64,000 nucleotides of DNA from an uncultured SAR86 cluster bacterium (GTDB lineage Bacteria; Pseudomonadota; Gammaproteobacteria; Magnimaribacterales; D2472). Shown here one piece after another: positions 1 through 64,000 of the stretch. The DNA is taken from the NCBI GenBank assembly GCA_902531245.1, contig CACADH010000001.1, positions 18,490-82,489 on the forward strand, given 5' to 3'. How positions within the stretch are numbered: the stretch's first letter is position 1; every line of letters starts with the position of its first letter. Made by a program: the position numbers and the translations under genes. The notes beneath the pieces are model-generated. The model searched no databases, was not told the origin of the DNA, and saw nothing but the letters and a program-made list of their open reading frames with translations.

Positions 1-1
1 A

Positions 2-289
2 GCAGCACCCTCACTTTTCTCGCCACTACTTTTCTTAGGTTTTTTATTGCTATTTATGTATATAGTAATAATCAGACCGCAAAATAAAAGAAATAAAGAA
101 ATCAATGAAATGCTTTCAAATCTTGATATAGGAGCAGAAGTTATAGCTGCTAGTGGGATTATTGGAAAAGTTAAAGCTATTAAAGGAGAATATATCTCAC
201 TTGAAGTAAGTGATAATGTTGTTTTTAAACTTCAGAAGTCGGCTATTGCAAACATTCTTCCAAAAGGCACTATTGATTCAATTAAATAG
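2..289 (+). CDS. yajC: Preprotein translocase subunit YajC (5-prime end cut by window edge)
   Basis: The frame is open from position 2. A TM segment is followed by IIRPQNKRNKE...GIIGKVKAI...LPKGT, as in YajC. It lies directly upstream of secD-secF. Confidence 0.85.
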   Translation, partial: AAPSLFSPLLFLGFLLLFMYIVIIRPQNKRNKEINEMLSNLDIGAEVIAASGIIGKVKAIKGEYISLEVSDNVVFKLQKSAIANILPKGTIDSIK

Positions 290-294
290 ATAAA

Positions 295-2151
295 GTGAAT
301 AAATTTTCAATATACCAATATTTATTAATACTAGTTATATTGATAGTGGGCTCAATTTATGCGCTTCCAAATTTATATCCAACTCAACCATCTATTCAAG
401 TTGCATATACAGATTCAGGCAGGTCAGCAGACCAGTCGTTGTTGAATGATTTAGAAAATATTCTTGAAGATTCAAATACTGAATATGAAGATATCTTTTT
501 ACGTGAAAATAAAATAGTAATTAAATTCCAGGATGTTGATACTCAATTAAGTTCAAAAACTATTTTACAAAATGCTTTATTAGACAGAGTGATTATTGCT
601 CTTTTTCTAGAACCAGCAACTCCACAATGGCTCAAAGACCTTGGAGCTAATCCTGTAAAGTTAGGACTTGATTTATCTGGTGGAGTCCATTTTCTTCTTG
701 AGGTTGATATTGATACAGCTCAACAGGGAAGACTTGAATTATTACTAGACACATACAGAAAATCGTTTAAAGAGGAAAGAATAAAATTTGATAAATCATC
801 AATAAAAGACTTAAAGCTTAATTTTGAATTCTCAGATAACCAAAGTTACAACAGAGGACTTAAAAGATTTAGAGATGACAGCCCAGTAATTAATGGAGTT
901 CAATACATCATTACAGAAAAACCGAGTAGTAATGAACTTATGCTTGAATATTCTGACATTGCATTAAGAGAAATTAGAGATTACGCAGTTGGACAAAACT
1001 TAATTACATTAAGAAATAGGGTAAATGAGCTTGGTGTTTCAGAGCCTATAGTCCAACGACAGGGATCCAATAGAATTGTTGTACAACTTCCTGGCGTTCA
1101 AGATCCCACAGCTGCTAAAAAAATTATTGGTAAAACTGCTAATTTAGAATTTAGACTTGAAGCAAATACAAGAACCTCTCCATTAAGAAAAGAAGAATTT
1201 AGTTTTAAAGAAAATGAATTCCAAACCGCCTTTCTTGAAAAAGCGGTAGTTGTTTCTGGTGACAGGGTGACAAATGCTAGTACTGGGTTTGATGAAAGTG
1301 GTTTTTCTCAAGTTAATATCACTCTTGATATGGAAGGCGGAAGAGCCATTCAAAAAGCAACCTCTGGAAATATTGGAAGGCGACTAGGTGTTCTTTTCGT
1401 AGAGCAAAAAACTAAGTCTGAGCTTGTAACTAATCCAGAAGGCAGAAATGTTATTGAACAAACATCATACATAGAAAAAAAGATAATAAGCCTTGCTACT
1501 GTGCAAGCAGTTTTAGGAACAAGTTTTAGAATTACAGGAGTAGGGTCTCCTGCTGAGGCAAGTGAGCTTGCCTTGTTATTAAGAGCTGGTGCACTTGCAG
1601 CGCCAATGAAATTTGTTGAAGAAAGAACTGTTGGCCCTAGCTTGGGTAAAGAAAATATTGAGCTAGGTATGAAATCAATAATGATTGGTTTTTCTTTAGT
1701 AGTACTATTTATGATTTTTTATTACAGAATATTTGGGTTGGCAGCAAATATATCATTGATAATTAATTTGGTATTGATTACGGGAATTATGTCGTTACTT
1801 GGAGCATCCTTAACATTACCTGGTATGGCAGGCATCGTTTTAACAGTTGGCATGGCCGTTGATGCCAATGTTTTGATATTTTCAAGGATCAGGGAGGAAC
1901 TTAAAGAAAAAGATCCTCAAACAGCAATAAGAGATGGCTTCTCAAGAGCATTTGTAACAATTTTTGATGCAAATGTAACAACGTTAATAACAGCTTTAAT
2001 TTTATACATTATTGGAACCGGCCCTGTAAAAGGATTTGCCATAACGTTATCCATTGGAATTATAACTTCAATGTTTACGGCGATTATGTGTACAAGAGCA
2101 ATGGTTAATTTGGTATATGGCAATAAAAATATTCAGGTGTTAAAAATATAA
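295..2151 (+). CDS. secD: Protein translocase subunit SecD
   Basis: 618 aa with a GTG start. It has a large periplasmic domain, then 5-6 C-terminal TM helices with the DANVLIFSRIREE motif. The yajC-secD-secF order is conserved. Confidence 0.95.
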   Translation: MNKFSIYQYLLILVILIVGSIYALPNLYPTQPSIQVAYTDSGRSADQSLLNDLENILEDSNTEYEDIFLRENKIVIKFQDVDTQLSSKTILQNALLDRVIIALFLEPATPQWLKDLGANPVKLGLDLSGGVHFLLEVDIDTAQQGRLELLLDTYRKSFKEERIKFDKSSIKDLKLNFEFSDNQSYNRGLKRFRDDSPVINGVQYIITEKPSSNELMLEYSDIALREIRDYAVGQNLITLRNRVNELGVSEPIVQRQGSNRIVVQLPGVQDPTAAKKIIGKTANLEFRLEANTRTSPLRKEEFSFKENEFQTAFLEKAVVVSGDRVTNASTGFDESGFSQVNITLDMEGGRAIQKATSGNIGRRLGVLFVEQKTKSELVTNPEGRNVIEQTSYIEKKIISLATVQAVLGTSFRITGVGSPAEASELALLLRAGALAAPMKFVEERTVGPSLGKENIELGMKSIMIGFSLVVLFMIFYYRIFGLAANISLIINLVLITGIMSLLGASLTLPGMAGIVLTVGMAVDANVLIFSRIREELKEKDPQTAIRDGFSRAFVTIFDANVTTLITALILYIIGTGPVKGFAITLSIGIITSMFTAIMCTRAMVNLVYGNKNIQVLKI

Positions 2152-3065
2152 TGAATATTAGATTTAAATTCATGAAATACAGGAAAATAGCTAGCCTAAT
2201 TTCTATATCTTTATTTATTATTTCTGTTTTATCTTTAGGCTTAAGAGGTCTAAGTTTGGGTTTAGATTTTAGTGGAGGTACTTTAATAGAAGTTTCATAC
2301 GAATCTCCTGTTTCTCTAGAATCAATTAGAAATAGTTTAGAAGAAAATGGATATCCTGATTCACAAGTTGTAAATTTTGGCACTAACTTAGATGTGCTTA
2401 TTAAAGTTGCTGATCAAAGTGGTAATAGTTCGGTTGGAGAACAAATATTTAATATTCTTAACAATCAAAAAACCACAATTGAATTAAAGAGAGTTGAATT
2501 TGTTGGCCCTCAAGTAGGAGATGAACTAAGAGATCAAGGTGGACTGGGTATGGTTGTAGCTTTATTTATGATACTTATGTATGTTGCTTTTAGGTTTCAA
2601 TATAAGTTTGCTCTCGGAGCTGTAACTGCTCTAGCTCATGATGTTGTGATAATACTTGGGTTGTTTTCTATTTTTGGTTGGGATTTTGATTTAACAGTTT
2701 TAGCAGCACTTCTGGCAGTTATAGGTTATTCCTTAAATGACACGATAGTTGTATCCGACAGAATAAGAGAAAATTTTAGAACTGAGAGAGTTCTTGAACC
2801 AATAGATTTGATTGATTTATCTTTAAATCAAACTCTAGGCAGAACTTTGGTTACATCATTTACAACGTTACTAGTTCTATTCGCATTATTTATTTTTGGT
2901 GGAGAGCTAATCAAAGGGTTTAGTTTAGCCTTGATAATTGGGGTTTTAATAGGAACCTATTCTTCAATATACGTAGTTGCAAATATGTTGATGTCTTTAA
3001 CATTAACTCAAGACGATCTTGCCTTACCAGAACCAGAAGGGGCGGATTTTGATGGAATGCCTTAA
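2151..3065 (+). CDS. secF: Protein translocase subunit SecF
   Basis: 304 aa with LGLDFSGGT and SLNDTIVVSDRIREN motifs. Its ATG overlaps the secD stop (TAATG). Confidence 0.95.
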   Translation: MNIRFKFMKYRKIASLISISLFIISVLSLGLRGLSLGLDFSGGTLIEVSYESPVSLESIRNSLEENGYPDSQVVNFGTNLDVLIKVADQSGNSSVGEQIFNILNNQKTTIELKRVEFVGPQVGDELRDQGGLGMVVALFMILMYVAFRFQYKFALGAVTALAHDVVIILGLFSIFGWDFDLTVLAALLAVIGYSLNDTIVVSDRIRENFRTERVLEPIDLIDLSLNQTLGRTLVTSFTTLLVLFALFIFGGELIKGFSLALIIGVLIGTYSSIYVVANMLMSLTLTQDDLALPEPEGADFDGMP

Positions 3066-3850
3066 GCTTTAAAATAAGGTTTTACAGATTTTAAAATCGA
3101 TTTATATATCTTTGATGCCGATGCAATTATATTATTTCCTTCTAGGAATTTTGGATCACCATTGAAATTACTTACCAATGCTCCTCCTTCTTGAGCAATT
3201 AAAGCTCCAGCAGCAATATCCATTAAGTTTTTATCGTAAGCCCAAGTGCCATCTAATCTTCCAGCTCCAACATATGAAAGATCTAGAGATAAACATCCAC
3301 TTTCTCGCATATTAAGCTTTTGATTGGACAACTCTTTATATGATTTTTCAAAATCATATTCTTCAACTTTATTTGATTTTGAAAAAGACAGAATTGATTC
3401 TTCTAAATTATTTTGTTTACTAGATCTAATCTTATTATTATTTAGATTTGCACCACCACCAGAGTATGCTGAAAACTCTTCTCTTCTAATTGGATCAATT
3501 ATCACTGCTGATGTAACAACATTATCGATCACCGAACACAAAGAGATTGAAAAGTGAGGATAACCATTTAGAAAGTTTTCCTTGCCATCAATAGGCTTTA
3601 ATACCCATGTTAAGTTTGAATTATTAATAACATGACCTTGCTGACTACTTAAGAAATTATCTTCTTGATGAAATTTTTGGATTTCTTCAAATACTAGATC
3701 TTCAACCCTTCTTTCGATTGCTTTAAGATAGCCTTCAGGACCACCTTTAGAAGCCTCAAGGCTATGAACTTTTTTTACAGCAAATTCTAGCTCAGCCGCA
3801 CCTTTACGAGCAGCTAACTGGTTTACATTTAACAAAGCTTGTTTTGACAT
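3062..3850 (-). CDS. suhB: Inositol monophosphatase family protein (SuhB-like)
   Basis: 262 aa with WVLKPIDGKENFLNG (the WxxDPIDGT-type motif) and WAYDxxAG-like C-terminal motifs. It is divergent from trmJ, as in enterobacteria. Confidence 0.85.
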   Translation of the reverse strand: MSKQALLNVNQLAARKGAAELEFAVKKVHSLEASKGGPEGYLKAIERRVEDLVFEEIQKFHQEDNFLSSQQGHVINNSNLTWVLKPIDGKENFLNGYPHFSISLCSVIDNVVTSAVIIDPIRREEFSAYSGGGANLNNNKIRSSKQNNLEESILSFSKSNKVEEYDFEKSYKELSNQKLNMRESGCLSLDLSYVGAGRLDGTWAYDKNLMDIAAGALIAQEGGALVSNFNGDPKFLEGNNIIASASKIYKSILKSVKPYFKA

Positions 3851-3885
3851 GTCGCTATTGTAATAGAAATGAGGATAATAGTTAT

Positions 3886-4611
3886 ATGAGTTTGCAAACT
3901 AATTTAATAAATATAGTTTTAGTAGATACCATTCATCCTGGAAATATAGGATCTGTTGCAAGAGCTATGAAAACAATGGGTTTAAAAAGATTATCTTTAG
4001 TTAACCCTAGAGTTTTTCCTTCTGGAGAATCCAATGCGTTAGCTGGAAATGCCACAGATGTTCTTGAAAACGCAAAGATTTTTACTTCAATAAAAGATGC
4101 AATAATGGATAGCACCTTTGTTTATGCAACATCTTCAAGGGATAGGTCTATTCAATGGCCATTGATGGATGCAGAAGCTGCAGCAAAAGATATTTGCGAA
4201 GAAGTAGGCTCAAAGAAAGAAGTTTCAATTATTTTTGGAAAAGAGGATAGGGGGCTTACGAATGATGAGCTTGAGTTAGCAAATAAATTAATAGAAATAC
4301 CTGCAAATCCCGAATACCCAGTTCTCAATTTAGCTATGTCTGCTCAGATTATTTCTTATGAGATTCTTAAGGCTTCATCAATAAATCAAAGTAAAGAATG
4401 GAGAGACTATCCTGAGGTTAATTCAAAGCAACTACAGATGTTAATAGATCATTTTATAGAGACTGCAATTGATATTGATGTAATAGATCCCGACAACCCA
4501 AAGAAGATTATTTCTAGGATCAAAAGAATGTTTACAAGACTCCAACCTGATGAAATGGAGGCAAGTTTTATGAGAGGTTTTTTATCGGGAATTAAGAAAA
4601 AATTAAAATAA
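3886..4611 (+). CDS. trmJ: tRNA (cytidine/uridine-2'-O)-methyltransferase TrmJ (SpoU/TrmH family)
   Basis: INIVLVDTIHPGNIGSVARAMKTMG aligns with the E. coli TrmJ N-terminus. The internal ATG at 3886 has a GAGGA 10 nt upstream. The 3844 start would add a non-conserved 14-aa extension. Confidence 0.8.
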   Translation: MSLQTNLINIVLVDTIHPGNIGSVARAMKTMGLKRLSLVNPRVFPSGESNALAGNATDVLENAKIFTSIKDAIMDSTFVYATSSRDRSIQWPLMDAEAAAKDICEEVGSKKEVSIIFGKEDRGLTNDELELANKLIEIPANPEYPVLNLAMSAQIISYEILKASSINQSKEWRDYPEVNSKQLQMLIDHFIETAIDIDVIDPDNPKKIISRIKRMFTRLQPDEMEASFMRGFLSGIKKKLK

Positions 4612-4618
4612 ATATGCT

Positions 4619-4646
4619 TTGATAATCTTTTATGATTCCATATAAT
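4619..4646 (+). promoter_or_regulatory. Candidate sigma70 promoter for tRNA-Glu (TTGATA-16 nt-TATAAT)
   Basis: TTGATA at 4619-4624 and TATAAT at 4641-4646. The tRNA begins 13 nt downstream of the -10 element. Confidence 0.45.
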
Positions 4647-4658
4647 ACAACCCATCCT

Positions 4659-4734
<76 letters not shown>

Positions 4735-4746
4735 ATTTACTATAAA

Positions 4747-4769
4747 GCTCACACTAGTGGGCTTTTTTT
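4747..4769 (+). terminator. Intrinsic terminator after tRNA-Glu
   Basis: GCTCAC-acta-GTGGGC hairpin (one G-U pair) followed by T7. Confidence 0.6.
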
Positions 4770-4842
4770 ATTATTTATTGAGACTATAACTCATACGTGG
4801 CATTATAATTTTTTTAATTTTCATAAAATAATAGGAGAATTT

Positions 4843-5139
4843 ATGAGTGGTTTTTCAAATGTTGTTAGATTTGTTGTTAAAGAAGGATGCGAGACTGATT
4901 TCATAGAAGTCTTTAAGACTTTTTCAAATGAGGAAGGCGAAATATACTCTTTTCTTGTTCATACTGGGGATAGAGAATATGTTGCTGTAGGAACGTGGGA
5001 GTCTGAAGATGCTTTAGTAAATGCAAGACCCGCTATGATTGGTAATCTTGATAAGATGAGAAATTTTCTTGAAGAAATATCTCCTGAGTTAGGAGTTACT
5101 GATCCGAGATCTGGAAAAATTGTTATGGAATGGAAGTAG
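4843..5139 (+). CDS. Small ABM-like (dimeric alpha/beta-barrel) protein, function unknown
   Basis: 98 aa from the ATG at 4843, with an AGGAG 6 nt upstream. It shows a beta-alpha-beta pattern with GTWESEDAL...AR typical of antibiotic-biosynthesis-monooxygenase-like domains. The longer ORF (4729) would overlap the tRNA. Confidence 0.6.
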   Translation: MSGFSNVVRFVVKEGCETDFIEVFKTFSNEEGEIYSFLVHTGDREYVAVGTWESEDALVNARPAMIGNLDKMRNFLEEISPELGVTDPRSGKIVMEWK

Positions 5140-5157
5140 TATTTGTATAATTTTAAT

Positions 5158-5180
5158 GCCCGCTTTTTGCGGGCTTTTTT
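5158..5180 (+). terminator. Intrinsic terminator
   Basis: GCCCGC-ttttt-GCGGGC followed by T6. Confidence 0.75.
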
Positions 5181-5211
5181 ATGCTCATTAAGAAAAAGAT
5201 ATAATAGATGT

Positions 5212-6243
5212 ATGAAGCTTAAAATATTTATTTTTGTTCTATCTATATTTACTTCAAACCTAACTTATTCAAAAGAATATTTAATTGGATTTGGTTCATG
5301 TATTGATCAAGAATTTCCTCAACCTATTTGGAATTCTATTGAAAGCAAAGATGTCGATGCATTTATGTTTCTTGGAGATAACGTATACGGAGATGATCCA
5401 AGTGGAGATCTAAAAAAGCTAAAACAAAGTTACTTAGTCCAAGCATCTAAATTTCCAAAATGGTTGAAAGAAAAAAAAGTTATCAGCATTTGGGATGATC
5501 ATGACTATGGGATAAATGACGGTGGCGCAGATTTCAAAAATAAAAGAGAAGCACAAAAGTTATTTTTAGATTTTTGGGACATTCCAAAAGATGATATTAG
5601 ACGTTCAAGAGATGGCCTTTATTTTAATGAAATATTAGATATTGAGGGCTTTAAGATAAATCTTATAGTTCTTGATACAAGATTTTTTAGATCTAAATTA
5701 ACTTCTGATAAATTTCCATATACCTCAACAGATAATCCAGATACAACTATCCTAGGAAATGCGCAATGGAAATGGTTTGAAGAAGTTATAGAAGAAGAAT
5801 CAGATCTGATATTGGTATTGTCTTCAATTCAAGTCCTAGCAACTGAACATGTTTTTGAAAGATGGAATCTTTTTCCTCACGAAAGATCAAAGATTATTAA
5901 AACTTTAAATTCTGTTGAAACCAAGAGTTTAATAATCTCTGGGGATAGGCATAAAGGAGGCTTATATAAAAAAGATTCATTAGTTGAATTGACATCCTCT
6001 TCACTTAACAAACCAGTAAAAGCTGCAAGAATTAGCAATTTCCTTAAATATATTCCAGAATTCATTATTAACTTTATCCCAAAGACAACAAGAGAGTTAC
6101 TTGTAGAAAAGGACAAGCTTTTAACAACAAAAATATATAATTTTGAGAATTTTGGTTTGATTAAAATAAATACTGAATCAGGAAAGGTTGAGATATCACT
6201 AAATGATATTAATGGTAATAATATATTTTCCGATGAGATTTAA
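5212..6243 (+). CDS. Secreted PhoD-like metallophosphatase (alkaline phosphatase D family)
   Basis: Signal peptide MKLKIFIFVLSIF..., then FGSC, FLGDNVYGD, WDDHDYG, LDTRFFRS, ILGNAQWKWF and SGDRH motifs. The start is chosen downstream of the terminator at 5158-5180. Confidence 0.75.
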   Translation: MKLKIFIFVLSIFTSNLTYSKEYLIGFGSCIDQEFPQPIWNSIESKDVDAFMFLGDNVYGDDPSGDLKKLKQSYLVQASKFPKWLKEKKVISIWDDHDYGINDGGADFKNKREAQKLFLDFWDIPKDDIRRSRDGLYFNEILDIEGFKINLIVLDTRFFRSKLTSDKFPYTSTDNPDTTILGNAQWKWFEEVIEEESDLILVLSSIQVLATEHVFERWNLFPHERSKIIKTLNSVETKSLIISGDRHKGGLYKKDSLVELTSSSLNKPVKAARISNFLKYIPEFIINFIPKTTRELLVEKDKLLTTKIYNFENFGLIKINTESGKVEISLNDINGNNIFSDEI

Positions 6244-6246
6244 TGT

Positions 6247-6534
6247 TCATGTAATCAACTTGGGAATTATTTCTAGCTGAGCAAGAATTCCAAAAAGAAT
6301 CACAAATAAGAAAGCAAATAAAATTTTTAGATTCTTCCTTTGAATCCATTCAAATAAGTTATCTGTGAATTTTCTTATCCAATCATCAGCTTTACCCATA
6401 AATTTAACAGCTTTTCTTGTCCATTGATCTGTCACGTCAATCAACGGAAGTAAAAATGCTGCAATGATAAGCCAAATAATACCATTTAAGATCATATCAA
6501 TAATCCATCCAATCACTATCCAATTAACTTGCAT
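6247..6534 (-). CDS. Small membrane protein, unknown function
   Basis: 95 aa with two or three predicted TM helices. It is tightly packed downstream of the MFS gene on the same strand. I recognise no homology. Confidence 0.45.
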   Translation of the reverse strand: MQVNWIVIGWIIDMILNGIIWLIIAAFLLPLIDVTDQWTRKAVKFMGKADDWIRKFTDNLFEWIQRKNLKILFAFLFVILFGILAQLEIIPKLIT

Positions 6535-6546
6535 GCATTTATCCAG

Positions 6547-7857
6547 TTAATGTTTAATTGATTTAAGATTAAGTTTTTCCGCATTTTCCCAATCTTTAGG
6601 TAACACCTTAGACACTAAAAAAAAGCTAACTAATGATGGTATATAAATACAAAAGGTTACAGTCATTGCATATCTCATAGCATCTAATTCATTAAAATTT
6701 TCTTTAAAAACATCCATAAGCCATCCTGCAAATGTTGGTCCACCTCCAAGACCAATCATATTCAAAATAAAAAAGAATAAAGCAGTCGACATTGCGCGCA
6801 TTTTTATTGGTGCTAATGTTTGAGCAATAGCAAAGCTAGGACCTAAAATAACTCCAGCAAAAACTAAAAATAAAGCACTCCAAATAAGATTCATTTCTAC
6901 CGAAGATACCCAGTAACTCCCGATACTAATGGGCAAACATAATAAAATTGCTATTGCTGGCAACCATCCATATGCTCTTATGTCTTTTTGAGCCCATTTA
7001 TCTGTAAGTTTTGCTCCAAAGTAAGTACCTCCAACGTATGCGACACCATTAATGATTCCTAAAATAATTACTAATTTTTGAAAATTGAAAGTTGGATCTA
7101 GAGCAATTAAGAATTTTGTATGGAAAGCTGCAGAAGCATAAGAGGCAAAAGAGCCAAAGGCTATTCCAAAACACATAGCCCACCAAGCAGGTATTTTTAA
7201 AAGAACTCTTAGTGAATCTAAAAATGGCGGTTGTTCAATTTCGACTATTTCATCAAACTCCATAGCGCCTCTTTTAGGCTCTCTAATTAACAGCCTTACT
7301 AAAACCGCAAGAGCTATACCTGTAAGACCTAGAAAAATAAAAATTTTTCTCCAGTTTACATCATCAGTTGAGCTTCCCAATAATGCTGCTGTAGCAAAGT
7401 AAGCCACCATAATACCTATAGGAATTCCCATAGAATAAAATCCTAGGGCTCCTGCTCTTTCTTCTTTTGAATACATATCAGAAATAATTGAATGAGATGG
7501 CGGGCTGCCTCCAGCCTCTCCAATACCAACTCCCATTCTTGCAATAACTATCTGAAAGAAATTATTAGCTAGTCCTGTAAGTGCGGTAAATCCACTCCAT
7601 GTTGCCAGCGCAATAGATAAAATATTTACTCTATTGTATCTGTCTGCTAGCCATGCCAAAGGGATAGCAAAAGTTGTATAAAAAACAGCAAAAGCAAATC
7701 CTATCAACAATCCTAATTCTGTATTTGTTAAATCTAGATCTTTTTGAATAAAAGGAGCAAGTATTCCAACAATCTGACGATCTATAAAATTAAATCCATA
7801 TACTATGGTAAGAAGGATTAATGTAAAAAATCTATAGTTTTTATTTTTGTTTGCCAT
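6547..7857 (-). CDS. MFS transporter
   Basis: 436 aa with about 12 TM helices and the MFS signature WLADRYNRVNIL (the D-R-x-x-R-R-like loop between TM2 and TM3). Confidence 0.85.
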   Translation of the reverse strand: MANKNKNYRFFTLILLTIVYGFNFIDRQIVGILAPFIQKDLDLTNTELGLLIGFAFAVFYTTFAIPLAWLADRYNRVNILSIALATWSGFTALTGLANNFFQIVIARMGVGIGEAGGSPPSHSIISDMYSKEERAGALGFYSMGIPIGIMVAYFATAALLGSSTDDVNWRKIFIFLGLTGIALAVLVRLLIREPKRGAMEFDEIVEIEQPPFLDSLRVLLKIPAWWAMCFGIAFGSFASYASAAFHTKFLIALDPTFNFQKLVIILGIINGVAYVGGTYFGAKLTDKWAQKDIRAYGWLPAIAILLCLPISIGSYWVSSVEMNLIWSALFLVFAGVILGPSFAIAQTLAPIKMRAMSTALFFFILNMIGLGGGPTFAGWLMDVFKENFNELDAMRYAMTVTFCIYIPSLVSFFLVSKVLPKDWENAEKLNLKSIKH

Positions 7858-7863
7858 TTATTA

Positions 7864-8268
7864 TCAAGAAAAAGTTTTATCTAAGAGAATTTTTATATCT
7901 TCTGGAATTTTCATTTTAAATATCTTTGCTCTTTTATCTAAAGGGTTCCTTTCTTCAATAATCCATTTAATTTTTTGTAAATGTTTTATATATCTTTTAA
8001 CACTTCTTTCACTCAGGGAAGTCTCATTTAAAACATCTTCATAGACAAAATGTTTTTTTTTCGCACATTCCAATACTGCTTTTATGTACACAACTTGATA
8101 TCTTGAATCAAAAACATGTTCGGCAAGCGTTTCATAACTATTACTAGTTCCTTTGATATATATATCTTCATATGCTTTAAGATGAATATATCTATTTTTT
8201 AGTGCTTTTAAATACTTTGCTTTATTTTTCACAATTATCAAAATAATAGAGGACTTCATGTCCTTCAA
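7864..8268 (-). CDS. Putative winged-helix transcriptional regulator
   Basis: 134 aa. The C-terminal segment LSERSVKRYIKHLQKIKWIIEERNPLDKRAKIF resembles a MarR/wHTH recognition helix plus wing. It is divergent from the TBDR gene at 8328. Confidence 0.45.
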   Translation of the reverse strand: MKDMKSSIILIIVKNKAKYLKALKNRYIHLKAYEDIYIKGTSNSYETLAEHVFDSRYQVVYIKAVLECAKKKHFVYEDVLNETSLSERSVKRYIKHLQKIKWIIEERNPLDKRAKIFKMKIPEDIKILLDKTFS

Positions 8269-8327
8269 ATATTGTGTTTATTCAATTATTGTATATTAAT
8301 TAAACGTATTTATGGGAGAGATAAAAT

Positions 8328-10472
8328 ATGCGTAATTTATGTCGTTTACTTTTTTTATTGTTAATGTTCAATACTTCTTCACTTTTTTCTGATGATGTAG
8401 AAGAGATTGTTGTTACAGGGCTGAAGAGAACTTCATCTGTTGAGGATGCATCCGCATCAATCACTGTACTAAGTGGTTCAGAAATAGACGATAGGGGTAT
8501 AATTGATTTAAAAGATATTAAGTTTGCTGCTCCAAGTCTTAACTATACTGAAGTTTTTTATAGTTCAAATATATCAATAAGAGGAGTTGGTGCTTTAGTG
8601 GGAGGCTCTGGCCAACCAGGTGTATCTGTTGTTACTGATGGGGTATACCAGCTAGTTGATACAACTTCGCAATTAGCTTCACTTGATCTATCTAGAATAG
8701 AGGTCTTAAGAGGGCCTCAGGGAACATTACATGGAAGAAATTCTGTTGGTGGAACGGTCAATTATTACACAACTGAACCATCACAAGAATCAGATGGATA
8801 TCTTAAAATTGGATTTGCTGAATATAGCCAACAAAAATTAGAAGGAGCTTATGGGCAAGGCATTAGTGATAACACTTCTTTCCGCTTTTCATTTAATACA
8901 ACCAAAAAAGATGAAGGCTTTACAAAGAATTTATCTGAAGGAGCCTATGAAATAGGTACTCAGGATACAGAAACTTTTAGGTTAAAAATTAAATCAGATT
9001 TGAGCGACAACATTGCGGCTAGAATGACTTTTGCTAGTACCAGTGTTGAAGGTACGCCTGCGCCATATGTTTGGCTTCAAGATCTTCGTTATAAAGTTGG
9101 GGTAATACAAAATAAAAATGACCAACTTACACTTAATCCACATGAGGTATATGTAACGCCAGAAGGACCTTTAGGTAAAGATTTTTTAGAGCAAGAATAT
9201 GATTTTGCTTCATTAGTCTTAGATATAAATACTGAATTTGGTACCATTAAGTCTATTACATCAAAGCAAGATTATTCTTTTTTAGGAGCTCAAGATCGAG
9301 ACGCTTTAGAATTTCCATATACTAGCAACAGAGGTCTTCATGAGTCAGAAGCTCTCACGCAAGAGATAAATTGGAATATTGTAAATGATAATATAGACCT
9401 AATCGTAGGTGTTTATTATCTTAAAGATGATTCTTTAAGAGATGAAATTTTCCAGTTTGCACCAAGCGTATTTAATGGTCTTAAATTTGTATTTGATCAA
9501 CCCGAATATAACACAACTTCTAAATCTATATTTTTAGATGCTACCTTTGATATCACTGACAAAACAAATGCTAGCGTTGGTATAAGAAAAACTGAGGATG
9601 AAATAATTAACACTCAAAATAACAGTAATGTTATTGCAGCATTTGGCCTAACGATACCAACTTGCGATCGTACCATTAAAATTGAAGACTCAAATACAAT
9701 GTCAAGATTGTCTTTAAACCATGAGTTAGATAATGGGAATAATATTTATGCTTCGCTATCAGAAGGTTACAAAGTAGGTGGAGTGAATTATCTAGTATGT
9801 GATGATCCATATGCATCTGAAGAACTGGAATCATTTGAAATAGGCTATAAAGGTGATTTAAACGATAAAACAACTATTCAGATTGCTGTTTTTGATTATG
9901 ACTACTCTAATTTTCAAACTTTTCAAGTTGTTGAAACCACAGCTTTTATAAAAAATGCCGGAGATGCTTCATTAACAGGACTTGAAATAGAAACATTTAC
10001 TGATATTAATGGCCAACTTTCTATGACAACTGGCATTACTTATTTAAATTCAGAGTACGGAGACTTTATTAACAGTTCTTCAGTAGCTCCTGAATTAGGC
10101 TTTCAGAATGTCAAAGGTAATAGCCTAAATTATATTCCTGACCTAAGCGTAAACTGGGGTTTTATTAGCTCAAAATTTGATTCCAAAGGAAATTCTTGGA
10201 CTAATAGATTAGATATTGCTTATAGAGGTAATACTAGTTTTAGTGAATTCTCACCAGATAAAGGTGGTTTTGAACAATCTGCATATACCGTAGTTAATTT
10301 AAATATGATTTGGGAAAGTGCTGATGAAGAGTTATCTGTAAGAGCATATGCTAAAAATGCATCCAACTCTGAATATGTTGCTGGATTTAATTCAGGTGGA
10401 TTTAATGGAGGAACATTTGGAACCTGGGGAGCACCTAGAGTTTTAGGTATAGAAGTTAAAAGAAATTTTTAA
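8328..10472 (+). CDS. TonB-dependent receptor
   Basis: 714 aa with a signal peptide, the plug motif EEIVVTGLKR...IEVLRGPQGTLHGRNSVGG, a beta-barrel body and a C-terminal ...EVKRNF. Confidence 0.9.
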   Translation: MRNLCRLLFLLLMFNTSSLFSDDVEEIVVTGLKRTSSVEDASASITVLSGSEIDDRGIIDLKDIKFAAPSLNYTEVFYSSNISIRGVGALVGGSGQPGVSVVTDGVYQLVDTTSQLASLDLSRIEVLRGPQGTLHGRNSVGGTVNYYTTEPSQESDGYLKIGFAEYSQQKLEGAYGQGISDNTSFRFSFNTTKKDEGFTKNLSEGAYEIGTQDTETFRLKIKSDLSDNIAARMTFASTSVEGTPAPYVWLQDLRYKVGVIQNKNDQLTLNPHEVYVTPEGPLGKDFLEQEYDFASLVLDINTEFGTIKSITSKQDYSFLGAQDRDALEFPYTSNRGLHESEALTQEINWNIVNDNIDLIVGVYYLKDDSLRDEIFQFAPSVFNGLKFVFDQPEYNTTSKSIFLDATFDITDKTNASVGIRKTEDEIINTQNNSNVIAAFGLTIPTCDRTIKIEDSNTMSRLSLNHELDNGNNIYASLSEGYKVGGVNYLVCDDPYASEELESFEIGYKGDLNDKTTIQIAVFDYDYSNFQTFQVVETTAFIKNAGDASLTGLEIETFTDINGQLSMTTGITYLNSEYGDFINSSSVAPELGFQNVKGNSLNYIPDLSVNWGFISSKFDSKGNSWTNRLDIAYRGNTSFSEFSPDKGGFEQSAYTVVNLNMIWESADEELSVRAYAKNASNSEYVAGFNSGGFNGGTFGTWGAPRVLGIEVKRNF

Positions 10473-10527
10473 ATTGGTGTAAATAATAGGCCTTCCTTTG
10501 ATCCCCTGGTTGGCCTGTTATAATTAA

Positions 10528-11544
10528 ATGATTAGACCAATAATAATAAATTTATTTTTAATAATTCCTAACTTTTTAGTAAAGCTATTCTTTTGGAAAA
10601 AACCTCCTAAGATTAGAAATCAATATTTTGATATCCAATCCTATTTATATATTAACTTAATACCAAAATTAAATTTATATAAAATTTCAGATACTCAAAT
10701 ACCTTATATAAGAAATTTAATTGAAAAAGGAAGAAGTAAATATCGCTTGTCAGCAAAACCAAAAAGTAAAGTACAAATTAATGATTTTTTTATTAGCGTT
10801 GATGAAAATAAAAAAATTTTGTTAAGAGAATATGTTCCTAAAAACTTAAGTACGAGTAAGGTCATCCTTTATTTTCACGGAGGCGGTTATGTTCTTAACT
10901 CTGTAGATATTTATGATGATGCAGTTTCATTTTTTTCTGATTGCTTAAAAGCAAGAATATTCTCATTGGATTATAGTTTGTCTCCAGAAAGTAAATTCCC
11001 TGAAGCATTAAATGAATCAATAAAGGCACTTGATTGGCTCAATAACAAAGGATATAAATCTAATGAAATAAGTTTTTGTGGTGACAGTGCTGGAGCACAT
11101 TTAGCAGCTTCATTAAATTATAGTTTGATAGAAGAAAACAAAGAATCCTCTTATAGTCAGTTATTAATGTATCCGATGTGTGATCCGAGTTGCAGTTCAG
11201 AATCGCATTCGTTATATAAAGATGGCTTTCTTTTAAGCCACAAAGACATGAAATGGTTTTGGAATAAATTAATGTTTCATCAAAAAGATTGTGAAAACGC
11301 TAAATTCAATCTTTTAAAAACATCAAAGATTAAAAACTATCCTAAAACACTTATTGTAACCGCTGGATTTGATCCTTTATGTGACGAGGCTGCAGAATTT
11401 GAAAATATAATCAAAAACCAAGGAGCAATTGTCAAAAGATTGCATTATCCATCTTTGTTTCATGGCTTTGCATCACTAACTAGACTTAGAGAGCCATATG
11501 TTTCTGTAATGGATTTTCTATTAGAATATAAAAAATTACTATGA
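10528..11544 (+). CDS. Alpha/beta hydrolase, hormone-sensitive-lipase-type esterase
   Basis: 338 aa with the HGGGY oxyanion motif, the GDSAGA nucleophile elbow, and DPLCDE plus HGF for the catalytic Asp and His. Confidence 0.8.
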   Translation: MIRPIIINLFLIIPNFLVKLFFWKKPPKIRNQYFDIQSYLYINLIPKLNLYKISDTQIPYIRNLIEKGRSKYRLSAKPKSKVQINDFFISVDENKKILLREYVPKNLSTSKVILYFHGGGYVLNSVDIYDDAVSFFSDCLKARIFSLDYSLSPESKFPEALNESIKALDWLNNKGYKSNEISFCGDSAGAHLAASLNYSLIEENKESSYSQLLMYPMCDPSCSSESHSLYKDGFLLSHKDMKWFWNKLMFHQKDCENAKFNLLKTSKIKNYPKTLIVTAGFDPLCDEAAEFENIIKNQGAIVKRLHYPSLFHGFASLTRLREPYVSVMDFLLEYKKLL

Positions 11545-13817
11545 TTTCAAAATTTTATTTAATTTTTACAATTTTATTTTTCTTTACTGGATTTACATTC
11601 TCTAATTCTGAGATATTTTTGCCAGCTCCTGATCATGATTTTGAGTCTTCAAGAAATATACCACAACCAGATTATTCTCAATCAGTTAATTGGGCTGCTA
11701 TACCTGAAACTAAAAATTTATCAGATACAGTTCCTTTGGGTGTCGAACTTCCAAAAGATGCTCCAAAAGCTCAAGTATTTTTTATTCATCCTACAGGATA
11801 CCTTAATGTCAATGAGTGGAATGCACCTATGGAATTAGACAGCATAACTGAAGAGAACACCAAGTGGATGATGGCCAACCAAGCATCAGTATTTAATTCT
11901 TGTTGCGACATTTGGGCGCCTAGATACAGACAAGCCAATGCAGCAGTATTCGTCATAGACAATGAAGAAATTATTAAAAAAGCTTTAAATTTTGCCTATC
12001 AAGATGTTGAAAGAGCTTTTGACGAGTTCTTAATGCGTCGCGACCCGTCTTTACCTTTTATCATCGCTAGCCATTCTCAAGGCACCAACCATGCGACTTC
12101 TCTACTTAAAAATCGTATAGCAGGAACAGCACTAAAGAATCAAATGGTTGCTGCTTATATCATAGGAGGAAGGACACGACTTAGTGATATCTATGATATG
12201 GATGATATCGATGTTTGCGAAACAGCTCATGATCTTCATTGTGTTATACATTGGAGAACTTATGGCGATGGAGCCAAACTCGAGGATTGGGTGGATGATG
12301 ATTCACCACTTATCTGTGTCAACCCACTTTCTTGGAGTAACGATACCAAATTCGTTGATAGTAAAAAACACCTAGGATCTGTTCTTTTATCAGGATTTTT
12401 TCAGATTAGTTATTATGATGAGAATCCAACAGGGTTAACTTTTAGTCAGCAACCTGCTCCAATTCCAAACCTAACTTGGGCTGAGTGCAGAGACGGTGTG
12501 CTTATTGTAAAAGATCTTTTAGAAAGTCAGATGGAATCAGCATTAGGACCTTTGCAGAAAGCATTAGGACCAGAGGCTAGCAAAAATTATCATCTTCTTG
12601 ACTACCCACTTTTTCATATGAACATTAGAAAGAACTCAGTTACCAGGGTAGCTTCTTGGCATTCCTCTAATAAAGTTTTAAAAAATATTGAAAAGGATTT
12701 AATTAAATGGGATTCAATTAAGCTTCATAGAACTGGAACTGATGGTGACAATGAAACAACTCTTTGGTTGGCTGAAGAGATAAAAAAATCTAACTTAGTT
12801 GCCCAAGTAGATTTATTTAATTTTATCAAAAGAACTCCTGGCAAATCATATGTCACAAATGGTGTAAATACTGCTTATGGGCTCCCCTTATTTGATGGAG
12901 GTAGTACAACCGAATATGGTGTTGAAGGACTTAATGGAAGTCTGAGCGATACAAATAGAATTGCCATCACAAAATTTGGATCAACTAAATCGAATGAACA
13001 TACAATTAAATTAAATAAAGCTAGACAAAAAAATGAACATTTAGCAATTGTGGCTATTACAGATGTTGATCAAAACAAACCAGGTTTAGCAGTTTTAAAT
13101 GCAGAGTCTTATAGAAATCCTTTTGGCCCCCCTGTATTACAAGTTGCCAGCAATGAAGCTGATTGGTTATTAAATTTAAATAAAGATGAGAAATTAACAT
13201 TTTTCGCTGAATTTAATAATCAAAAATCTTCAGCTTCAAATATTCAAACAAAAGTTATAGGGCAAGATCCAACACTAGAACCTATAGTAATAATGACACC
13301 AAAAAGTGGGTGGTGGACTTGTACTTCAGAGAGAGGTGGAGGAATAACGATTTGGCTAAATGCCATTAGATATTTCTCAGAAAACCCCCCATTAAGGACA
13401 ATTATATTCACAGCTAATACAGGACATGAATTAAGTCATTTAGGCTTAGATCATTTTTTAGAAAATAATCCTTCATTAGTTCAGGATGCCTATCTTTGGT
13501 TTCATCTTGGCGCAAATTTTGCGGCTAAAGATGGCTCTGTTCTGTTGCAAGCATCAACCCAAGATTATATGAATTTAACCATGAAACAATTTAAAAAAGA
13601 GAATATTAAAGGAACACAATCTTGGCCAATCTCTGAAAGGCCTTTAGGTGAAGCAAGGAATATTTTCGATGGTGGGGGAGAATATATTTCTTTACTTGGA
13701 ACCAATCCTCTATTTCATAACCCAGATGATTTATGGCCTCACTCAATAGATATAGAAAAATTAGAAAAATTAAACAATGCAATGTTAAAAATAATTAACG
13801 ATATTGCAAATTCATAA
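11541..13817 (+). CDS. Secreted fusion protein: DUF3089-type lipase-like alpha/beta hydrolase plus C-terminal M28/PA-like domain
   Basis: 758 aa with a signal peptide. The N-terminal half has AQVFFIHPTGY and IIASHSQGT (a DUF3089 pattern). The C-terminal half begins HRTGTDGDNETTLWLAEEI and carries IIFTANTGHELSHLGLDHF and LFHNPDD, resembling M28 aminopeptidases. ATGA overlap with the upstream esterase. Confidence 0.65.
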   Translation: MISKFYLIFTILFFFTGFTFSNSEIFLPAPDHDFESSRNIPQPDYSQSVNWAAIPETKNLSDTVPLGVELPKDAPKAQVFFIHPTGYLNVNEWNAPMELDSITEENTKWMMANQASVFNSCCDIWAPRYRQANAAVFVIDNEEIIKKALNFAYQDVERAFDEFLMRRDPSLPFIIASHSQGTNHATSLLKNRIAGTALKNQMVAAYIIGGRTRLSDIYDMDDIDVCETAHDLHCVIHWRTYGDGAKLEDWVDDDSPLICVNPLSWSNDTKFVDSKKHLGSVLLSGFFQISYYDENPTGLTFSQQPAPIPNLTWAECRDGVLIVKDLLESQMESALGPLQKALGPEASKNYHLLDYPLFHMNIRKNSVTRVASWHSSNKVLKNIEKDLIKWDSIKLHRTGTDGDNETTLWLAEEIKKSNLVAQVDLFNFIKRTPGKSYVTNGVNTAYGLPLFDGGSTTEYGVEGLNGSLSDTNRIAITKFGSTKSNEHTIKLNKARQKNEHLAIVAITDVDQNKPGLAVLNAESYRNPFGPPVLQVASNEADWLLNLNKDEKLTFFAEFNNQKSSASNIQTKVIGQDPTLEPIVIMTPKSGWWTCTSERGGGITIWLNAIRYFSENPPLRTIIFTANTGHELSHLGLDHFLENNPSLVQDAYLWFHLGANFAAKDGSVLLQASTQDYMNLTMKQFKKENIKGTQSWPISERPLGEARNIFDGGGEYISLLGTNPLFHNPDDLWPHSIDIEKLEKLNNAMLKIINDIANS

Positions 13818-13967
13818 TATTGCCTTACATAATTTTTTTCATTACATTAAGGAGTCTTCGTCTCAATTGGGCATAAGCTAACAAAAAATATAAATAAATT
13901 AAATTTAAAGTTTTTAACTATTAAGTACATATTTATTGTAAGATGCATTTTTTAATAAGGATATTTA

Positions 13968-14213
13968 ATGAATATATACGTAGGTAACATATCTTGGGGA
14001 TTAACAGACCAAGATTTAGAAAATGTTTTTGCTGAACACGGTACTGTCACTTCTGCAAAAATTATCACAGACCGAGCAACTGGACGTTCTAGAGGTTTTG
14101 GTTTTGTTGAAATGAGTGATGGTGGCGAAGCTGCTATTGAAGCATTAAACGAAACTGAGGTTGATGGAAGAAGTTTGGTTGTAAACGAATCAAGACCTAG
14201 GGATAAGAGCTAA
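13968..14213 (+). CDS. RNA-binding protein with a single RRM domain
   Basis: 81 aa with RNP2 NIYVGNIS and RNP1 RGFGFVEM. Confidence 0.9.
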   Translation: MNIYVGNISWGLTDQDLENVFAEHGTVTSAKIITDRATGRSRGFGFVEMSDGGEAAIEALNETEVDGRSLVVNESRPRDKS

Positions 14214-14605
14214 CCCAAACTTTCTAACGCTTCTACCATTTTTTGTTGTACTTTTTGTACTGCTTTAAACGGTCTGATCATAACTTTAAAGTTTACAATC
14301 TTTCCTTCTTCATTCCACTCGATAATATCAACTCCGTTGACTGATATGTCGTCGATATAAGTTTCAAATTCAAGAACAGAATTCATGCCATCATGAATTT
14401 CTTTCGTATATTTAAACTTCTCCATATTGAATGATTGACCAGCAGCGGATAAATACATCATGGTTATCTCTTTACCCTCCATAGGTGTAAAAACTACCGG
14501 TGATGAAAATACAGCATCATCTGCAATGAGATTTTCCAATAAAACCTGATCGTCATTTTTTAACACTTCATGCCATTTTTGGATAAGATCTTTAGCTGTA
14601 TTCAT
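14210..14605 (-). CDS. SnoaL/NTF2-like domain protein
   Basis: About 131 aa from the internal Met. The pattern of length and hydrophobicity fits the NTF2-like cone fold (LIADDAVFSSPV...). The start is ambiguous (14605 or 14644). Confidence 0.55.
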   Translation of the reverse strand: MNTAKDLIQKWHEVLKNDDQVLLENLIADDAVFSSPVVFTPMEGKEITMMYLSAAGQSFNMEKFKYTKEIHDGMNSVLEFETYIDDISVNGVDIIEWNEEGKIVNFKVMIRPFKAVQKVQQKMVEALESLG

Positions 14606-14719
14606 TTTTAAAGTTGTATAAAAATATTGATATATTTTAAACATAAATATATCGATATATGTTCAATATAGTAGTATCTTATACAAACTGAAGAGATTTA
14701 TGAATATAAGGAGATATAA

Positions 14720-15028
14720 ATGGAATACTTAGTTATAGCAGACTTCAAAGCGAATGAAGGCATGGCTGAAGACATGGCAAATGTTTTCAAAGAAGCTTTG
14801 GTAGATACAAGAGCTTTTGAAGGATGTAATGGAATTGATGTTTATTTTGAGGAGAAGACAAATACCTTCACTCTTATTGAGGATTGGACAACATTAGAAA
14901 ATTATGAAACCTATCTTCAATGGAGAATAGATACTGGTATTGCAGATGTTGTAGACCCATTACTTGTTGGGGGATGGGACGGAGTTGTTCAAAGTGTAAA
15001 GAGGCTTGGAGTACCTAAAGATATTTAA
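14720..15028 (+). CDS. Antibiotic biosynthesis monooxygenase (ABM) domain protein
   Basis: 102 aa, ferredoxin-like, with ...FEGCNGIDVY...TLIEDWTTLENYETYLQWR. RBS AAGGAG upstream. Confidence 0.7.
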   Translation: MEYLVIADFKANEGMAEDMANVFKEALVDTRAFEGCNGIDVYFEEKTNTFTLIEDWTTLENYETYLQWRIDTGIADVVDPLLVGGWDGVVQSVKRLGVPKDI

Positions 15029-15393
15029 TGACAAATCAAGAGCAAATAAAAAAATGTATAGATCTTTATTATGAAGGATGTTGTGAGTCAAACTCTGAAA
15101 AAATTAAAAAAGCTTTTGATGAAAACGCAATGATCTCAGGTTACTTGCCTGACGGGCTGCATGAGATGAATCTTGATGATTTTGCTGGCTTTGTTGCTGC
15201 TCAACAACCTTCCCCAAAAGAGAAAGGAGATGAGGAATTTCTAGAAATAATTTCATGTGAAATAGTTGGAGATACCGCAATTGTTCAAATAAGAGAGGCA
15301 TACTTGGGAATGACTTTTATAGATTCATTCTCTTTTTTAAAAAAAGAAGATACCTGGAGAATATATACAAAATTATTCCATGTTGAATCATAA
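15028..15393 (+). CDS. NTF2-like (SnoaL_3 / lumazine-binding-like) protein
   Basis: 121 aa with YYEGCCESNSEKIKKAFDENA...DTAIVQIRE...F.KKEDTWRI. TAATG overlap with the upstream ABM gene. Confidence 0.6.
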   Translation: MTNQEQIKKCIDLYYEGCCESNSEKIKKAFDENAMISGYLPDGLHEMNLDDFAGFVAAQQPSPKEKGDEEFLEIISCEIVGDTAIVQIREAYLGMTFIDSFSFLKKEDTWRIYTKLFHVES

Positions 15394-15423
15394 ATAAAAC
15401 ACATATATTTAGAGGAGAAAAAT

Positions 15424-16308
15424 ATGTTTAAAAATAAATTACTAATAACTAGTGTAATGGGTGCTTTTTTCATTGCGAGTTGTTCAAATGAGATGGCTGT
15501 GGAACCTTCAGCAGAAGATAATAGCTATTCAGAATTTGTAGATGCACTTGAAAGCACAGGCGGTAAAGCTTTCGCAGAATTTATGGCTTGTGAAGCTGGA
15601 GCAGATTTTAATGCTGAAAATGTAACTAAGATGATATCAGATTGGCAAAAATTAATTACCGCAGAGTCATTATTTGGTGTTTGGGGATACGTTCCTGCAG
15701 CTGATACAAATGCATTTGGAGACACATTATGGTGGGAATTAAATTGGAACTCAAAAGAAGAAGCAGATGCTGAGTGGAATGCCTGGGTTCAAAATGAAGA
15801 TGCGCAAGCATGGGCTGAACAATATTCTAATGTAATGGTTTGTGATGGAGAAGGAAGAAATTCTTTTGACGGTGTATATCCAATTTTGCCAAATACGTAT
15901 GGTGATGTTAATGAAAGTGGATATTTTTATGCTGAATTCTATCAGTGTAATTATATTGATGAGTCTGATAGAACTGATGCTGAAGCATTTTTACCTGGTT
16001 TTACTAATGCAGTAAGTAATTCTGACTACAATGGGACTGGCTATTCATTTGCTAATTATTTTGCATATAAAAATGAAGATGGCTCTCATGTAGATGCTAA
16101 TGTTGACTTTCTTTGGGGTAATTTTACAAAGGGTAAAGATGAAATGGATAAAGCAACTGAATCATTTGAAAATGATGTCAGAGACGAAATGTTTCCTTTA
16201 TTTAGTGAATTTGCAACTTGCGCAGAAGTGCCAGATGTTTATCATGCATGGACATTTTATATAGGTGATAACAAAGAGTTTATGCCAGATTTTACAGTTG
16301 GAGATTAA
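15424..16308 (+). CDS. Lipoprotein with two tandem ~100-aa Cys-pair domains, uncharacterised family
   Basis: 294 aa with the lipobox FFIASC, acidic composition and an internal duplication. It is paralogous to 30429..31193 and 44680..45411. RBS GGAGGAG upstream. Confidence 0.6.
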   Translation: MFKNKLLITSVMGAFFIASCSNEMAVEPSAEDNSYSEFVDALESTGGKAFAEFMACEAGADFNAENVTKMISDWQKLITAESLFGVWGYVPAADTNAFGDTLWWELNWNSKEEADAEWNAWVQNEDAQAWAEQYSNVMVCDGEGRNSFDGVYPILPNTYGDVNESGYFYAEFYQCNYIDESDRTDAEAFLPGFTNAVSNSDYNGTGYSFANYFAYKNEDGSHVDANVDFLWGNFTKGKDEMDKATESFENDVRDEMFPLFSEFATCAEVPDVYHAWTFYIGDNKEFMPDFTVGD

Positions 16309-16325
16309 CTTTAAGGTAAAAAAAC

Positions 16326-16354
16326 GGAGCTGCTTTATGCAGCTTCTTTTTTTT
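16326..16354 (+). terminator. Intrinsic terminator
   Basis: GGAGCTGC-tttat-GCAGCTTC followed by T8. Confidence 0.75.
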
Positions 16355-16373
16355 ATGGTACATTTTACTTATT

Positions 16374-17459
16374 ATGATTATAGGAGTTCCTTCTGAGGTT
16401 AAAAATAACGAGAATCGAGTAGGTCTTACACCTAATTCTGTTCAATCACTTGTTAGCTTAGGCCATGATGTTTTAATTCAAAACAATGCTGGAGCAAATA
16501 TTGGATTCTTGAATGATCAATATATAGCTGCTGGAGCAAAATTAATAGATTCCGCAGAAGACGTTTATAAATCATCTGAAATGATTGTTAAAGTTAAAGA
16601 ACCGATACCAGATGAGTATAAATTTTTAAGAGATGATTTAACTCTTTTTACTTATCTTCATTTGGCAGGAGATCCTGAAAATGCAAAAAAATTAATTGAT
16701 ACTGGAGTTACAGGTATTGCATACGAAACAGTAACATCATCAGATGGTTCAATGCCTTTACTTGCTCCAATGAGCACTATTGCAGGCCAACTTGCTTTTA
16801 TTGTTGGTTCATACCATTTACTTAAACACAATAAAGGAAAGGGTGTAATGATAGGAAAAATGGACGATATAGATCCAAGAGTTGTTACAGTCATTGGTGC
16901 TGGTGTTTCTGGCACTCAATCTATTCTTAAAGCGATAGATAACAATGCAATAGTAAAGGTTGTGGATTCGTCTCAATCAAAACTCGATGAACTTCAATCA
17001 AAATATGGCTCTAATAATATTGAGTATGTACTCTCTACTCAAGAATCAATTCAGTCATCAATCAATGATTCTGATTTAGTAATTGGCAGTGTTTATGTTG
17101 TAGGAAAAGAAGCTCCTAAAGTTGTTAAACGAGAAATGTTGTCTTCCATGAATCCAGGTACTGTAATGGTTGATGTATCTATAGATCAAGGTGGATGCTT
17201 TGAAACAAGTAAGCCAACTACGCATGATAATCCAACATTCTTAGAAAATGATATTGTTCATTACTGTGTTACAAACATGCCTGGTGCTGTTCCATTAACA
17301 GCAACTGAAGCTCTGAATAAAGTCACGCTTTCATACGTTGAAAATCTTGCAAATAATGGTATTCAAAATGCTCTTGATTCTGATGAACATTTGAGAAATG
17401 GTCTAAACATTCTTGATGGAAGAATTGTTCATCCTGGAGTAAAAGAAGCTCTAGAATAA
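16374..17459 (+). CDS. ald: Alanine dehydrogenase
   Basis: 361 aa with MIIGVPSEVKNNENRVGLTP, the VIGAGVSG NAD fold and VDVSIDQGGCFETS. Confidence 0.92.
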   Translation: MIIGVPSEVKNNENRVGLTPNSVQSLVSLGHDVLIQNNAGANIGFLNDQYIAAGAKLIDSAEDVYKSSEMIVKVKEPIPDEYKFLRDDLTLFTYLHLAGDPENAKKLIDTGVTGIAYETVTSSDGSMPLLAPMSTIAGQLAFIVGSYHLLKHNKGKGVMIGKMDDIDPRVVTVIGAGVSGTQSILKAIDNNAIVKVVDSSQSKLDELQSKYGSNNIEYVLSTQESIQSSINDSDLVIGSVYVVGKEAPKVVKREMLSSMNPGTVMVDVSIDQGGCFETSKPTTHDNPTFLENDIVHYCVTNMPGAVPLTATEALNKVTLSYVENLANNGIQNALDSDEHLRNGLNILDGRIVHPGVKEALE

Positions 17460-17473
17460 TTTTTACATAAGAG

Positions 17474-18832
17474 ATGTTTAAAAAGTTAAATTCATATATA
17501 TTTTTATTATTTTTTTCAATATTGGTTTATACATCTAATGATGAAAAGAATTCTCTTATAGAGATTTACGACAATCCAAATGACACCAATTTAATTAATA
17601 TTGTTGTTAAAGATAATATCGATATTGGCGGCAAAGTTACATCTGCTGGATCTTTGGCACTTAAAGATAACATTGCAGCAAACGATGCTTTCATAATAGA
17701 TAAATTAAAAAGAGCAAATTATTATATTCTTGGGAAAGCAAACCTATCTGAATGGGCAAACTTTAGATCTGATGATTCAGTTAGCGGCTGGTCAAGTCTA
17801 GGCGGTCAAACGAAACATTTTATAGATGATGCTTATAATCCTTGTGGCTCAAGTTCCGGATCTGCTGTTGCTGTTTCAATGGGGATTGTAGATATTGCAA
17901 TTGGTACTGAAACAAACGGATCAATTTCATGCCCATCATCTGTAAATGGAATTGTTGGTATGAAACCAACCACAGGTTTGGTTAGTAGGTCTGGTATTGT
18001 TCCAATATCATCTTCTCAGGATACAGCTGGGCCAATGGGAACAACTGTTGATATTGTTGCAAAAACATTAGAAGTTATTTCAGGATATGATGAAAATGAT
18101 CCAGCTACTTCTTTGATACCAACTAATTTTGATTTTAGTTTTTCAAATGCAACAAAGAATATTTCTCTTAAAGGCGTTCGATTAGGTTTGTTGGATTCAA
18201 AAAACTTAAATCCACAAGTTATTGAATTACATAAAAAATTAAAAGATATTGTTAACTCTTTGGGTGGTGAAGTAATTTTGATAAACGATAATAGGGATTA
18301 TCCTGGAGATGCTGAATCTTATGTTCTTCTCTACGAGTTCAGAGTAGGATTGGAAGAATATCTAAAAAATGCTAATTCATCTATGAAAAAACTTACGGAC
18401 ATAATTGATTTCAACAATGCTAATAAAGACATTGTTATGCCATATTTTGGACAAGATATTTTTTATAACTCCATCGAAAGCACTAGTTATTTAAAATATA
18501 TTTGGTCTAAATACAAAATATATAACTCTTATAAGTCTACAAGAGATCTTATAGATAAATATGATTTAGATGCTTTTATTGGTCTGACCAGAGGTCCTGC
18601 TTGGAAAATAAATTATGATGGAGGGGATTATATTGCTATGTATAACTCACTTGAATTTAGTAGTGGAGGGTATGCTGCGCATAATGGAATGCCTCATATA
18701 ACAATCCCTTATTTTGAAATTAATAAGTTTCCTGTAGGAATTTCAATTATTGGAGATCGCTGGACTGACAAGACAATAATTGGATATGCATCAGCAATTG
18801 AAAAATCAAGATATAATTTAGATACTCAATAA
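17474..18832 (+). CDS. Secreted amidase (amidase-signature family)
   Basis: 452 aa with a signal peptide, the AS motif NPCGSSSGSAVAVS...GTETNGSI, and a catalytic Ser-cisSer-Lys context. Confidence 0.85.
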   Translation: MFKKLNSYIFLLFFSILVYTSNDEKNSLIEIYDNPNDTNLINIVVKDNIDIGGKVTSAGSLALKDNIAANDAFIIDKLKRANYYILGKANLSEWANFRSDDSVSGWSSLGGQTKHFIDDAYNPCGSSSGSAVAVSMGIVDIAIGTETNGSISCPSSVNGIVGMKPTTGLVSRSGIVPISSSQDTAGPMGTTVDIVAKTLEVISGYDENDPATSLIPTNFDFSFSNATKNISLKGVRLGLLDSKNLNPQVIELHKKLKDIVNSLGGEVILINDNRDYPGDAESYVLLYEFRVGLEEYLKNANSSMKKLTDIIDFNNANKDIVMPYFGQDIFYNSIESTSYLKYIWSKYKIYNSYKSTRDLIDKYDLDAFIGLTRGPAWKINYDGGDYIAMYNSLEFSSGGYAAHNGMPHITIPYFEINKFPVGISIIGDRWTDKTIIGYASAIEKSRYNLDTQ

Positions 18833-18846
18833 TATAAGGATTTAAT

Positions 18847-19854
18847 ATGGAAAAAGTCTTAGTAACAGGAGCAACAGGATATATCGGCTTACATTGTATT
18901 CAGCAACTTCTTGATAAAGGTTATGCTGTTAATGGTTCAGTAAGATCTCCTGAAAGAAAAGATGAGATATACGACGCTCTTAAAAAACATAATACTCCTA
19001 CAGAAAATCTTAAAATTTTTACTTTTAACCTTACTGAAGATGACGGATGGGATAAAGGTATGGAAGGTTGCGATTACTTAATGCATGTTGCATCCCCTTT
19101 GGCATTAGCAAACCATGGTGAGGAATTTTTTGTTGGGCCGGCAGTTTCTGGCGCAAAAAGAGCTTTAAAGTTTGCAAAAAAACATAATGTAAAGAAGGTG
19201 GTTCTTACATCTTCAGTGGCTGCAATTTATGAAACTACTGTTCTTAAAGAATACTATGACGAAAGTGACTGGTCAGATCCAAACAAAGACACTATTAATC
19301 ATTATGCAAAAAGTAAAACACTTGCAGAAATGGCAGCCTGGGATTTTGTAAATGAAGAAAATAATCCCTTTGAACTAGCTGTAATAAATCCTGCCTTGGT
19401 AATTGGTCCATCATTGTCAGGGGATATTGGAGAATCAAATAAAGCTATTGAATTGGTTGCAACTGGAAAAATGCCAGTTGGAGTTCCAATTCAATTTGGA
19501 TATGTAGATGTAAGAGATGTTGCCGCTGCACATATACTTGCAATGCAAAATCCAAATAGCAATGGGAAAAGATTTGCTTTAAGTGAAAAAGATCTTTGGT
19601 ATAAGGATGTTGCAAAAATCCTAAGAGCTAACGGTTTTGATAAAGCCCCAAAATACAGTGTTCCAGCATGGATTACTCCTCTTCTAGCAGTTTTTAGTAA
19701 AGAATTAAGATTTTCTCTTCCATATGTTGGACGAGTAAGAAGTGTTAGAGATGCGACAAATGCTAAGGATATTCTTGGCTGGAAACCAAGACCTGCAGAA
19801 GAATCTATTATAGAAATTGCCGAGCAAATTAGAGAATTAGGATTAATTAAATAA
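18847..19854 (+). CDS. NAD(P)-dependent extended SDR (aldehyde / dihydroflavonol-reductase-like)
   Basis: 335 aa with VTGATGYIGLH and YAKSK (YxxxK). Confidence 0.85.
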   Translation: MEKVLVTGATGYIGLHCIQQLLDKGYAVNGSVRSPERKDEIYDALKKHNTPTENLKIFTFNLTEDDGWDKGMEGCDYLMHVASPLALANHGEEFFVGPAVSGAKRALKFAKKHNVKKVVLTSSVAAIYETTVLKEYYDESDWSDPNKDTINHYAKSKTLAEMAAWDFVNEENNPFELAVINPALVIGPSLSGDIGESNKAIELVATGKMPVGVPIQFGYVDVRDVAAAHILAMQNPNSNGKRFALSEKDLWYKDVAKILRANGFDKAPKYSVPAWITPLLAVFSKELRFSLPYVGRVRSVRDATNAKDILGWKPRPAEESIIEIAEQIRELGLIK

Positions 19855-20596
19855 TTCCTGGAATAATAGCTTTCCTATTTTTTGGATAATCACTGAATTT
19901 TTTCTTATACCATTTATGATGAGCTAAAGCTCTTGGGAATAGATTTGCTATAACCCATATCAAAAATACTATTCCTGAAATACTCCAAGTTAAGATAGCC
20001 CATCCTAACCATTCAATAATCTCACCAAAATAATTTGGCGCAGATAAATATTTATATAAAAAAGCATTTGGAACATGGTAACCAGGCCCATTTCTTTTTT
20101 TCATAGCTACAATAATGTAATCAGATCTTATATTTATATACATGCCAATTAAGAAAACTGATAAACCTAGAATAAATATTGGGGATGATGCCCAATTATC
20201 TGAATATTGAGTAAAGTAAAAAATACCAAATGCTTGAATACTTACATTAATAATATTAAAGAAGATGGCAGAAAATGCTATTGAAATTGGCATTTTTGGG
20301 TTGGTTAATTCAATTAAAAATGGATATATAAATGTCCTATGAACATAGTGAGTCATCCAAATTAGAAGAAATATATAGTGAATTATTTCTAATTGATCTT
20401 TCACAATAAGAGCATAGATTGCCATTAAAATAACACATGGTGATTCCATCACAACCCAGCCAAGTCGGGCAGGAATTTTTATACCCCAACCATCTTTAAT
20501 ATGCCTTCCATATGGAGCATTTTCAAAAAATAAATAAGTAAATGTTGCTAATGCAATTGCAACCCAAATTAATAAAAAGATATAAAATGTGCTCAT
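19847..20596 (-). CDS. 3-oxo-5-alpha-steroid 4-dehydrogenase family membrane protein
   Basis: 249 aa, polytopic, with the C-terminal motif YLSAPNYFGEIIEWLGWAI typical of the steroid 5-alpha-reductase / DUF1295 superfamily. Confidence 0.7.
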   Translation of the reverse strand: MSTFYIFLLIWVAIALATFTYLFFENAPYGRHIKDGWGIKIPARLGWVVMESPCVILMAIYALIVKDQLEIIHYIFLLIWMTHYVHRTFIYPFLIELTNPKMPISIAFSAIFFNIINVSIQAFGIFYFTQYSDNWASSPIFILGLSVFLIGMYINIRSDYIIVAMKKRNGPGYHVPNAFLYKYLSAPNYFGEIIEWLGWAILTWSISGIVFLIWVIANLFPRALAHHKWYKKKFSDYPKNRKAIIPGII

Positions 20597-20675
20597 ATAA
20601 ATATTTTAAACAAAGTTTACAGTTATGATTCTAAAACATAAACTTATTAAATAGTTTTTTGGAGAGATTGTTAAA

Positions 20676-22355
20676 ATGGAAAAATATGATTTTATAATTT
20701 TAGGTGCAGGCTCAGCTGGTTGTGTTCTTGCAAATAGGTTAAGTTCAAATCCTGATTATAAAGTTTGCTTAATTGAAGCTGGCTCAAAGGATAGTGATCC
20801 AAGAATACATATTCCTATTGGATTTGCATTTTTTGGAGAGAATAATCCAGTAAGTTGGAATTATGAGACTGTGCCTCAAAAAGAATTTGAAAAAGTTATT
20901 GTTACAGAGCCAGAGGCAGCTGTTGTTGATTCTACCGGTGGAATTCATAAAGTTGAATCAGAGTCTCTTGAGCATAGAAAAGGATTTCAACCTCGAGGCA
21001 AAACGTTAGGGGGATCCAGTTCAATCAATGCAATGTTATATGTTAGAGGACATAGATGGGATTATGATCACTGGTCTGAATTAGGAAATGAGGGATGGTC
21101 ATATAATGAAATTCTGCCTTATTTTAAAAAGGCTGAACATAATGAAATGTTTGATAATGATTTTCATGGTCAAGACGGACCCTTAAATGTATCAAAAATA
21201 AGGCATGAAAATAATCCTGTAAAAGATTTTGTTAAATCTGGCTCGGAAGTATTTGGATATAACGAAGATTTTAATGGAGTAAATCAAGAGGGAATAGGAT
21301 TTTATCAATGCACACAGAAAAATGGTAAAAGGTGTAGTACTGCTAAGGCATATTTAGTTCCAATTTTAGATAGAGACAATTTAACGGTTATGACAGACAC
21401 AAATATCAATAAAATCATTATTGAGAATAAAAAAGCTGTTGGGGTAGAGTGTATTAATAAGGATGGCGAACACTTTATAGTCAATGCTAAAAAAGAAGTT
21501 CTTTTATCATCAGGAGCTTTCGGTTCGCCACAAATAATGCTTAGGTCTGGAATCGGTCCAGCTGAAGAGATCCTTAAACATGATATTGAACATCAGCATG
21601 ACTTACCTGGTGTAGGTAAAAATTTACAAGACCACATAGATTACCTAACAGTTCATAGATATAACTCAATGGAACTAATTGGGATGTCTTTGAAATCAAT
21701 TTTTTTTAAATTTCCATTTGAGATATTAAAGTATATTTTTGCTAAAACTGGGTTGTTCACTTCTACCATTGCAGAAGCCGGAGGTTTCATTAAATCAAAT
21801 GAAGAAAAAGACATTCCAGATATTCAATTACATTTTATTCCAACTATGGTTGTTGATCATGGAAGAACTCAACTCTGGGGTCATGGCCTAGGATGTCATA
21901 TGTGCCTTTTAAGACCAAGATCAAGAGGTGAAGTCACTCTTAATTCTTCAGATCCATTTGAAGACCCAAATATTGATCCAAAATTTTTATCTCATCCTGA
22001 TGACATGCAAGATATGATTGCTGGTTATAAGCAAATGATGGCAATTCTCAATAAAGAATCTTTTTCCAAGTATACGTCTGCGCATACAATGAGACCAATT
22101 GATATAACCAATGATGATGATATTGAATTAGCTATTAGAGAAGAAGCTGACACTGTCTATCATCCAGTTGGAACATGTAAAATGGGTAATGATGATATGG
22201 CTGTTGTTGATAACAGTTTAAAAGTTCATGGTATTGAAGGTCTAAGAGTTGTTGATGCATCAATAATGCCTACCTTGATTGGAGGCAATACTAATGCTCC
22301 AACAATTATGATTGGTGAAAAGGCTGCTGACATGATTTTAAATGACTGGGCTTAA
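20676..22355 (+). CDS. GMC family FAD oxidoreductase (choline/alcohol dehydrogenase-like)
   Basis: 559 aa with [38 protein letters not shown] and a C-terminal HPVGTCKMG...VVDASIMP. Confidence 0.9.
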
Positions 22356-22361
22356 AAGAAA

Positions 22362-22673
22362 TTGAAAAAATCATTAGTTCTTCTTTTATTAAATTTTCAA
22401 TTATTTGCAAGTACTCCAATCATTATTGATGTTAGGACTCCAGAAGAATTCGAGTCAGGCCATGTCGAAAGTGCGATGAACATAGAATGGCAAGACATCG
22501 CATCAGTTGAAATTAGAATTAATAAAGATAATCGTATATTTTTATATTGCAGAAGTGGAAATAGGTCTCAAAAAGCTACAGATATTCTTATTGATATTGG
22601 ATATAAGAATGTTATTAATCTTGGAAGCATTAAAGATGCTTCAGAGTTTTTAAATAAAAAAATAACTCGATGA
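22362..22673 (+). CDS. Rhodanese-like domain protein (periplasmic)
   Basis: 103 aa with a TTG start, a signal peptide, IIDVRTPEEFESGH and the active-site loop YCRSGNRS. Confidence 0.8.
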   Translation: MKKSLVLLLLNFQLFASTPIIIDVRTPEEFESGHVESAMNIEWQDIASVEIRINKDNRIFLYCRSGNRSQKATDILIDIGYKNVINLGSIKDASEFLNKKITR

Positions 22674-23593
22674 AAAATTTTTTTAGTTTCCTTTCAAAGT
22701 TTAATCATAAAAAGATTATATGTTTTGACGGTGGTGGTGTTAGGACAATAGCATCAATTGTTTTTTTAAAAAAATTGGAAGCTGAGAGCGGTAAGAAAGT
22801 TTCAGATATATTTGATATGTTTATTGGTACAAGTGCTGGAGCATTTAATGCTGCTTGTTTTGCATTTGGAGGATTTTCGGCAGATAAAGTTAAGAGCTAT
22901 TGGACTAAAAGTTATTTAGATAAAATAATGAAAAGTTCTTTTTTCTGGGATAAAGCATCTTTATTTCAAGCTAGACCAAGATATGAAAGCGAGGGTAGAT
23001 TAGAAATGTTAGATGGAATCTTCAAAGAAAATACATTAAAAGAATCTAACAAACCTTTTTTATGTTACGCCTATGATATTGAAAAAAGAAGCCACGTCGT
23101 TTTTGATTCATCAAATACACCAGAAGTAACTTTTAAAGACGCAATTGCGGCCTCAAGTGCAGCCCCAATGTATTTTCCTACATATCAAATGCAAGATACA
23201 TCGTGGATGATAGATGGAAGTATAATTACAAATAATCCAACTTTAATCGGTTTTTCTTATTCAAAAAAAATTTTAGAGACAAACAATATCAAAATCTTAA
23301 GCCTAGGATCTGGACAAAATAAAAATAAAATAAATGGAGACACATCTACAAAATGGGGAGGCGTTGGTTGGCTAAGAAATGATATTATGGGAATGCTATT
23401 AGACTCGGAAATTCATAATGAAATTTCAAATGAATTCTTCACTGATAATTATCTTAGAATAAATTCTCCTCTTGGAAAAATTAATAGATTCTTAGACGAT
23501 GACTCTGAAGAAAACCTTGAAAAAATCCACTTAATGGGCATGGATTGGTGGTCTGAATTTGGAGAAGAAACTCTTAAATTTATTGATTCATAA
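22670..23593 (+). CDS. Patatin-like phospholipase
   Basis: 307 aa with the CFDGGGVRT oxyanion motif, the GTSAGA nucleophile and the IDGS catalytic Asp. ATGA overlap with the rhodanese gene. Confidence 0.85.
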   Translation: MKNFFSFLSKFNHKKIICFDGGGVRTIASIVFLKKLEAESGKKVSDIFDMFIGTSAGAFNAACFAFGGFSADKVKSYWTKSYLDKIMKSSFFWDKASLFQARPRYESEGRLEMLDGIFKENTLKESNKPFLCYAYDIEKRSHVVFDSSNTPEVTFKDAIAASSAAPMYFPTYQMQDTSWMIDGSIITNNPTLIGFSYSKKILETNNIKILSLGSGQNKNKINGDTSTKWGGVGWLRNDIMGMLLDSEIHNEISNEFFTDNYLRINSPLGKINRFLDDDSEENLEKIHLMGMDWWSEFGEETLKFIDS

Positions 23594-23643
23594 TTTCTTC
23601 AAATCTTATCTTTAAAGTATGTTTATATAATATATATTTTACC

Positions 23644-23672
23644 TTGACATGATTTAATCAAAAAAGTTTAAT
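23644..23672 (+). promoter_or_regulatory. Candidate sigma70 promoter for the TBDR gene (TTGACA-17 nt-TTTAAT)
   Basis: Perfect -35 at 23644-23649 and a weak -10 at 23667-23672. Confidence 0.3.
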
Positions 23673-23708
23673 AAGCATATTCAATGTACATTTACCTAGG
23701 GGGTTTTT

Positions 23709-26669
23709 GTGAATAAGTATTTATTATCATTATTATTGGTATTACCAATGTCGTTTATTGTTATCGCTCAAGATAATGAATCGGACGACGATGTTGAAGA
23801 GGTTGTAGTAACTGGAATCAAAAAAAGTCTTATAAGCGCAATTGATATTAAAAGAAATAACGTCGGTGTTGTTGATGCTATTACTGCTGAAGATTTTGGT
23901 AAATTTCCAGATAACAATTTAGCAGAATCTTTAGCCAGAGTCGTTGGTATTGGTATTGATAGAAGTAACGTTGAGGGTGAAAGAGTTGCTGTTAGAGGAT
24001 TTGGCCCTGAGTTAAATTTAGTTACACTTAACGGTCGTCAAATGCCTACTGTTCCTGGACAATGGGGCGGCGGAAGATCTTTCAATTTTGGAGACATATC
24101 TTCCCATGGTATTGCAGCTGTTGAAGTTTATAAATCAACTAATAGCTCATTACCCTCAGGCGGTATAGGATCAACTATAAATATGGTTACAACAAAACCA
24201 TTATCGATTGATGGAAGCCTCAGTTCTTTTTCTGTTGATGTTCTTAATGACTCAACAAGCAATGAAGACCTAAAACCTGAAGTAAATTTTGTTCATAGTT
24301 CTAATTTTGGTAACTTTGGCTTTGCAATATCAGGATCCTTTCAAGATAGGAATAATATAGAAGAAGGAACAAGAGAATCAAACTGGTTATCTGTAGAAGA
24401 TATGGCAGCAATTGAAGGATATTCAAGAGTTGATAAAACTGCTGCTGGTATTACAGATAACAATCAAAGAGCAGATGGTAAAACTTTTTACCAAGAACCA
24501 TCCGCATATCAAATAAAAGAAAATGACAGAGAAAGAACTAATGCACAATTAACAATGCAGTATGCATTTTCAGATGATTTAATTGCAACTGTTGATTACA
24601 CATATTCTAAAGTTGAGTTTAGCTCAGTAGGTCAAATGTTCGGATCTTGGCTAGGTGGTTGGACAACAACACTTGGAACAATTAATGAAAACGGTGTTTA
24701 TACTGATGTTACTGTTGGTGATAGAGGATATGATCACCAATTAATATGGGGTGATACAGAAAACCTCAACCAATCTGTTGGTTTAAATTTAGAATGGAAT
24801 TACTCAGATGCTCTAACTTTCGTTCTTGATTATCATGATTCTTCTGCAGAAAAAGAAGGAACTGAACTGCCAAATGAGATGGGGTTAGTTGCTCCTGCAA
24901 CTGCAACCATTACTCATTTTAATGGAGGAACATCTGGAATAAATTCTTTCATATACGATAGAACTTTTGATACAGATGATTATACATATGGCTCTCTCTA
25001 TTATAGAGACGCATTTAAAGAGAACCAAATGGAACAATTTCAATTTAAAGGTTTATGGGAAAATTTAGATGGCAAAATTAGTGAATCAATAAAATCGGTA
25101 GAATTTGGAATTTCAAGAGCTGATTCAGTTTTTCATGATATTAGAATGGAGGAGATTAATAACGCTACGCCTGGAACTGCAGCAAGTAGCGCAATGTTAA
25201 CAAGAACTTCTCTAGATGGTTTTATGAGTGCTTTTAGAGATAATCCTAGTTTACCTGCATATTATTTTGCTATTAATAAAGATCTTGCTCTGGCAGATTG
25301 GATAGAAAATTTCGGAGATATTAGCGCTGGACCAATTGATGTGAATGATATGGTTGAAGAAACCCTTGATGCAGCATTTATTCAGGTAAATATGGAGTTT
25401 ATGATTAACAATAAACCCCTTAATGTTGTTGCAGGAGTTCGATATGAAGAGTCTGATACTACTTCAACGGCTCTTGAAGCAACTCCGTCTGTAATTAGAT
25501 GGGACATGATTAATGGACTCATTTATCCTAATGGTGGCGAGGTCGCTGCTGCAAGATCTGGAAGTAACGATATTGTCTTACCTCAGCTAGCAATGGCATA
25601 CGAATTAACTGATGATCAGGTGCTAAGACTTAGTTATGGTAAATCAATGGGAAGACCATCCCTACAAGATCTAAGAAGTTCGTTTCAATTTGGTAATAGA
25701 GATTATCTAATTCCGACTGCATCAGGTGGTAACCCTGGTTTAGAACCATTAGAGTCTGAAAATTTAGATATAGCATATGAATATTATTATGATGAAGGGA
25801 GTTATTTTTCATTAAATTACTTTAGAAAAGATATAGATAATTTCATTAGTTCTGATGTTTCAACTGGAAGCATTGATGCATTAACCAACCCAGCTAATGG
25901 GGAAATTGGTGCCTTTGCTCAGGCATGTGTTCAGGCATGGGATCAAGCTGGTAGACCTGATCCAGGATTCCCAGGTGAATGGGGATCAGGTGATTGTGTT
26001 TCTCAGCAAGCTTTATGGTCTCAATCATGGATGAATATATATCAACATATGGGTTGGGTTGCCGTAGCAATGTCTAGAGGAATTGATGTTACAAATGGTT
26101 TCCCATACGGCGCATGTGATTATGATGGTTGGTGGAGATGTGAGCCTGGTTATTTAGATGGCACAAGCTCTGATCCATTAGCTATTTTTGAAATTACAAG
26201 ACCCTTAAACCTAGAATCTGGTTCAGTTGATGGCTTTGAGGTTGTGTTACAGCATCTCTTTGGAGATTCTGGTTTTGGTACTCAGATTAATGCAACATTT
26301 GTATCTGGTGGTGACGTTGAGATTGATAGATATGATACCAGCCGTCAATTCATATTACCTGGTTTAGGTGATTCAAGTAACTTTTCTCTTTTCTACGAAG
26401 ATACAAAAATTACAGCAAGAATTGCTTTAAATACTAGAGGTGAGACTATTGCAGGCTTTGGTAACTATGATCAGCCTTTATATGTTGAAGAAAGAAACCA
26501 ATGGGATCTATCAATGGCGTATAACATAAATGAAGACGCTGTAGTTTTCTTTGAAGTTCAGAATTTAAATGATGAACCAACAAGATTATATGCAAGATAT
26601 GAAGAGATGTTATTCTTATCTCAAGATCATGGCCCAATTCACAGACTAGGCTTTAGGTACAAGTTTTAA
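23709..26669 (+). CDS. TonB-dependent receptor (large)
   Basis: 986 aa with a GTG start, a signal peptide, the plug motifs EEVVVTGIK...DAITAEDFGKFPD...VAVRGFG, and a C-terminal LGFRYKF. Confidence 0.9.
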   Translation: MNKYLLSLLLVLPMSFIVIAQDNESDDDVEEVVVTGIKKSLISAIDIKRNNVGVVDAITAEDFGKFPDNNLAESLARVVGIGIDRSNVEGERVAVRGFGPELNLVTLNGRQMPTVPGQWGGGRSFNFGDISSHGIAAVEVYKSTNSSLPSGGIGSTINMVTTKPLSIDGSLSSFSVDVLNDSTSNEDLKPEVNFVHSSNFGNFGFAISGSFQDRNNIEEGTRESNWLSVEDMAAIEGYSRVDKTAAGITDNNQRADGKTFYQEPSAYQIKENDRERTNAQLTMQYAFSDDLIATVDYTYSKVEFSSVGQMFGSWLGGWTTTLGTINENGVYTDVTVGDRGYDHQLIWGDTENLNQSVGLNLEWNYSDALTFVLDYHDSSAEKEGTELPNEMGLVAPATATITHFNGGTSGINSFIYDRTFDTDDYTYGSLYYRDAFKENQMEQFQFKGLWENLDGKISESIKSVEFGISRADSVFHDIRMEEINNATPGTAASSAMLTRTSLDGFMSAFRDNPSLPAYYFAINKDLALADWIENFGDISAGPIDVNDMVEETLDAAFIQVNMEFMINNKPLNVVAGVRYEESDTTSTALEATPSVIRWDMINGLIYPNGGEVAAARSGSNDIVLPQLAMAYELTDDQVLRLSYGKSMGRPSLQDLRSSFQFGNRDYLIPTASGGNPGLEPLESENLDIAYEYYYDEGSYFSLNYFRKDIDNFISSDVSTGSIDALTNPANGEIGAFAQACVQAWDQAGRPDPGFPGEWGSGDCVSQQALWSQSWMNIYQHMGWVAVAMSRGIDVTNGFPYGACDYDGWWRCEPGYLDGTSSDPLAIFEITRPLNLESGSVDGFEVVLQHLFGDSGFGTQINATFVSGGDVEIDRYDTSRQFILPGLGDSSNFSLFYEDTKITARIALNTRGETIAGFGNYDQPLYVEERNQWDLSMAYNINEDAVVFFEVQNLNDEPTRLYARYEEMLFLSQDHGPIHRLGFRYKF

Positions 26670-26691
26670 GATAAAATAATGAAACTAAAAA

Positions 26692-26716
26692 AGAGGGCTT
26701 AGGCCCTCTTTTTTTA
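26692..26716 (+). terminator. Intrinsic terminator
   Basis: AGAGGGC-ttag-GCCCTCT followed by a T-run. Confidence 0.8.
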
Positions 26717-26730
26717 TATATAATTAAGTT

Positions 26731-28782
26731 ATGCATTTAAAACAATTATTATTAATTGCGATCGTTATTTCTTCATGTGGTGGTGGAGGTGGAGGAGGCG
26801 GCGCAAAAGTACCCTTTGCTTTAACACTTGCTCAAAATACATTTTCAACTAATGAAGATACTTCTTATAATGGATCGATGGCAGCAAGTGCCAATGAAGT
26901 CGTTACACTTGAATATTCTTTGACAAGCTCAACTTCAAATGGAACTCTTACTTTTTCAACTATAAATGCTGCAATTTCATACACTCCTAATACTAATTTC
27001 TTTGGACAAGATGAATTCACATATTCAGTTACTGCTTCTGAAAAAAATATAACTAGAAGTAGTACAGTTTCAATTACAGTTAATTCCGTAAATGACAGCC
27101 CTCAAATTTTAATGACATCAAAGACAAATTTAGATAAAAATAACTTAATTTTTGAATCTAACCCGAAATATTCAATAACATTCTCAGATGTTGATAATGA
27201 TGATATTGATTTAGTTTTTTCTGCAAGTGTAAATCAAGAAGATATTCCAACTTCATTTGTTTCTAATGGTGAAGGAACTGGAGAACTAACTCTTGATTTA
27301 TCAGGCTTAATAAATGCTGGATTATTAAGCGCAGAACTTAAAGTATCAGATGGAGATCTTGTAAGCTCAGATACATTCAACTCATGGTTCATTGCTGATA
27401 AAAAAATTGTAACAGTTGCAATGGATGATGATAAAAGTGATGGCTTTGACTCGGGAACAACTACTGATAAAGATTACTATATTTATTACCTTGTTGGAGG
27501 TGATGCATCTTTTGGAAGAACTGATTATTTATTTGTAGCTGATTCATTAGAAGAAAGCCCGACAAATGGAACAAATTCTGATTTAGAAGATTTTAGAGAT
27601 GCCTTACTAAGGTCAATTAATGGCCTTAATGACTCTGATGTATCAGAATTCTTTGCAGGATATTTTGATATTATTGTGGCAGAACCTGTAAACCCTGATG
27701 GCACATCATTGGCTTCAATCGAAACAGGATGTTATGACTGGGATGAAGATGTTTATTGTATTGGTTCTAGCGATATCAACACATCAGTATTTGATGAGCT
27801 ATTTTCAGAAAATGATCTTGTTTCTGTATTAACAATGATTGATGGCAGAGGTGTGAATTTAGGTAATACCAATATTCAGCCAATTGGTACAAGAACTGAA
27901 TATGTCCTTATGCATGAGCTGGGACATGCTCATGGCGAAATGGGTGATGAATATATCTCAGATGATGACAGAGATGTCAGTTACTGGGCCGATAGAAATG
28001 TCAATACAACAACCCAATCAGACCCATCCCAAGTAAAATGGAAACATCATATTAACGATTTAACAAATGTTGCTGGAAGTACTTTTAATGTTTGCTATAA
28101 CTGGTCAGATGGAACGGTTGGACTTTATAGCGATGATGATGATGATCCAGCTGCATGTGATTGTCTATATAACGTTTATGATGCAAACGGAAATAGAACC
28201 GGAAGAAACCCAATGTGCAATCAAGTTGGTTTATTTGAAGGCAACTATTATGGAGAATTTGATAATTACAGACCCAAATTTTTAACAATTATGGAAGTTA
28301 ATACTGACCAATATGGTGAAGTTAATGTAGAGGGGTTTGCAATTGGCTCAATTCATAATCAAGGTTTTGTCTATGGCGACGATGTTGGTTTTATTTCCGA
28401 TGATGCTGGATCAAGAACTGGTTTCGATATTGATATAGATGTTGCATATGATTCATCAAAATTAAGATTAAAATGGTATGTTGACGGAGTGGAGGATCCC
28501 ACGTTAGAAAATCAAACCCAAATAACTTTTAATAGACCATCTGATAACTCTGTTAAGGTTTACACTTGGCGAGTTGATGACTTAACAGGAACAGTTACAG
28601 CGCCAGACGATGTAACAGATACCGACGATTTTTATGAAGGTTTATTTAATTCAGAATTCTATTGGTATGATTATAATTCTGAGCAGTGGGGTACTAATCC
28701 AACTGACAGAACTCAATATGATTATGGGTATATCAATGGTCCAATGGGCGGAACCTGGGGGATAAATTGGGAAAGATGGTAA
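26731..28782 (+). CDS. Lipoprotein: cadherin-like/Ig-like N-terminal repeats plus M64-like zinc metalloprotease domain
   Basis: 683 aa with the lipobox ISSCGGGGGGGG. The N-terminus has FSTNEDTSYNG...YTPNTNFFGQDEFTYSV...VNSVNDSPQI (a cadherin-like tandem-repeat pattern). The central YVLMHELGHAHGEMGDEY resembles the HExxH...DEY motif of peptidase M64. Confidence 0.7.
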   Translation: MHLKQLLLIAIVISSCGGGGGGGGAKVPFALTLAQNTFSTNEDTSYNGSMAASANEVVTLEYSLTSSTSNGTLTFSTINAAISYTPNTNFFGQDEFTYSVTASEKNITRSSTVSITVNSVNDSPQILMTSKTNLDKNNLIFESNPKYSITFSDVDNDDIDLVFSASVNQEDIPTSFVSNGEGTGELTLDLSGLINAGLLSAELKVSDGDLVSSDTFNSWFIADKKIVTVAMDDDKSDGFDSGTTTDKDYYIYYLVGGDASFGRTDYLFVADSLEESPTNGTNSDLEDFRDALLRSINGLNDSDVSEFFAGYFDIIVAEPVNPDGTSLASIETGCYDWDEDVYCIGSSDINTSVFDELFSENDLVSVLTMIDGRGVNLGNTNIQPIGTRTEYVLMHELGHAHGEMGDEYISDDDRDVSYWADRNVNTTTQSDPSQVKWKHHINDLTNVAGSTFNVCYNWSDGTVGLYSDDDDDPAACDCLYNVYDANGNRTGRNPMCNQVGLFEGNYYGEFDNYRPKFLTIMEVNTDQYGEVNVEGFAIGSIHNQGFVYGDDVGFISDDAGSRTGFDIDIDVAYDSSKLRLKWYVDGVEDPTLENQTQITFNRPSDNSVKVYTWRVDDLTGTVTAPDDVTDTDDFYEGLFNSEFYWYDYNSEQWGTNPTDRTQYDYGYINGPMGGTWGINWERW

Positions 28783-29255
28783 TCAAAAAAAATATAGTAT
28801 TTTTTACATTAATATTTATCTTATCTTGGTCAGTCCAATCAAATGAAATCATTAGTAAGCAAAAACTTAATAAAATTCATGCAAATCCATTTAATGATGC
28901 TTATATTATTTCTTTTGATGGTTCTCCAAGTAATTTCTCTATAAAAAAAATTACGGTTGATAAACCTAATGAAAGATTATTAAAAAAAATTAAATTTTTA
29001 AGTGATGATGATACTTATGCTATTAAAGTTTTTGGCAAGGATAACAAATACCTTTATACAATTGGGATAGGAAATCCTTTTTATGCAACTTATCAACATA
29101 TTGGTTATGAAGATAGAAAACATATGGGAGGTCCCGTTAGTTCAGCTATTATTGAAATAGCAATCCCACTTCATTTAGAACCTTCGTCTTTTATAGTTTC
29201 AAAAAGAGATATCACTGGTAAATTTAAAGATATACAGGAAATATCATTCGAATAA
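28776..29255 (+). CDS. Small secreted protein, unknown function, translationally coupled to the M64-like gene
   Basis: 159 aa from the ATG at 28776, which overlaps the upstream stop (ATGgTAA). It has a signal peptide. I recognise no homology. Confidence 0.55.
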   Translation: MVIKKNIVFFTLIFILSWSVQSNEIISKQKLNKIHANPFNDAYIISFDGSPSNFSIKKITVDKPNERLLKKIKFLSDDDTYAIKVFGKDNKYLYTIGIGNPFYATYQHIGYEDRKHMGGPVSSAIIEIAIPLHLEPSSFIVSKRDITGKFKDIQEISFE

Positions 29256-29273
29256 AATTCAATATTTACACTG

Positions 29274-29302
29274 TTGAAAGCAGATGTTTAAAGGAGTATA
29301 TT
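29274..29302 (+). promoter_or_regulatory. Candidate sigma70 promoter for tRNA-Gly(GCC) (TTGAAA-17 nt-TATATT)
   Basis: The spacing and position (-10 ends 12 nt before the tRNA 5-prime end) fit a tRNA promoter. Confidence 0.4.
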
Positions 29303-29313
29303 AACCCACCAAT

Positions 29314-29389
29314 GCGGTACTAGCTCAGTTGGTAGAGCGTCTGCTTGCCAAGCAGAAGGCCGCCGGTTCGAGACCGGCGTACCGCACCA
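29314..29389 (+). tRNA. tRNA-Gly (anticodon GCC)
   Basis: 76-nt cloverleaf: acceptor GCGGTAC/GTACCGC, anticodon stem TCTGC/GCAGA with loop TTGCCAA, T-arm GCCGG-TTCGAGA-CCGGC, encoded CCA. Confidence 0.95.
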
Positions 29390-29399
29390 ATATATAAAG

Positions 29400-30347
29400 A
29401 TGAAATTTACAACAAAGTTTTTATTGTTATTTCTTATTTCTTCATGCGGTGGAGGCGGATCCTCGAATTCTGATAATGAATCTGTAAGCCCACCAGATAC
29501 AAATACTAATACTGAAAGTTGTGAAAATACTTCAATTGATAATCTTCAAAAGTGTGATTTAAAACATGATAACCTTGATAGATACTACTATATTTATATA
29601 CCTGAAAATTTAGATAATAATTCTAGTATTCCAGTATTATTTGCTCTTCATGGTTATGGTTCTTCTGCATATAGGCACTTTAGTTATACAAACTACATAC
29701 CAATTGCTGATTCTAATAATTTAGTAATTATTTATCCTCAAGGAGCTACAACAGACACATTATCTTCACATTGGAATGTTGGGGGTTGGACATCAAAAAG
29801 TACAGTCAAAGATATTGAATTTATTGACACATTAATAAATTTTACTAAAAACAAAATTATGATTGATGAAACCAGAATATATTCATCTGGAATGTCTAAT
29901 GGTGGATATATGAGTTATCACTTAGCTTGTAATCTTGGGGATAAATTTGCTGCAATTGCATCTGTAACAGGCTCTATGACCTTTGGAACTTATGATGATT
30001 GCTCTCCTTCTCATCCTACACCGGTATTGCAGATTCATGGTCTGCTTGATTATGTTGTTCCATATGATGGTAATGCAGGTTCTAAAAGTATTCCTGATGT
30101 TATAGATTATTGGGTAAATTATAATTCTTGCAGCTCAGATCCAGACAGGCTAATTAAATACTCAAATGATTTTGATTTAATTCTTTACGATACTTATATA
30201 AATTGTTTAAACGATGTAAATGTAAAACTAATTCTTCATCCAACGATGGGACATACTTGGCCCTTCACTGAAGAATATAACGTAAGTGCTTCTAATGAAA
30301 TATGGAATTTTGTTTCACAATACGATCTTTATGGCTTAATAAATTAA
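29400..30347 (+). CDS. Lipoprotein esterase, PHB-depolymerase / LpqC (CE1-like) family
   Basis: 315 aa with the lipobox ISSCGGGGSS, LFALHGYGSS, the nucleophile elbow SSGMSNGGYM and IHGLLDYVVPY. Confidence 0.8.
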   Translation: MKFTTKFLLLFLISSCGGGGSSNSDNESVSPPDTNTNTESCENTSIDNLQKCDLKHDNLDRYYYIYIPENLDNNSSIPVLFALHGYGSSAYRHFSYTNYIPIADSNNLVIIYPQGATTDTLSSHWNVGGWTSKSTVKDIEFIDTLINFTKNKIMIDETRIYSSGMSNGGYMSYHLACNLGDKFAAIASVTGSMTFGTYDDCSPSHPTPVLQIHGLLDYVVPYDGNAGSKSIPDVIDYWVNYNSCSSDPDRLIKYSNDFDLILYDTYINCLNDVNVKLILHPTMGHTWPFTEEYNVSASNEIWNFVSQYDLYGLIN

Positions 30348-30428
30348 CTATAAAAAATATACATAAATGTAAATTATTTATACGTTTATAATGTTATATT
30401 AATTAATCAAAAATTAAGGGAGATAAAT

Positions 30429-31193
30429 ATGAAATACTTTTTAAGCATGGCTTTGATGTTTAGTTTTATAGCTATAGCAGATGACCATGAAACACCAGAA
30501 TATAAATATGAACCAGATTGGAACAAGGCCGAATACTATATAGGTAATTTTAATGATAATAAAGATATTGACGATTTAGCCGCCTGGTATGGAAAATTTG
30601 CAAAATGGGCAGAAGGTCAAGGTGAAACTTATGACTCGATGACAGTTGCATTACTTCAACCATATTTTCATTCTGATATGAGTAGTGTTGATGTTATGTG
30701 GGTAAACACATGGCCAACCCCAGTAGCCCAATTTCAAGGTATGGAAACTTGGATTACAGGCGGAGGTCCAAAACTTCTTGAATCATTACCTGTCACAAAT
30801 AGTAGACAGGTAGATACATGGCAATGGGCTATATCATTACCTGCATCTATGGACGCTGGAAATATGATGTATGCTACTTATGCTGATTGTTCTTTAGAAG
30901 ATGGATATGATATGCGACAGGTATATGATCTATACAAAGATTTTGCAATTTTTGCTAAAACACAAGGCGATACTGTTGGTAGAAAAATGATCGTGCCAGC
31001 TGCTGGATACGTATTACCAGATGGAGTTGATTTCATAAGATTGATGTATATGTCATCAATCTCAGAGAGAGGAACGAGCCAAAAATTATATCAAGATAAA
31101 CTTGCTGACTCTGAAGCTTCAGCAAATTTAAAAGGTTTTTCATGTACTAATGCAAGATCATACTTTGGAATGTCGATGAGATCACCAAGTTAA
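30429..31193 (+). CDS. Secreted two-domain protein, same uncharacterised family as 15424 and 44680
   Basis: 254 aa with signal peptide ...FIAIA/DD and RBS AAGGGAG. The second domain carries YADCSLEDGY...GFSCTNARSYF, matching the family's Cys-pair pattern. Confidence 0.55.
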   Translation: MKYFLSMALMFSFIAIADDHETPEYKYEPDWNKAEYYIGNFNDNKDIDDLAAWYGKFAKWAEGQGETYDSMTVALLQPYFHSDMSSVDVMWVNTWPTPVAQFQGMETWITGGGPKLLESLPVTNSRQVDTWQWAISLPASMDAGNMMYATYADCSLEDGYDMRQVYDLYKDFAIFAKTQGDTVGRKMIVPAAGYVLPDGVDFIRLMYMSSISERGTSQKLYQDKLADSEASANLKGFSCTNARSYFGMSMRSPS

Positions 31194-31217
31194 ATATCAA
31201 TCTCATAATAAATTTAA

Positions 31218-31243
31218 AGGAGGCTTTATGCCTCCTTTTTTTT
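31218..31243 (+). terminator. Intrinsic terminator
   Basis: AGGAGGC-tttat-GCCTCCT followed by T8. Confidence 0.8.
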
Positions 31244-31263
31244 ATATAAGGCATAATAATTAT

Positions 31264-32394
31264 ATGAAAGATTATTCAAATTATATAAGTATTATTGGAG
31301 CAGGAATTGGCGGTCTTGCATTGGGGAATATTTTAAAAAAAAATGACATTCCTTGTGTAATTTTTGAAAAATCTGAAAAAATTAGTGAGTATGGAGCAGG
31401 AATTTCAATATCTCCCAATGGACTTAAAGTTTTAGAAAAATTGGATTTAGACAAAAGATTTAAAGAATTTTCAGCTCAACCAGAATATACAGTTTTCCAT
31501 TCAAATGACGAGATAATTACTGAGATTTCAACCAATGTAGTTACAAGTTTAAGAAAAAATCTTCATAATATTTTACTAGAAAATTATTTAGCATTAGACG
31601 GAGAAATTCTTTTTAATCATGAATTAGTTGATCTTGATCTAAAAGATAAAACTATTTATTTTTCTAACAATATAAAGAGCAATGTAAATCATATTGCTGC
31701 ATGTGATGGCATAAGGTCTATATGTCAAAAAAAATTATCTAGATCAAATAGCAAACCTGAATATAGCGGATATTCTGTATGGAGAACATTAATGTCATCC
31801 GATCAGAAGAAAATAAATTTTCATTTAGGATCTAATTTCCATGTAGTGAGTTATCCAGTAGATAAAAATAAAATAAGTTTAATAGCTGCTATCAAAGATA
31901 AAAATAAGTTTAATGAATCATGGAAAGAGAAAGGTAGTCTTGAAGATTTATTTTCTACAATACCATCCTCAATAATTGATATGTATCCAACTATAAAAGA
32001 TTCAAATGAAATATATAAATGGGGTGTTTATATAAGACCTAAAATAGAAAGTTTATATAATAATAATATTACCTTCATTGGGGACTCAGCTCATCCAATT
32101 GTGCCATTTTTAGGACAGGGAGGTTGTTTAGCGTTAGAGGACGCATACATTTTTGGCAATTTATTAAATAAATACAAAAATAATTTTAATAAAGCTCAAA
32201 ACAAATACCAGCAAGTTAGGATAAAGAGAATTAAATCAATAAATAATCAGTCATTAAATCAAGCAAAACTTAATCATTTAAGTAATCCTTTACTAATATT
32301 TGTTAGGAATATGCTTATGAAATATACAAATGTTATTTTTAATCGTACTAAAAATATTTGGTCATATGACATATCAAAAATTATAGACTTATGA
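31264..32394 (+). CDS. FAD-dependent aromatic-ring monooxygenase (salicylate hydroxylase / UbiH-like)
   Basis: 376 aa from the ATG at 31264, downstream of the terminator. It has IIGAGIGGLALG, the DG motif AACDGIRS and GDSAHPIVPFLGQGGCLALEDA. Confidence 0.85.
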   Translation: MKDYSNYISIIGAGIGGLALGNILKKNDIPCVIFEKSEKISEYGAGISISPNGLKVLEKLDLDKRFKEFSAQPEYTVFHSNDEIITEISTNVVTSLRKNLHNILLENYLALDGEILFNHELVDLDLKDKTIYFSNNIKSNVNHIAACDGIRSICQKKLSRSNSKPEYSGYSVWRTLMSSDQKKINFHLGSNFHVVSYPVDKNKISLIAAIKDKNKFNESWKEKGSLEDLFSTIPSSIIDMYPTIKDSNEIYKWGVYIRPKIESLYNNNITFIGDSAHPIVPFLGQGGCLALEDAYIFGNLLNKYKNNFNKAQNKYQQVRIKRIKSINNQSLNQAKLNHLSNPLLIFVRNMLMKYTNVIFNRTKNIWSYDISKIIDL

Positions 32395-32422
32395 AATATT
32401 CAATAATTGTTATAATTTAGCG

Positions 32423-34615
32423 ATGAAATTTCTTTCAAAATTATTTAATTCCAGCAAACATTCGTCAAAAGATATTAGTTTAAAAATTTCTTCAAGTTTA
32501 CAAGACTTTGTTAGAAACGAAATTTTACCAGGCTTGGATATATCTCCTGATTATTTTTGGAGCTCATTTGAAAATTTACTAAATAAATTTTCAGATAGAA
32601 ATAAAGATTTACTTAATAAAAGACAGGAGCTACAAGATCAGATAAGTGAATGGCATATTAAAAACAGGAATTCAGAATTTAATTTAGAGGAGTATAAGAA
32701 GTTTTTAAATGACATTGGATATCTTCATCAAAGAAGCGGTGATTTTACTATTAAAACATTTAATGTAGATCCAGAAATTAGAAAAATTGCAGGTCCTCAG
32801 TTAGTTGTACCTGTAATGAATGCAAGATTTGCATTAAATGCTGCAAATGCACGATGGGGCAGTTTATATGATGCATTGTATGGTACAAATATTATTGATG
32901 AGGAAGATGGAGCAAAAAGGGAGGGGGGTTATAACCCAGTAAGAGGTGAAAAGGTTATTGCTTTCGCTAAAAAATTTCTAGATGAAACAATTCCGATGGA
33001 AGAAGGCAGATATAACGATGCTATTAAATTTGAATTCATAGACAGTGAATTACTCATAACTTTAAAAGATGGTTCATGTGTGAGTTTAAAAGATAAAGAT
33101 CAGTATGTAGGCTATAAGGACAAGGGAGAAGGGGCATATGGCCTATTATTTAAAAATAATAATCTCCATTTTGAAATACAAATTGATAGATCAAGTCCAA
33201 TTGGTCAAGAGGATTTAGCAGGCATAAAAGATATTTTAATGGAGTCTGCAATAACAACAATACAAGATTGTGAAGATTCAGTAGCAGCAGTAGATGCAGA
33301 AGATAAGATTATCGTTTATAGAAATTGGTTGGGTCTGATGAAAAGCAATTTAAAGAGATCATTTGATAAGGGCGGCAAATTTATCACTAGAGAATTAAAT
33401 CCTGATAGAAAATATTTACTAAAGAATGGAAAGATGATACTTCTTCCTGGAAGAAGTCTAATGTTAGTTAGGAATGTTGGCCACTTAATGACTAATCCAG
33501 CTATTAAAGATAACAAAGGAAATGAAGTTCCAGAAGGAATAATGGATGCATTTTTTACAATATGTATATCAATACATGACATTATTGGCAATGGCATATA
33601 CAAAAATTCTAAGACAAAGAGCATATATATTGTAAAACCAAAAATGCATGGTCCAGATGAAGTTCAATTTACTTGTGATCTTTTTTCTGAAATAGAAAAG
33701 ATATTCAATCTACCTGAAAATACTGTCAAATTGGGTATTATGGATGAAGAGAGAAGAACAACTGTAAATCTCAAAGAATGTATAAAGGTTGCTAAACATA
33801 GAGTAATTTTCATTAATACTGGTTTTCTTGATAGAACAGGAGACGAAATTCACACCAGTATGGAAGCAGGACCAATGGTTACAAAGGCGGATATGAAAAA
33901 TGAAAAATGGATAAATGCATATGAGAATTGGAATGTTGACATAGGCCTAGAAACTGGATTTAAAGGAAATGCTCAAATAGGCAAAGGAATGTGGCCAATG
34001 CCAGATGAAATGTTAGAGATGTATAAAACTAAAACAATGCACCCTGAAGCAGGAGCTAATTGTGCATGGGTACCTTCACCAACAGCAGCAACAATTCATG
34101 CAATGCATTACCATCAGATATCTGTTCAAGATCAACAAGATAAAATCATCAATAGAGATAAAGCTAAATTGGATGATCTTCTTAATATACCTTTTTTGAA
34201 AAAAGATAAGTTGCCATCAAAAGAGGAAATAACTGCTGAATTAGAAAACAATGCTCAAGGTATATTGGGATACGTTGTTAGATGGGTAGATCAAGGAATA
34301 GGCTGTTCAAAGGTTCCTGACATTAATGATATTGGCCTAATGGAGGATAGAGCTACATGTAGAATATCTAGCCAACATATTTCAAATTGGCTTCATCATG
34401 GATTATGTTCAGAAGTTGAAGTTGTTGAGACTATGAAGAAAATGGCAAAAAAAGTTGATCAACAAAATAAAAATGATGTGAATTATAAAAAAATGGCTCC
34501 CTCATATGATGGAATAGCTTTTAAAGCTGCATGTGAACTTGCCATTAAAGGAAAATATCAACCAAGCGGATACACTGAACCAATTCTTCATGAGATGAGA
34601 CTAAGAAGAAAATAA
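32423..34615 (+). CDS. glcB: Malate synthase G
   Basis: 730 aa, the length of the G-type enzyme, with PQLVVPVMNARFALNAANARWGSLYDALYGT, GIMDEERRTT, GFLDRTGDEIHT and CAWVPSPTAATIHAMHYH. Confidence 0.95.
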   Translation: MKFLSKLFNSSKHSSKDISLKISSSLQDFVRNEILPGLDISPDYFWSSFENLLNKFSDRNKDLLNKRQELQDQISEWHIKNRNSEFNLEEYKKFLNDIGYLHQRSGDFTIKTFNVDPEIRKIAGPQLVVPVMNARFALNAANARWGSLYDALYGTNIIDEEDGAKREGGYNPVRGEKVIAFAKKFLDETIPMEEGRYNDAIKFEFIDSELLITLKDGSCVSLKDKDQYVGYKDKGEGAYGLLFKNNNLHFEIQIDRSSPIGQEDLAGIKDILMESAITTIQDCEDSVAAVDAEDKIIVYRNWLGLMKSNLKRSFDKGGKFITRELNPDRKYLLKNGKMILLPGRSLMLVRNVGHLMTNPAIKDNKGNEVPEGIMDAFFTICISIHDIIGNGIYKNSKTKSIYIVKPKMHGPDEVQFTCDLFSEIEKIFNLPENTVKLGIMDEERRTTVNLKECIKVAKHRVIFINTGFLDRTGDEIHTSMEAGPMVTKADMKNEKWINAYENWNVDIGLETGFKGNAQIGKGMWPMPDEMLEMYKTKTMHPEAGANCAWVPSPTAATIHAMHYHQISVQDQQDKIINRDKAKLDDLLNIPFLKKDKLPSKEEITAELENNAQGILGYVVRWVDQGIGCSKVPDINDIGLMEDRATCRISSQHISNWLHHGLCSEVEVVETMKKMAKKVDQQNKNDVNYKKMAPSYDGIAFKAACELAIKGKYQPSGYTEPILHEMRLRRK

Positions 34616-34616
34616 T

Positions 34617-34904
34617 ATGCCAAAAGGTTACTGGGTTGTAAGAGCAAATATTCATAATCAGGATGAATATTCTAAATATGTTTTAAAAGCTTCAGAAATA
34701 GTTAAAAAGAATTCTGGAACTTTCCTTGTAAGAGGCGGAAAGCAAACAGAATATGAGACAAAGGGATATAAAAGAACAGTTATTGTTGAATTCGATTCAT
34801 ATCAACATGCAATAGATTGTTATAACTCAGAAGAATATCAATCAGCTCTCAAACATGTTGAGGATTCATCTAATAGAATTTTTACTGTAGTAGAAGGAGT
34901 TTAA
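34617..34904 (+). CDS. DUF1330 domain protein
   Basis: 95 aa with PKGYWVV...Y...GTFLVRGG...VIVEFDSYQHAIDCYNSEEYQ, characteristic of DUF1330 (dimeric alpha/beta barrel). Confidence 0.8.
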   Translation: MPKGYWVVRANIHNQDEYSKYVLKASEIVKKNSGTFLVRGGKQTEYETKGYKRTVIVEFDSYQHAIDCYNSEEYQSALKHVEDSSNRIFTVVEGV

Positions 34905-36043
34905 ACTTTTTGTTTTTGAGTTTCGTCTCTATGTTTCTTTAAATATTTCATAAATGGAGTTCCGCCAGTCCCTCTTATAGTAGAACCGCCTGTACCAAAA
35001 GTATTTTTTATTTGTGCTTGTTTATGAATATAAGATGCTGCATATTCAAGATGTTGAGCTCTAAACTTTCTTATCTCTTCCAAACAAAGATTATACTCAT
35101 TCATTAATTTTTTAGATTTACTAATAAATTCTTTTGCATTTGACCTTTTTTCAACATCTTCAATCATCTTTCGATGTTTGGGAGGCATATAATCCCTCAT
35201 CTCATTTAAATAATGTCTCAAATTATCATTAGTATGATAAATACCAAGAGCTCCATCGAGTAATGGTATTATGCTGCTCTGTGCTCCAGTTTCTCCTCTA
35301 AAAAACTGTGGTTTATTATTAAACTGACCCTCATAAATTAAACCCTTTTTTAAGTCTGGATTATCTTTTGTGCCAAATATATAAGGTCTTACCCTATGAT
35401 AGTAAATATATGGATCACATTTTTCAGGCATTCTCGAAAAAATATTATTAACTTTTTTTAATGATTTAGATATTTTTTTAAGATAAATTGAAAAATCTTT
35501 TATTTTATGTTGCCTACTTAATTTTGATAACTTGATTGCTGCATCAATCGCTTCACTAGCAGCGTCTTCTATGCAAACATGGATTGTTACAAACCAGTCT
35601 TCATCAACACCTCCAAGAAAGTTATTGATTAGTGCCACATTATCTAAAGATATAGGTTCTTTGTTATCAATCTTATACCAGTTATCAAGACAATAACTTG
35701 CATAACTGAGAATAGGAGGTCTTCCAAGATATTTAGATAAAGTTACCCAGGGTTTAGCAATAACTTCAGGAAGTAATTTTTCAGGTTTATTACCACCCCA
35801 AATATATGCATGGGCAATAAAGCTTAAATGCGACATAGCAAGTTTAATTTCTTTTTCTTTTTTATTTTTTACAAGATAGTCAACAGATAAACTATTTTTA
35901 TTTAATTTTTTGATGGTAGTTTGAACCTTATTTGTTAAGAGCAACTTTGGAAGACGAGACGCAATTAAACCTATTTTTAATAACGAATCTCTCTTAGTTC
36001 TGTATTTTTTAACAGGAGGATTTCTCGGTAAAAAAGTGTACAT
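34901..36043 (-). CDS. Indoleamine 2,3-dioxygenase (IDO) family haem protein
   Basis: [61 protein letters not shown] and [19 protein letters not shown] align motif-for-motif with human IDO1, including the proximal His. The start is ambiguous (36043, 36064 or 36085). Confidence 0.85.
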   Translation of the reverse strand: [380 protein letters not shown]

Positions 36044-36129
36044 ATTTATATATATTTTATACATATAAATAGAAATAAATACCAATTTTTTATTTCATAA
36101 AAAAACTATAACTTTTTTTCAAAAAAGTG

Positions 36130-36157
36130 TTGACAAGATTTCTAGTAGGAGTAATAT
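36130..36157 (+). promoter_or_regulatory. Sigma70 promoter of the repeat-encoded RNA (TTGACA-16 nt-TAATAT), preceded by an A/T-rich UP-like tract
   Basis: Perfect -35 hexamer at 36130-36135 and a -10-like TAATAT at 36152-36157. The 12-bp palindrome AGTAATATTACT (36150-36161) overlaps the -10. Confidence 0.6.
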
Positions 36158-36164
36158 TACTAAT

Positions 36165-36385
36165 ACGGATGGCAACCGACTAGTGACCAACTGCAGACGG
36201 GAGACCTAGAGAGAAGCCAGAAGAAGAGACCGAAGGGTGAAAGCATTTACAAGAGTCGATGAGAAAAAATAGCTTGTAGATCCACCAAGGATTCAAGAGA
36301 AAGGATCCAAGGCGCTAAAGAAAATCTCACTTTAGACCCCTGAGGAATCGAACTAAGAAAACAGAGCAAGCCTCTGTTTTTTTTT
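36165..36385 (+). ncRNA. Candidate structured small RNA of unassigned family, copy 1 (~221 nt)
   Basis: It lies between its own promoter and the terminator ACAGAG-caagc-CTCTGT plus T9 (36361-36385). It is purine-rich and GC-richer than its surroundings, with no ORF above ~11 codons. Local stems: TACAAG/CTTGTA, GATCC/GGATC and CTAAAG/CTTTAG. The 5-prime end is inferred from the promoter only. Confidence 0.55.
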
Positions 36386-36477
36386 GCCTAAAATTTCTTT
36401 AAAACCATAAAACTTTATTACAAAGAAGCATTTATAAATTGGTACAATATGCCTTAAATTCAAATACATAGGGAAAT

Positions 36478-38043
36478 ATGTTTAATACTTTAGATTGGAT
36501 AATCGTTGGATTATATTGTGTTGGGATAATTTCATTAGCAACATATGTATCAAGAAATAAATCAGGTTCAGAAAGAAGTGCAGAGGATTATTTTTTAGCA
36601 GGAAGATCTCTCCCATGGTGGGCAATTGGCGCATCATTAATTGCTGCTAATATTTCTGCAGAACAAATTATTGGGATGTCAGGTCAAGGATTTGTTGTTG
36701 GTATGGCAATAGCAGTTTGGGAGTTAACTGCTGCGATAGCTTTAATTGTTATGGCTAAATATTTTTTACCTTTATTTTTAGAAAAAAAGATTTATACAAT
36801 GCCACAATTTCTAGAGCAAAGATTTGATAAAAGAGTAAGCTTAGTCTTATCTTTCTTTTGGCTGACTGTTTATATATTTGTTAATTTAACAGCAGTGCTT
36901 TGGTTGGGATCAATAGCAATTAATACACTTACAGGATTATCCCTAGTAAACGGAATGATTTTGCTTGCAGCTTTATCATTAGCATACTCTTTATCAGGCG
37001 GTCTTAAAGCTGTCGCAATGACAGATATTGTTCAAGTAGTTCTTCTTATTTTTGGCGGCTTAGCAGTTTCATACATCGCTTTAACAAAAATTGGTAATGG
37101 ATATATTGGAGATGGAATGCTTGAAGTTTATCAACAGATGCCTGAAAAGTTTGACATGATTTTATCACCAGATAATCCCTCCTATAACAATCTTCCTGGA
37201 ATATGGATTTTAATTGGAGCTGGAGTTTGGATAGGTCATTTTGCATATTGGGGATTTAATCAATACATTACACAAAGAGCTCTTGGGGCAAAATCTATTA
37301 AAGAGGCTCAAAAAGGCGTTATGTTTGCAGCTTATTTAAAACTGCTAATGCCATTGGTGATTGTTCTTCCAGGTATTTGTGCAGCTGTTCTTTTCCCAGT
37401 CCTTGAGAAAACAGATCAAGCATACCCAACTATGATGATTGAATTATTGCCAAGTGGTTTATTAGGTTTAACTTTTGCTGCTTTAATTGCAGCAGTTGTT
37501 TCTTCATTAGCATCGATGACAAACAGTATAAGTACAATTTTTACAATGGATATATGTAGATCATTTTCTAAAAATGAAATATCTCAATCTTCATTAATTA
37601 AAATTGGTAGAAGTTCAGTTGTAGGATCTATGTTGATTGCTTTAGTAATGGCAAAACCAATTCTTGGAAACTCAGACCAAATATTTCAATATATTCAAAA
37701 TTTTACCGGATTATTTACACCTGGAATTTTAGTAATATTTTTAGTTGCTTTATTTTGGAAAAAAGCGACAACTCTTTCTGTGTTAATTGCAGCAATTCTC
37801 TCTGTTGTAATGTCTGTTTTCATTCAGGCATTATTTCCAGAATTTCCTTACATCCATAGAATGGGTGCAGTTTTCTTTGCCTCTGGCTTAGGATGCTATT
37901 TAACTTCTCGAGCTCAAGGATATTTAGATCAAGAAAAGGCAATAGATTTAGCTGGGATAGATTTTTCAACTACCAAAGCCTTTAATATAAATACATTAAT
38001 AATCGTATCTGTATTAACTTTAATTTATATAACTCTAGGATAA
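36478..38043 (+). CDS. Sodium:solute symporter (SSS family, SGLT-like)
   Basis: 521 aa with 13-14 TM helices and FLAGRSLPWWAIGASLIAANISAEQIIGMSG, typical of SSS sugar transporters. Confidence 0.9.
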   Translation: MFNTLDWIIVGLYCVGIISLATYVSRNKSGSERSAEDYFLAGRSLPWWAIGASLIAANISAEQIIGMSGQGFVVGMAIAVWELTAAIALIVMAKYFLPLFLEKKIYTMPQFLEQRFDKRVSLVLSFFWLTVYIFVNLTAVLWLGSIAINTLTGLSLVNGMILLAALSLAYSLSGGLKAVAMTDIVQVVLLIFGGLAVSYIALTKIGNGYIGDGMLEVYQQMPEKFDMILSPDNPSYNNLPGIWILIGAGVWIGHFAYWGFNQYITQRALGAKSIKEAQKGVMFAAYLKLLMPLVIVLPGICAAVLFPVLEKTDQAYPTMMIELLPSGLLGLTFAALIAAVVSSLASMTNSISTIFTMDICRSFSKNEISQSSLIKIGRSSVVGSMLIALVMAKPILGNSDQIFQYIQNFTGLFTPGILVIFLVALFWKKATTLSVLIAAILSVVMSVFIQALFPEFPYIHRMGAVFFASGLGCYLTSRAQGYLDQEKAIDLAGIDFSTTKAFNINTLIIVSVLTLIYITLG

Positions 38044-38049
38044 TTTTTT

Positions 38050-39894
38050 ATGAAAAAATTCCTTTCAATATTGTTGTTCAACGTTTCTATTTTGGCTAAT
38101 ACAGATTGGTCCAATCCCAATGAATGTGTCTTACCAGATCACTCTAAGTTTATTAAAAGCATGGTTAATGGAATGACATTGGAACAAAAAGTAGGCCAAA
38201 TAATAATGCCTGAAATTAATAGCGTCACTCCTGAAGAGGCAAAAAGATTTCATTTTGGAACTATTTTAAATGGTGGTGGAGGTTTTCCAAATCAAAATAA
38301 AGACAGTGATATACAAGACTGGAAAAATTTAAGTAAAAATTACTTTGACGTTTCTACAGAGGTTAATGGAATTAAGATTCCAATATTATGGGGTACTGAT
38401 GCTGTTCATGGACATAATAATGTTATTGGAGCAACTATTTTTCCTCACAATATCGCTTTGGGTGCAACAAGAAATCCTAAGCTTATACAGAAAATTGGAA
38501 GCGCTGTAGCAAAAGAGGTTGCGTCTACTGGAATTATTTGGACATTTGCACCAACCATTGCTGTACCCCAAAATGATTTATGGGGCAGAACTTATGAAGG
38601 GTATTCTGAAAATACTCAATTAGTTACTGAGCTTGGTAGAAATTTCATTCTAGGGTTGCAAGGAATAGATAAAAACTTTTTAGATAATGATCATGTATTA
38701 GCTACAGCAAAACATTTTATCGGAGATGGTGGCACTGACAGGGGTATTGATCAAGGAAATACTATTGTTAATGAAGATACTTTAAAGAGCGTTCATGGAG
38801 TTCCTTATTATGCAGCAATTGACTCTTGTGCTTTGTCAGTAATGGCGACCTTTAATTCATGGAATGGTGTAAAAACTCATGGTAATAAATATCTCTTAAT
38901 AGAGGTTTTAAAGTCACAAATGGAATTTAATGGTTTTATAGTTGGTGACTGGAATGGTCATGGTCAAATACCTGGTTGTGAAGATGCAAACTGTCCTAAA
39001 GCATTTAATGCAGGTGTAGATATTTATATGGTTCCACAAGAATGGGAACCATTGTATTGGAATACTCTTGATCAGGTAAGAAATGGAATTATTACAGAAG
39101 AAAGACTTGATGATGCAATTACTAGAATTTTAACTGTTAAAAAATATCTTGGATTATTTGATGGCAGGGTCCCTCATATTTATAAGCAAAATTATATAGG
39201 CATCTCAGACCACAGAGATCTTGCAAGACAAGCTGTAAGAGAATCTATAGTATTACTAAAAAATAATAATTCTTTACCAATGAACCCATCTAAGAAATTT
39301 TTAGTAGTTGGAGAAATGTCTAAATATATTGAGAATCAAATGGGTGGATGGACAATAACTTGGCAAGGTAAAACCTGGGAAGGTACAAAGATATCAAATG
39401 ATGACTTCCCTAACACAAATAGTATTTATGAGTCTTTATCAAACCACGTCGAAGAATTTGGCGGAAATATTGAGTTTTCTGAAGATGGTTCATACACAAT
39501 CAAACCTGATTATGTAATTTTTGTTTATGGTGAAACACCATATGCAGAAGGTGAGGGAGATATTAATAACCTCAATTTTTCAAAAAATAATAAAGAAAAC
39601 ATCCAAAAAATGAAGCTTTTCCAAGAGAAAGGTATCTCAGTAATTTCATTGTTTATTTCTGGAAGACCAATGATTACTGATAAAGAGATCCAATACTCAG
39701 ATGCTTTCGTACCTATATGGTTACCAGGCACTGCTATTGAAGGAATAAATGATGTAATTTTTAGTAAGCTTGATGGCTCTATTAATTATGATTTTAAAGG
39801 TAGATTATCTTTTTCTTGGCCCGCACAAGATTCTGAAACTCCCTTTAATTATTCTCCATTATTTCAATATGGATATGGACTAACTTACGAATAA
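38050..39894 (+). CDS. Periplasmic glycoside hydrolase family 3 beta-glucosidase
   Basis: 614 aa with a signal peptide, MTLEQKVGQ, GTDAVHGHNNV, KHFIGDGGT, and GFIVGDWNG holding the nucleophile Asp. Confidence 0.92.
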   Translation: MKKFLSILLFNVSILANTDWSNPNECVLPDHSKFIKSMVNGMTLEQKVGQIIMPEINSVTPEEAKRFHFGTILNGGGGFPNQNKDSDIQDWKNLSKNYFDVSTEVNGIKIPILWGTDAVHGHNNVIGATIFPHNIALGATRNPKLIQKIGSAVAKEVASTGIIWTFAPTIAVPQNDLWGRTYEGYSENTQLVTELGRNFILGLQGIDKNFLDNDHVLATAKHFIGDGGTDRGIDQGNTIVNEDTLKSVHGVPYYAAIDSCALSVMATFNSWNGVKTHGNKYLLIEVLKSQMEFNGFIVGDWNGHGQIPGCEDANCPKAFNAGVDIYMVPQEWEPLYWNTLDQVRNGIITEERLDDAITRILTVKKYLGLFDGRVPHIYKQNYIGISDHRDLARQAVRESIVLLKNNNSLPMNPSKKFLVVGEMSKYIENQMGGWTITWQGKTWEGTKISNDDFPNTNSIYESLSNHVEEFGGNIEFSEDGSYTIKPDYVIFVYGETPYAEGEGDINNLNFSKNNKENIQKMKLFQEKGISVISLFISGRPMITDKEIQYSDAFVPIWLPGTAIEGINDVIFSKLDGSINYDFKGRLSFSWPAQDSETPFNYSPLFQYGYGLTYE

Positions 39895-39896
39895 TT

Positions 39897-40796
39897 ATGA
39901 ATAGGGCTTTATTGGTAGATGTTGGTGGGACCAATATGAGATACGCACTAGCAAATTATTCAGATGATGATCTATCAGATATAAATAAAATACCTTTCGA
40001 TCATGAAAAATTTGAAAATTTTATTGAAGAAATAATCGATACCAACGATGTGGATACATTAATAATATCAATTGCAGGCCCTAAAATTAACAATACTATA
40101 ACAATGACTAATAGGGCTTATACTTTTGATGCAGATAATATTAAGAAAAAATTTAACTTAAAAGAATGTGTTCTTTTAAATGATTGGGAGGCAATAGCCC
40201 ATAGCTATGATTTTATTTCTAATGACATTTCGTATATTAAGTCAGGATCAAAATTTAATGATGTAAAGTTATTTTTAGGACCTGGAACTGGACTAGGAGC
40301 TGCCATATCTGTTGGAAATAAAATTGTACTTCCAACAGAAATTGGCAATACAAATAATTCAAATTCTTTTCTGCAAAGAAACTACAATCTTAAAAATAAT
40401 GAAGATCTTATTTTAGAGGACTTAGTTTCAGGTTCGGCTATATCTAAAATCTATCAATCAAAAACAAACCTTAAATTAACATCAGAAGAGATTTATAAAA
40501 AGTATATTGATAAAGATGATAATGCAATTGAAGTTATAGAAGGTTTTATAAAAGCTTTAGGAGAAACATTATCTGATTTAGCACTCACTTTTATTCCAGG
40601 AGACGGGATTTTACTAGCTGGCAGTCTAATAAGATCTATTTACTCTAGTATAAATAAAGACGAATTTAATGAAGTCTTTATTGGTAAAAAAAATGATGTA
40701 CACAAAGAAATGCTAGATATGATCTCAATCGGAGTAATTACAAAAGAAAAAACTCCACTGTATGGCAATTTTAGTTTATTTAAAAAACTTAACTAA
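39897..40796 (+). CDS. glk: Glucokinase
   Basis: 299 aa with LLVDVGGTNMRYAL and LGPGTGLG. It directly follows the GH3 gene. Confidence 0.8.
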   Translation: MNRALLVDVGGTNMRYALANYSDDDLSDINKIPFDHEKFENFIEEIIDTNDVDTLIISIAGPKINNTITMTNRAYTFDADNIKKKFNLKECVLLNDWEAIAHSYDFISNDISYIKSGSKFNDVKLFLGPGTGLGAAISVGNKIVLPTEIGNTNNSNSFLQRNYNLKNNEDLILEDLVSGSAISKIYQSKTNLKLTSEEIYKKYIDKDDNAIEVIEGFIKALGETLSDLALTFIPGDGILLAGSLIRSIYSSINKDEFNEVFIGKKNDVHKEMLDMISIGVITKEKTPLYGNFSLFKKLN

Positions 40797-40839
40797 ATAG
40801 CCATAAATTTAGAAAGTTTGTGTATAATTTGCAACCAAT

Positions 40840-41034
40840 ATGGCTGATAAAAAACAAACCAAAGTATATTTAATTCCTGAAGATGAGACTAGAGATAGTC
40901 ATACATATCATTACACAGCTATTAAAACTAGAAAGTTCACTCTTGAAAATAAAAAAATGCGTTTAAAAAAATTTAATCCTGTTAAAAGAGTTCATGAGTG
41001 GTTTGTTGAAGCAAAGCTTCCGCCTCACAATTAA
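40840..41034 (+). CDS. Divergent ribosomal protein bL33-like protein
   Basis: 64 aa. HTYHYTAIKTRK...KKMRLKKFNPVKRVHEWFVEAKL aligns with E. coli L33 HFYTTTKNKR...[23 protein letters not shown]. It is not adjacent to rpmB. Confidence 0.6.
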   Translation: MADKKQTKVYLIPEDETRDSHTYHYTAIKTRKFTLENKKMRLKKFNPVKRVHEWFVEAKLPPHN

Positions 41035-42137
41035 TTCTTAGTCAACCTAATTGCTGTTGATGATATATCATCTCTAAAGGTATTTTCTTCAATACCAGTA
41101 CATCTATCCTTGATTAATTCAGGCACTTTTATTTTATCTAGTGAAATGAATCGTTTATTTACTTTTCTTCCGAATACCAAAAAGTTAATATTGTGATCAT
41201 TAAATCTTTGGATATGTTCCATCATATCTTTGTAATTTTTATAAAATTTCTCATCAAATACTCGCAATAATGTATCTGCCCCAATTATAAAAACTGAGTT
41301 AGGAAACATTTCTGCTTTTTCACTAAATCGCCCTGCTGAGGTTAACATCCAGCTTTCATCATTTTGAAATTGATCAATTGTTTTTTTTATTTCATAAAAA
41401 GTTAATGGCGGTTTATCTGCGTTTTTTGCGCAGATTTCAAATGTAGTATGCATACCAGTTTTTTTCTCAGCTAATTCTTTCATTTTTATATGTCCCTCGT
41501 GAAGAGGGTTAAAAGATCCAGGGAAAATAAGTTCAGGGTTATTTTTGTTATTAGAAATGTAACCCACCTTATTATTGAATAGTTTTTCCCATGGTTTTTC
41601 AGCATCGACTTGATCAATAACAATCTCTTCCTTAATGGAAGGAAGGTCAAAATCAAATCCACATGAATTTGCTAAAAGGCTAATAACACATCCAGTAATC
41701 AACTCTTCCTCTTCTTCCCTTGTTCTTTTACCCTTATCTAAATAACACTCTAGATGTTTTGTGTAGTTATAAGCTTGTATGACTATAAAAAATTTATGGT
41801 CTCCTTTTTTTTCATAAGTGGTTGCTAGATTTGCTGTAATAGCAACTCCAATAAGATATTTGCTTTTAGACTCATTATCAATCTGTTTTGACTTTTTAAA
41901 CGCATTTGCTGCCATGCTAAGACATGTTTCTAAAGAGCAATAATGATCTGGTTTTTTATTTAAAAATGAATCCATAGATTCTTTAGAATAGGGGATGTAT
42001 GACTCCAATATTGTATTACTTGCTCCTGGAACTTTTAATAGAGCTGAAATAGCATTTGTTCCTCCACCACTAGAAACGATCGTCAATTTATATGGCGAAG
42101 AATGGATCTTGTTTACGATTTTTAAGTATTTTTTCAA
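41031..42137 (-). CDS. Fusion protein: CinA/PncC-like domain plus NMN/NaMN adenylyltransferase-like (cytidylyltransferase) domain
   Basis: 368 aa. The N-terminal SSGGGTNAISALLKVPGASNTILESYIPYSKES matches the PncC pattern TAESCTGG...GSS...Y-S-E. The C-terminal half has GSFNPLHEGH (HxGH) and ISSTAIR. Confidence 0.7.
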   Translation of the reverse strand: MKKYLKIVNKIHSSPYKLTIVSSGGGTNAISALLKVPGASNTILESYIPYSKESMDSFLNKKPDHYCSLETCLSMAANAFKKSKQIDNESKSKYLIGVAITANLATTYEKKGDHKFFIVIQAYNYTKHLECYLDKGKRTREEEEELITGCVISLLANSCGFDFDLPSIKEEIVIDQVDAEKPWEKLFNNKVGYISNNKNNPELIFPGSFNPLHEGHIKMKELAEKKTGMHTTFEICAKNADKPPLTFYEIKKTIDQFQNDESWMLTSAGRFSEKAEMFPNSVFIIGADTLLRVFDEKFYKNYKDMMEHIQRFNDHNINFLVFGRKVNKRFISLDKIKVPELIKDRCTGIEENTFRDDISSTAIRLTKN

Positions 42138-42200
42138 TTGAGTAAATATTTATATGTTTATTTTAACCCAATAATAAGAATTCATTGTTAGAATAAATTC

Positions 42201-43055
42201 ATGAAGATCATAAATTACGTAATCTGTATTTTACTACTCGTTTTTGCTTATGATCTCGAATCAAATCCAATCAATAAAGTAACTTATGCGTTATGGGATA
42301 AGCCAGATGTTGATATTTCTTATACTTTACCAAAAGAAATAAATAAAGATACTAAGGTTTTATTTATTATTCATGGCCAATCCAGAGATATAAAAAAATA
42401 TTTAAATCTATGGCTTGATGCTTCAAATAATAAAAATGTAATTTTAGTTGCACCTCATTTTAAAAAAGAAAATTATCCTTACTTTGCAACTTTAGAGACA
42501 GCAACCTCATCTGGAAAAGTATTAAATAATCAATCTAATAATTTAAGAGATTCGATATCTTCTTTTTACAACTATTTCCAGAGCAAATATGACCTTAAAA
42601 CTTCTACGTATTTAATATTTGGTTTTTCTGCTGGATCTCAATTTGTTCATAGGTATTTAATGTATGGCGAAGACACCAGGGCTGAGAAAGTAGTTCTTGG
42701 AAGCGCTGGTTGGTATACCTTTTTAAATAATGAAAAATTTCCATATGGCACTAGAAATATGCCTATTGAAAGATCCCGTTATGAGTGGTTTTTATCTAGA
42801 CAGGTCTTATTTATCCTTGGAGCTCAAGATGACGATGAAGACCATGCGACTCTAAATACAAGTCGTGGTGCAAGAAAGCAGGGCGATCATAGATATCAAA
42901 GAGGCCAGAATTACTTTAAATCACTAATAAATTTTGGAGAAAAACATAGCATACCTTTTAGATGGAGATATAAAGTAGTGCTTGATTTAGATCATAGCAC
43001 TGAGGCTATGACTAAAGAGGCCATTCCTTTTTTACTTGAAGGACTTGATTATTGA
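42201..43055 (+). CDS. Secreted alpha/beta hydrolase
   Basis: 284 aa with a signal peptide, LFIIHGQSRD and the nucleophile elbow GFSAGSQF. Confidence 0.6.
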   Translation: MKIINYVICILLLVFAYDLESNPINKVTYALWDKPDVDISYTLPKEINKDTKVLFIIHGQSRDIKKYLNLWLDASNNKNVILVAPHFKKENYPYFATLETATSSGKVLNNQSNNLRDSISSFYNYFQSKYDLKTSTYLIFGFSAGSQFVHRYLMYGEDTRAEKVVLGSAGWYTFLNNEKFPYGTRNMPIERSRYEWFLSRQVLFILGAQDDDEDHATLNTSRGARKQGDHRYQRGQNYFKSLINFGEKHSIPFRWRYKVVLDLDHSTEAMTKEAIPFLLEGLDY

Positions 43056-43058
43056 TAA

Positions 43059-44555
43059 CTAAGTTGTATTTTTTTCAATAAATTCTTCTGCTTTCATAAA
43101 GATCATTTTTTTTCTATCTTTTTCCATTTTAGCTAGTGACCTAGTCATAACAGATAATCTTGGGTTTGATTCAAAAAATTTAATATTTTTATCAATAAAC
43201 TTCCAATACAAACCATCAACAATATCGCACCATTCACCTTTTTTATAATTTGACATTCTGAGCATGTAACTTGAACCACAGATATATGGTTTTGTCGAAA
43301 AAATACCGCCATCTGCATAAGATCCCATTCCATAAACATTAGGAACCATGACCCAATCATATGAGTCTATATACATTTCCATAAACCATTTATACATTTC
43401 ATTTGGATTGATCCCAGATAGATTCATTAGATTTGCAATAATCATTAATCTATTAATATGATGTGAATAAGCAAATTCTTCTGATTCTTTAATAGCATCA
43501 TCCAATGGAGGTATTCCAGTATTACCTGTATACCAATTTTCATTTAACTTTCTTTTATGAGACCAAAAATTTAAATTTTTGTATTGTGGCATATTTTCCC
43601 AATACACTCCCTTTATAAATTCTCTCCATCCTAGAATCTGTCTTATAAAACCTTCAACTGAATTTATAGGGATTTTACCTTTTGATTTGTTGTATTTTGT
43701 TATAGCTTTTTCTATGCATAACAATGGATCTAACAGACCACAATTAAGGTAGGGTGATAATAAAGAATGAAACATAAAAGTATTATCTTTGTTTATTGCA
43801 TCCTGAAATGCACCATAATTTTCAAGATATCTATCTAGAAAATCGTCTAAAAGAATCTCTGCATCTTCGTGAGAAGTTGCCCAATTAAAATTTTCTAAAT
43901 TGCCTACAGATTTTGGAAAACACTCTTCAACATCAACCATAGCATCAAAGGTAATTTGATCTGGTTTTATTTTTTTACGTCTTGGTATATCAGATTTAAG
44001 TTGCGATATTCCTTTTCTATTATCTTTATCGAAATTCCACTTATCACCAATAGGTTTATTTTCATCAGTCATAAATATGTTGTATTTTTTTCGAAGCCAT
44101 CTGTAATAATATTCTTGGATTCTAGTTTTTTTATCTGATGCCCAATCAGCAAAATCATCAGCACTAGATATAAATTTTTTATCTTCTAGTATTTCTAAAC
44201 CTAGATTATTTGATTGGCAAAAAAACATAAGTTCTTTATTTACTTTATAGTCAGATGGTTTAGAAATAACTATGTTGGTTATCTTATTTTCTTTTATTAT
44301 TTTTTTTAAATAAGAATTAAAATCTAATTTATTTTTTTTAGATATTTTATGATGAATTATATTTTTATGATCAATAGTTTCTATGAAATGTCTAAATGCA
44401 GAGATAATAAAAGTGATTTTTTGTTTATGATGTTTTATTTCGTAAAAGGTATCGATCGGTTCATAAAATAATATCAAATCTTCATTATTTAAATTTAATA
44501 ACACGGGGTTATTAATTGAAAGTTGATCAGCAAAAATAATTCTCAAACATTTCAT
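43059..44555 (-). CDS. Cryptochrome/photolyase-related protein (COG3046 / FeS-BCP-like)
   Basis: 498 aa with SPYLNCGLL, GWREFI and SHHINRLMIIANL...YDWVMVPNVYGM, typical of the photolyase-related CryB/PhrB group. Confidence 0.85.
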   Translation of the reverse strand: MKCLRIIFADQLSINNPVLLNLNNEDLILFYEPIDTFYEIKHHKQKITFIISAFRHFIETIDHKNIIHHKISKKNKLDFNSYLKKIIKENKITNIVISKPSDYKVNKELMFFCQSNNLGLEILEDKKFISSADDFADWASDKKTRIQEYYYRWLRKKYNIFMTDENKPIGDKWNFDKDNRKGISQLKSDIPRRKKIKPDQITFDAMVDVEECFPKSVGNLENFNWATSHEDAEILLDDFLDRYLENYGAFQDAINKDNTFMFHSLLSPYLNCGLLDPLLCIEKAITKYNKSKGKIPINSVEGFIRQILGWREFIKGVYWENMPQYKNLNFWSHKRKLNENWYTGNTGIPPLDDAIKESEEFAYSHHINRLMIIANLMNLSGINPNEMYKWFMEMYIDSYDWVMVPNVYGMGSYADGGIFSTKPYICGSSYMLRMSNYKKGEWCDIVDGLYWKFIDKNIKFFESNPRLSVMTRSLAKMEKDRKKMIFMKAEEFIEKNTT

Positions 44556-44679
44556 ATTATTGTGAATAGAATAGGTGCAATAAAACCATTCTATATTAAT
44601 AAATGCATTTTTTTAAAATACAAAAAATTAATTTTTTATTTTTAACCATTACTTTACTAACTTTATTTATAATCTAACT

Positions 44680-45411
44680 ATGCATTCGTTATATAAATAT
44701 TCATTAATCACCATTTTTCTTATCTCTTGTTCTTCTGAAAATGATAAAGGGGGGATAGAGGCAAATTTATTAATCTCTCCAGATTATCAATTTTCTAGTG
44801 AATTTTTTGAATGCAAATTAAATGACGGTTTTACTTTATTAAATCTAGAATCATTTCTTTCAAGTTTGGTAAGAAAAGAATCAATTAAAAGTGATGGCGA
44901 TTACGATATTGAAGTTTTTTTTCCTAAGTCAAACTATGTAAATGAATTCATACTTAATTTAAAAAATTATTCTATCGATGATATTTACAGCAATTTTTTA
45001 GATGAACTTAGTACAGCAGGTTTTGATGAAATTGCTGGATGTAAATTTGATAAAAATGGATATAAGGGTTTATCAATAATTGATCAAGAATTTAAAGAAC
45101 CTGCTTATGTCAATGAATTATTAAGTTGTAATTATAATGACGGTTTTAACTATGGTACTTTTAGAGTTGCTATTGAAAAGTTTGCTAATGAAATAAATAA
45201 TTTAAAAATACCTTACGAGGTTATTTATTATCAGACTGATAGTTCACCAGGAAGTTTTATTTGGATAAATAATTTCTATTCAAAAGATTTTTCAGATGTA
45301 ATTTCTACAAACTGGATTAACAATCCAGAAGCAAACGAAATAAAGAATGAATTTGAAGAAAATGCATCATGTATTGATGCAAAGATGTACGATGCATTTC
45401 TTATCACATGA
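44680..45411 (+). CDS. Lipoprotein with two tandem Cys-pair domains, same family as 15424 and 30429
   Basis: 243 aa with the lipobox FLISCSS. Both halves carry the family pattern: FFECKLNDGF...AGCKFDKNGY and LLSCNYNDGF...ASCIDAKMYDAF. Confidence 0.55.
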   Translation: MHSLYKYSLITIFLISCSSENDKGGIEANLLISPDYQFSSEFFECKLNDGFTLLNLESFLSSLVRKESIKSDGDYDIEVFFPKSNYVNEFILNLKNYSIDDIYSNFLDELSTAGFDEIAGCKFDKNGYKGLSIIDQEFKEPAYVNELLSCNYNDGFNYGTFRVAIEKFANEINNLKIPYEVIYYQTDSSPGSFIWINNFYSKDFSDVISTNWINNPEANEIKNEFEENASCIDAKMYDAFLIT

Positions 45412-45470
45412 ATAATTAGAATAAATAAGGAGCATATTGGTCTCTTTTTTATTATAATTTCCCGTCTAAT

Positions 45471-45546
45471 GCGGGTGTGGTGTTAACGGCTAGCACAATA
45501 GCCTTCCAAGCTATTGGTACGGGTTCGAATCCCGTCACCCGCTCCA
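45471..45546 (+). tRNA. tRNA-Gly (anticodon UCC)
   Basis: 76-nt cloverleaf: acceptor GCGGGTG/CACCCGC, anticodon stem ATAGC/GCTAT with loop CTTCCAA, T-arm ACGGG-TTCGAAT-CCCGT, encoded CCA. Confidence 0.93.
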
Positions 45547-45602
45547 ATAAAAGTCCATAAAAATCTTTATAAAAAAAACTATAACTTTTTTTCAAAAAAG
45601 TG

Positions 45603-45630
45603 TTGACAAGATTTCTAGTAGGAGTAATAT
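45603..45630 (+). promoter_or_regulatory. Sigma70 promoter of the repeat-encoded RNA, copy 2
   Basis: Identical TTGACA-16 nt-TAATAT arrangement to 36130..36157. Confidence 0.6.
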
Positions 45631-45637
45631 TACTAAT

Positions 45638-45858
45638 ACGGATGGCAACCGACTAGTGACCAACTGCAGACGGGAGACCTAGAGAGAAGCCAGAAGAAGA
45701 GACCGAAGGGTGAAAGCATTTACAAGAGTCGATGAGAAAAAATAGCTTGTAGATCCACCAAGGATTCAAGAGAAAGGATCCAAGGCGCTAAAGAAAATCT
45801 CACTTTAGACCCCTGAGGAATCGAACTAAGAAAACAGAGCAAGCCTCTGTTTTTTTTT
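45638..45858 (+). ncRNA. Candidate structured small RNA of unassigned family, copy 2
   Basis: Identical to 36165..36385. No same-strand gene follows: the next gene is convergent. This argues for a stand-alone RNA rather than a leader. Confidence 0.55.
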
Positions 45859-45871
45859 GCCTAAAATTTCA

Positions 45872-45898
45872 TAAAAAAAGCAGGTAAATATACCTGCT
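45872..45898 (-). terminator. Intrinsic terminator of the prepilin peptidase gene (minus strand)
   Basis: AGCAGGTA-aata-TACCTGCT hairpin, followed on the minus strand by T7. Confidence 0.65.
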
Positions 45899-45947
45899 TT
45901 TAAGACCTAGGGGATATGAATCAAGAGGATATTCAAAGGCCTTCTAT

Positions 45948-46793
45948 TTATATGACTATAGAAAAGCCTAAAAGTTCAGAATTTTTAAAAATAAAGTAAA
46001 AAAGAGAACCTAAAATTAAAAATGATCCAAGCGGAAGGCCCTCTTTGAATTTATCTTTATAAAAAATATAAGACATACATCCCAACAATGAACCAAGAAA
46101 GAGAATCAGAGGTAAAGAAACGGGCCCAAATATTGATCCAATAGCTCCAAATAAAATAAAGTCACCGCCCCCGATACCATCTTTGTTATATATTGATTTA
46201 AAAATAAAGTTAACAATCCAAAGGAACATGTATCCAATAATAAAGCCATACAAAGAAAAAGATAAAGCAGATATATTAAATAAATATAGCTGTTCATCAA
46301 TAAATATATAAAAGAAATAATTACTCATAAAGCCTGAAAGTATTAATAAAATATTTATTGAGATGGGTAAAAAATAAAATTTTAAATCTAAAAAAAATAA
46401 AATATAGAAAAAAGCAAAAATTAGAAATAAAAATAACGAATATTCTGAAATACCATATAAAAATATTAAATAAATACCCATAAGAAAAAATATTAGTTCT
46501 GTCACTGGATAAAATATAGATATTTTAGATTTACATGATTTGCATATACCTTTTTGCAGAAGATAACCAATCAATGGGATAAGAAAAATTAATTGAATTG
46601 ATTTATTACAATTTGGACAAAATGACCTAGGGAAAAATAAATTTATTTTTTCTGATGAATGTGGCGATAGTCTATATATAACCAAAGAAGTTAAGCTTCC
46701 AATTGATAGGAATAACAACGAAAGAAGAATTAATTCAATTGTATTAAATGAATTTAGATCATTAAAATGATTAAAATTATAGATGTTGGCCAA
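45948..46793 (-). CDS. Prepilin peptidase / N-methyltransferase (A24 family, GspO/PilD)
   Basis: 281 aa with the Cys-rich loop CPNC...CKSC, multiple TM helices and the GGGDFILFG active-site motif. Confidence 0.88.
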   Translation of the reverse strand: MANIYNFNHFNDLNSFNTIELILLSLLFLSIGSLTSLVIYRLSPHSSEKINLFFPRSFCPNCNKSIQLIFLIPLIGYLLQKGICKSCKSKISIFYPVTELIFFLMGIYLIFLYGISEYSLFLFLIFAFFYILFFLDLKFYFLPISINILLILSGFMSNYFFYIFIDEQLYLFNISALSFSLYGFIIGYMFLWIVNFIFKSIYNKDGIGGGDFILFGAIGSIFGPVSLPLILFLGSLLGCMSYIFYKDKFKEGLPLGSFLILGSLFYFIFKNSELLGFSIVI

Positions 46794-46876
46794 TTTAATT
46801 TTTTTTAGTTATGTAAAAGCAAAATGTTAGAAGAAGAATAACAGGTATCGCATAAGCCCCAATTATTAATAGCTTA

Positions 46877-48625
46877 TCAATCATTTATGTCTCCTGAAGC
46901 CAAAGCATCAACTCTTCTAAAATCTCCATATCCATAGTATGTATCTTCTTTAAACATTATAGTTTGAAGGCATGTTAAAGGGAGAATTATTGATGTACTG
47001 TAGCCCATTTTTCTTAACTCAGCTTCGTCTTCACTATCTAATGAAAATTCAATTTCTAAAACATCTGGATACCATTGGTGATGGATTCTTTTAGCAAAAG
47101 TTGCCTCTTCTAAGTTCATATCAAAATCAACTATGTTAAGAATAGATTGAAGAACAGCTGATATTATTCTTGCTCCACCAGGACTTCCAGTTGTAAAAAA
47201 TAATTCATTATTTTTTAGAACTATTGTTGGGGTCATTGAACTTAAGGGCCTTTTATATGGAGCTATTTGATTTGCTTCTGCTCCAAGTAAATTGAATTGA
47301 TTTGGTATACCAGGAGCTGCTGAGAAATCATCCATTTCATTATTCATCAAAATACCGGTTCCTTTGATGACAACTTTTGAACCAAAAGTTGAATTTAGAG
47401 TGTATGTCATTGAAACCACGTTTCCATTTTTATCTACAACAGAAAAATGTGTTGTTTCATGACTTTCATTTTCTATAAACTTTCCTGGATAAATATCTTC
47501 TACTGATGCAGCTTTTCCAATTTCAATATTATTGCTTATTTCATTAGCATATTTTTTGCTAGTTACTTTTTTTATAGGCACATTATAAAAATCTGGATCA
47601 CCTAAATATTTTGACCTATCGGCATAAGCATATTTCATGGTTTCAGCTAGAAGATTTATATATTCTGATGAATTATGTTTTATTTTTTTTAGATTGAAGT
47701 TGTCTAGAATGTTTAACATTTGTATAACATGTAAACCTCCAGATGAAGGAGGACCCATAGTAATAATTTTAGTGTCTTTATAATCTGAGATAAGTGGTTC
47801 TCTCCAAACAGGATTATATTTTTTAAGGTCGGACTTAGATATTAACCCATCATTTTTCTTCATTTCACTGGATATTTTTTCAGCAATCTCACCTTCGTAA
47901 AACCCTTTCTTTCCTTTAGATGCAATAATTTTTAAAGTATTTGCTAGATCTTTTTGAACAAGAACTTTGTTTTTAAAATTTGGATATGCTTGTTGGAAAA
48001 TTTTTTTTGTTTCAGGAAATATAGATAACTCTTCGCTATATTCTAATAAAATATCTGCTAAAAAAGGAGTTATAGTAAATCCATTTTCAGCATAATAAAT
48101 TGCATCTTCTATCAATTGATTCCATGGCAATGAACCAAATTTCTGATGAACCTCCCACAAACCAGCAACTGTTCCAGGAACGCCACTAGCTAAATAACCA
48201 ACTGTTGAAAGATTTTGACTATTGAATGAACCATCTTCATTTAAATACATATCTTTTTTTGAAAGTTCAGGAGCTTTTTCTCTGAAATCTATTGAATATG
48301 GTTTTTGAGTTTGATTATCAAAAATAACCATAAAACCACCACCGCCAATGTTACCAGCTCTTGGTAAGACAACAGCTAAAGTAAAAGCAACCGCAATTGA
48401 TGCGTCATAAGCATTTCCACCATTATTAATGATTTTTTCACCAACTGCTGTAGCTAAGAAATGTTGAGTTGTCACCATACCATTTTTACTTATAGCTAAT
48501 TCTTTTTGAGCAGGCTCGTATCCGAATGTATCAAGATAAGCTATAGGATTTGTAGCTAAACTGTTTATTGATGCAAGTAATAAAATACAGATGTAAAAAA
48601 TATTTGCTTTACTTATAACTTTCAT
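46877..48625 (-). CDS. ggt: Gamma-glutamyltransferase
   Basis: HETTHFSVVDKNGNVVSMTYTLN contains the autoprocessing Thr. Also GPPSSGG and TGSPGGARI. The start is taken at the Met preceding the signal peptide (MKVISKANIF...). The 48664 start would overlap the upstream gene by 56 nt. Confidence 0.9.
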   Translation of the reverse strand: MKVISKANIFYICILLLASINSLATNPIAYLDTFGYEPAQKELAISKNGMVTTQHFLATAVGEKIINNGGNAYDASIAVAFTLAVVLPRAGNIGGGGFMVIFDNQTQKPYSIDFREKAPELSKKDMYLNEDGSFNSQNLSTVGYLASGVPGTVAGLWEVHQKFGSLPWNQLIEDAIYYAENGFTITPFLADILLEYSEELSIFPETKKIFQQAYPNFKNKVLVQKDLANTLKIIASKGKKGFYEGEIAEKISSEMKKNDGLISKSDLKKYNPVWREPLISDYKDTKIITMGPPSSGGLHVIQMLNILDNFNLKKIKHNSSEYINLLAETMKYAYADRSKYLGDPDFYNVPIKKVTSKKYANEISNNIEIGKAASVEDIYPGKFIENESHETTHFSVVDKNGNVVSMTYTLNSTFGSKVVIKGTGILMNNEMDDFSAAPGIPNQFNLLGAEANQIAPYKRPLSSMTPTIVLKNNELFFTTGSPGGARIISAVLQSILNIVDFDMNLEEATFAKRIHHQWYPDVLEIEFSLDSEDEAELRKMGYSTSIILPLTCLQTIMFKEDTYYGYGDFRRVDALASGDIND

Positions 48626-50228
48626 TAGCAATATTTTTTGCCCATTTGTAGTTTGCTTTTCCATTTGGAGCTCGTTCTACTCGATCTACAAATATTATTT
48701 TTTTTGGCAGCTTGTATCCTGCAATAAATGATCTCGTAGCTTCAACTAATGTATCTTGATTTACATCTTTATTTTCTTCAAGAGAAACAACAGCTACAAC
48801 TTTTTGACCAAATTTTTGATCGTCAACCCCAACCACAAGACAATCAAACACTTCCTTATTTCTTTTGATAGCTTCTTCTACTTCTTCTGGATATATTTTC
48901 TCTCCAGCAGAATTAATGCAATTACTTCCTCTGCCAAGAAGAGTAATTGTTCCATCTTCTTCTAATTTTGCATAATCACCTGGAAAACTATACCTAACCC
49001 CATTTACTTCTTTAAATGTTTCAGCAGATTTCTTTTCATCTTTATAGTAACCAACCGGAACAAGTCCGCTTGTACCAATAAGGCCTATTTTTTCAGACCC
49101 CGGTTCAAGAATCTCACCGTCATCTGCAATAATTATAACTCCAGGATTTATAGAAAATTTAGCAGTTTTAGGGGGGTTATCTCTTGTTGAGACTGAACTA
49201 CCCATGCCACCTTCTGTAGATCCCATGGTATCCATAAGTTGCATATCATGATGTTTTAATAAACCATTTTTAACTTCTTCACTCCACATAACTCCGCTAG
49301 AGATAATTACCTTAACGGAATTAAGATCATACGGTTTGCCCATTTCATTCGCTCTATCTAATGCATCTAACATAGGTTTTGCAAACGCGTCACCAACAAT
49401 TACTATATTTGTTGTTTTAGTATCTTCAACTTGAGTCCATAGTTGATCAGCATCAAATCCAAGATTTTTTGAAGTAATCGCGGTACCTCCGAGCAAGAGA
49501 GGTAAAAATGCACCCAGCCACATTCCAGTTCCATGCATAAGAGGGCATCCGACAAGACTTTTTATGAAAGTATTTTCTTTTTTAAAATTATGAATTTGTT
49601 CTTCAAGATTATTAATATCCTCTGGGACGTCATAGCCCATTGCTTTAAGAGTTCTAAAAAGAAAAACAAGAAATTCACCTTGTTTATACATAACACCTTT
49701 TGGCATTCCAGTTGTACCGCCCGTGTAAAGCATGTAAATAGTATTTGGATCTCTCTCTATTCTTTCCATTGGCTCACAATCATTTATTAATTTTTCAAAC
49801 TTAAGAGCGTCATCAAATTTTGATTCAGTTCCATCAGAAACTTCAATCCAAGCTTTTATATTTGGTAATGAGTCTGCTATTTCTTTAATTCTTGAACCAT
49901 AACATGCATGATAAAAAACAGCTTCAGAGTCTGAATTATCTAGAAGATAGATTAGCTCTTCTGCAACATATCTATAATTTACATTGATAGGAACGCCGCC
50001 AATTTTAAAAATAGCATTTTGTCCGATTAGATACTCATTAGAATTGTTAAGATATAGACCAACTTTTGAGTTTGCCGATAGCCCTGCATTAGATAAAGCA
50101 GTAGCGATTTTACTTGAATTTAAATCATAATCTTTCCAAGAAATAACTTCATCACCACATATCAAAGCGTCGTTTTCAGGAATGATATCTGAAATCATTT
50201 CCCATACAGATGCAAAATCTAAATTCAT
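48609..50228 (-). CDS. Acyl-CoA synthetase (AMP-forming, FadD-like)
   Basis: 539 aa with the AMP-binding motif YTGGTTGMPKG, plus GDYA and a C-terminal Lys region. Confidence 0.88.
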   Translation of the reverse strand: MNLDFASVWEMISDIIPENDALICGDEVISWKDYDLNSSKIATALSNAGLSANSKVGLYLNNSNEYLIGQNAIFKIGGVPINVNYRYVAEELIYLLDNSDSEAVFYHACYGSRIKEIADSLPNIKAWIEVSDGTESKFDDALKFEKLINDCEPMERIERDPNTIYMLYTGGTTGMPKGVMYKQGEFLVFLFRTLKAMGYDVPEDINNLEEQIHNFKKENTFIKSLVGCPLMHGTGMWLGAFLPLLLGGTAITSKNLGFDADQLWTQVEDTKTTNIVIVGDAFAKPMLDALDRANEMGKPYDLNSVKVIISSGVMWSEEVKNGLLKHHDMQLMDTMGSTEGGMGSSVSTRDNPPKTAKFSINPGVIIIADDGEILEPGSEKIGLIGTSGLVPVGYYKDEKKSAETFKEVNGVRYSFPGDYAKLEEDGTITLLGRGSNCINSAGEKIYPEEVEEAIKRNKEVFDCLVVGVDDQKFGQKVVAVVSLEENKDVNQDTLVEATRSFIAGYKLPKKIIFVDRVERAPNGKANYKWAKNIANESYK

Positions 50229-50331
50229 TTGTAGTCCCCTAAAATTTATATAGCGTTAATATATATAATAAATATAGTATCGTTATAATAATATTTATAA
50301 AAGTAAAAAAAACATTTTTAGTCAAGAGATC

Positions 50332-52014
50332 ATGAAAGACCCCAATAAATTATTTGATGAAATCACCTCAGAACTTACTTCTAAAGGTCAAATTTTTGAG
50401 ACTCGTGATGTAACCAATGATAAGGGAGTTAGTTATAAAGAGTATGTTTCGTTTCCTGACAATCTCAAAGGGTATTTTGATTTTGGATTATTGCATGGCG
50501 ATAAAGAATTTTTGGTATATGAATCTGAGCGTTTCACTTTTAATGAAACAATTTCAAAAGCAGCTCAAGTTGGAAACGCTTTAATTGCTGATGGAATTCA
50601 AAAAGGAGATAGAGTTGCTATTTGTATGCAAAATAATCCAGAATTTATTTTTAGTTATATGGGGATTGTAGGAATAGGTGCTGTTTGTGTCCCTTTAAAT
50701 TCATGGTGGGTAGCAGATGAAATAATTTATGCAATGGAGCACTGTGAGGCAAAAGTTTTATTTGGAGATCAAAAAAGATTAAAAGGACTTGATAACTTAA
50801 ATAATGTTAAAAAAATCATAACAAGCTATACCCCTGATGAAGCATTCTTGTCTTTTGATGATTTTATTAGTGATCATTCAGGTGAGTGGCCAAATATAGA
50901 GGTTTCAAGAGATGATCATGCAACTATTTATTACACCTCTGGTTCAACCGGTAAACCAAAAGGTGTATTGTCATCGCACCGTGGAGTTATATCTTCCATG
51001 TTTAGTTGGGCATGTATTTCAACTATTTTTAGCCAAAGAGAGGCTCGATTAGGCAAAGATGATACTCCTTTAGCAAGTTCCGAATCATCAATTCTCCTTT
51101 GTGTTCCCTTGTTTCATGCTACCGGAAGTCACGTAGCATTCCTGATGTCCATTCTTGTAGGAAGAAAGATTGTAATGATGAAAAAATGGGATGCTGGTGA
51201 TGCAATTAAATTAATTAGTGAGGAGAAGGTATCAGATATAACTGGTGTACCTACCCAAACTTGGGAATTACTTAATCATCCTGATAGAGATAACTATGAT
51301 TTATCTTCATTAAAAGTTCTTGGAGGAGGTGGGGGCCCAAGACCAGCAGAACATGTAAAAATGTTAGATGATAATTTTAAAGGTAGACCAGGAATAGGAT
51401 ACGGACTTACTGAAACAAATGCGTTAGGAACTTTAGGAAGTGGTGATGAGTATATTCAACATCCTTCTTCTGCAGGCAGGGTAATTCCACCATTAACTGA
51501 AATAAAAATTATTGACGATGATTGGAATGAATTGCCGGAAGGTAAAATTGGTGAAGTTGCAATCAAATCTCAATCAAACATGATCGGTTATTGGAAAAAT
51601 GATGAAGCAACAAATGAATGTATGAATGATGAAGGGTGGTTTAGATCTGGAGATATGGGTAAATTTGAAGGACCGTTTTTATATATAGTTGATCGAATCA
51701 AAGATATGGTTATTAGAGGAGGAGAAAACATTGCATGTCCAGAAGTAGAGAATGCTATATATGAACATCCTGATATTTTAGAAGCATGCGTGTTTGGAAT
51801 TCCTGATGAAAGGTTAGGCGAGATTTTATGTTCAGCTATTTTTCTTAGAGAAGAATCTGATTTAAATAAAGATGACTTAGTTGAGTTCTTATCTGATAAA
51901 TTAGCTGCTTTCAAAATTCCAGCAGTTATAAGATTCTTAGATTCCAACATACCTTTAGTTGCTTCTGGTAAATTTGATAAACCAGCTTTAAGAAAAATGT
52001 TTATTGATAAATAA
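50332..52014 (+). CDS. Long-chain-fatty-acid--CoA ligase-like AMP-binding enzyme
   Basis: 560 aa with YTSGSTGKPKGV, GYGLTET, and WFRSGDMG...DRIKDMVIRGGENI. Confidence 0.88.
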   Translation: MKDPNKLFDEITSELTSKGQIFETRDVTNDKGVSYKEYVSFPDNLKGYFDFGLLHGDKEFLVYESERFTFNETISKAAQVGNALIADGIQKGDRVAICMQNNPEFIFSYMGIVGIGAVCVPLNSWWVADEIIYAMEHCEAKVLFGDQKRLKGLDNLNNVKKIITSYTPDEAFLSFDDFISDHSGEWPNIEVSRDDHATIYYTSGSTGKPKGVLSSHRGVISSMFSWACISTIFSQREARLGKDDTPLASSESSILLCVPLFHATGSHVAFLMSILVGRKIVMMKKWDAGDAIKLISEEKVSDITGVPTQTWELLNHPDRDNYDLSSLKVLGGGGGPRPAEHVKMLDDNFKGRPGIGYGLTETNALGTLGSGDEYIQHPSSAGRVIPPLTEIKIIDDDWNELPEGKIGEVAIKSQSNMIGYWKNDEATNECMNDEGWFRSGDMGKFEGPFLYIVDRIKDMVIRGGENIACPEVENAIYEHPDILEACVFGIPDERLGEILCSAIFLREESDLNKDDLVEFLSDKLAAFKIPAVIRFLDSNIPLVASGKFDKPALRKMFIDK

Positions 52015-52079
52015 ATATTTTATTTTTCTCTTTAAAAAGCATCAAAAAAGAGTGAAAATGATAATCCGGTGCTTTATTT

Positions 52080-52772
52080 ATGAATGAGAATATACTAGTT
52101 ATTGAAGACGAACCAGATATTCGTAAGAACCTAGAATATAATTTAGGACGTGAAGGATTTAAAGTGTCAGCTGTTGGTTCTTTAAATGACGCTAATCAAA
52201 AAATAAATAATAATAACTTTGCATTAATAATTTTAGATTTAATGTTGCCTGATGGATCTGGATTAGATTTATGTAAACAGATAAAAAACAATACTCAGAC
52301 AGAAGCGATTCCAGTTATTATATTAACCGCAAAAGATGATGAAGTTGACAAACTTTTGGGCTTTGAGTTGGGTGCTGATGATTATGTCACTAAGCCTTTT
52401 AGTGTAAAAGAGTTAATCTTAAGAGTTAAAGCTGTTCTTAAAAGAGGGAATAAAAAGAAAGATCTCGTTGAGGTAGAAAGACAGTTTGGTGATTTAGTAA
52501 TTGATGTCGATTCACATGAGGTTCACGTAGACTCTGAACAAATAATACTTACAGCTCTTGAATTTCGTCTATTAAGAGAGCTTGTAGATAAACGAGGAAG
52601 AGTACAATCAAGAGATCAATTACTATCTGAAGTGTGGGGATATAATTCAGAGGTTACAACTAGAACAGTTGATACTCATATTAAAAGATTAAGAGAGAAG
52701 CTTGGCTCAATGGGTAAATATGTCCAAACCATAAGAGGTGTTGGATATAAATTTTCTAGAACTCCAGACTAA
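52080..52772 (+). CDS. OmpR/PhoB-family response regulator
   Basis: 230 aa with a receiver domain (DLMLPDGSG, LTAK) and a winged-helix output domain (LTALEFRLLREL...VDTHIKRLREKL...RGVGYKF). Confidence 0.9.
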   Translation: MNENILVIEDEPDIRKNLEYNLGREGFKVSAVGSLNDANQKINNNNFALIILDLMLPDGSGLDLCKQIKNNTQTEAIPVIILTAKDDEVDKLLGFELGADDYVTKPFSVKELILRVKAVLKRGNKKKDLVEVERQFGDLVIDVDSHEVHVDSEQIILTALEFRLLRELVDKRGRVQSRDQLLSEVWGYNSEVTTRTVDTHIKRLREKLGSMGKYVQTIRGVGYKFSRTPD

Positions 52773-52780
52773 GATAATGA

Positions 52781-54127
52781 ATGCTATTTAGATTTAGAAT
52801 ATTTATAGTAATATTAATATCAATAGTGATTGGTGTTCTTCTTTCATACCTAATAAGCAAAAACTCAGATCTCTCAATTTTATTACTAGTCCCTGCGATA
52901 TTAATAATGTCATTAATTATCTCTATGATTTTTAGTAATTTTACATATAAAAATATATCAACTTTAGAGGCTTTAACATCTCAGATCGCACAAGGAAGCA
53001 CAAAAAAGAAATTTATTAAGGCCTTAAGAAAAGATTCAGGCGAATTTGGTAATGTAGCTAAAGGTATTTCAGAAATATCAGAAAATTTAAAAAATAATAT
53101 TAATTTAATTGGTAAACAAAGAGATCAATTTGGTTCTGTTCTTGATGATCTAGGGGAGGGTATTGTTGTAACAAATAGTAAAGGAGATATAACATTTGAA
53201 AATGATCAATTCTCACAAATCCTTAATCTCAAAAGCCGACATGAAGATAATATAAAAGATCTAGGTATTAAATCTATTGAGTATCTGTACAGAAGATCAA
53301 AAAAGAAAAAAAAAGCAGATATAGAATTTGAAATTCAATTGAATGATAATTCTACTAGGTGGGTCTTAGCAACTATAAATCAAAGCAAGAATACAAGAGA
53401 AAATATTTTAGTAGTTCATGATATTACTCAATTAAGAAGCTTGGATTCTATGCGAAGGGACTTTATTTCAAATTTATCACATGAATTAAGGACTCCAGTT
53501 AGTGTCATTAGAGCAAATTCAGAAACTCTAATTGATGGAGCTTTAGAAGATAAGATACAAGGAAGAATTTTTGCAAAGGCAATATTGCATAATGCTGAAA
53601 GATTAACAGACATGGTTTCATCATTACTTGACTTATCAAGAATAGAATATGGGGAATTAAAGTTAAACTTTGAAGAAATTAATTTAAATTCATTTATTGA
53701 AAAGTATATTCAATCCGTTAGTAATCTCTCAAAAAAGAATGGAATTAAAATCATTTTTAAATCAAATCATAAAGGAACTATTAGTGCTGACCTCCAAGCT
53801 ATTGAAAGAATTATGGATAATTTAATAGATAATGCTATTAAGTATTCTGAAAAAGGATCAAAAATAACCATATCAACTGTAAATGATTCTGATGGTTATA
53901 TTAAAGTAATGATCAAAGATAATGGCGAAGGAATTGCAGATGAAGATATAAATCATATTTTTAGTAGATTTTACAGAACAGCATCTGCCAGAGCTACTGA
54001 AAATCAAGGCAGTGGTTTAGGGCTAGCTATAGTAAAACACCTTGTAAATAGTTTGAATGGAGAGGTAGGAATTGAATCTCAACCTCAAAAAGGCTCCACT
54101 TTTTGGTTTACAGTCCCTTGTGTATAA
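52781..54127 (+). CDS. Sensor histidine kinase (PhoR/EnvZ-like architecture)
   Basis: 448 aa with two N-terminal TM helices, a PAS-like segment, the H-box SNLSHELRTP, the N-box DNLIDNAIKYS and the G-boxes DNGEGI / GSGLGLAIV. Confidence 0.88.
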   Translation: MLFRFRIFIVILISIVIGVLLSYLISKNSDLSILLLVPAILIMSLIISMIFSNFTYKNISTLEALTSQIAQGSTKKKFIKALRKDSGEFGNVAKGISEISENLKNNINLIGKQRDQFGSVLDDLGEGIVVTNSKGDITFENDQFSQILNLKSRHEDNIKDLGIKSIEYLYRRSKKKKKADIEFEIQLNDNSTRWVLATINQSKNTRENILVVHDITQLRSLDSMRRDFISNLSHELRTPVSVIRANSETLIDGALEDKIQGRIFAKAILHNAERLTDMVSSLLDLSRIEYGELKLNFEEINLNSFIEKYIQSVSNLSKKNGIKIIFKSNHKGTISADLQAIERIMDNLIDNAIKYSEKGSKITISTVNDSDGYIKVMIKDNGEGIADEDINHIFSRFYRTASARATENQGSGLGLAIVKHLVNSLNGEVGIESQPQKGSTFWFTVPCV

Positions 54128-54133
54128 ACCCTT

Positions 54134-54156
54134 AAACCTTTACTTTTAAAGGTTTT
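54134..54156 (+). terminator. Weak intrinsic terminator candidate after the kinase gene
   Basis: AAACCTTTA-cttt-TAAAGGTTT hairpin with only a short T tail. Confidence 0.35.
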
Positions 54157-54181
54157 CATAATAAAATGTCACACAAATGAC

Positions 54182-54202
54182 ACATTTATGTTACATAAAT
54201 GT
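54182..54202. promoter_or_regulatory. 21-bp perfect palindrome ACATTTATGT-T-ACATAAATGT, a candidate operator upstream of the gsp operon
   Basis: The 10-bp arms are exact reverse complements. It lies in the 230-bp gap between the kinase gene and gspC. Confidence 0.35.
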
Positions 54203-54357
54203 ATTAATTTGGAGAAACTTATGATTTCATCTTTTTGGAAAAAATTTCATATCTTTATGAAATCCGGAAGACTTACTAAAGTTATAAAGTTATCTGGTAT
54301 TAAGCAATAAATATCTGTTGTCCTAAAAAATGAGCTAAAATAATTGCTCATTCAATT

Positions 54358-54762
54358 ATGGACTTTATAAGGATTAAAAAGATTATTATCTTGGCACTAG
54401 CCCTGCCTGTTTTGTATTTTTCTGTCTCAAATATAAATACTTTTATCAATCAACCTGATATCAAAAAAATAACCATACCCGATATGACTGATTTTTCATT
54501 TAATCCTAATGAAAACCAAATAAATAATAATTCAAATAACATTAAGAGTATCGCTTCTTTTGAATATAAACTCATAGGATATAGATCAGGAGACACAGAC
54601 TCGTCAGTTATTCTTAAAAAGGGAAATAAAGAATTTGTTGTTGCTAAAGGTGAAAAACTTGAGGGTATTTACGAATTAGTTGAAGTAAATAAAGATGAAG
54701 TTATATTTCGTAACCAAGAAAAATTATATAAAATTGAGAATCTTGTTGGAAATAACTTATGA
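54358..54762 (+). CDS. gspC: Type II secretion system protein GspC (short form, no PDZ domain)
   Basis: 134 aa with an N-terminal TM helix and an HR-like segment YKLIGYRSG..SSVILKKGNKEFVVAKGEKLEGIYELVEVNKDEVIF. It is the first gene of the gsp operon and overlaps gspD by ATGA. Confidence 0.65.
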   Translation: MDFIRIKKIIILALALPVLYFSVSNINTFINQPDIKKITIPDMTDFSFNPNENQINNNSNNIKSIASFEYKLIGYRSGDTDSSVILKKGNKEFVVAKGEKLEGIYELVEVNKDEVIFRNQEKLYKIENLVGNNL

Positions 54763-56603
54763 TTAATAACAGATTCAAAACTCTTGCTCTTACACTAATA
54801 TTAATTAGCAATGTTACTGCACAAGATTCATTTATATTGAATTATGAAGATGTAGATATTAAAAAAGTTACGCAAGATATTGCTCAATTTTCAAAGAAGA
54901 CAATTATCTTGGATCCAAGAGTTAAAGGAAAGATTACAATTTATTCAAATGCAAACCTTGATAGAAAACAAGTTTGGGATGTTTATTTAAGAACTATTCA
55001 AGTCAATGGATTTAGTACTATTTCTGAAGATGGATTTTTAAGAGTAGTTCCAGAAAACGAAGCTACAAGAGATAAAACAGAAGATTATTCAGATGGAGGA
55101 TTTGAAACAGCAGTTATCCCATTAATAAATAGATCTACTGAGGAAATTCTTCCTATGATTAAGCCTATTACAGGAAGACAGTCTCATTTATCTAATATTT
55201 CTTCTATAAATTCTATATTACTTGTTGATAGAGCTAGTAATGTTAAGAGAATTAGAAATTTGCTTAATGATTTAGATAAAAATAATACTGCTAAAATTTC
55301 AATAATTAAACTTAATAATCTTTCTTCAATAGAAGGAGTAAGGATTTTGGATAGATTAAAATCTCAAAATAATCCTACAATTAACCAGTTTGTAGCTATA
55401 CCTTTTACTCCATCAAACTCAATAATATTATCAGCAAATGATTTGATTACTCAAAATATTGAATCAACTTTAAGATCCCTTGATAATGATATAACGTCGA
55501 ATGATTCATTAGATGTAATTTATTTAAAATATGCTCAAGCTGCAGATATAGCAGCAATTTTAAATTCTATCTCAGGAAGTTTTATCAGTGATGCTGAAGG
55601 ACAGCAGACTGCAATTACTTATCACGAAAAAACAAATTCACTAATTATTTCCTCAGCTGAAGATAATCTTAATTCGATTAGAAATATTATCTCAAAACTA
55701 GATATTAGAAGAGCTCAAGTTCTTGTTGAAGCAATTGTCGTTGATCTCTCAGAGAATGCAGCAAGAAGGCTAGGTGTTGAGGCTATTTACTCTGGCAATG
55801 ATGAGGATAGTATTCCTGTTGGAATTACAAGATTTTCAGGCACTGGTGCAGATTTACTTGCAATCGCAGGTGCTGCCGATGATGAACAAGATGTTACATT
55901 AACAACTACTGCAATATCATCTCTTTTAAATACACAGGGACTTGTTGCTGGATTTGGTGACTTAACAAAAGGAAAGGATAATTTTGTAGGCATATTAAAT
56001 GCAATAGCAGATGATACAGATTCAAATATTCTTTCTACTCCTTCAATTCTTGCAATGGATAATGAGCCTGCACGACTCTTCATAGGTCAAGAAATTCCAA
56101 TCACTACTGGTGAGAGCCTTGGTACAAATAACTCTAACCCATTCAGAACGACATCGAGACAGGAAGTTGGTATAGAGTTAGAAATCACTCCTCAAATTAA
56201 TGAAGGAGCCTCTGTTATATTGAATATTAAACAAGGTGTATCTGGTATCGCTGGCGTCGCTCAATCAGGATTAGATGTTATTACAAATAAAAGAGAGATA
56301 GAAACAACGGTACTTGTAGATAACAACCAAATAATTGTATTGGGTGGCCTTATAGATGAGGATAATCAAGAGGTTATATCTAAGGTACCAGTATTAGGAT
56401 CCATACCTCTTTTAGGTAGGCTTTTTCAATCATCATCTACAAGCACTAGCACTAAAAATTTAATGGTTTTTTTAAAACCGACAATTCTTAATGATTCCGA
56501 TAGTACAAATCAAATATCTTTAGAAAAATATAACTACTTCAAAGCTGAACAAGAAATCAAAAATAAAAAATCTATTATTGATCTTACTAAACCAAAAGAA
56601 TAA
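54759..56603 (+). CDS. gspD: Type II secretion system secretin GspD
   Basis: 614 aa with N0-N3 domains and the secretin core VLVEAIVVDL...ILSTPSILAMDNEPA...VPVLGSIPLLGRLF. Confidence 0.93.
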   Translation: MINNRFKTLALTLILISNVTAQDSFILNYEDVDIKKVTQDIAQFSKKTIILDPRVKGKITIYSNANLDRKQVWDVYLRTIQVNGFSTISEDGFLRVVPENEATRDKTEDYSDGGFETAVIPLINRSTEEILPMIKPITGRQSHLSNISSINSILLVDRASNVKRIRNLLNDLDKNNTAKISIIKLNNLSSIEGVRILDRLKSQNNPTINQFVAIPFTPSNSIILSANDLITQNIESTLRSLDNDITSNDSLDVIYLKYAQAADIAAILNSISGSFISDAEGQQTAITYHEKTNSLIISSAEDNLNSIRNIISKLDIRRAQVLVEAIVVDLSENAARRLGVEAIYSGNDEDSIPVGITRFSGTGADLLAIAGAADDEQDVTLTTTAISSLLNTQGLVAGFGDLTKGKDNFVGILNAIADDTDSNILSTPSILAMDNEPARLFIGQEIPITTGESLGTNNSNPFRTTSRQEVGIELEITPQINEGASVILNIKQGVSGIAGVAQSGLDVITNKREIETTVLVDNNQIIVLGGLIDEDNQEVISKVPVLGSIPLLGRLFQSSSTSTSTKNLMVFLKPTILNDSDSTNQISLEKYNYFKAEQEIKNKKSIIDLTKPKE

Positions 56604-56606
56604 GCA

Positions 56607-58094
56607 ATGAGTGAAAATATCAAATCAGATGTTCTGCCATATGATTTTGTAAAAGAAAATAATGTAATAGCACTTAATACCAAAGATGGTGTAGTTGTAT
56701 CTTCACCAAATCAACTATCGAAAGAAATTTATAACGAAATCCAAAGATATTTAAATTCAAGTTTTAAGTTTGAATTATGTGAACCAGAAAAATTCAATGA
56801 TATTCTTACTAACTCTTTTTTAATCACTGATCATGATAATGATATATCTGAAGAACTCTCTGATGAATTTGATTTACAAGACTTTGCTGGAAGTATTAAT
56901 GCCACCGAAGATCTGCTTAGCGGTAATAACGATACTCCCATCATTAAATTGATTAATGGTGTTATCAGTCAGGCTATTAAAAACAGAGCGTCAGATATTC
57001 ATTTTGAACCATACGAGGATCATATTATTGTTCGATTTAGAATTGATGGAATATTAAAAGAAATTCTTAAACAAGATAGCAAAATTGCATCAGTACTAAT
57101 ATCTAGAATAAAAATTATTTCTGGTCTTGATATTTCAGAAAGAAGACTTCCTCAGGACGGAAGAGTTTCATTATCTCTTGGAGATAAAAATGTTGATGTA
57201 AGAGTATCAACTCTTCCATCATCTTATGGTGAAAGAATAGTTCTAAGAATTTTAGATAAACAAGCAGCTCAAATAAACATAGACGATCTTGGTCTTCCAG
57301 AGAAGATTCTGTCTAATTACAAAAATTCACTTAAAAATCCTGAGGGAATTATTCTTTTTACTGGACCAACTGGATCAGGAAAAACAACTACTTTATATGC
57401 TGGCTTACGATTTTTGAGCGATTCTTCTCAAAACATTCTTACAGTTGAAGATCCTATTGAATACACATTGAATGGAATAGGACAAACTCAAGTAAATACC
57501 AAAACTGGATATACCTTTGCAAAAGGTTTAAGAGCAATACTAAGACAAGATCCTGATGTAGTAATGGTTGGTGAGATGAGGGATGTTGAAACAGCTCAAA
57601 TAGGAATACAGTCAAGCCTCACAGGACATCTTGTTCTATCGACTGTACACACAAATAGCGCAGTTGCAGCAATAACAAGATTAAGGGATATGGGTATTGA
57701 ATCTTTTTTACTGGCATCAAGTTTAAGAACAATTATTTCCCAAAGATTAGTTAGAAGAATCTGTCCAAAATGTAAAACAGAAAGCAAACCAACATCTGAG
57801 CATGTTGATATTTTCAATTTAGATAAGAATAAATCTGTTTATAACCCGAATGGATGTGATCATTGCAATCATACTGGGTATCAAGGAAGAATTGCTATTG
57901 CGGAATGTATCCAAGTAGATAAAAAATTAAAAGATCTCATTCACAATAACGCCTCTGAAAATGAGATAGCAGGCCATGTTTTTAAAGATAATCAATCAAT
58001 TGAGCAAGCGTCTGTAGATTTGATTATTAATGGAGTTACATCTTGTGAAGAAATTATAAGAGTAAATAATATTAAAGAAGATGCCAGCCTATAG
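56607..58094 (+). CDS. gspE: Type II secretion system ATPase GspE
   Basis: 495 aa with Walker A GPTGSGKTT, the Asp box, Walker B VVMVGEMRD, the His box and the tetracysteine CPKC...CDHC. Confidence 0.95.
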   Translation: MSENIKSDVLPYDFVKENNVIALNTKDGVVVSSPNQLSKEIYNEIQRYLNSSFKFELCEPEKFNDILTNSFLITDHDNDISEELSDEFDLQDFAGSINATEDLLSGNNDTPIIKLINGVISQAIKNRASDIHFEPYEDHIIVRFRIDGILKEILKQDSKIASVLISRIKIISGLDISERRLPQDGRVSLSLGDKNVDVRVSTLPSSYGERIVLRILDKQAAQINIDDLGLPEKILSNYKNSLKNPEGIILFTGPTGSGKTTTLYAGLRFLSDSSQNILTVEDPIEYTLNGIGQTQVNTKTGYTFAKGLRAILRQDPDVVMVGEMRDVETAQIGIQSSLTGHLVLSTVHTNSAVAAITRLRDMGIESFLLASSLRTIISQRLVRRICPKCKTESKPTSEHVDIFNLDKNKSVYNPNGCDHCNHTGYQGRIAIAECIQVDKKLKDLIHNNASENEIAGHVFKDNQSIEQASVDLIINGVTSCEEIIRVNNIKEDASL

Positions 58095-59271
58095 TTATAC
58101 AGCAATTAATCAGGATGGCGCGAAAAAAAAAGGCATACTCAGTGCAGAATCAGAGCGTGAAGCAAGGAAACTTGTAAAAGATTTAAAGTTGACTCCTTTA
58201 AAAGTCTCTGAATCAAAAGATCTAGGCAAAACTTTAAAAATAAAAGATAAAGATATCGTTATTATGACAAGACAATTGGCAACGTTACTTGAAGCAAGCA
58301 CACCAATTGTAGAAGCATTAAATATAACTGCTAATCAATTACAAAATAAGAATTTAGTTTATATCTTATATAGTTTAAAAGAGGATATTGTTCAGGGTAA
58401 AAGACTTGGCAGTTCAATGAAAAAATTTCCTGGCGTTTTTTCTGATACATATATTTCAATGGTTACTGCTGGAGATTCATCTGGTAATTTAGATATTGTT
58501 TTTAATAAGCTTGCTGATTATTTAGAAGAGAGCGCATCTATTAAGCAAAAAGTTATATCTGCTCTAACATATCCTTTAATTTTAATAGGATTTTCAATTG
58601 TAGTAATAATTTCGCTGTTAGCATTCGTATTACCTCAAGTAGTTGGTCAATTTATAAAGGCTGGAGCAGAGCTGCCATTTATAACTAAGTTTTTAATAGG
58701 AATCTCAAATAACATTATTCCAATACTAATCGTGATTGTTATTTCTATTGGCATTATTTTTTATTTTTATAAAAATTACGTTAGCAAAATAGAGAATAAA
58801 ATTATATTTGATCGAAAGCTCCTTAACACACCTTTACTTGGTAATTTTATATTGAACTCAGAATTAGAAAGATTCTCAAGTACCATGGAACTGTTGTTAG
58901 CTTCTGGAACAAATCTTGATGTTGCTCTTGAAGAGTGCTCAAAAATTTTTAACAACAAATTCCTTTCAAAAATTATATTAAATGCAAAAAATGATGTTGT
59001 TGAAGGTAAAGACTTTATAGTTTCTATAAAGAATGAAGGAGTCTTCCCTGATATATTTATTCAATTAGTATCTAGTGGTTATAGATCTGGTAATTTAGTG
59101 AAAATGTTTAATAAAGTCTCTCATTTTTTAAAATCTGAAATTGAAAATAAAAGAGCAATCTTTTTATCATTACTTGAACCTATTGTAATAATATTTATGG
59201 GTGGATTTATTATGTTGATAGTTCTAGCTATACTAATACCAATAATGCAAATGAATACCCTCGCAATATGA
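58081..59271 (+). CDS. gspF: Type II secretion system inner-membrane platform protein GspF
   Basis: 396 aa with a duplicated GspF domain and three TM helices. Conserved order after gspE. Confidence 0.93.
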   Translation: MPAYSYTAINQDGAKKKGILSAESEREARKLVKDLKLTPLKVSESKDLGKTLKIKDKDIVIMTRQLATLLEASTPIVEALNITANQLQNKNLVYILYSLKEDIVQGKRLGSSMKKFPGVFSDTYISMVTAGDSSGNLDIVFNKLADYLEESASIKQKVISALTYPLILIGFSIVVIISLLAFVLPQVVGQFIKAGAELPFITKFLIGISNNIIPILIVIVISIGIIFYFYKNYVSKIENKIIFDRKLLNTPLLGNFILNSELERFSSTMELLLASGTNLDVALEECSKIFNNKFLSKIILNAKNDVVEGKDFIVSIKNEGVFPDIFIQLVSSGYRSGNLVKMFNKVSHFLKSEIENKRAIFLSLLEPIVIIFMGGFIMLIVLAILIPIMQMNTLAI

Positions 59272-59699
59272 AGAATAAAGAAAAAGGATTTACGCTGATA
59301 GAGTTAATGGCTGTCTTAGTTATTTTGGGTATATTAGCGACCGTCGTTGTGGTTAGTGTTGACCCAGTATTCCAAAGAGCTAATCTAGAAAAGATTAGAG
59401 CTGATATGGCAAATACAAATAAAGCCTTAGAAATATATAAATTTAATGAATTATCTTATCCTACTACCTCTCAAGGTCTAGATGCTCTTGTTAATCCTCA
59501 CTCCGAATTAAAAAATCCATTCTTGTATCCTGAAGGTGGTTATATTTCTTCAATTCCAAAAGATCCATGGGGAAGAGAATATATATATGAACATCCTTCA
59601 CGAAGGTCTTTTAAATATGACTTGTATACTCTCGGGGCCGATGGCGTTGAAGGAGGATCAGGCGAGGATTCTGATATTGGAAACTGGATGCAGCAGTAA
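59268..59699 (+). CDS. gspG: Type II secretion major pseudopilin GspG
   Basis: 143 aa with the prepilin leader MKNKEKG/FTLIELMAV and DPWGREY...LGADG. Confidence 0.95.
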   Translation: MKNKEKGFTLIELMAVLVILGILATVVVVSVDPVFQRANLEKIRADMANTNKALEIYKFNELSYPTTSQGLDALVNPHSELKNPFLYPEGGYISSIPKDPWGREYIYEHPSRRSFKYDLYTLGADGVEGGSGEDSDIGNWMQQ

Positions 59700-60183
59700 C
59701 AAACATCAAAAAGGGTTTACCTTAATAGAAATTCTTGTTGTTTTATTTATTATTGGTATTACAACCACGCTTATTACTCTCAACTTTAGCACTCTAAGAT
59801 CAGTAGATTCTCAAAATAATACATTTAAAAATACAGTTAGCTTCTTAACATATGAAAGCATAGTCACTGGAAATATAATTGGATGGTATTTAAATTCAAC
59901 CAATCAGTTTGCTGAGTATATATATGATAATAAAAACCAAGAAATAGATTATGATTTCGATAATTCCTTTTTAAGTGAAATAGCATCATTAAAGAAAACA
60001 TTTAAATTTGAAGATGGCACTTTAATTGAATTAGAAGATAAACAAAGCAAGTCTCCTCTAGTTATTTTTTATCCCTCTGGTGAAAATTCAGGAGGAGAGA
60101 TTAATATTTATCATAATGATTATATTCAACGAATAGTTATAAAAAATAATGGGAAAGTAATAAATGAATTCATCAACTACTGA
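59677..60183 (+). CDS. gspH: Type II secretion minor pseudopilin GspH
   Basis: Prepilin motif KG/FTLIEILVVLFIIG. The start is placed at an in-frame TTG at 59677, with GAGGA 8 nt upstream. The longer ORF from 59536 would run 164 nt inside gspG. Confidence 0.7.
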   Translation: METGCSSNKHQKGFTLIEILVVLFIIGITTTLITLNFSTLRSVDSQNNTFKNTVSFLTYESIVTGNIIGWYLNSTNQFAEYIYDNKNQEIDYDFDNSFLSEIASLKKTFKFEDGTLIELEDKQSKSPLVIFYPSGENSGGEINIYHNDYIQRIVIKNNGKVINEFINY

Positions 60184-60532
60184 GAAAGGATTTAGTTTAA
60201 TTGAAGTAGTGGTTTCATTATTTATCTTAAGCGTGTCTGTAATAACTATTTATAATTTAATAATATCAACAGCAACATCAAGCTTTGACTTAGAGCAAAG
60301 ATATTTAGCTAAAGAGGTAGCAAATAATCGTATTTCATTAATACATACTCTAGAAAAATCATTAAAACCATTACAAAGAAGTGGTGAAATGGTTATGGGA
60401 GGACAGAAATGGCAATGGGATGAAACTATAAGCAATGGACCCAGCGATGAGTTTTTTGAATATGAGATATTTGTAAAGCTTAAAAATGAAGAAACATATA
60501 TCTATACAACCAAAGGCTTATACAGTAAATGA
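60164..60532 (+). CDS. gspI: Type II secretion minor pseudopilin GspI
   Basis: 122 aa with the prepilin motif EKG/FSLIEVVVSL. Operon position supports the call. Confidence 0.8.
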   Translation: MNSSTTEKGFSLIEVVVSLFILSVSVITIYNLIISTATSSFDLEQRYLAKEVANNRISLIHTLEKSLKPLQRSGEMVMGGQKWQWDETISNGPSDEFFEYEIFVKLKNEETYIYTTKGLYSK

Positions 60533-61122
60533 ATAAAGGTTTTACATTAATAGAGGTCTTGGTGTCATTAGTCATTCTTTCAATGATAGCTATTATCTCA
60601 TCAAACATACTTCAGTCTTCATTAGAAACGGAGCGTCTATCATCTGAAAGGTTGCAGTCAGCAAGAGTATTAAATTTTTCATCAATTACTTTGAGAAGGG
60701 ATTTAAGACAAATAATAAATGTTTCATTGCGCGATTATTATGGAAATCCCATCAAAGGAACATTTCTGGGAAGCAATATTGATAAAAGGATTTCATTTAA
60801 TTCTAAAATTAAATCCATTTCTAATGAAACATCTCCTATTAAAAGAATTGAATACGAACTTAATAATGACAAACTTATAAGAAAACAATTCTTTTCCTCC
60901 AATCCTTTTAATAGTGGTGAAAATATTGAATCAAATTTTCTAGATGATATATCTGAGCTAGATATAAGATTTATGTATGAAAAAAAATGGCATGAAAAGT
61001 GGCCCATAAATCCTGAAACAGAAACAAAAATACCAACTTTGATAAAACTCGAATTTAAAAGAAGTGGTAAAGAGTATTTATGGATAATTGAACCGAATAT
61101 TGATTATGTATTCAAAAGATAA
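60529..61122 (+). CDS. gspJ: Type II secretion minor pseudopilin GspJ
   Basis: 197 aa with the prepilin motif MNKG/FTLIEVLVSL. Operon position supports the call. Confidence 0.8.
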   Translation: MNKGFTLIEVLVSLVILSMIAIISSNILQSSLETERLSSERLQSARVLNFSSITLRRDLRQIINVSLRDYYGNPIKGTFLGSNIDKRISFNSKIKSISNETSPIKRIEYELNNDKLIRKQFFSSNPFNSGENIESNFLDDISELDIRFMYEKKWHEKWPINPETETKIPTLIKLEFKRSGKEYLWIIEPNIDYVFKR

Positions 61123-62074
61123 AGGCGTCGTTTTAATATCTATTCTATTAATAGTTTTGCTATTGTCGTCTGTTGCAGTCTTATTTGGTAATAAATATTT
61201 TTTATCGCTGAAAAGGGCGCAATATATAGAGTTTCAAACTTTATCATTAAATATTTTTCGTAATATTGAATCTTTAGCAAAAGACAAGATAGAAAAAGAG
61301 CTGAAGTTTAATCGAAACAAGTTATTAAAGAATAACCCAATTATAAACCAGCCAATGGTATTTGATTTAAATGGGGCTAATATTGTTGGGAAAATATCAG
61401 ATTATGGAAATTGTTTTAATATTAATTCAATTGTTACTTTAAAAGATGGAAATTATGTTGAAAATAAGAATTCATCAGCCGCATTCAGAAAAATCCTAAC
61501 TTTAAATGAAATAGACAATAACGTCATTGAAGAGCTAATTGATCAAACTATCGATTGGATTGATAAAGATTCAAATCCTAGGGCTTATGGTCTTGAGGAC
61601 TATTACTACTCAGGTCCTTTACATAGCCCAAGAGAATATACTGGGATGAGATTAATGGTATCTATTGATGAATTAAAGAGCATTCCTGCTGTAAAACAAA
61701 TAGATTGGAATATCTTTAACAATTATTTCTGCACAATACCCAATGCATCGCAAATCTCTTTAAACATTAATACATTAGATTTAAAGGATGTATATTTATT
61801 GAGCTCTATCTTTCCTAATCTATCTATTAAAGATGCCGAATATATAATTGATAATATTCCTGAATCAGGTTTTGATGATTTAAATCACTTTATGAGAAGT
61901 TTTCCAAATTTTGATTTTGATCTTGCTTATGGAAATATAAAAGTTACATCAAATATCTTTGAATTAAATTCTGAAGTTAGTTTTAAGAAATTTGTATCCT
62001 CCTCAAAAAGCATAATAATTTACGAAGATAATAATAATGGTTTTATTATTTCAAGAATTTATAATGGTATTTAA
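61088..62074 (+). CDS. gspK: Type II secretion minor pseudopilin GspK
   Basis: 328 aa with an N-terminal hydrophobic segment KGVVLISILLIV and WIDKDSNPRAYGLEDYYY, typical of GspK. The start may instead be the Met at 61106. Confidence 0.8.
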   Translation: MNRILIMYSKDKGVVLISILLIVLLLSSVAVLFGNKYFLSLKRAQYIEFQTLSLNIFRNIESLAKDKIEKELKFNRNKLLKNNPIINQPMVFDLNGANIVGKISDYGNCFNINSIVTLKDGNYVENKNSSAAFRKILTLNEIDNNVIEELIDQTIDWIDKDSNPRAYGLEDYYYSGPLHSPREYTGMRLMVSIDELKSIPAVKQIDWNIFNNYFCTIPNASQISLNINTLDLKDVYLLSSIFPNLSIKDAEYIIDNIPESGFDDLNHFMRSFPNFDFDLAYGNIKVTSNIFELNSEVSFKKFVSSSKSIIIYEDNNNGFIISRIYNGI

Positions 62075-63231
62075 TGGATACTTTTGTAGCATACCCAAAT
62101 AATTTAGATTTTAACCAAGGAAGTTTCCATAGAAGTTCTGATAATTACAAAAAAGTATCTAATTTCTCTGATATTAAAGATTTTTTAACTCTATCTCATA
62201 CAGATAAATTAATTTACTTATTGCCTTCATCCGCTATCGGTAGCTATGCTTTTGAAAGAAATGATAATTTATCGACTCAAAATAATTTAGCAAATTTTAT
62301 ATCTGATATTGACTCATTCATCGTCAATGATGTTTCAGAAAATGAGTTTTTTTTATTTGAAAATATTGGATTTGTAATGGATAAGAGATTTTATAACGAA
62401 TTAAACAGATCCCTTAACCAATTGAAGTGCAAAGTTATTTTAATTCCTGATTATTTTTTAAATAAAAAATCTGATACCAATACTATTACTGAATTTAATA
62501 ATAGATTTTTATTTTCATTCAATGATGGAACAGGTTCTTCAACAGACCAAGACTCATTAGCACAATACTTAGATACGGTTAAATCCATATATATAAATTT
62601 TGAACCCAACGTTTTTATAAATAAATCTATTAAAGAGCTTGATGGTTACAATCAAAATAAAAATATTTCTATTGCCAAATTTATTTCATCAATCAATGAC
62701 AATCTCCCAAATCTATTTAAGTTTGAATTTTCATTTCAAAATATCTTTAACAAGTTAAATTTTTCTAGAATTGAGATATATGCGTGCTTATTCTTAATAA
62801 CATCCATAATTGCTTTGCCATATATCTTTACTGCTCAAAATAATAAACAGATGAATATTTATGAAACTGAAATATTCAATATTTTTAAAATGATTGATAA
62901 AAATACGAAAAGAGTTATCACTCCAAAAATTCAAATCGATCAGTTAATTGAACAAATACCTGGATCATCAAGATTACAATCATCAAGAAATGAATCAAAA
63001 TTTGATAATTTTGGTTTTATGATTTCGCTTGGAGAGAAGTATATAGAAGCTATTAAAATAGACTTTAGCTCTAATCAAGCGACTTTAAATATAGAAAAAT
63101 TACCACAAATACAATATGCGGTAGTTAAAAATAGTGTTGATACCTTTAATATAAATATTATTGATGAAAATATCATTACTGAGAACAATGAAATTTCAGG
63201 CGAAATCAAAATTGAATTAAAAGATGAATAG
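62074..63231 (+). CDS. gspL: Type II secretion system protein GspL
   Basis: 385 aa with a single central TM helix (IYACLFLITSIIALPYIF) between cytoplasmic and periplasmic parts. It sits between gspK and gspM. The sequence itself is poorly conserved. Confidence 0.6.
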   Translation: MDTFVAYPNNLDFNQGSFHRSSDNYKKVSNFSDIKDFLTLSHTDKLIYLLPSSAIGSYAFERNDNLSTQNNLANFISDIDSFIVNDVSENEFFLFENIGFVMDKRFYNELNRSLNQLKCKVILIPDYFLNKKSDTNTITEFNNRFLFSFNDGTGSSTDQDSLAQYLDTVKSIYINFEPNVFINKSIKELDGYNQNKNISIAKFISSINDNLPNLFKFEFSFQNIFNKLNFSRIEIYACLFLITSIIALPYIFTAQNNKQMNIYETEIFNIFKMIDKNTKRVITPKIQIDQLIEQIPGSSRLQSSRNESKFDNFGFMISLGEKYIEAIKIDFSSNQATLNIEKLPQIQYAVVKNSVDTFNINIIDENIITENNEISGEIKIELKDE

Positions 63232-63667
63232 TTTTTTAAATAGTCTTAATACAAGAGAAAAAAATTTAATTTTTGCAGCATTTTTTATAGTTGTTGTTGC
63301 CGTATTATTTTTTATAATAAATACTACTGTTGGGAATTTAAACTTTTCATCAAAACAATTAGATAAGGCTAAATCTGACTATGAGTATGTTGTTTCCAAG
63401 GCAGAACTCTTGAGTAATACCTTGATAAGCCAATCATCAAACATAGATGATATAGAGGCATTCATAGACAATCTTCTTCCAGAATCTATATCCGACCTTG
63501 TAATTGTCGAAGAGGGTAGTTCCCTGATAGTTTCTTTTAAAACAAATAATTTAAAAGAATCAATTTCAATTTCAGATGAAATAGCTTTTAAATTAGGAAG
63601 GGAGCTGAACAACATATCTTATTTAAAGAGCGAACAAGACTCTATAACAAAACTCGTTTTTAATTAG
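63224..63667 (+). CDS. gspM: Type II secretion system protein GspM
   Basis: 147 aa with an N-terminal TM helix. It is the last gene of the operon and overlaps gspL by 8 nt. Confidence 0.6.
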   Translation: MNSFLNSLNTREKNLIFAAFFIVVVAVLFFIINTTVGNLNFSSKQLDKAKSDYEYVVSKAELLSNTLISQSSNIDDIEAFIDNLLPESISDLVIVEEGSSLIVSFKTNNLKESISISDEIAFKLGRELNNISYLKSEQDSITKLVFN

Positions 63668-63681
63668 TTTTGCAGAAATAT

Positions 63682-64000
63682 CTATTTATTTTCATAAATT
63701 GATATTTTGTCTGAGTAAATCTCATGAAAAGTTTTTACAGCAATAGAGTCTGAAACCCCCCATTTAGTTGATTGAATAGTCTTAATATCTAGTTGCTTAA
63801 TTATTTTTTCATAAATCTGCATTGCAAAGCCAATAACATCAGCACGATCTGATGCAAATCCATACTTTTCAATTTTTTCTTTAATATTAAGTTCATTTAA
63901 CTTTTTAAAATTTTCATGAAAGCTATCTGTTTTCATTTTCTTTGAATTATGAATATTTAAAAATGATCTTATATTGCCTCCAAGACCAATGATGGTTTTT
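63682..64000 (-). CDS. Ppx/GppA-family phosphatase (C-terminal part; the gene continues beyond the window)
   Basis: The frame stays open to position 64000 on the minus strand. ...IIGLGGNIRSF... and SDRADVIGFAMQIY resemble the exopolyphosphatase / pppGpp phosphohydrolase family. Confidence 0.7.
   Translation of the reverse strand, partial: KTIIGLGGNIRSFLNIHNSKKMKTDSFHENFKKLNELNIKEKIEKYGFASDRADVIGFAMQIYEKIIKQLDIKTIQSTKWGVSDSIAVKTFHEIYSDKISIYENK

Follow-up and report, generated by a model that had tools for sequence, protein, structure and literature searches.

The analysed stretch, hereafter the window, spans 64,000 nucleotides with a G+C content of 31.5%. A repeat search recovered from it a 300-nt direct repeat, 100% identical between 36099-36398 and 45572-45871 and offset by 9,473 nt, and found no further long repeats in the window. 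Homology between the two copies ends about 31 nt upstream of a -35 hexamer and 13 nt past a T-run, and the sequences beyond these limits are unrelated (19/40 and 17/37 identical positions), both copies lying in a single contig between flanking sequences that are unique. The first copy lies 117 nt upstream of a co-oriented gene for an SSS symporter. The second has a convergent gene downstream, with no co-oriented gene there, and adjoins a tRNA gene. In an independent-assembly check of this second locus the exact protein of 44680-45411 was present on two short metagenome contigs, one of which breaks off within the tRNA-Gly gene and the other shortly ahead of it, neither reaching the repeat; the same check found no exact record of the GGT protein of the locus.

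Each copy comprises an A/T-rich tract, a promoter, a structured RNA, assigned below to the IMES-1 family, and a terminator. The preliminary description, made from the sequence alone, had reported just such a self-contained cassette, duplicated without a mismatch in the same orientation at this offset, and its promoter hexamers, spacer, terminator hairpin and T9 all lie where it placed them. The principal features are:

36099 to 36398, plus strand: first copy of the complete IMES-1 gene (A/T tract, promoter, RNA, terminator), 300-nt direct repeat
36099 to 36129, plus strand: A/T-rich tract resembling an UP element, in front of the -35 hexamer, seen in the sequence
36130 to 36157, plus strand: sigma-70-type promoter, TTGACA (36130-36135), 16-nt spacer, TAATAT (36152-36157), 10/12 matches in a promoter scan
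36170 to 36361, plus strand: IMES-1 RNA, first copy, cmscan 190.3 bits, model positions 1-191
36361 to 36385, plus strand: intrinsic terminator, ACAGAG (36361-36366), CAAGC loop, CTCTGT (36372-36377) and T9, from the sequence and MFE fold
45572 to 45871, plus strand: second copy of the complete IMES-1 gene, direct repeat, 100% identical to the first
45643 to 45834, plus strand: IMES-1 RNA, second copy, cmscan 190.3 bits, model positions 1-191
45834 to 45858, plus strand: intrinsic terminator of the second copy, identical to that of the first

The promoter hexamers of the second copy fall at 45603-45608 and 45625-45630, in keeping with the constant 9,473-nt offset. Three sets of homologues were used here and below, namely 87 copies for promoter and upstream regions, 89 distinct sequences for covariation and 142 distinct sequences once metagenome sequences are included. 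A near-consensus sigma-70 promoter is present in all 87 copies, with an exact TTGACA in 75, and the 40 nt preceding the -35 hexamer average 85% A+T with conserved A- and T-runs; the occurrence of a strong promoter and UP-like tract in every copy is consistent with high transcript abundance. At the other end the 6-bp terminator stem is invariant in 89/89 homologues while its loop varies, and the T-run is 8-9 residues long in 85 of 87 copies. A simple terminator scan of the window did not flag this hairpin, though it is visible in both the sequence and the MFE fold. Judging from these signals, transcription probably starts at about 36163-36165 and would yield a product of approximately 222 nt, the transcript ends and abundance being predicted.

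Family assignment and fold

Comparison with Rfam using cmscan showed that both copies match RF02034, the IMES-1 RNA motif, at 190.3 bits (E = 5.4e-43) where the curated gathering score is 81 bits. Both matches are full-length and not truncated, covering model positions 1-191 of 191, and no rival Rfam family matched the cassette below E = 0.1. The copies share with the family the full-length CM match, all of its helices and its marine origin, with no structural difference, and they are members of IMES-1 rather than RNAs that resemble it. The preliminary description was right that the cassette encodes a non-coding RNA present twice, but its view of an unassigned family was wrong: it had named a confident Rfam match as evidence against that view, and the search returned one from end to end. 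IMES-1 was reportedly described in 2009, by Weinberg et al. from marine metagenomes and metatranscriptomes and by Shi et al. as a psRNA group. Both are said to have reported its extreme abundance, among the highest of bacterial transcripts in coastal seawater. To our knowledge it has no known function, and it had no known host when first described. A literature search whose reach did not extend to the 2009 descriptions found no paper mentioning IMES-1, and one on SAR86 together with Hfq, CsrA, sRNA or Rfam returned nothing relevant. The cassette is the rediscovery of an already catalogued marine non-coding RNA, and hence defines no new RNA class; what the present analysis adds to IMES-1 is a SAR86 host, its own promoter and terminator, a multi-copy organisation, synteny and a self-complementary loop signature.

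Two other identities were considered and rejected. 6S RNA (SsrS) is a very abundant RNA of ~200 nt that acts in trans and stoichiometrically on a protein machine, and can be likened to IMES-1 on these counts; however, it is a long rod with a central bubble, whereas IMES-1 is a multi-hairpin junction, and no Rfam 6S match was obtained even at E up to 10. The reading of the cassette as a small ORF was likewise set aside.

The IMES-1 fold is well supported and has five helices, with P1/P1a followed by a long-range P2 that closes a junction of the hairpins P3, P4 and P5. In single-sequence folding both the MFE and centroid structures recover the Rfam helices, with an unexceptional folding energy (z = -1.53). 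Across the 89 distinct homologues pairing holds in 92.4% of cells, as against 27-53% with slid partners; 25 of 41 pairs show changes on both sides, and the covariation score is 0.361 versus 0.131 in shuffles. The homologues thus show helices kept by compensatory changes, and the stems TACAAG/CTTGTA, GATCC/GGATC and CTAAAG/CTTTAG, picked out then by eye, correspond to P3, P4 and P5 of the Rfam consensus. In the window copy cmscan marks three non-canonical pairs, one in P1a and two in P2, where 2/6 pairs are G.A mismatches. A further pairing offered by RNAalifold, between CCG (36176-36178) in the P1 internal loop and CGG (36198-36200) in the P1a loop, was discarded, as it shows one-sided changes only and some breaks. 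Conservation is strongest in the junctions and in loops lacking GGA.

This distribution of conservation bears on two models of action. The first is a base-pairing sRNA dependent on Hfq or ProQ and equipped with a single-stranded seed, or else an RNA titrating Hfq via ARN stretches like CrcZ. It draws on the intrinsic terminator with its U8-9 tail, on purine-rich stretches fitting (ARN)3, such as AGAAGAAGAGAC at 36215-36226 and AAGAGAAAG in the P4 loop, and on the invariant loop AAAAUCUCAC, which could be a seed. ARN triplets are, however, expected in any purine-rich sequence, and the entire 190 nt is conserved, with helices that covary and junctions that do not vary, a pattern typical of a folded functional RNA rather than of a seed-plus-scaffold sRNA. 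Queries with E. coli CsrA, Hfq, ProQ and SmpB gave no tblastn match in the window and 118 related loci, which amount to 0.94 Mb of SAR86 DNA and not to whole genomes; for hfq and proQ this is uninformative at the level of whole genomes. Overall we consider this model unlikely, and it is compatible with dimerisation of the RNA.

The second model, put forward in the preliminary description, is a CsrA/RsmA-titrating sponge of the CsrB/RsmZ type, in which GGA motifs sequester CsrA dimers. IMES-1 shares with CsrB, RsmY and RsmZ a purine-rich, multi-hairpin character, probable high abundance, paralogous copies and an intrinsic terminator, its neighbouring genes belong to central carbon metabolism, a classical theme of the CsrA regulon, and CAAGGAU in the window copy resembles the core of the CsrA SELEX consensus. 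Yet GGA occurs on average 5.1 times per RNA (range 2-9), which is the compositional expectation, so that the earlier suspicion of a chance-level count was sound (five motifs against 5.1 expected). A single GGA position is retained in over 90% of the 142 homologues, and it lies in a junction rather than a hairpin loop and reads GGC in the window copy. A GacA-box-like sequence with at most three mismatches was found in just 21 of 87 upstream regions and is not positionally conserved. Unlike CsrB, RsmY and RsmZ, IMES-1 carries neither conserved arrays of loop GGAs nor a conserved GacA/UvrY box, and its best-conserved positions are in junctions and in loops lacking GGA; the failure to find csrA in the 0.94 Mb adds little, as this is a sample of loci. 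The sponge idea did not hold up and we regard it as very improbable; grading it as weak from the start was the right call.

Host, distribution and gene organisation

The window is 97.7-98.6% identical to the SAR86 single-cell genome (SAG) AG-325-P20 and 95.3% identical to AG-404-A04, which makes the marine gammaproteobacterial host anticipated earlier a SAR86 bacterium. Among 118 loci fetched from a scan of GTDB species representatives 93 contain IMES-1, nearly all of them labelled SAR86 or unclassified Gammaproteobacteria, with a few contigs labelled SAR92/Porticoccaceae. The homologues were drawn from SAR86 SAGs and MAGs, and also from 87 contigs whose sources, where named, are marine metagenomes. 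IMES-1 often occurs in two copies per genome. In the 15 two-copy genomes examined the paralogue cores are 90-100% identical and their homology is bounded at about -74 and at the terminator, and on the closed chromosome OX044367.1 the two cores are identical. Contig ends are a frequent position of IMES-1 in other assemblies, ARRL01000002.1 carrying it at both. The five IMG/VR contigs that matched an IMES-1 pattern, a candidate pointer to phage origin, were examined by cmscan; none is IMES-1, which marks them as chance matches.

The main IMES-1 locus is syntenic across the SAR86 clade, and the neighbouring genes are those of central carbon metabolism. The repeated occurrence of IMES-1 next to genes of the PEP-pyruvate-oxaloacetate node hints at a possible link with central carbon metabolism. 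Another reading is a cis-acting leader or riboswitch with a terminator platform, controlling the SSS symporter in the window or pyruvate kinase in many relatives: the first copy stands 117 nt from its co-oriented symporter gene, in 29 relatives the IMES-1 match is followed after about 70 nt by the start of a pyruvate kinase gene, and a junction of several helices whose junction bases are invariant is reminiscent of an aptamer. However, of 82 copies 46 have a downstream neighbour in the same orientation and 36 a convergent one, and the second window copy is without a co-oriented downstream gene. With the two orientations about equally frequent, IMES-1 is best seen as a free-standing RNA gene rather than a leader. 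Moreover, tandem IMES-1 pairs have a promoter and a terminator for each member, the terminator stem is invariant with no alternative antiterminator pairing seen when one was looked for, and in relatives a separate promoter-like TTGCAA-N17-TAATAT lies between the terminator and pyk. Gene orientation largely refutes the leader model, to which we give hardly any credence. Two further readings, an assembly error behind the second copy and a mobile or selfish element in place of a cellular gene, are scarcely credible. Perfect identity over 300 nt, the frequent position at contig ends elsewhere (as at both ends of ARRL01000002.1) and the abutting tRNA gene, a common integration site, could be read that way, but unique sequence borders each copy on either side within a single contig, at least two copies are the norm in SAR86, closed chromosomes included, synteny of the main locus holds throughout the clade, the copy boundaries show no terminal inverted repeats or target-site duplications, no transposase or integrase is found nearby, and no IMES-1 was found in 2.9 million viral contigs.

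Hence the two units are paralogous, independently transcribed IMES-1 genes on a SAR86-cluster gammaproteobacterial chromosome. Their IMES-1 identity together with their status as free-standing genes is practically certain; with the further step that the RNA acts in trans, slightly discounted for what is inferred, the assignment remains highly probable. The second, identical copy may reflect a recent duplication or gene conversion that would raise the dosage of a very highly expressed RNA. Taken together, the window and about 90 related loci anchor IMES-1 firmly in SAR86 chromosomes, where it is a free-standing gene with a strong promoter and amplified dosage.

Self-complementary loops

Two hairpin loops of IMES-1 carry self-complementary hexamers:

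36255 to 36260, plus strand: GUCGAU in the 19-nt P3 loop, candidate kissing-loop site, from covariation in homologues
45728 to 45733, plus strand: P3-loop hexamer of the second copy, identical to the first
36191 to 36196, plus strand: CUGCAG in the P1a hairpin loop, candidate second symmetric contact, invariant in 142/142 sequences
45664 to 45669, plus strand: CUGCAG loop palindrome of the second copy, identical to the first

The P3 hexamer is self-complementary in 141 of the 142 distinct sequences (88 of 89 in the smaller set), in which it takes nine variant forms. All 88 IMES-1 copies recovered in a metagenome pull are likewise self-complementary at this site, and that pull was unbiased, its only constraint on the hexamer being that the third base is not C. 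In the 142 sequences the central adjacent dinucleotide is CG in 70, GC in 21, UG in 21, AU in 17 and UA in 13, with no unpairable combination. Mutual information between these two central columns amounts to 1.27 bits, whereas neither exceeds 0.75 bits with any other column. With the hexamer masked during tree construction, the dinucleotide undergoes about 16 parsimony changes, a Fitch count tied to a neighbour-joining tree whose input sequences are short and may have recombined. Three clusters with at most 10% divergence contain both CG and GC forms. Hexamers containing G.U, for instance GUCGAU and GUUGAC, are self-complementary as RNA and are not DNA palindromes; duplexes with G.U ends are weak, at -5.4 to -6.8 kcal/mol for several variants. 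Both paralogues have the same hexamer in 14 of 15 within-genome pairs, and the members of the odd pair are still cross-compatible. The P1a CUGCAG never varies, and covariation is therefore uninformative on its pairing.

Given a P3 hexamer that varies yet stays self-complementary, together with an invariant CUGCAG in P1a, we propose that IMES-1 forms a symmetric kissing-loop homodimer through the P3 loop. The pattern suggests that the RNA may pair with copies of itself and work as a homodimer or oligomer. With the evidence drawn from only eight or nine hexamer types, we put the chances of self-association through P3 as evenly balanced. If both the P3 and P1a interfaces were used, a higher oligomer would result. 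The fuller picture of a self-assembling small RNA with two symmetric interfaces, capable of forming dimers, rings or chains, is more tentative, and we hold it somewhat more doubtful than true. Such an RNA might work in stoichiometric amounts, either scaffolding a partner or acting as its decoy. The covarying self-complementary loop nonetheless provides the first concrete, bench-testable hypothesis on how IMES-1 works. Were it true, IMES-1, reported in 2009 to be extraordinarily abundant, would be a self-assembling RNA of ~200 nt in SAR86, one of the most abundant heterotrophs of the surface ocean.

Comparison with known kissing-loop RNAs

The dimerisation initiation site (DIS) of HIV-1 forms a kissing loop whose natural variants, GCGCGC and GUGCAC, are palindromic. 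Like the IMES-1 P3 site it is a 6-nt self-complementary, purine-flanked sequence in a hairpin loop whose variants stay palindromic; but the DIS loop has 9 nt and serves viral genome packaging, whereas that of IMES-1 has 19 nt, and the analogy is a mechanistic one only.

A closer comparison is with OLE, GOLLD and ROOL, RNA-only homo-oligomers with symmetric kissing loops (PMC12286853). In OLE and GOLLD, covariation of immediately adjacent loop nucleotides supports the symmetric intermolecular kissing loops seen by cryo-EM (PMC12286853). The same sequence signature, covarying adjacent central bases, is found in the P3 loop of IMES-1: GGCC changes to GAUC or AGCU in OLE L9.3 and GC to CG in GOLLD L21a, while CG in IMES-1 P3 changes to GC, UA, AU or UG. 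All of them are orphan, highly structured bacterial RNAs, though IMES-1 has no sequence or CM relationship to the other three and, unlike them, resides on the chromosome of a streamlined, free-living marine bacterium. It is also much smaller, at ~190-220 nt against roughly 600-800 nt, and its likeness to them is known from sequence alone. If the likeness is borne out, RNA-only quaternary structure, encountered so far in the large OLE, GOLLD and ROOL RNAs, would extend to an RNA of about 200 nt.

Identity and fold of the duplicated unit

A repeat search of the window recovered a sole long repeat family, comprised of two direct copies of 300 nt, 100% identical and 9,473 nt apart, at 36099-36398 (copy 1) and 45572-45871 (copy 2). 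The identity starts 31 nt upstream of a -35 hexamer and stops 13 nt past a terminator T-run; beyond it the flanks of the two copies are unrelated, and the duplicated stretch is exactly one transcription unit.

Features at and beside the IMES-1 copies in the window
34901-36085, - strand: indoleamine-2,3-dioxygenase-like (IDO-like) gene, beside IMES-1
36130-36135, + strand: -35 hexamer TTGACA (promoter scan)
between TTGACA and TAATAT, + strand: promoter spacer of 16 nt (promoter scan)
36152-36157, + strand: -10 hexamer TAATAT (promoter scan)
36191-36196: CUGCAG in the loop of helix P1a
36255-36260: GUCGAU in the 19-nt loop of helix P3
T-run ending at 36385, + strand: terminator hairpin ACAGAG/CTCTGT with nine T (sequence and MFE fold)
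45471-45546: tRNA-Gly(TCC), ending 25 nt before copy 2

The preliminary description of this DNA had correctly placed the two identical direct copies, the promoter, the hairpin with its nine T and three stems in the body. Its claim that the RNA belonged to no assigned family is refuted, because cmscan of the window at the gathering threshold confidently matched both copies to the Rfam IMES-1 RNA motif (RF02034), an outcome which that description had itself named as refuting. The matches lie on the forward strand at 36170-36361 and 45643-45834; each scores 190.3 bits, where the gathering score is 81, with E = 5e-43, and covers model positions 1-191 of 191. The duplicated feature is hence an already known RNA family, and a permissive-threshold cmscan of the region gave no other family scoring better than E = 0.1. 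A public single-cell genome of SAR86 already contains the same IMES-1 sequence; no mention of IMES-1 was found in the accessible literature.

The MFE fold of 36164-36385 recovers all helices of the IMES-1 consensus and the terminator, with an unremarkable energy (z = -1.53). The three stems proposed earlier are P3, P4 and P5, whereas P1/P1a and the long-range helix P2, which closes the three-hairpin junction, had been missed. In a MAFFT alignment of 89 distinct IMES-1 copies the Rfam structure leaves 92.4% of cells paired, versus 27-53% when the 3' partners are slid, and the stems are compensated rather than broken in homologues, with two-sided changes in 25 of all 41 Rfam pairs. The covariation score is 0.361 against 0.131 +/- 0.004 in shuffles, and RNAalifold independently recovered P3, P4, P5 and the terminator. 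High conservation of the junctions and loops in the alignment is a sign of compact tertiary folding or of broad contact with a partner. RNAalifold further indicated a possible pseudoknot between CCG (36176-36178) in the P1 internal loop and CGG (36198-36200) on the 3' side of the P1a loop; with only C-to-U changes that keep G.U (15 sequences) and 8 breaks, it is a weak candidate.

Gene anatomy and hosts

Among the matches listed, 87 IMES-1 copies have full flanks, and all 87 possess an in-register promoter, the -35 element being exactly TTGACA in 75 and the -10 element TAATAT in 54 and TATATT in 21. Over the 40 nt upstream, A+T content is 85% on average, and the A- and T-runs conserved there are reminiscent of an UP element; the terminator T-run is 8-9 long in 85 of the 87. 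All six pairs of the terminator stem ACAGAG/CUCUGU (36361-36377; alignment columns 210-227) are invariant in the 89 distinct sequences, with a variable loop; this invariance is unusual for a terminator, far above an ordinary one's need, and suggests that the 3' hairpin belongs to the functional RNA. Among the matches listed that have a downstream neighbor within 600 nt, 46 have it in the same orientation and 36 in the convergent one; in the window, a prepilin-peptidase gene converges on copy 2. These orientations mark IMES-1 as a free-standing gene rather than a 5' leader. This strongly promoted, terminated, multi-copy gene encodes a highly structured RNA. Directly after copy 2, a further hairpin, GCAGGTA-AATA-TACCTGC (45871-45903), lies between an A-run and a T-run and looks like a bidirectional terminator for the convergent gene.

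A degenerate IMES-1 pattern, searched in one genome per GTDB species, returned at least 118 stretches; of the 118 listed, 93 hold IMES-1 by nhmmer with the window RNA, with 97 copies scoring more than 50 bits. The other 25 are chance pattern matches in G+C-richer, unrelated taxa. Among the matches listed, nearly all IMES-1-bearing loci come from SAR86-cluster single-cell or metagenome-assembled genomes, many of the records being labelled 'Gammaproteobacteria' only; carriers include SAR86A, SAR86B and the chromosome-level records CP097973.1 and OX044367.1. By sequence identity the window (31.5% G+C) belongs to SAR86: it matches SAG AG-325-P20 at 97.7-98.6%, with no difference between their IMES-1 sequences over 234 nt, and SAG AG-404-A04 at 95.3%. 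Full-length copies (169-195 bits) also occur on contigs of 38-43% G+C labelled Porticoccaceae (GTDB genus HTCC2207), SAR92 and Woeseiaceae, one of them a 316-kb long-read contig of 43% G+C.

IMES-1 on non-SAR86-labelled contigs (loci from GTDB species representatives)
L013, 2586-2775
L114, 5512-5701
L094, 3933-4125
L107, 6170-6362

IMES-1 is therefore not strictly confined to SAR86; if the labels hold, it is present outside this cluster, possibly in lineages with cultured members. None was found in IMG/VR viral contigs.

Paralogous copies and genomic neighborhoods

The main locus is syntenic, with malate synthase G, a 95-aa protein, an optional opposite-strand IDO-like gene and IMES-1, followed 3' by an optional pyruvate kinase gene (pyk) and then an SSS symporter or aceE. 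Secondary copies adjoin oxaloacetate decarboxylase genes, a CinA/NMNAT-like gene, or others. Across 15 two-copy genomes the paralogous RNAs are 90-100% identical, and homology always ends at about -74 and just past the terminator; the cores are identical in the window, OX044367.1 and CACNUA01. Tandem pairs about 300 nt apart occur in four genomes. Assembly artefact is an unlikely origin of the second copy, because each copy is uniquely flanked within one contig and more than one copy is usual, also on closed chromosomes. The two identical copies are most simply read as the outcome of recent duplication or gene conversion in the window lineage.

The 9.4-kb block between the copies (36399-45571) encodes an SSS symporter, a GH3 glycosidase, glucokinase, a CinA/NMNAT-like protein, a photolyase-related protein and tRNA-Gly, and was compared with loci L043, L096 and L103. 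SAG AG-390-J15 lacks the block at this position and has one IMES-1 between the IDO-like gene and prepilin peptidase-GGT genes; L096, and L103 in the visible part, have the block with only the left-hand IMES-1. It looks as if the repeats may mediate gain and loss of the block by recombination. No integrase or direct repeat of the tRNA-Gly 3' end was seen near copy 2. A near-identical multi-copy repeat breaks short-read assembly, so IMES-1 is expected at contig ends; it is very often found at their extremes (L010/L058 at both ends of ARRL01000002.1, L055, L083, L098, L102), as in many metagenome contigs bearing it, and its copy number in draft SAR86 genomes is probably underestimated.

About 1 kb within the IDO-like gene (34931-35964) is absent from SAG AG-325-P20 (L105), the closest relative at ~98% identity, whose alignment skips from window position 34930 to 35965; the gene is thus polymorphic, present in one and absent from the other of two nearly identical genomes. 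In 29 relatives (L007, L053, L045, L014, L009, L049 and others) pyk lies downstream of IMES-1, and a conserved promoter-like TTGCAA-N17-T(T/A)AATAT, 3' of the IMES-1 terminator, ends ~7-12 nt before its ATG, which suggests that the pyk mRNA has little or no leader; the window has no pyk at this position. Genes of the PEP-pyruvate-oxaloacetate-malate node, namely malate synthase G, pyruvate kinase, aceE and oxaloacetate decarboxylase alpha and beta, recur across primary and secondary loci (families F0, F3, F7, F9 and F14), a weak lead to central carbon metabolism that could be coincidence.

Self-complementary loops and a possible mode of action

In 2009 IMES-1 was reported to be extremely abundant in metatranscriptomes, and this, with the promoter and gene dosage, fits a very high expression. 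The RNA would act in trans and stoichiometrically, as a scaffold or decoy, and may function as a homodimer or oligomer. Hfq-type base-pairing or titration is possible, but fits poorly with conservation spread across the whole molecule. The earlier suggestion of a CsrA/RsmA sponge is not supported: the GGA count equals the compositional expectation (5.1) and no GacA box is conserved, both caveats attached to it from the outset, and the single conserved GGA site is GGC in the window. A leader or riboswitch, a mobile element and an assembly artefact are contradicted by gene orientation, flanks and synteny.

Self-association of IMES-1 is suggested by its loops. When every gap-free hexamer window of the alignment was scanned for self-complementarity, two stood out: CUGCAG of the P1a loop, invariant in 142 of 142 distinct sequences, and the P3-loop hexamer, with nine variants and self-complementary in 88 of 89 sequences. 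Taken as three mirror pairs, the latter pairs in 99.6% of cells, versus 8-45% with partners slid one or two columns, its central adjacent pair being CG in 70, UA in 8, AU in 6, GC in 4 and UG in 1. An unbiased metagenome scan, whose pattern barred only C as third hexamer base and left the last three free, yielded 88 copies on 87 contigs (marine in every contig name stating a source), all 88 with a self-complementary hexamer (GUUGAC 36, GUAUAC 20, GUGCAU 17, GUUAAC 9, GUGCGC 6). Pooled, the two sets comprise 142 distinct sequences, with CG at the hexamer center in 70, GC in 21, UG in 21, AU in 17 and UA in 13, and never an unpairable dinucleotide. This dinucleotide underwent ~16 parsimony changes on a hexamer-masked neighbor-joining tree built from short sequences, and CG and GC forms stand side by side in three clusters of at most 10% divergence. 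Mutual information is 1.27 bits between the two central columns and at most 0.75 with any other column; being adjacent, these nucleotides cannot pair with each other in a single chain. Forms such as GUCGAU and GUUGAC rely on G.U and are self-complementary as RNA only, not palindromic as DNA, and GUUGAC is expected as a wobble step between GUCGAC and GUUAAC. In 14 of 15 pairs the paralogues of one genome have identical hexamers, and paralogues would be cross-compatible. For the hexamer duplexes, nearest-neighbor energies of -5.4 to -10.9 kcal/mol are predicted.

IMES-1 is a long-standing orphan RNA whose host and gene anatomy are now defined, and self-association via a covarying palindromic loop offers a simple falsifiable hypothesis for it. 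Covariation of adjacent loop nucleotides backs the symmetric intermolecular kissing loops in cryo-EM structures of OLE and GOLLD (Kretsch et al., PMC12286853). Given the same signature in IMES-1, seen over few distinct hexamer types, we propose, at about an even chance, that the P3 loop mediates self-association of this RNA; CUGCAG may be a second contact.

Follow-up and report, generated by a model that had tools for sequence, protein, structure and literature searches.

A second complete IMES-1 RNA gene beside tRNA-Gly(UCC) in a SAR86 genome

The cassette that follows the tRNA-Gly(UCC) gene in this SAR86 genome is a second complete gene for the structured RNA IMES-1 (Rfam RF02034). Sequence comparison across the genus identifies this copy as a lineage-specific derived insertion, and it is very probably a stand-alone gene rather than a cis-acting element of a neighbouring gene. 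The IMES-1 family and its status as a gene are already known, and the cassette family is therefore not new. What is added here are its hosts in the SAR86 order, its variable copy number, the inserted second copy and the presence of two self-complementary loops. The IMES-1 motif was reportedly described from marine metagenomes and metatranscriptomes by Weinberg et al. (Nature 2009) and Shi et al. (Nature 2009), and it is said to be among the most abundant transcripts in both coastal and open-ocean metatranscriptomes. A search of the open-access literature found no paper tying IMES-1 to SAR86, which is no proof of absence.

Two identical IMES-1 cassettes

The window (the whole 64-kb stretch of DNA analysed) contains a direct repeat of 300 nt on the plus strand, detected by a repeat search, in which positions 36099–36398 (copy 1) and 45572–45871 (copy 2) are 100% identical. 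The earlier note had described copy 2 as an exact duplicate of copy 1, promoter and terminator included, spanning 45572–45870; the identity and the start are confirmed, while the true end lies one base further, at 45871. Each copy indeed keeps its own promoter, at 36130–36157 and 45603–45630.

Against IMES-1, whose gathering score is 81, each copy reaches 190.3 bits (E = 5e-43), and because of these values a chance match is excluded. Each match covers the whole RF02034 model (positions 1–191 of 191), and a search of the whole genome agrees. RF02034 is classed by Rfam as a ‘Gene’. Copy 2 shares with the described IMES-1 the full-length model match, the same covarying multi-stem fold and a marine host, with no structural difference between them.

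Promoter, RNA core and terminator

Copy 2 opens with an A/T-rich tract (45572–45602, plus strand) made of an A-run, a T-run and a second A-run, located 5´ of the −35 hexamer. This tract is found in every inspected copy from three SAR86 families and is possibly an UP element. It is followed by a sigma-70 promoter with the arrangement TTGACA-16 nt-TAATAT (45603–45630), called by a promoter scan with 10 of 12 positions matching and with hexamers conserved across copies; the promoter of copy 1 reads the same. Transcription of copy 2 is predicted to start at approximately 45636–45638. A near-consensus promoter preceded by an A/T-rich tract would fit the high abundance ascribed to the RNA.

The IMES-1 RNA core of copy 2 comprises 192 nt (45643–45834, plus strand) and runs into an intrinsic terminator, ACAGAG-CAAGC-CUCUGU followed by nine U residues (45834–45858), with a 6-bp stem and a 5-nt loop. 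In copy 1, the core occupies 36170–36361 and the terminator 36361–36385. By folding, the copy 2 terminator hairpin reaches −11 kcal/mol (z = −3.2), and its helix is 100% paired across 52 sequences, with one compensatory pair. The promoter and terminator scan called the promoter but returned no terminator for pilD or for the two copies, and the hairpins at these places were shown by folding. Predicted from sequence, both elements are recognisable whatever the context in all the inspected copies, approximately 58 sequences from the SAR86 families f1, f2 and f4. Coding potential was rejected by eye, as the only AUG frames have 4–19 codons and are unconserved.

Genomic neighbourhood of the two copies

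Copy 1 is divergent from a gene on the minus strand (34901–36085) encoding an indoleamine 2,3-dioxygenase homologue (IDO; PF01231, E = 2.8e-91). This arrangement is found in 31 IMES-1 copies of family f1, including most of this genus. Downstream of copy 1 lies an SSS-family symporter gene (36478–38043, plus strand; PF00474), which starts about 92 nt after the U-run ends at 36385, as had been noted before. The symporter is an unusual neighbour in this position, mostly occupied by pyruvate kinase in the relatives.

Copy 2 lies 25 nt downstream of tRNA-Gly(UCC) (45471–45546, plus strand; identified by ARAGORN and Rfam), the repeat starting at 45572. Since there is no terminator between them, read-through from the tRNA gene can presumably also reach copy 2. 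On its other side, copy 2 faces the convergent prepilin peptidase (A24) gene pilD (45948–46793, minus strand; PF06750 and PF01478), with 89 nt from its U-run to the pilD stop. A hairpin at 45873–45901 lies in this interval and can form on either strand (−14.8 and −14.4 kcal/mol). Relatives with the empty site retain it, and it is read as a bidirectional terminator, serving pilD on the minus strand and, ancestrally, tRNA-Gly on the plus strand. The conserved stretch beyond the 3´ end of pilD, scanned against Rfam with an E-value threshold, gave only chance-level matches. No plus-strand open reading frame of at least 60 amino acids starts before 48756. The local picture drawn in the earlier note is thus upheld for the 25-nt gap, the head-on terminator of the prepilin peptidase gene and the lack of a same-strand gene after copy 2.

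IMES-1 in the SAR86 order

IMES-1 was found above the cut-off in 72 of the 104 genomes of the SAR86 order that were searched (43/48 in family f1, 14/15 in f2 and 15/15 in f4), and it was not found in 149 genomes from other gammaproteobacterial families. About 20 of these 72 genomes harbour at least two copies, either in tandem or dispersed. The nearest named relatives of the genome analysed here are the marine SAR86 single-cell genomes AAA076-P13 and AAA168-P09 (PMC4611503, PMC9771814), and the genome itself comes, like IMES-1, from the marine environment.

The downstream survey covered 78 IMES-1 copies from three SAR86 families, with 71 readable flanks and seven that reach the end of the locus. 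Among the 71, the copy is followed by only a convergent gene in 18 cases, by another IMES-1 in four, by a tRNA in two and by a protein gene in 47. These 47 protein genes belong to at least eight unrelated kinds, named by Pfam, and no same-strand gene family is conserved downstream across the 71 copies. No gene neighbour conserved across the SAR86 families was found either. The usual context in f2, observed in eight of the ten f2 copies examined, comprises an ETF-QO gene and IMES-1, both on the plus strand, and a convergent DUF1285 gene.

A probable stand-alone gene rather than a leader

Since the promoter and terminator are kept in every inspected copy and the downstream contexts are varied, copy 2 is very probably a stand-alone IMES-1 gene and not a leader. 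The proposal of a stand-alone RNA gene instead of a leader or riboswitch, made from the window alone, therefore extends to approximately 58 sequences with both elements and to the 71 flanks. According to this interpretation, IMES-1 would be a structured non-coding RNA of about 220 nt produced from an autonomous gene (promoter, 192-nt core, and hairpin with nine U residues), and it would act in trans, most likely in a dose-dependent and stoichiometric manner. Both copies would be transcribed, at a high level.

The competing view takes IMES-1 as a cis-acting leader, attenuator or riboswitch that controls the symporter, pyruvate kinase or pheA, with copy 2 as a non-functional by-product. It draws on the same-strand protein gene that starts within about 120 nt in 47 of the 71 copies, on the constant presence of pheA about 25–50 nt past the RNA core in f4 and on the pyruvate kinase gene located about 63–65 nt past the core in most of f1. 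This view has to accommodate the diversity of downstream genes described above, including the convergent, IMES-1 and tRNA neighbours, and the usual f2 context, which has no downstream gene at all. Moreover, the terminator helix is paired in all the sequences and has no alternative partner in the minimum-energy or centroid fold, −35 and −10 motifs can be seen by eye past the terminator and ahead of the next start codon, and the Rfam type of the family is ‘Gene’. Taken with this evidence, control in cis is very improbable. Terminator read-through may still add to downstream expression, because 47 of the 71 copies have a near same-strand gene and pheA is always present in f4.

Origin of the second copy

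The synteny comparison proposed in the earlier note indicates that the IDO-adjacent copy 1 is ancestral across the genus and that the tRNA-Gly-adjacent copy 2 is a derived insertion. Copy 2 is present in two of the 41 genus genomes searched, namely this genome and its closest relative (G003). In four other relatives (G062, G025, G010 and G013) the site is empty, and the CCA end of tRNA-Gly is directly followed by the AAAAAAAAGCAGG...CCTGCTTTT hairpin. The assembly of G003, which is independent, displays an identical junction between tRNA-Gly and IMES-1, its contig breaking inside the repeat. The 300-nt cassette would thus have been copied from the IDO-adjacent site to a position between tRNA-Gly(UCC) and the terminator of pilD, probably in an ancestor that this genome shares with G003.

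The closest relative carries the same two IMES-1 loci, and both of its copies show a C-to-U and a G-to-A change that are absent from both copies here. Within the helix closing loop L1, one change compensates for the other. Two substitutions shared by the copies of one genome and missing from both copies of the other favour the suggestion, advanced before, that gene conversion or selection acts on the pair; since the insertion, the copies would have been kept identical, most likely by gene conversion. The perfect identity over 300 nt, obtained in a short-read assembly, could partly come from collapse by the assembler.

Other explanations of the duplication

Among the other explanations, an intact but selectively neutral recent duplicate, whose identity to copy 1 comes from recency and not from dosage selection, is unlikely but carries real weight. 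The restriction of copy 2 to two of 41 genomes, its 100% identity to copy 1 and the A-runs at both junctions, as for a chance event driven by microhomology, are all in line with it. Nevertheless, the insertion is older than the split between this genome and G003, which differ by about 2% in the flanks. Furthermore, the copies are identical within genomes and differ between genomes by changes present in both copies, so that conversion and maintenance fit better than drift, and many SAR86 lineages have independently acquired duplicates in which promoter and terminator are intact. An assembly artefact, affecting the second copy or only its perfect identity, might be suspected as near-identical repeats are collapsed by short-read assemblers, the G003 contig breaks inside the repeat and the source assembly is a draft (22 contigs, 75% completeness). 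Its probability is nonetheless very small, given that a single 246-kb contig contains both copies, each with unique flanks, that all four flanks follow the genus-wide gene order and that the same tRNA-Gly to IMES-1 junction was assembled independently in G003.

Direct repeats could also form a recombination module for the excision, amplification or exchange of the intervening 9.2-kb segment, which contains the genes for SSS, GH3, glucokinase, CinA-NMNAT, orf284, a photolyase-related protein, orf243 and tRNA-Gly. Precedents for such an arrangement are an IMES-1-flanked block of about 4 kb that occurs two to three times in one genome (G061), and a block of about 10.4 kb bracketed by two IMES-1 copies in another genus (g13). 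This is quite improbable for the segment studied here: its order is the same across the genus whether copy 2 is present or not, it has no integrase, and its excision would lead to the loss of the tRNA-Gly(UCC) gene. A mobile cargo between the repeats was ruled out by the same conserved gene order, and recombination between IMES-1 copies looks like a side effect rather than a purpose. Finally, the head-on orientation and the 89 nt between the U-run of copy 2 and the pilD stop could be taken as a sign that copy 2 regulates pilD by convergent transcription, through antisense pairing or transcriptional interference. With two serial terminators on the plus strand between the promoter and pilD, and with the arrangement missing from the other genus genomes searched, this is the least credible of all the readings considered. 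The preferred interpretation is that of a stand-alone IMES-1 gene, inserted before the split of the two genomes and maintained since then.

Conserved fold and self-complementary loops

IMES-1 is predicted to adopt a multi-stem fold with many invariant unpaired bases. Across 52 distinct sequences, 89.5% of the cells of the Rfam structure are paired, compared with 24–49% in slid-partner controls. Compensatory changes are found in 28 of the 41 pairs, and the observed values were reached by none of 500 shuffles. The minimum-energy fold of the core is the Rfam fold, and in both the minimum-energy and the centroid folds the terminator stays as a separate hairpin.

Two apical loops show a particular pattern. 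Loop L1, AACUGCAGAC (45662–45671, plus strand), contains the self-complementary hexamer CUGCAG at 45664–45669. A 6-nt palindrome occupies this position in 52/52 sequences, against 5.2 expected, reading CUGCAG in f1 and f4 and CUCGAG in f2 and f3, and the pairs closing the loop covary. Having just two palindrome states, L1 reflects few independent events. The second hexamer, GUCGAU in loop L3 (45728–45733, plus strand), is self-complementary if G–U wobble is allowed. At the same position the relatives carry GUCGAC, GUAUAC, GCUAGC, GGUACC, GCCGGC or GCAUGC, six perfect palindromes, as well as wobble forms. In this genus L3 is weak, with four Watson–Crick and two wobble pairs (−5.9 kcal/mol), and its centre is mismatched in nine f1 sequences.

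Both loops therefore remain self-complementary through palindrome-preserving substitutions, the sequence pattern of kissing loops, which suggests self-association of IMES-1. Molecules would probably associate through L1 (CUGCAG) and L3 (GUCGAU) to form dimers or larger RNA or RNP assemblies. This step, considered by itself, is offered tentatively, as something that may well not hold. The fuller reading, in which IMES-1 is a self-assembling RNA held together by L1–L1 and L3–L3 pairing between molecules, is doubtful, though worth considering. Under this reading, the 3´ domains of IMES-1 copies would be kept alike by gene conversion.

Comparison with known RNAs

6S RNA (RF00013) resembles IMES-1 in its size (about 180–220 nt), its own strong promoter and its nature as a stand-alone, trans-acting gene, and both RNAs are described as very abundant. 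They differ in structure, 6S being a rod with a central bubble whereas IMES-1 is a multi-stem junction with invariant loops. A canonical 6S is encoded at separate loci, never at those of IMES-1, in 55 of 61 relatives, G003 among them; SAR86 thus has its own 6S and IMES-1 is not its equivalent, so a role as 6S substitute was ruled out. The failure to find 6S in the present genome is attributed to its 75% completeness.

The CsrB/RsmZ sponges and the Hfq- or ProQ-dependent sRNAs are likewise abundant, trans-acting and equipped with their own promoter and terminator. Among five near-complete SAR86 genomes, CsrA was found in a single one, from f2, and the IMES-1 sequences conserve no repeated GGA motif in their loops, which ruled out a CsrA sponge. 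Neither Hfq nor ProQ was found in five SAR86 genomes (0/5 each), four of them at least 95% complete, and an sRNA dependent on either chaperone was discarded for this reason.

The HIV-1 DIS hairpin is a kissing-loop dimerisation site with a 6-nt palindrome in a purine-flanked apical loop of 9–10 nt. L1 recalls it in its AA-CUGCAG-A apical loop and short G–C-rich closing stem, the biology being unrelated. Also comparable are GOLLD, ROOL and OLE, which form RNA-only homo-oligomers (PMC12286853), and RNAs shorter than 200 nt, such as the manA and EGFOA motifs, which form cages, trimers, dimers or filaments (bioRxiv 10.64898/2026.07.01.735769). These bacterial non-coding RNAs are conserved and ornate, have no known function and assemble with their own copies. 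The likeness of IMES-1 to them lies in its two palindrome-keeping apical loops, the signature expected of symmetric RNA–RNA contacts. On the other side, IMES-1 has no sequence or fold homology with these RNAs, measures about 220 nt, and its self-association is proposed from sequence alone.

Implications for SAR86

SAR86, whose genomes are very small, ranks among the most abundant marine heterotroph groups. IMES-1 is a self-contained, single-gene transcription unit that, among the genomes searched, is found only in this order, whose lineages repeatedly gain copies of it. Extra gene copies would raise the IMES-1 dose, and this increased dosage may bring a benefit. For annotation, neither of the two copies should be labelled as a leader or riboswitch of the symporter. 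If the self-assembly reading is true, SAR86 cells would hold IMES-1 dimers, rings, cages or filaments at the high concentrations ascribed to this RNA, and IMES-1 would parallel, on a smaller scale, the GOLLD, ROOL and OLE assemblies. In that case, the number of gene copies, from one to at least three, in tandem or dispersed, would set the concentration that drives the assembly.

Two Identical IMES-1 Genes in the Window

The window contains a direct repeat of 300 nt at 100% identity (36099-36398, copy 1; 45572-45871, copy 2), as established by a repeat search of the window and by reading both copies. Each copy is a full-length match to the Rfam family RF02034, the IMES-1 RNA motif (190.3 bits, where the gathering threshold is 81 bits; E = 5e-43, model positions 1-191), which Rfam types as 'Gene'. 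IMES-1 is thus an RNA family already catalogued, not a new one, and the assembly (1.11 Mb, 22 contigs, 75% completeness) holds no copies beyond these two. The abundance of IMES-1 in marine metatranscriptomes was reportedly described in 2009 by Weinberg and co-workers and by Shi and co-workers. The host is a member of the SAR86 clade; its SSS symporter shares 82-83% identity with the symporters of two single-cell genomes, SCGC AAA076-P13 and AAA168-P09, both placed in SAR86 (PMC4611503, PMC9771814). A literature search, with the original IMES-1 publications outside its scope, found no open-access paper tying IMES-1 to SAR86.

Copy 2 begins 25 nt 3' of tRNA-Gly(UCC) (45471-45546). A promoter scan places TTGACA-16 nt-TAATAT at 45603-45630, and the terminator, a hairpin followed by U9 (45834-45858), folds at -11 kcal/mol (z = -3.2). 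The copy runs head-on into a hairpin (45873-45901; -14.8 and -14.4 kcal/mol on its two strands) located past the stop codon of pilD, the convergent gene for an A24 prepilin peptidase (45948-46793, minus strand), and an ORF search downstream found no plus-strand ORF of at least 60 aa starting before 48756. Copy 1 has a divergent IDO homologue on one side (34901-36085, minus strand) and the plus-strand SSS symporter gene (36478-38043) on the other, with about 92 nt from the end of its U-run to the symporter start.

The earlier note had described this arrangement with correct coordinates, except for the end of the repeat, which it set one base short, and had taken copy 2 for a stand-alone trans-acting RNA gene. 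The observation is confirmed and the reading supported, with IMES-1 as the element present in two identical full copies. The present analysis adds proof, from empty sites, of the derived status of the copy 2 insertion, a tally of downstream contexts for 78 IMES-1 copies, evidence of concerted evolution, and grounds for rejecting a 6S, CsrA or Hfq reading.

Origin of Copy 2

The gene order around both copies is shared across the genus: orf730, a small ORF, IDO (minus), IMES-1, where present pyruvate kinase, PDH E1 and PDH E2, and SSS; then GH3, glucokinase, CinA-NMNAT (minus), orf284, a photolyase-related gene (minus) and orf243; and finally tRNA-Gly(UCC), an optional ORF of ~250 aa, pilD (minus) and GGT (minus). 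Because this single order holds throughout the genus, the IDO-adjacent position of copy 1 is, by synteny, the ancestral one. The possibility that the copies bound mobile cargo was rejected, as the 9.2-kb interval between them keeps the same gene order genus-wide. In most relatives, IMES-1 and the symporter are separated by pyruvate kinase and PDH E1/E2, which are absent from this position in the host genome (G000; window 36399-36477) and in its closest relative (G003); this is why the symporter directly adjoins copy 1 here. Pyruvate kinase and PDH E1 had no tblastn match anywhere in the 75%-complete host assembly.

The synteny comparison suggested in the earlier note showed IMES-1 following tRNA-Gly in G000 and G003 alone among the 41 genus genomes searched. 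Four relatives (G062, G025, G010 and G013) retain an empty site, in which the CCA end of the tRNA is followed after 6-90 nt by the AAAAAAAAGCAGG...CCTGCTTTT hairpin. These empty sites identify copy 2 as a derived insertion. The G003 assembly, an independent one that is ~98% identical in the copy 2 region, has an identical left junction, and its contig breaks within the repeat. Judged from this comparison, the insertion is real and older than the split between the two genomes. A-runs at both junctions hint that it may have been driven by microhomology.

Two further features were observed in this neighbourhood. A stretch of ~42 nt at 45902-45943, between the pilD stop and the pilD terminator, is far better conserved genus-wide than the surrounding spacer (consensus AAGACCyAGGGGATATGAA-N4-GAGGATATTCnAAGGyCT). 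Its Rfam matches do not exceed chance level, and it could be a 3'-UTR element or a protein-binding site. In another relative, G015 (L166:15884-19159), a tandem duplication spans orf243, tRNA-Gly(UCC) and an ORF of ~250 aa on the minus strand, giving two tRNA-Gly(UCC) genes.

Distribution and Copy Number

Within the SAR86 order, IMES-1 scores above the Rfam cut-off in 43/48 genomes of family f1, the host's own, in 14/15 of f2 and in all 15 of f4; it was found in 0/149 genomes searched from other gammaproteobacterial families. No f3 genome exceeds the cut-off, and weak matches of 31-35 bits occur in 4 of its 25 genomes, all in one genus. These correspond to a truncated relative of 158 nt that has a promoter and a terminator of its own and is sited after tRNA-Ser(UGA) (L158:3030-3188, L194:2584-2742, L195:2527-2683, L196:2725-2881). 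This variant, missed by the current Rfam model, retains CUCGAG in its loop and has no P3/L3 hairpin.

Duplication of the IMES-1 gene is recurrent in the SAR86 order, with at least two copies in ~20 of the 72 SAR86 genomes that have an above-cut-off match. Pairs are found in tandem (G005, G019, G029, G062), 4-5 kb apart (G004, G025, G061), ~10.4 kb apart (the SAR86 genus g13), or as inverted identical copies separated by 280-340 kb (G086, G107, G111).

Leader or Stand-Alone RNA Gene

A leader or riboswitch was weighed against a stand-alone RNA gene by comparing relatives, as the earlier note had proposed. A promoter and a terminator of its own are present in every copy inspected (~58 sequences, three families). 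Each has an A/T-rich tract upstream of the promoter hexamers; the -35 hexamer is TTGACA in f1, TTGCAA in f2 and CTTGC in f4, and the -10 hexamer is TAATAT or TATAAT. The terminator reads ACAGAGC-loop-GCUCUG-U8-9 in f1 and f2, and ACUGAGCUUGCUCAG-U8 in f4.

The first feature 3' of IMES-1, tabulated for 78 copies, is a same-strand protein gene in 47, a convergent gene only in 18, another IMES-1 in tandem in 4, tRNA-Ala in 2 and the end of the locus in 7. The 47 same-strand genes span at least eight unrelated kinds (among them pyruvate kinase, PDH E1, the SSS symporter, FAD monooxygenase, prephenate dehydratase and three unnamed ORFs), and no protein-coding neighbour in this table is conserved across families. 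The standard f2 context consists of ETF-QO (+), IMES-1 (+) and a convergent DUF1285 gene, so that having no downstream gene, as in copy 2, is the norm in that family. By eye, genes 3' of IMES-1 have apparent -35/-10 motifs of their own, placed after the IMES-1 terminator and ahead of the start codon. Owing to these self-contained promoters and terminators, the varied downstream features and the apparent motifs of the downstream genes, the stand-alone reading is well supported by comparison across relatives.

As a separate observation, pyruvate kinase and pheA genes after IMES-1 in relatives show, by eye, a -10-like hexamer (TAATAT/TACAAT) that is separated from the start codon by only ~4-7 nt (L165:4115-4180 and L148:3276-3330, among other loci). 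This suggests that their mRNAs may be leaderless there, with the -35 region abutting the IMES-1 terminator.

RNA Structure and Concerted Evolution

The Rfam structure was mapped onto an alignment (A1) of 52 distinct IMES-1 sequences from f1, f2 and f4. Paired cells amount to 89.5%, versus 24-49% with the partners slid; both sides change in 28 of 41 pairs, and 0/500 shuffles attain the observed values. The terminator helix is 100% paired, with one compensatory pair. Energy minimisation of the predicted transcript (223 nt) yields the Rfam fold, with the terminator kept as a separate hairpin.

Within G000 and within G003 the two IMES-1 copies are identical, and the two genomes differ from each other. 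Both G003 copies carry a C-to-U change (GACCAAC to GACUAAC) and a G-to-A change (GACGGG to GACAGG), neither present in the G000 copies; the two are compensatory, turning a C-G into a U-A pair in the short helix closing apical loop L1. Such within-genome identity would be expected from gene conversion, which the earlier note had proposed alongside selection, or possibly from assembler collapse. In older paralogue pairs, the 3' domains are near-identical, with 0-4 differences in 128 columns of A1 (e.g., L161:12752-12983 vs L161:17908-18139; 0 between the two G025 copies, G025a and G025b, and 1 between G061a and G061b), versus 8-20 differences in 72 columns of the 5' P1 domains. Orthologues show the reverse pattern. 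This pattern suggests that gene conversion is confined to one domain or that the P1 domain has become specialised.

In G061 (L162, L163; G061:C38:7000-29398), a ~4-kb block with IMES-1 at its flanks, containing FAD monooxygenase, orf730 and the small ORF, occurs as two to three repeats, with the IDO gene absent. Genus g13 (L182-L184) has a gene block of ~10.4 kb between two direct IMES-1 copies. Recombination between IMES-1 copies seems, from these arrangements, to reshape the region.

Possible Mode of Action

Several known partners and roles were considered and rejected. A substitute for 6S RNA is contradicted by the canonical 6S found elsewhere in 55/61 relatives, and a CsrA sponge by the presence of CsrA in only one of five near-complete genomes, the f2 representative. 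An Hfq- or ProQ-dependent sRNA is opposed by searches that found neither protein in five genomes (0/5 each), four of which (G002, G019, G043 and G042) are SAR86 genomes with completeness of at least 95%. The SAR86 order appears to lack the sRNA chaperones usual in gammaproteobacteria.

The apical loops offer another lead. L1 (AACUGCAGAC, 45662-45671) contains a perfect 6-nt palindrome in 52/52 sequences, versus 5.2 expected from shuffled loops; f2 sequences have CUCGAG, those of f1 and f4 CUGCAG. CUCGAG is retained in the truncated f3 relative as well. L3 (45728-45733 in the window) is GUCGAC, GUAUAC, GCUAGC, GGUACC, GCCGGC or GCAUGC across lineages, and wobble or near-palindromic in the host genus (GUCGAU or UCGGCGA). 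Duplexes formed by the loops have predicted energies between -5.9 and -14.7 kcal/mol. Since the hexamer of one loop cannot pair with itself, changes that preserve the palindrome point to intermolecular pairing or to a protein partner with two-fold symmetry. Natural RNA-only homo-oligomers have been documented for GOLLD, ROOL and OLE (PMC12286853), and also for RNAs of <200 nt (bioRxiv 10.64898/2026.07.01.735769). Our best guess, a tentative one that may well prove wrong, is that IMES-1 would be a structured RNA or RNP that associates with itself and acts stoichiometrically, and that its dose would be set by gene copy number.
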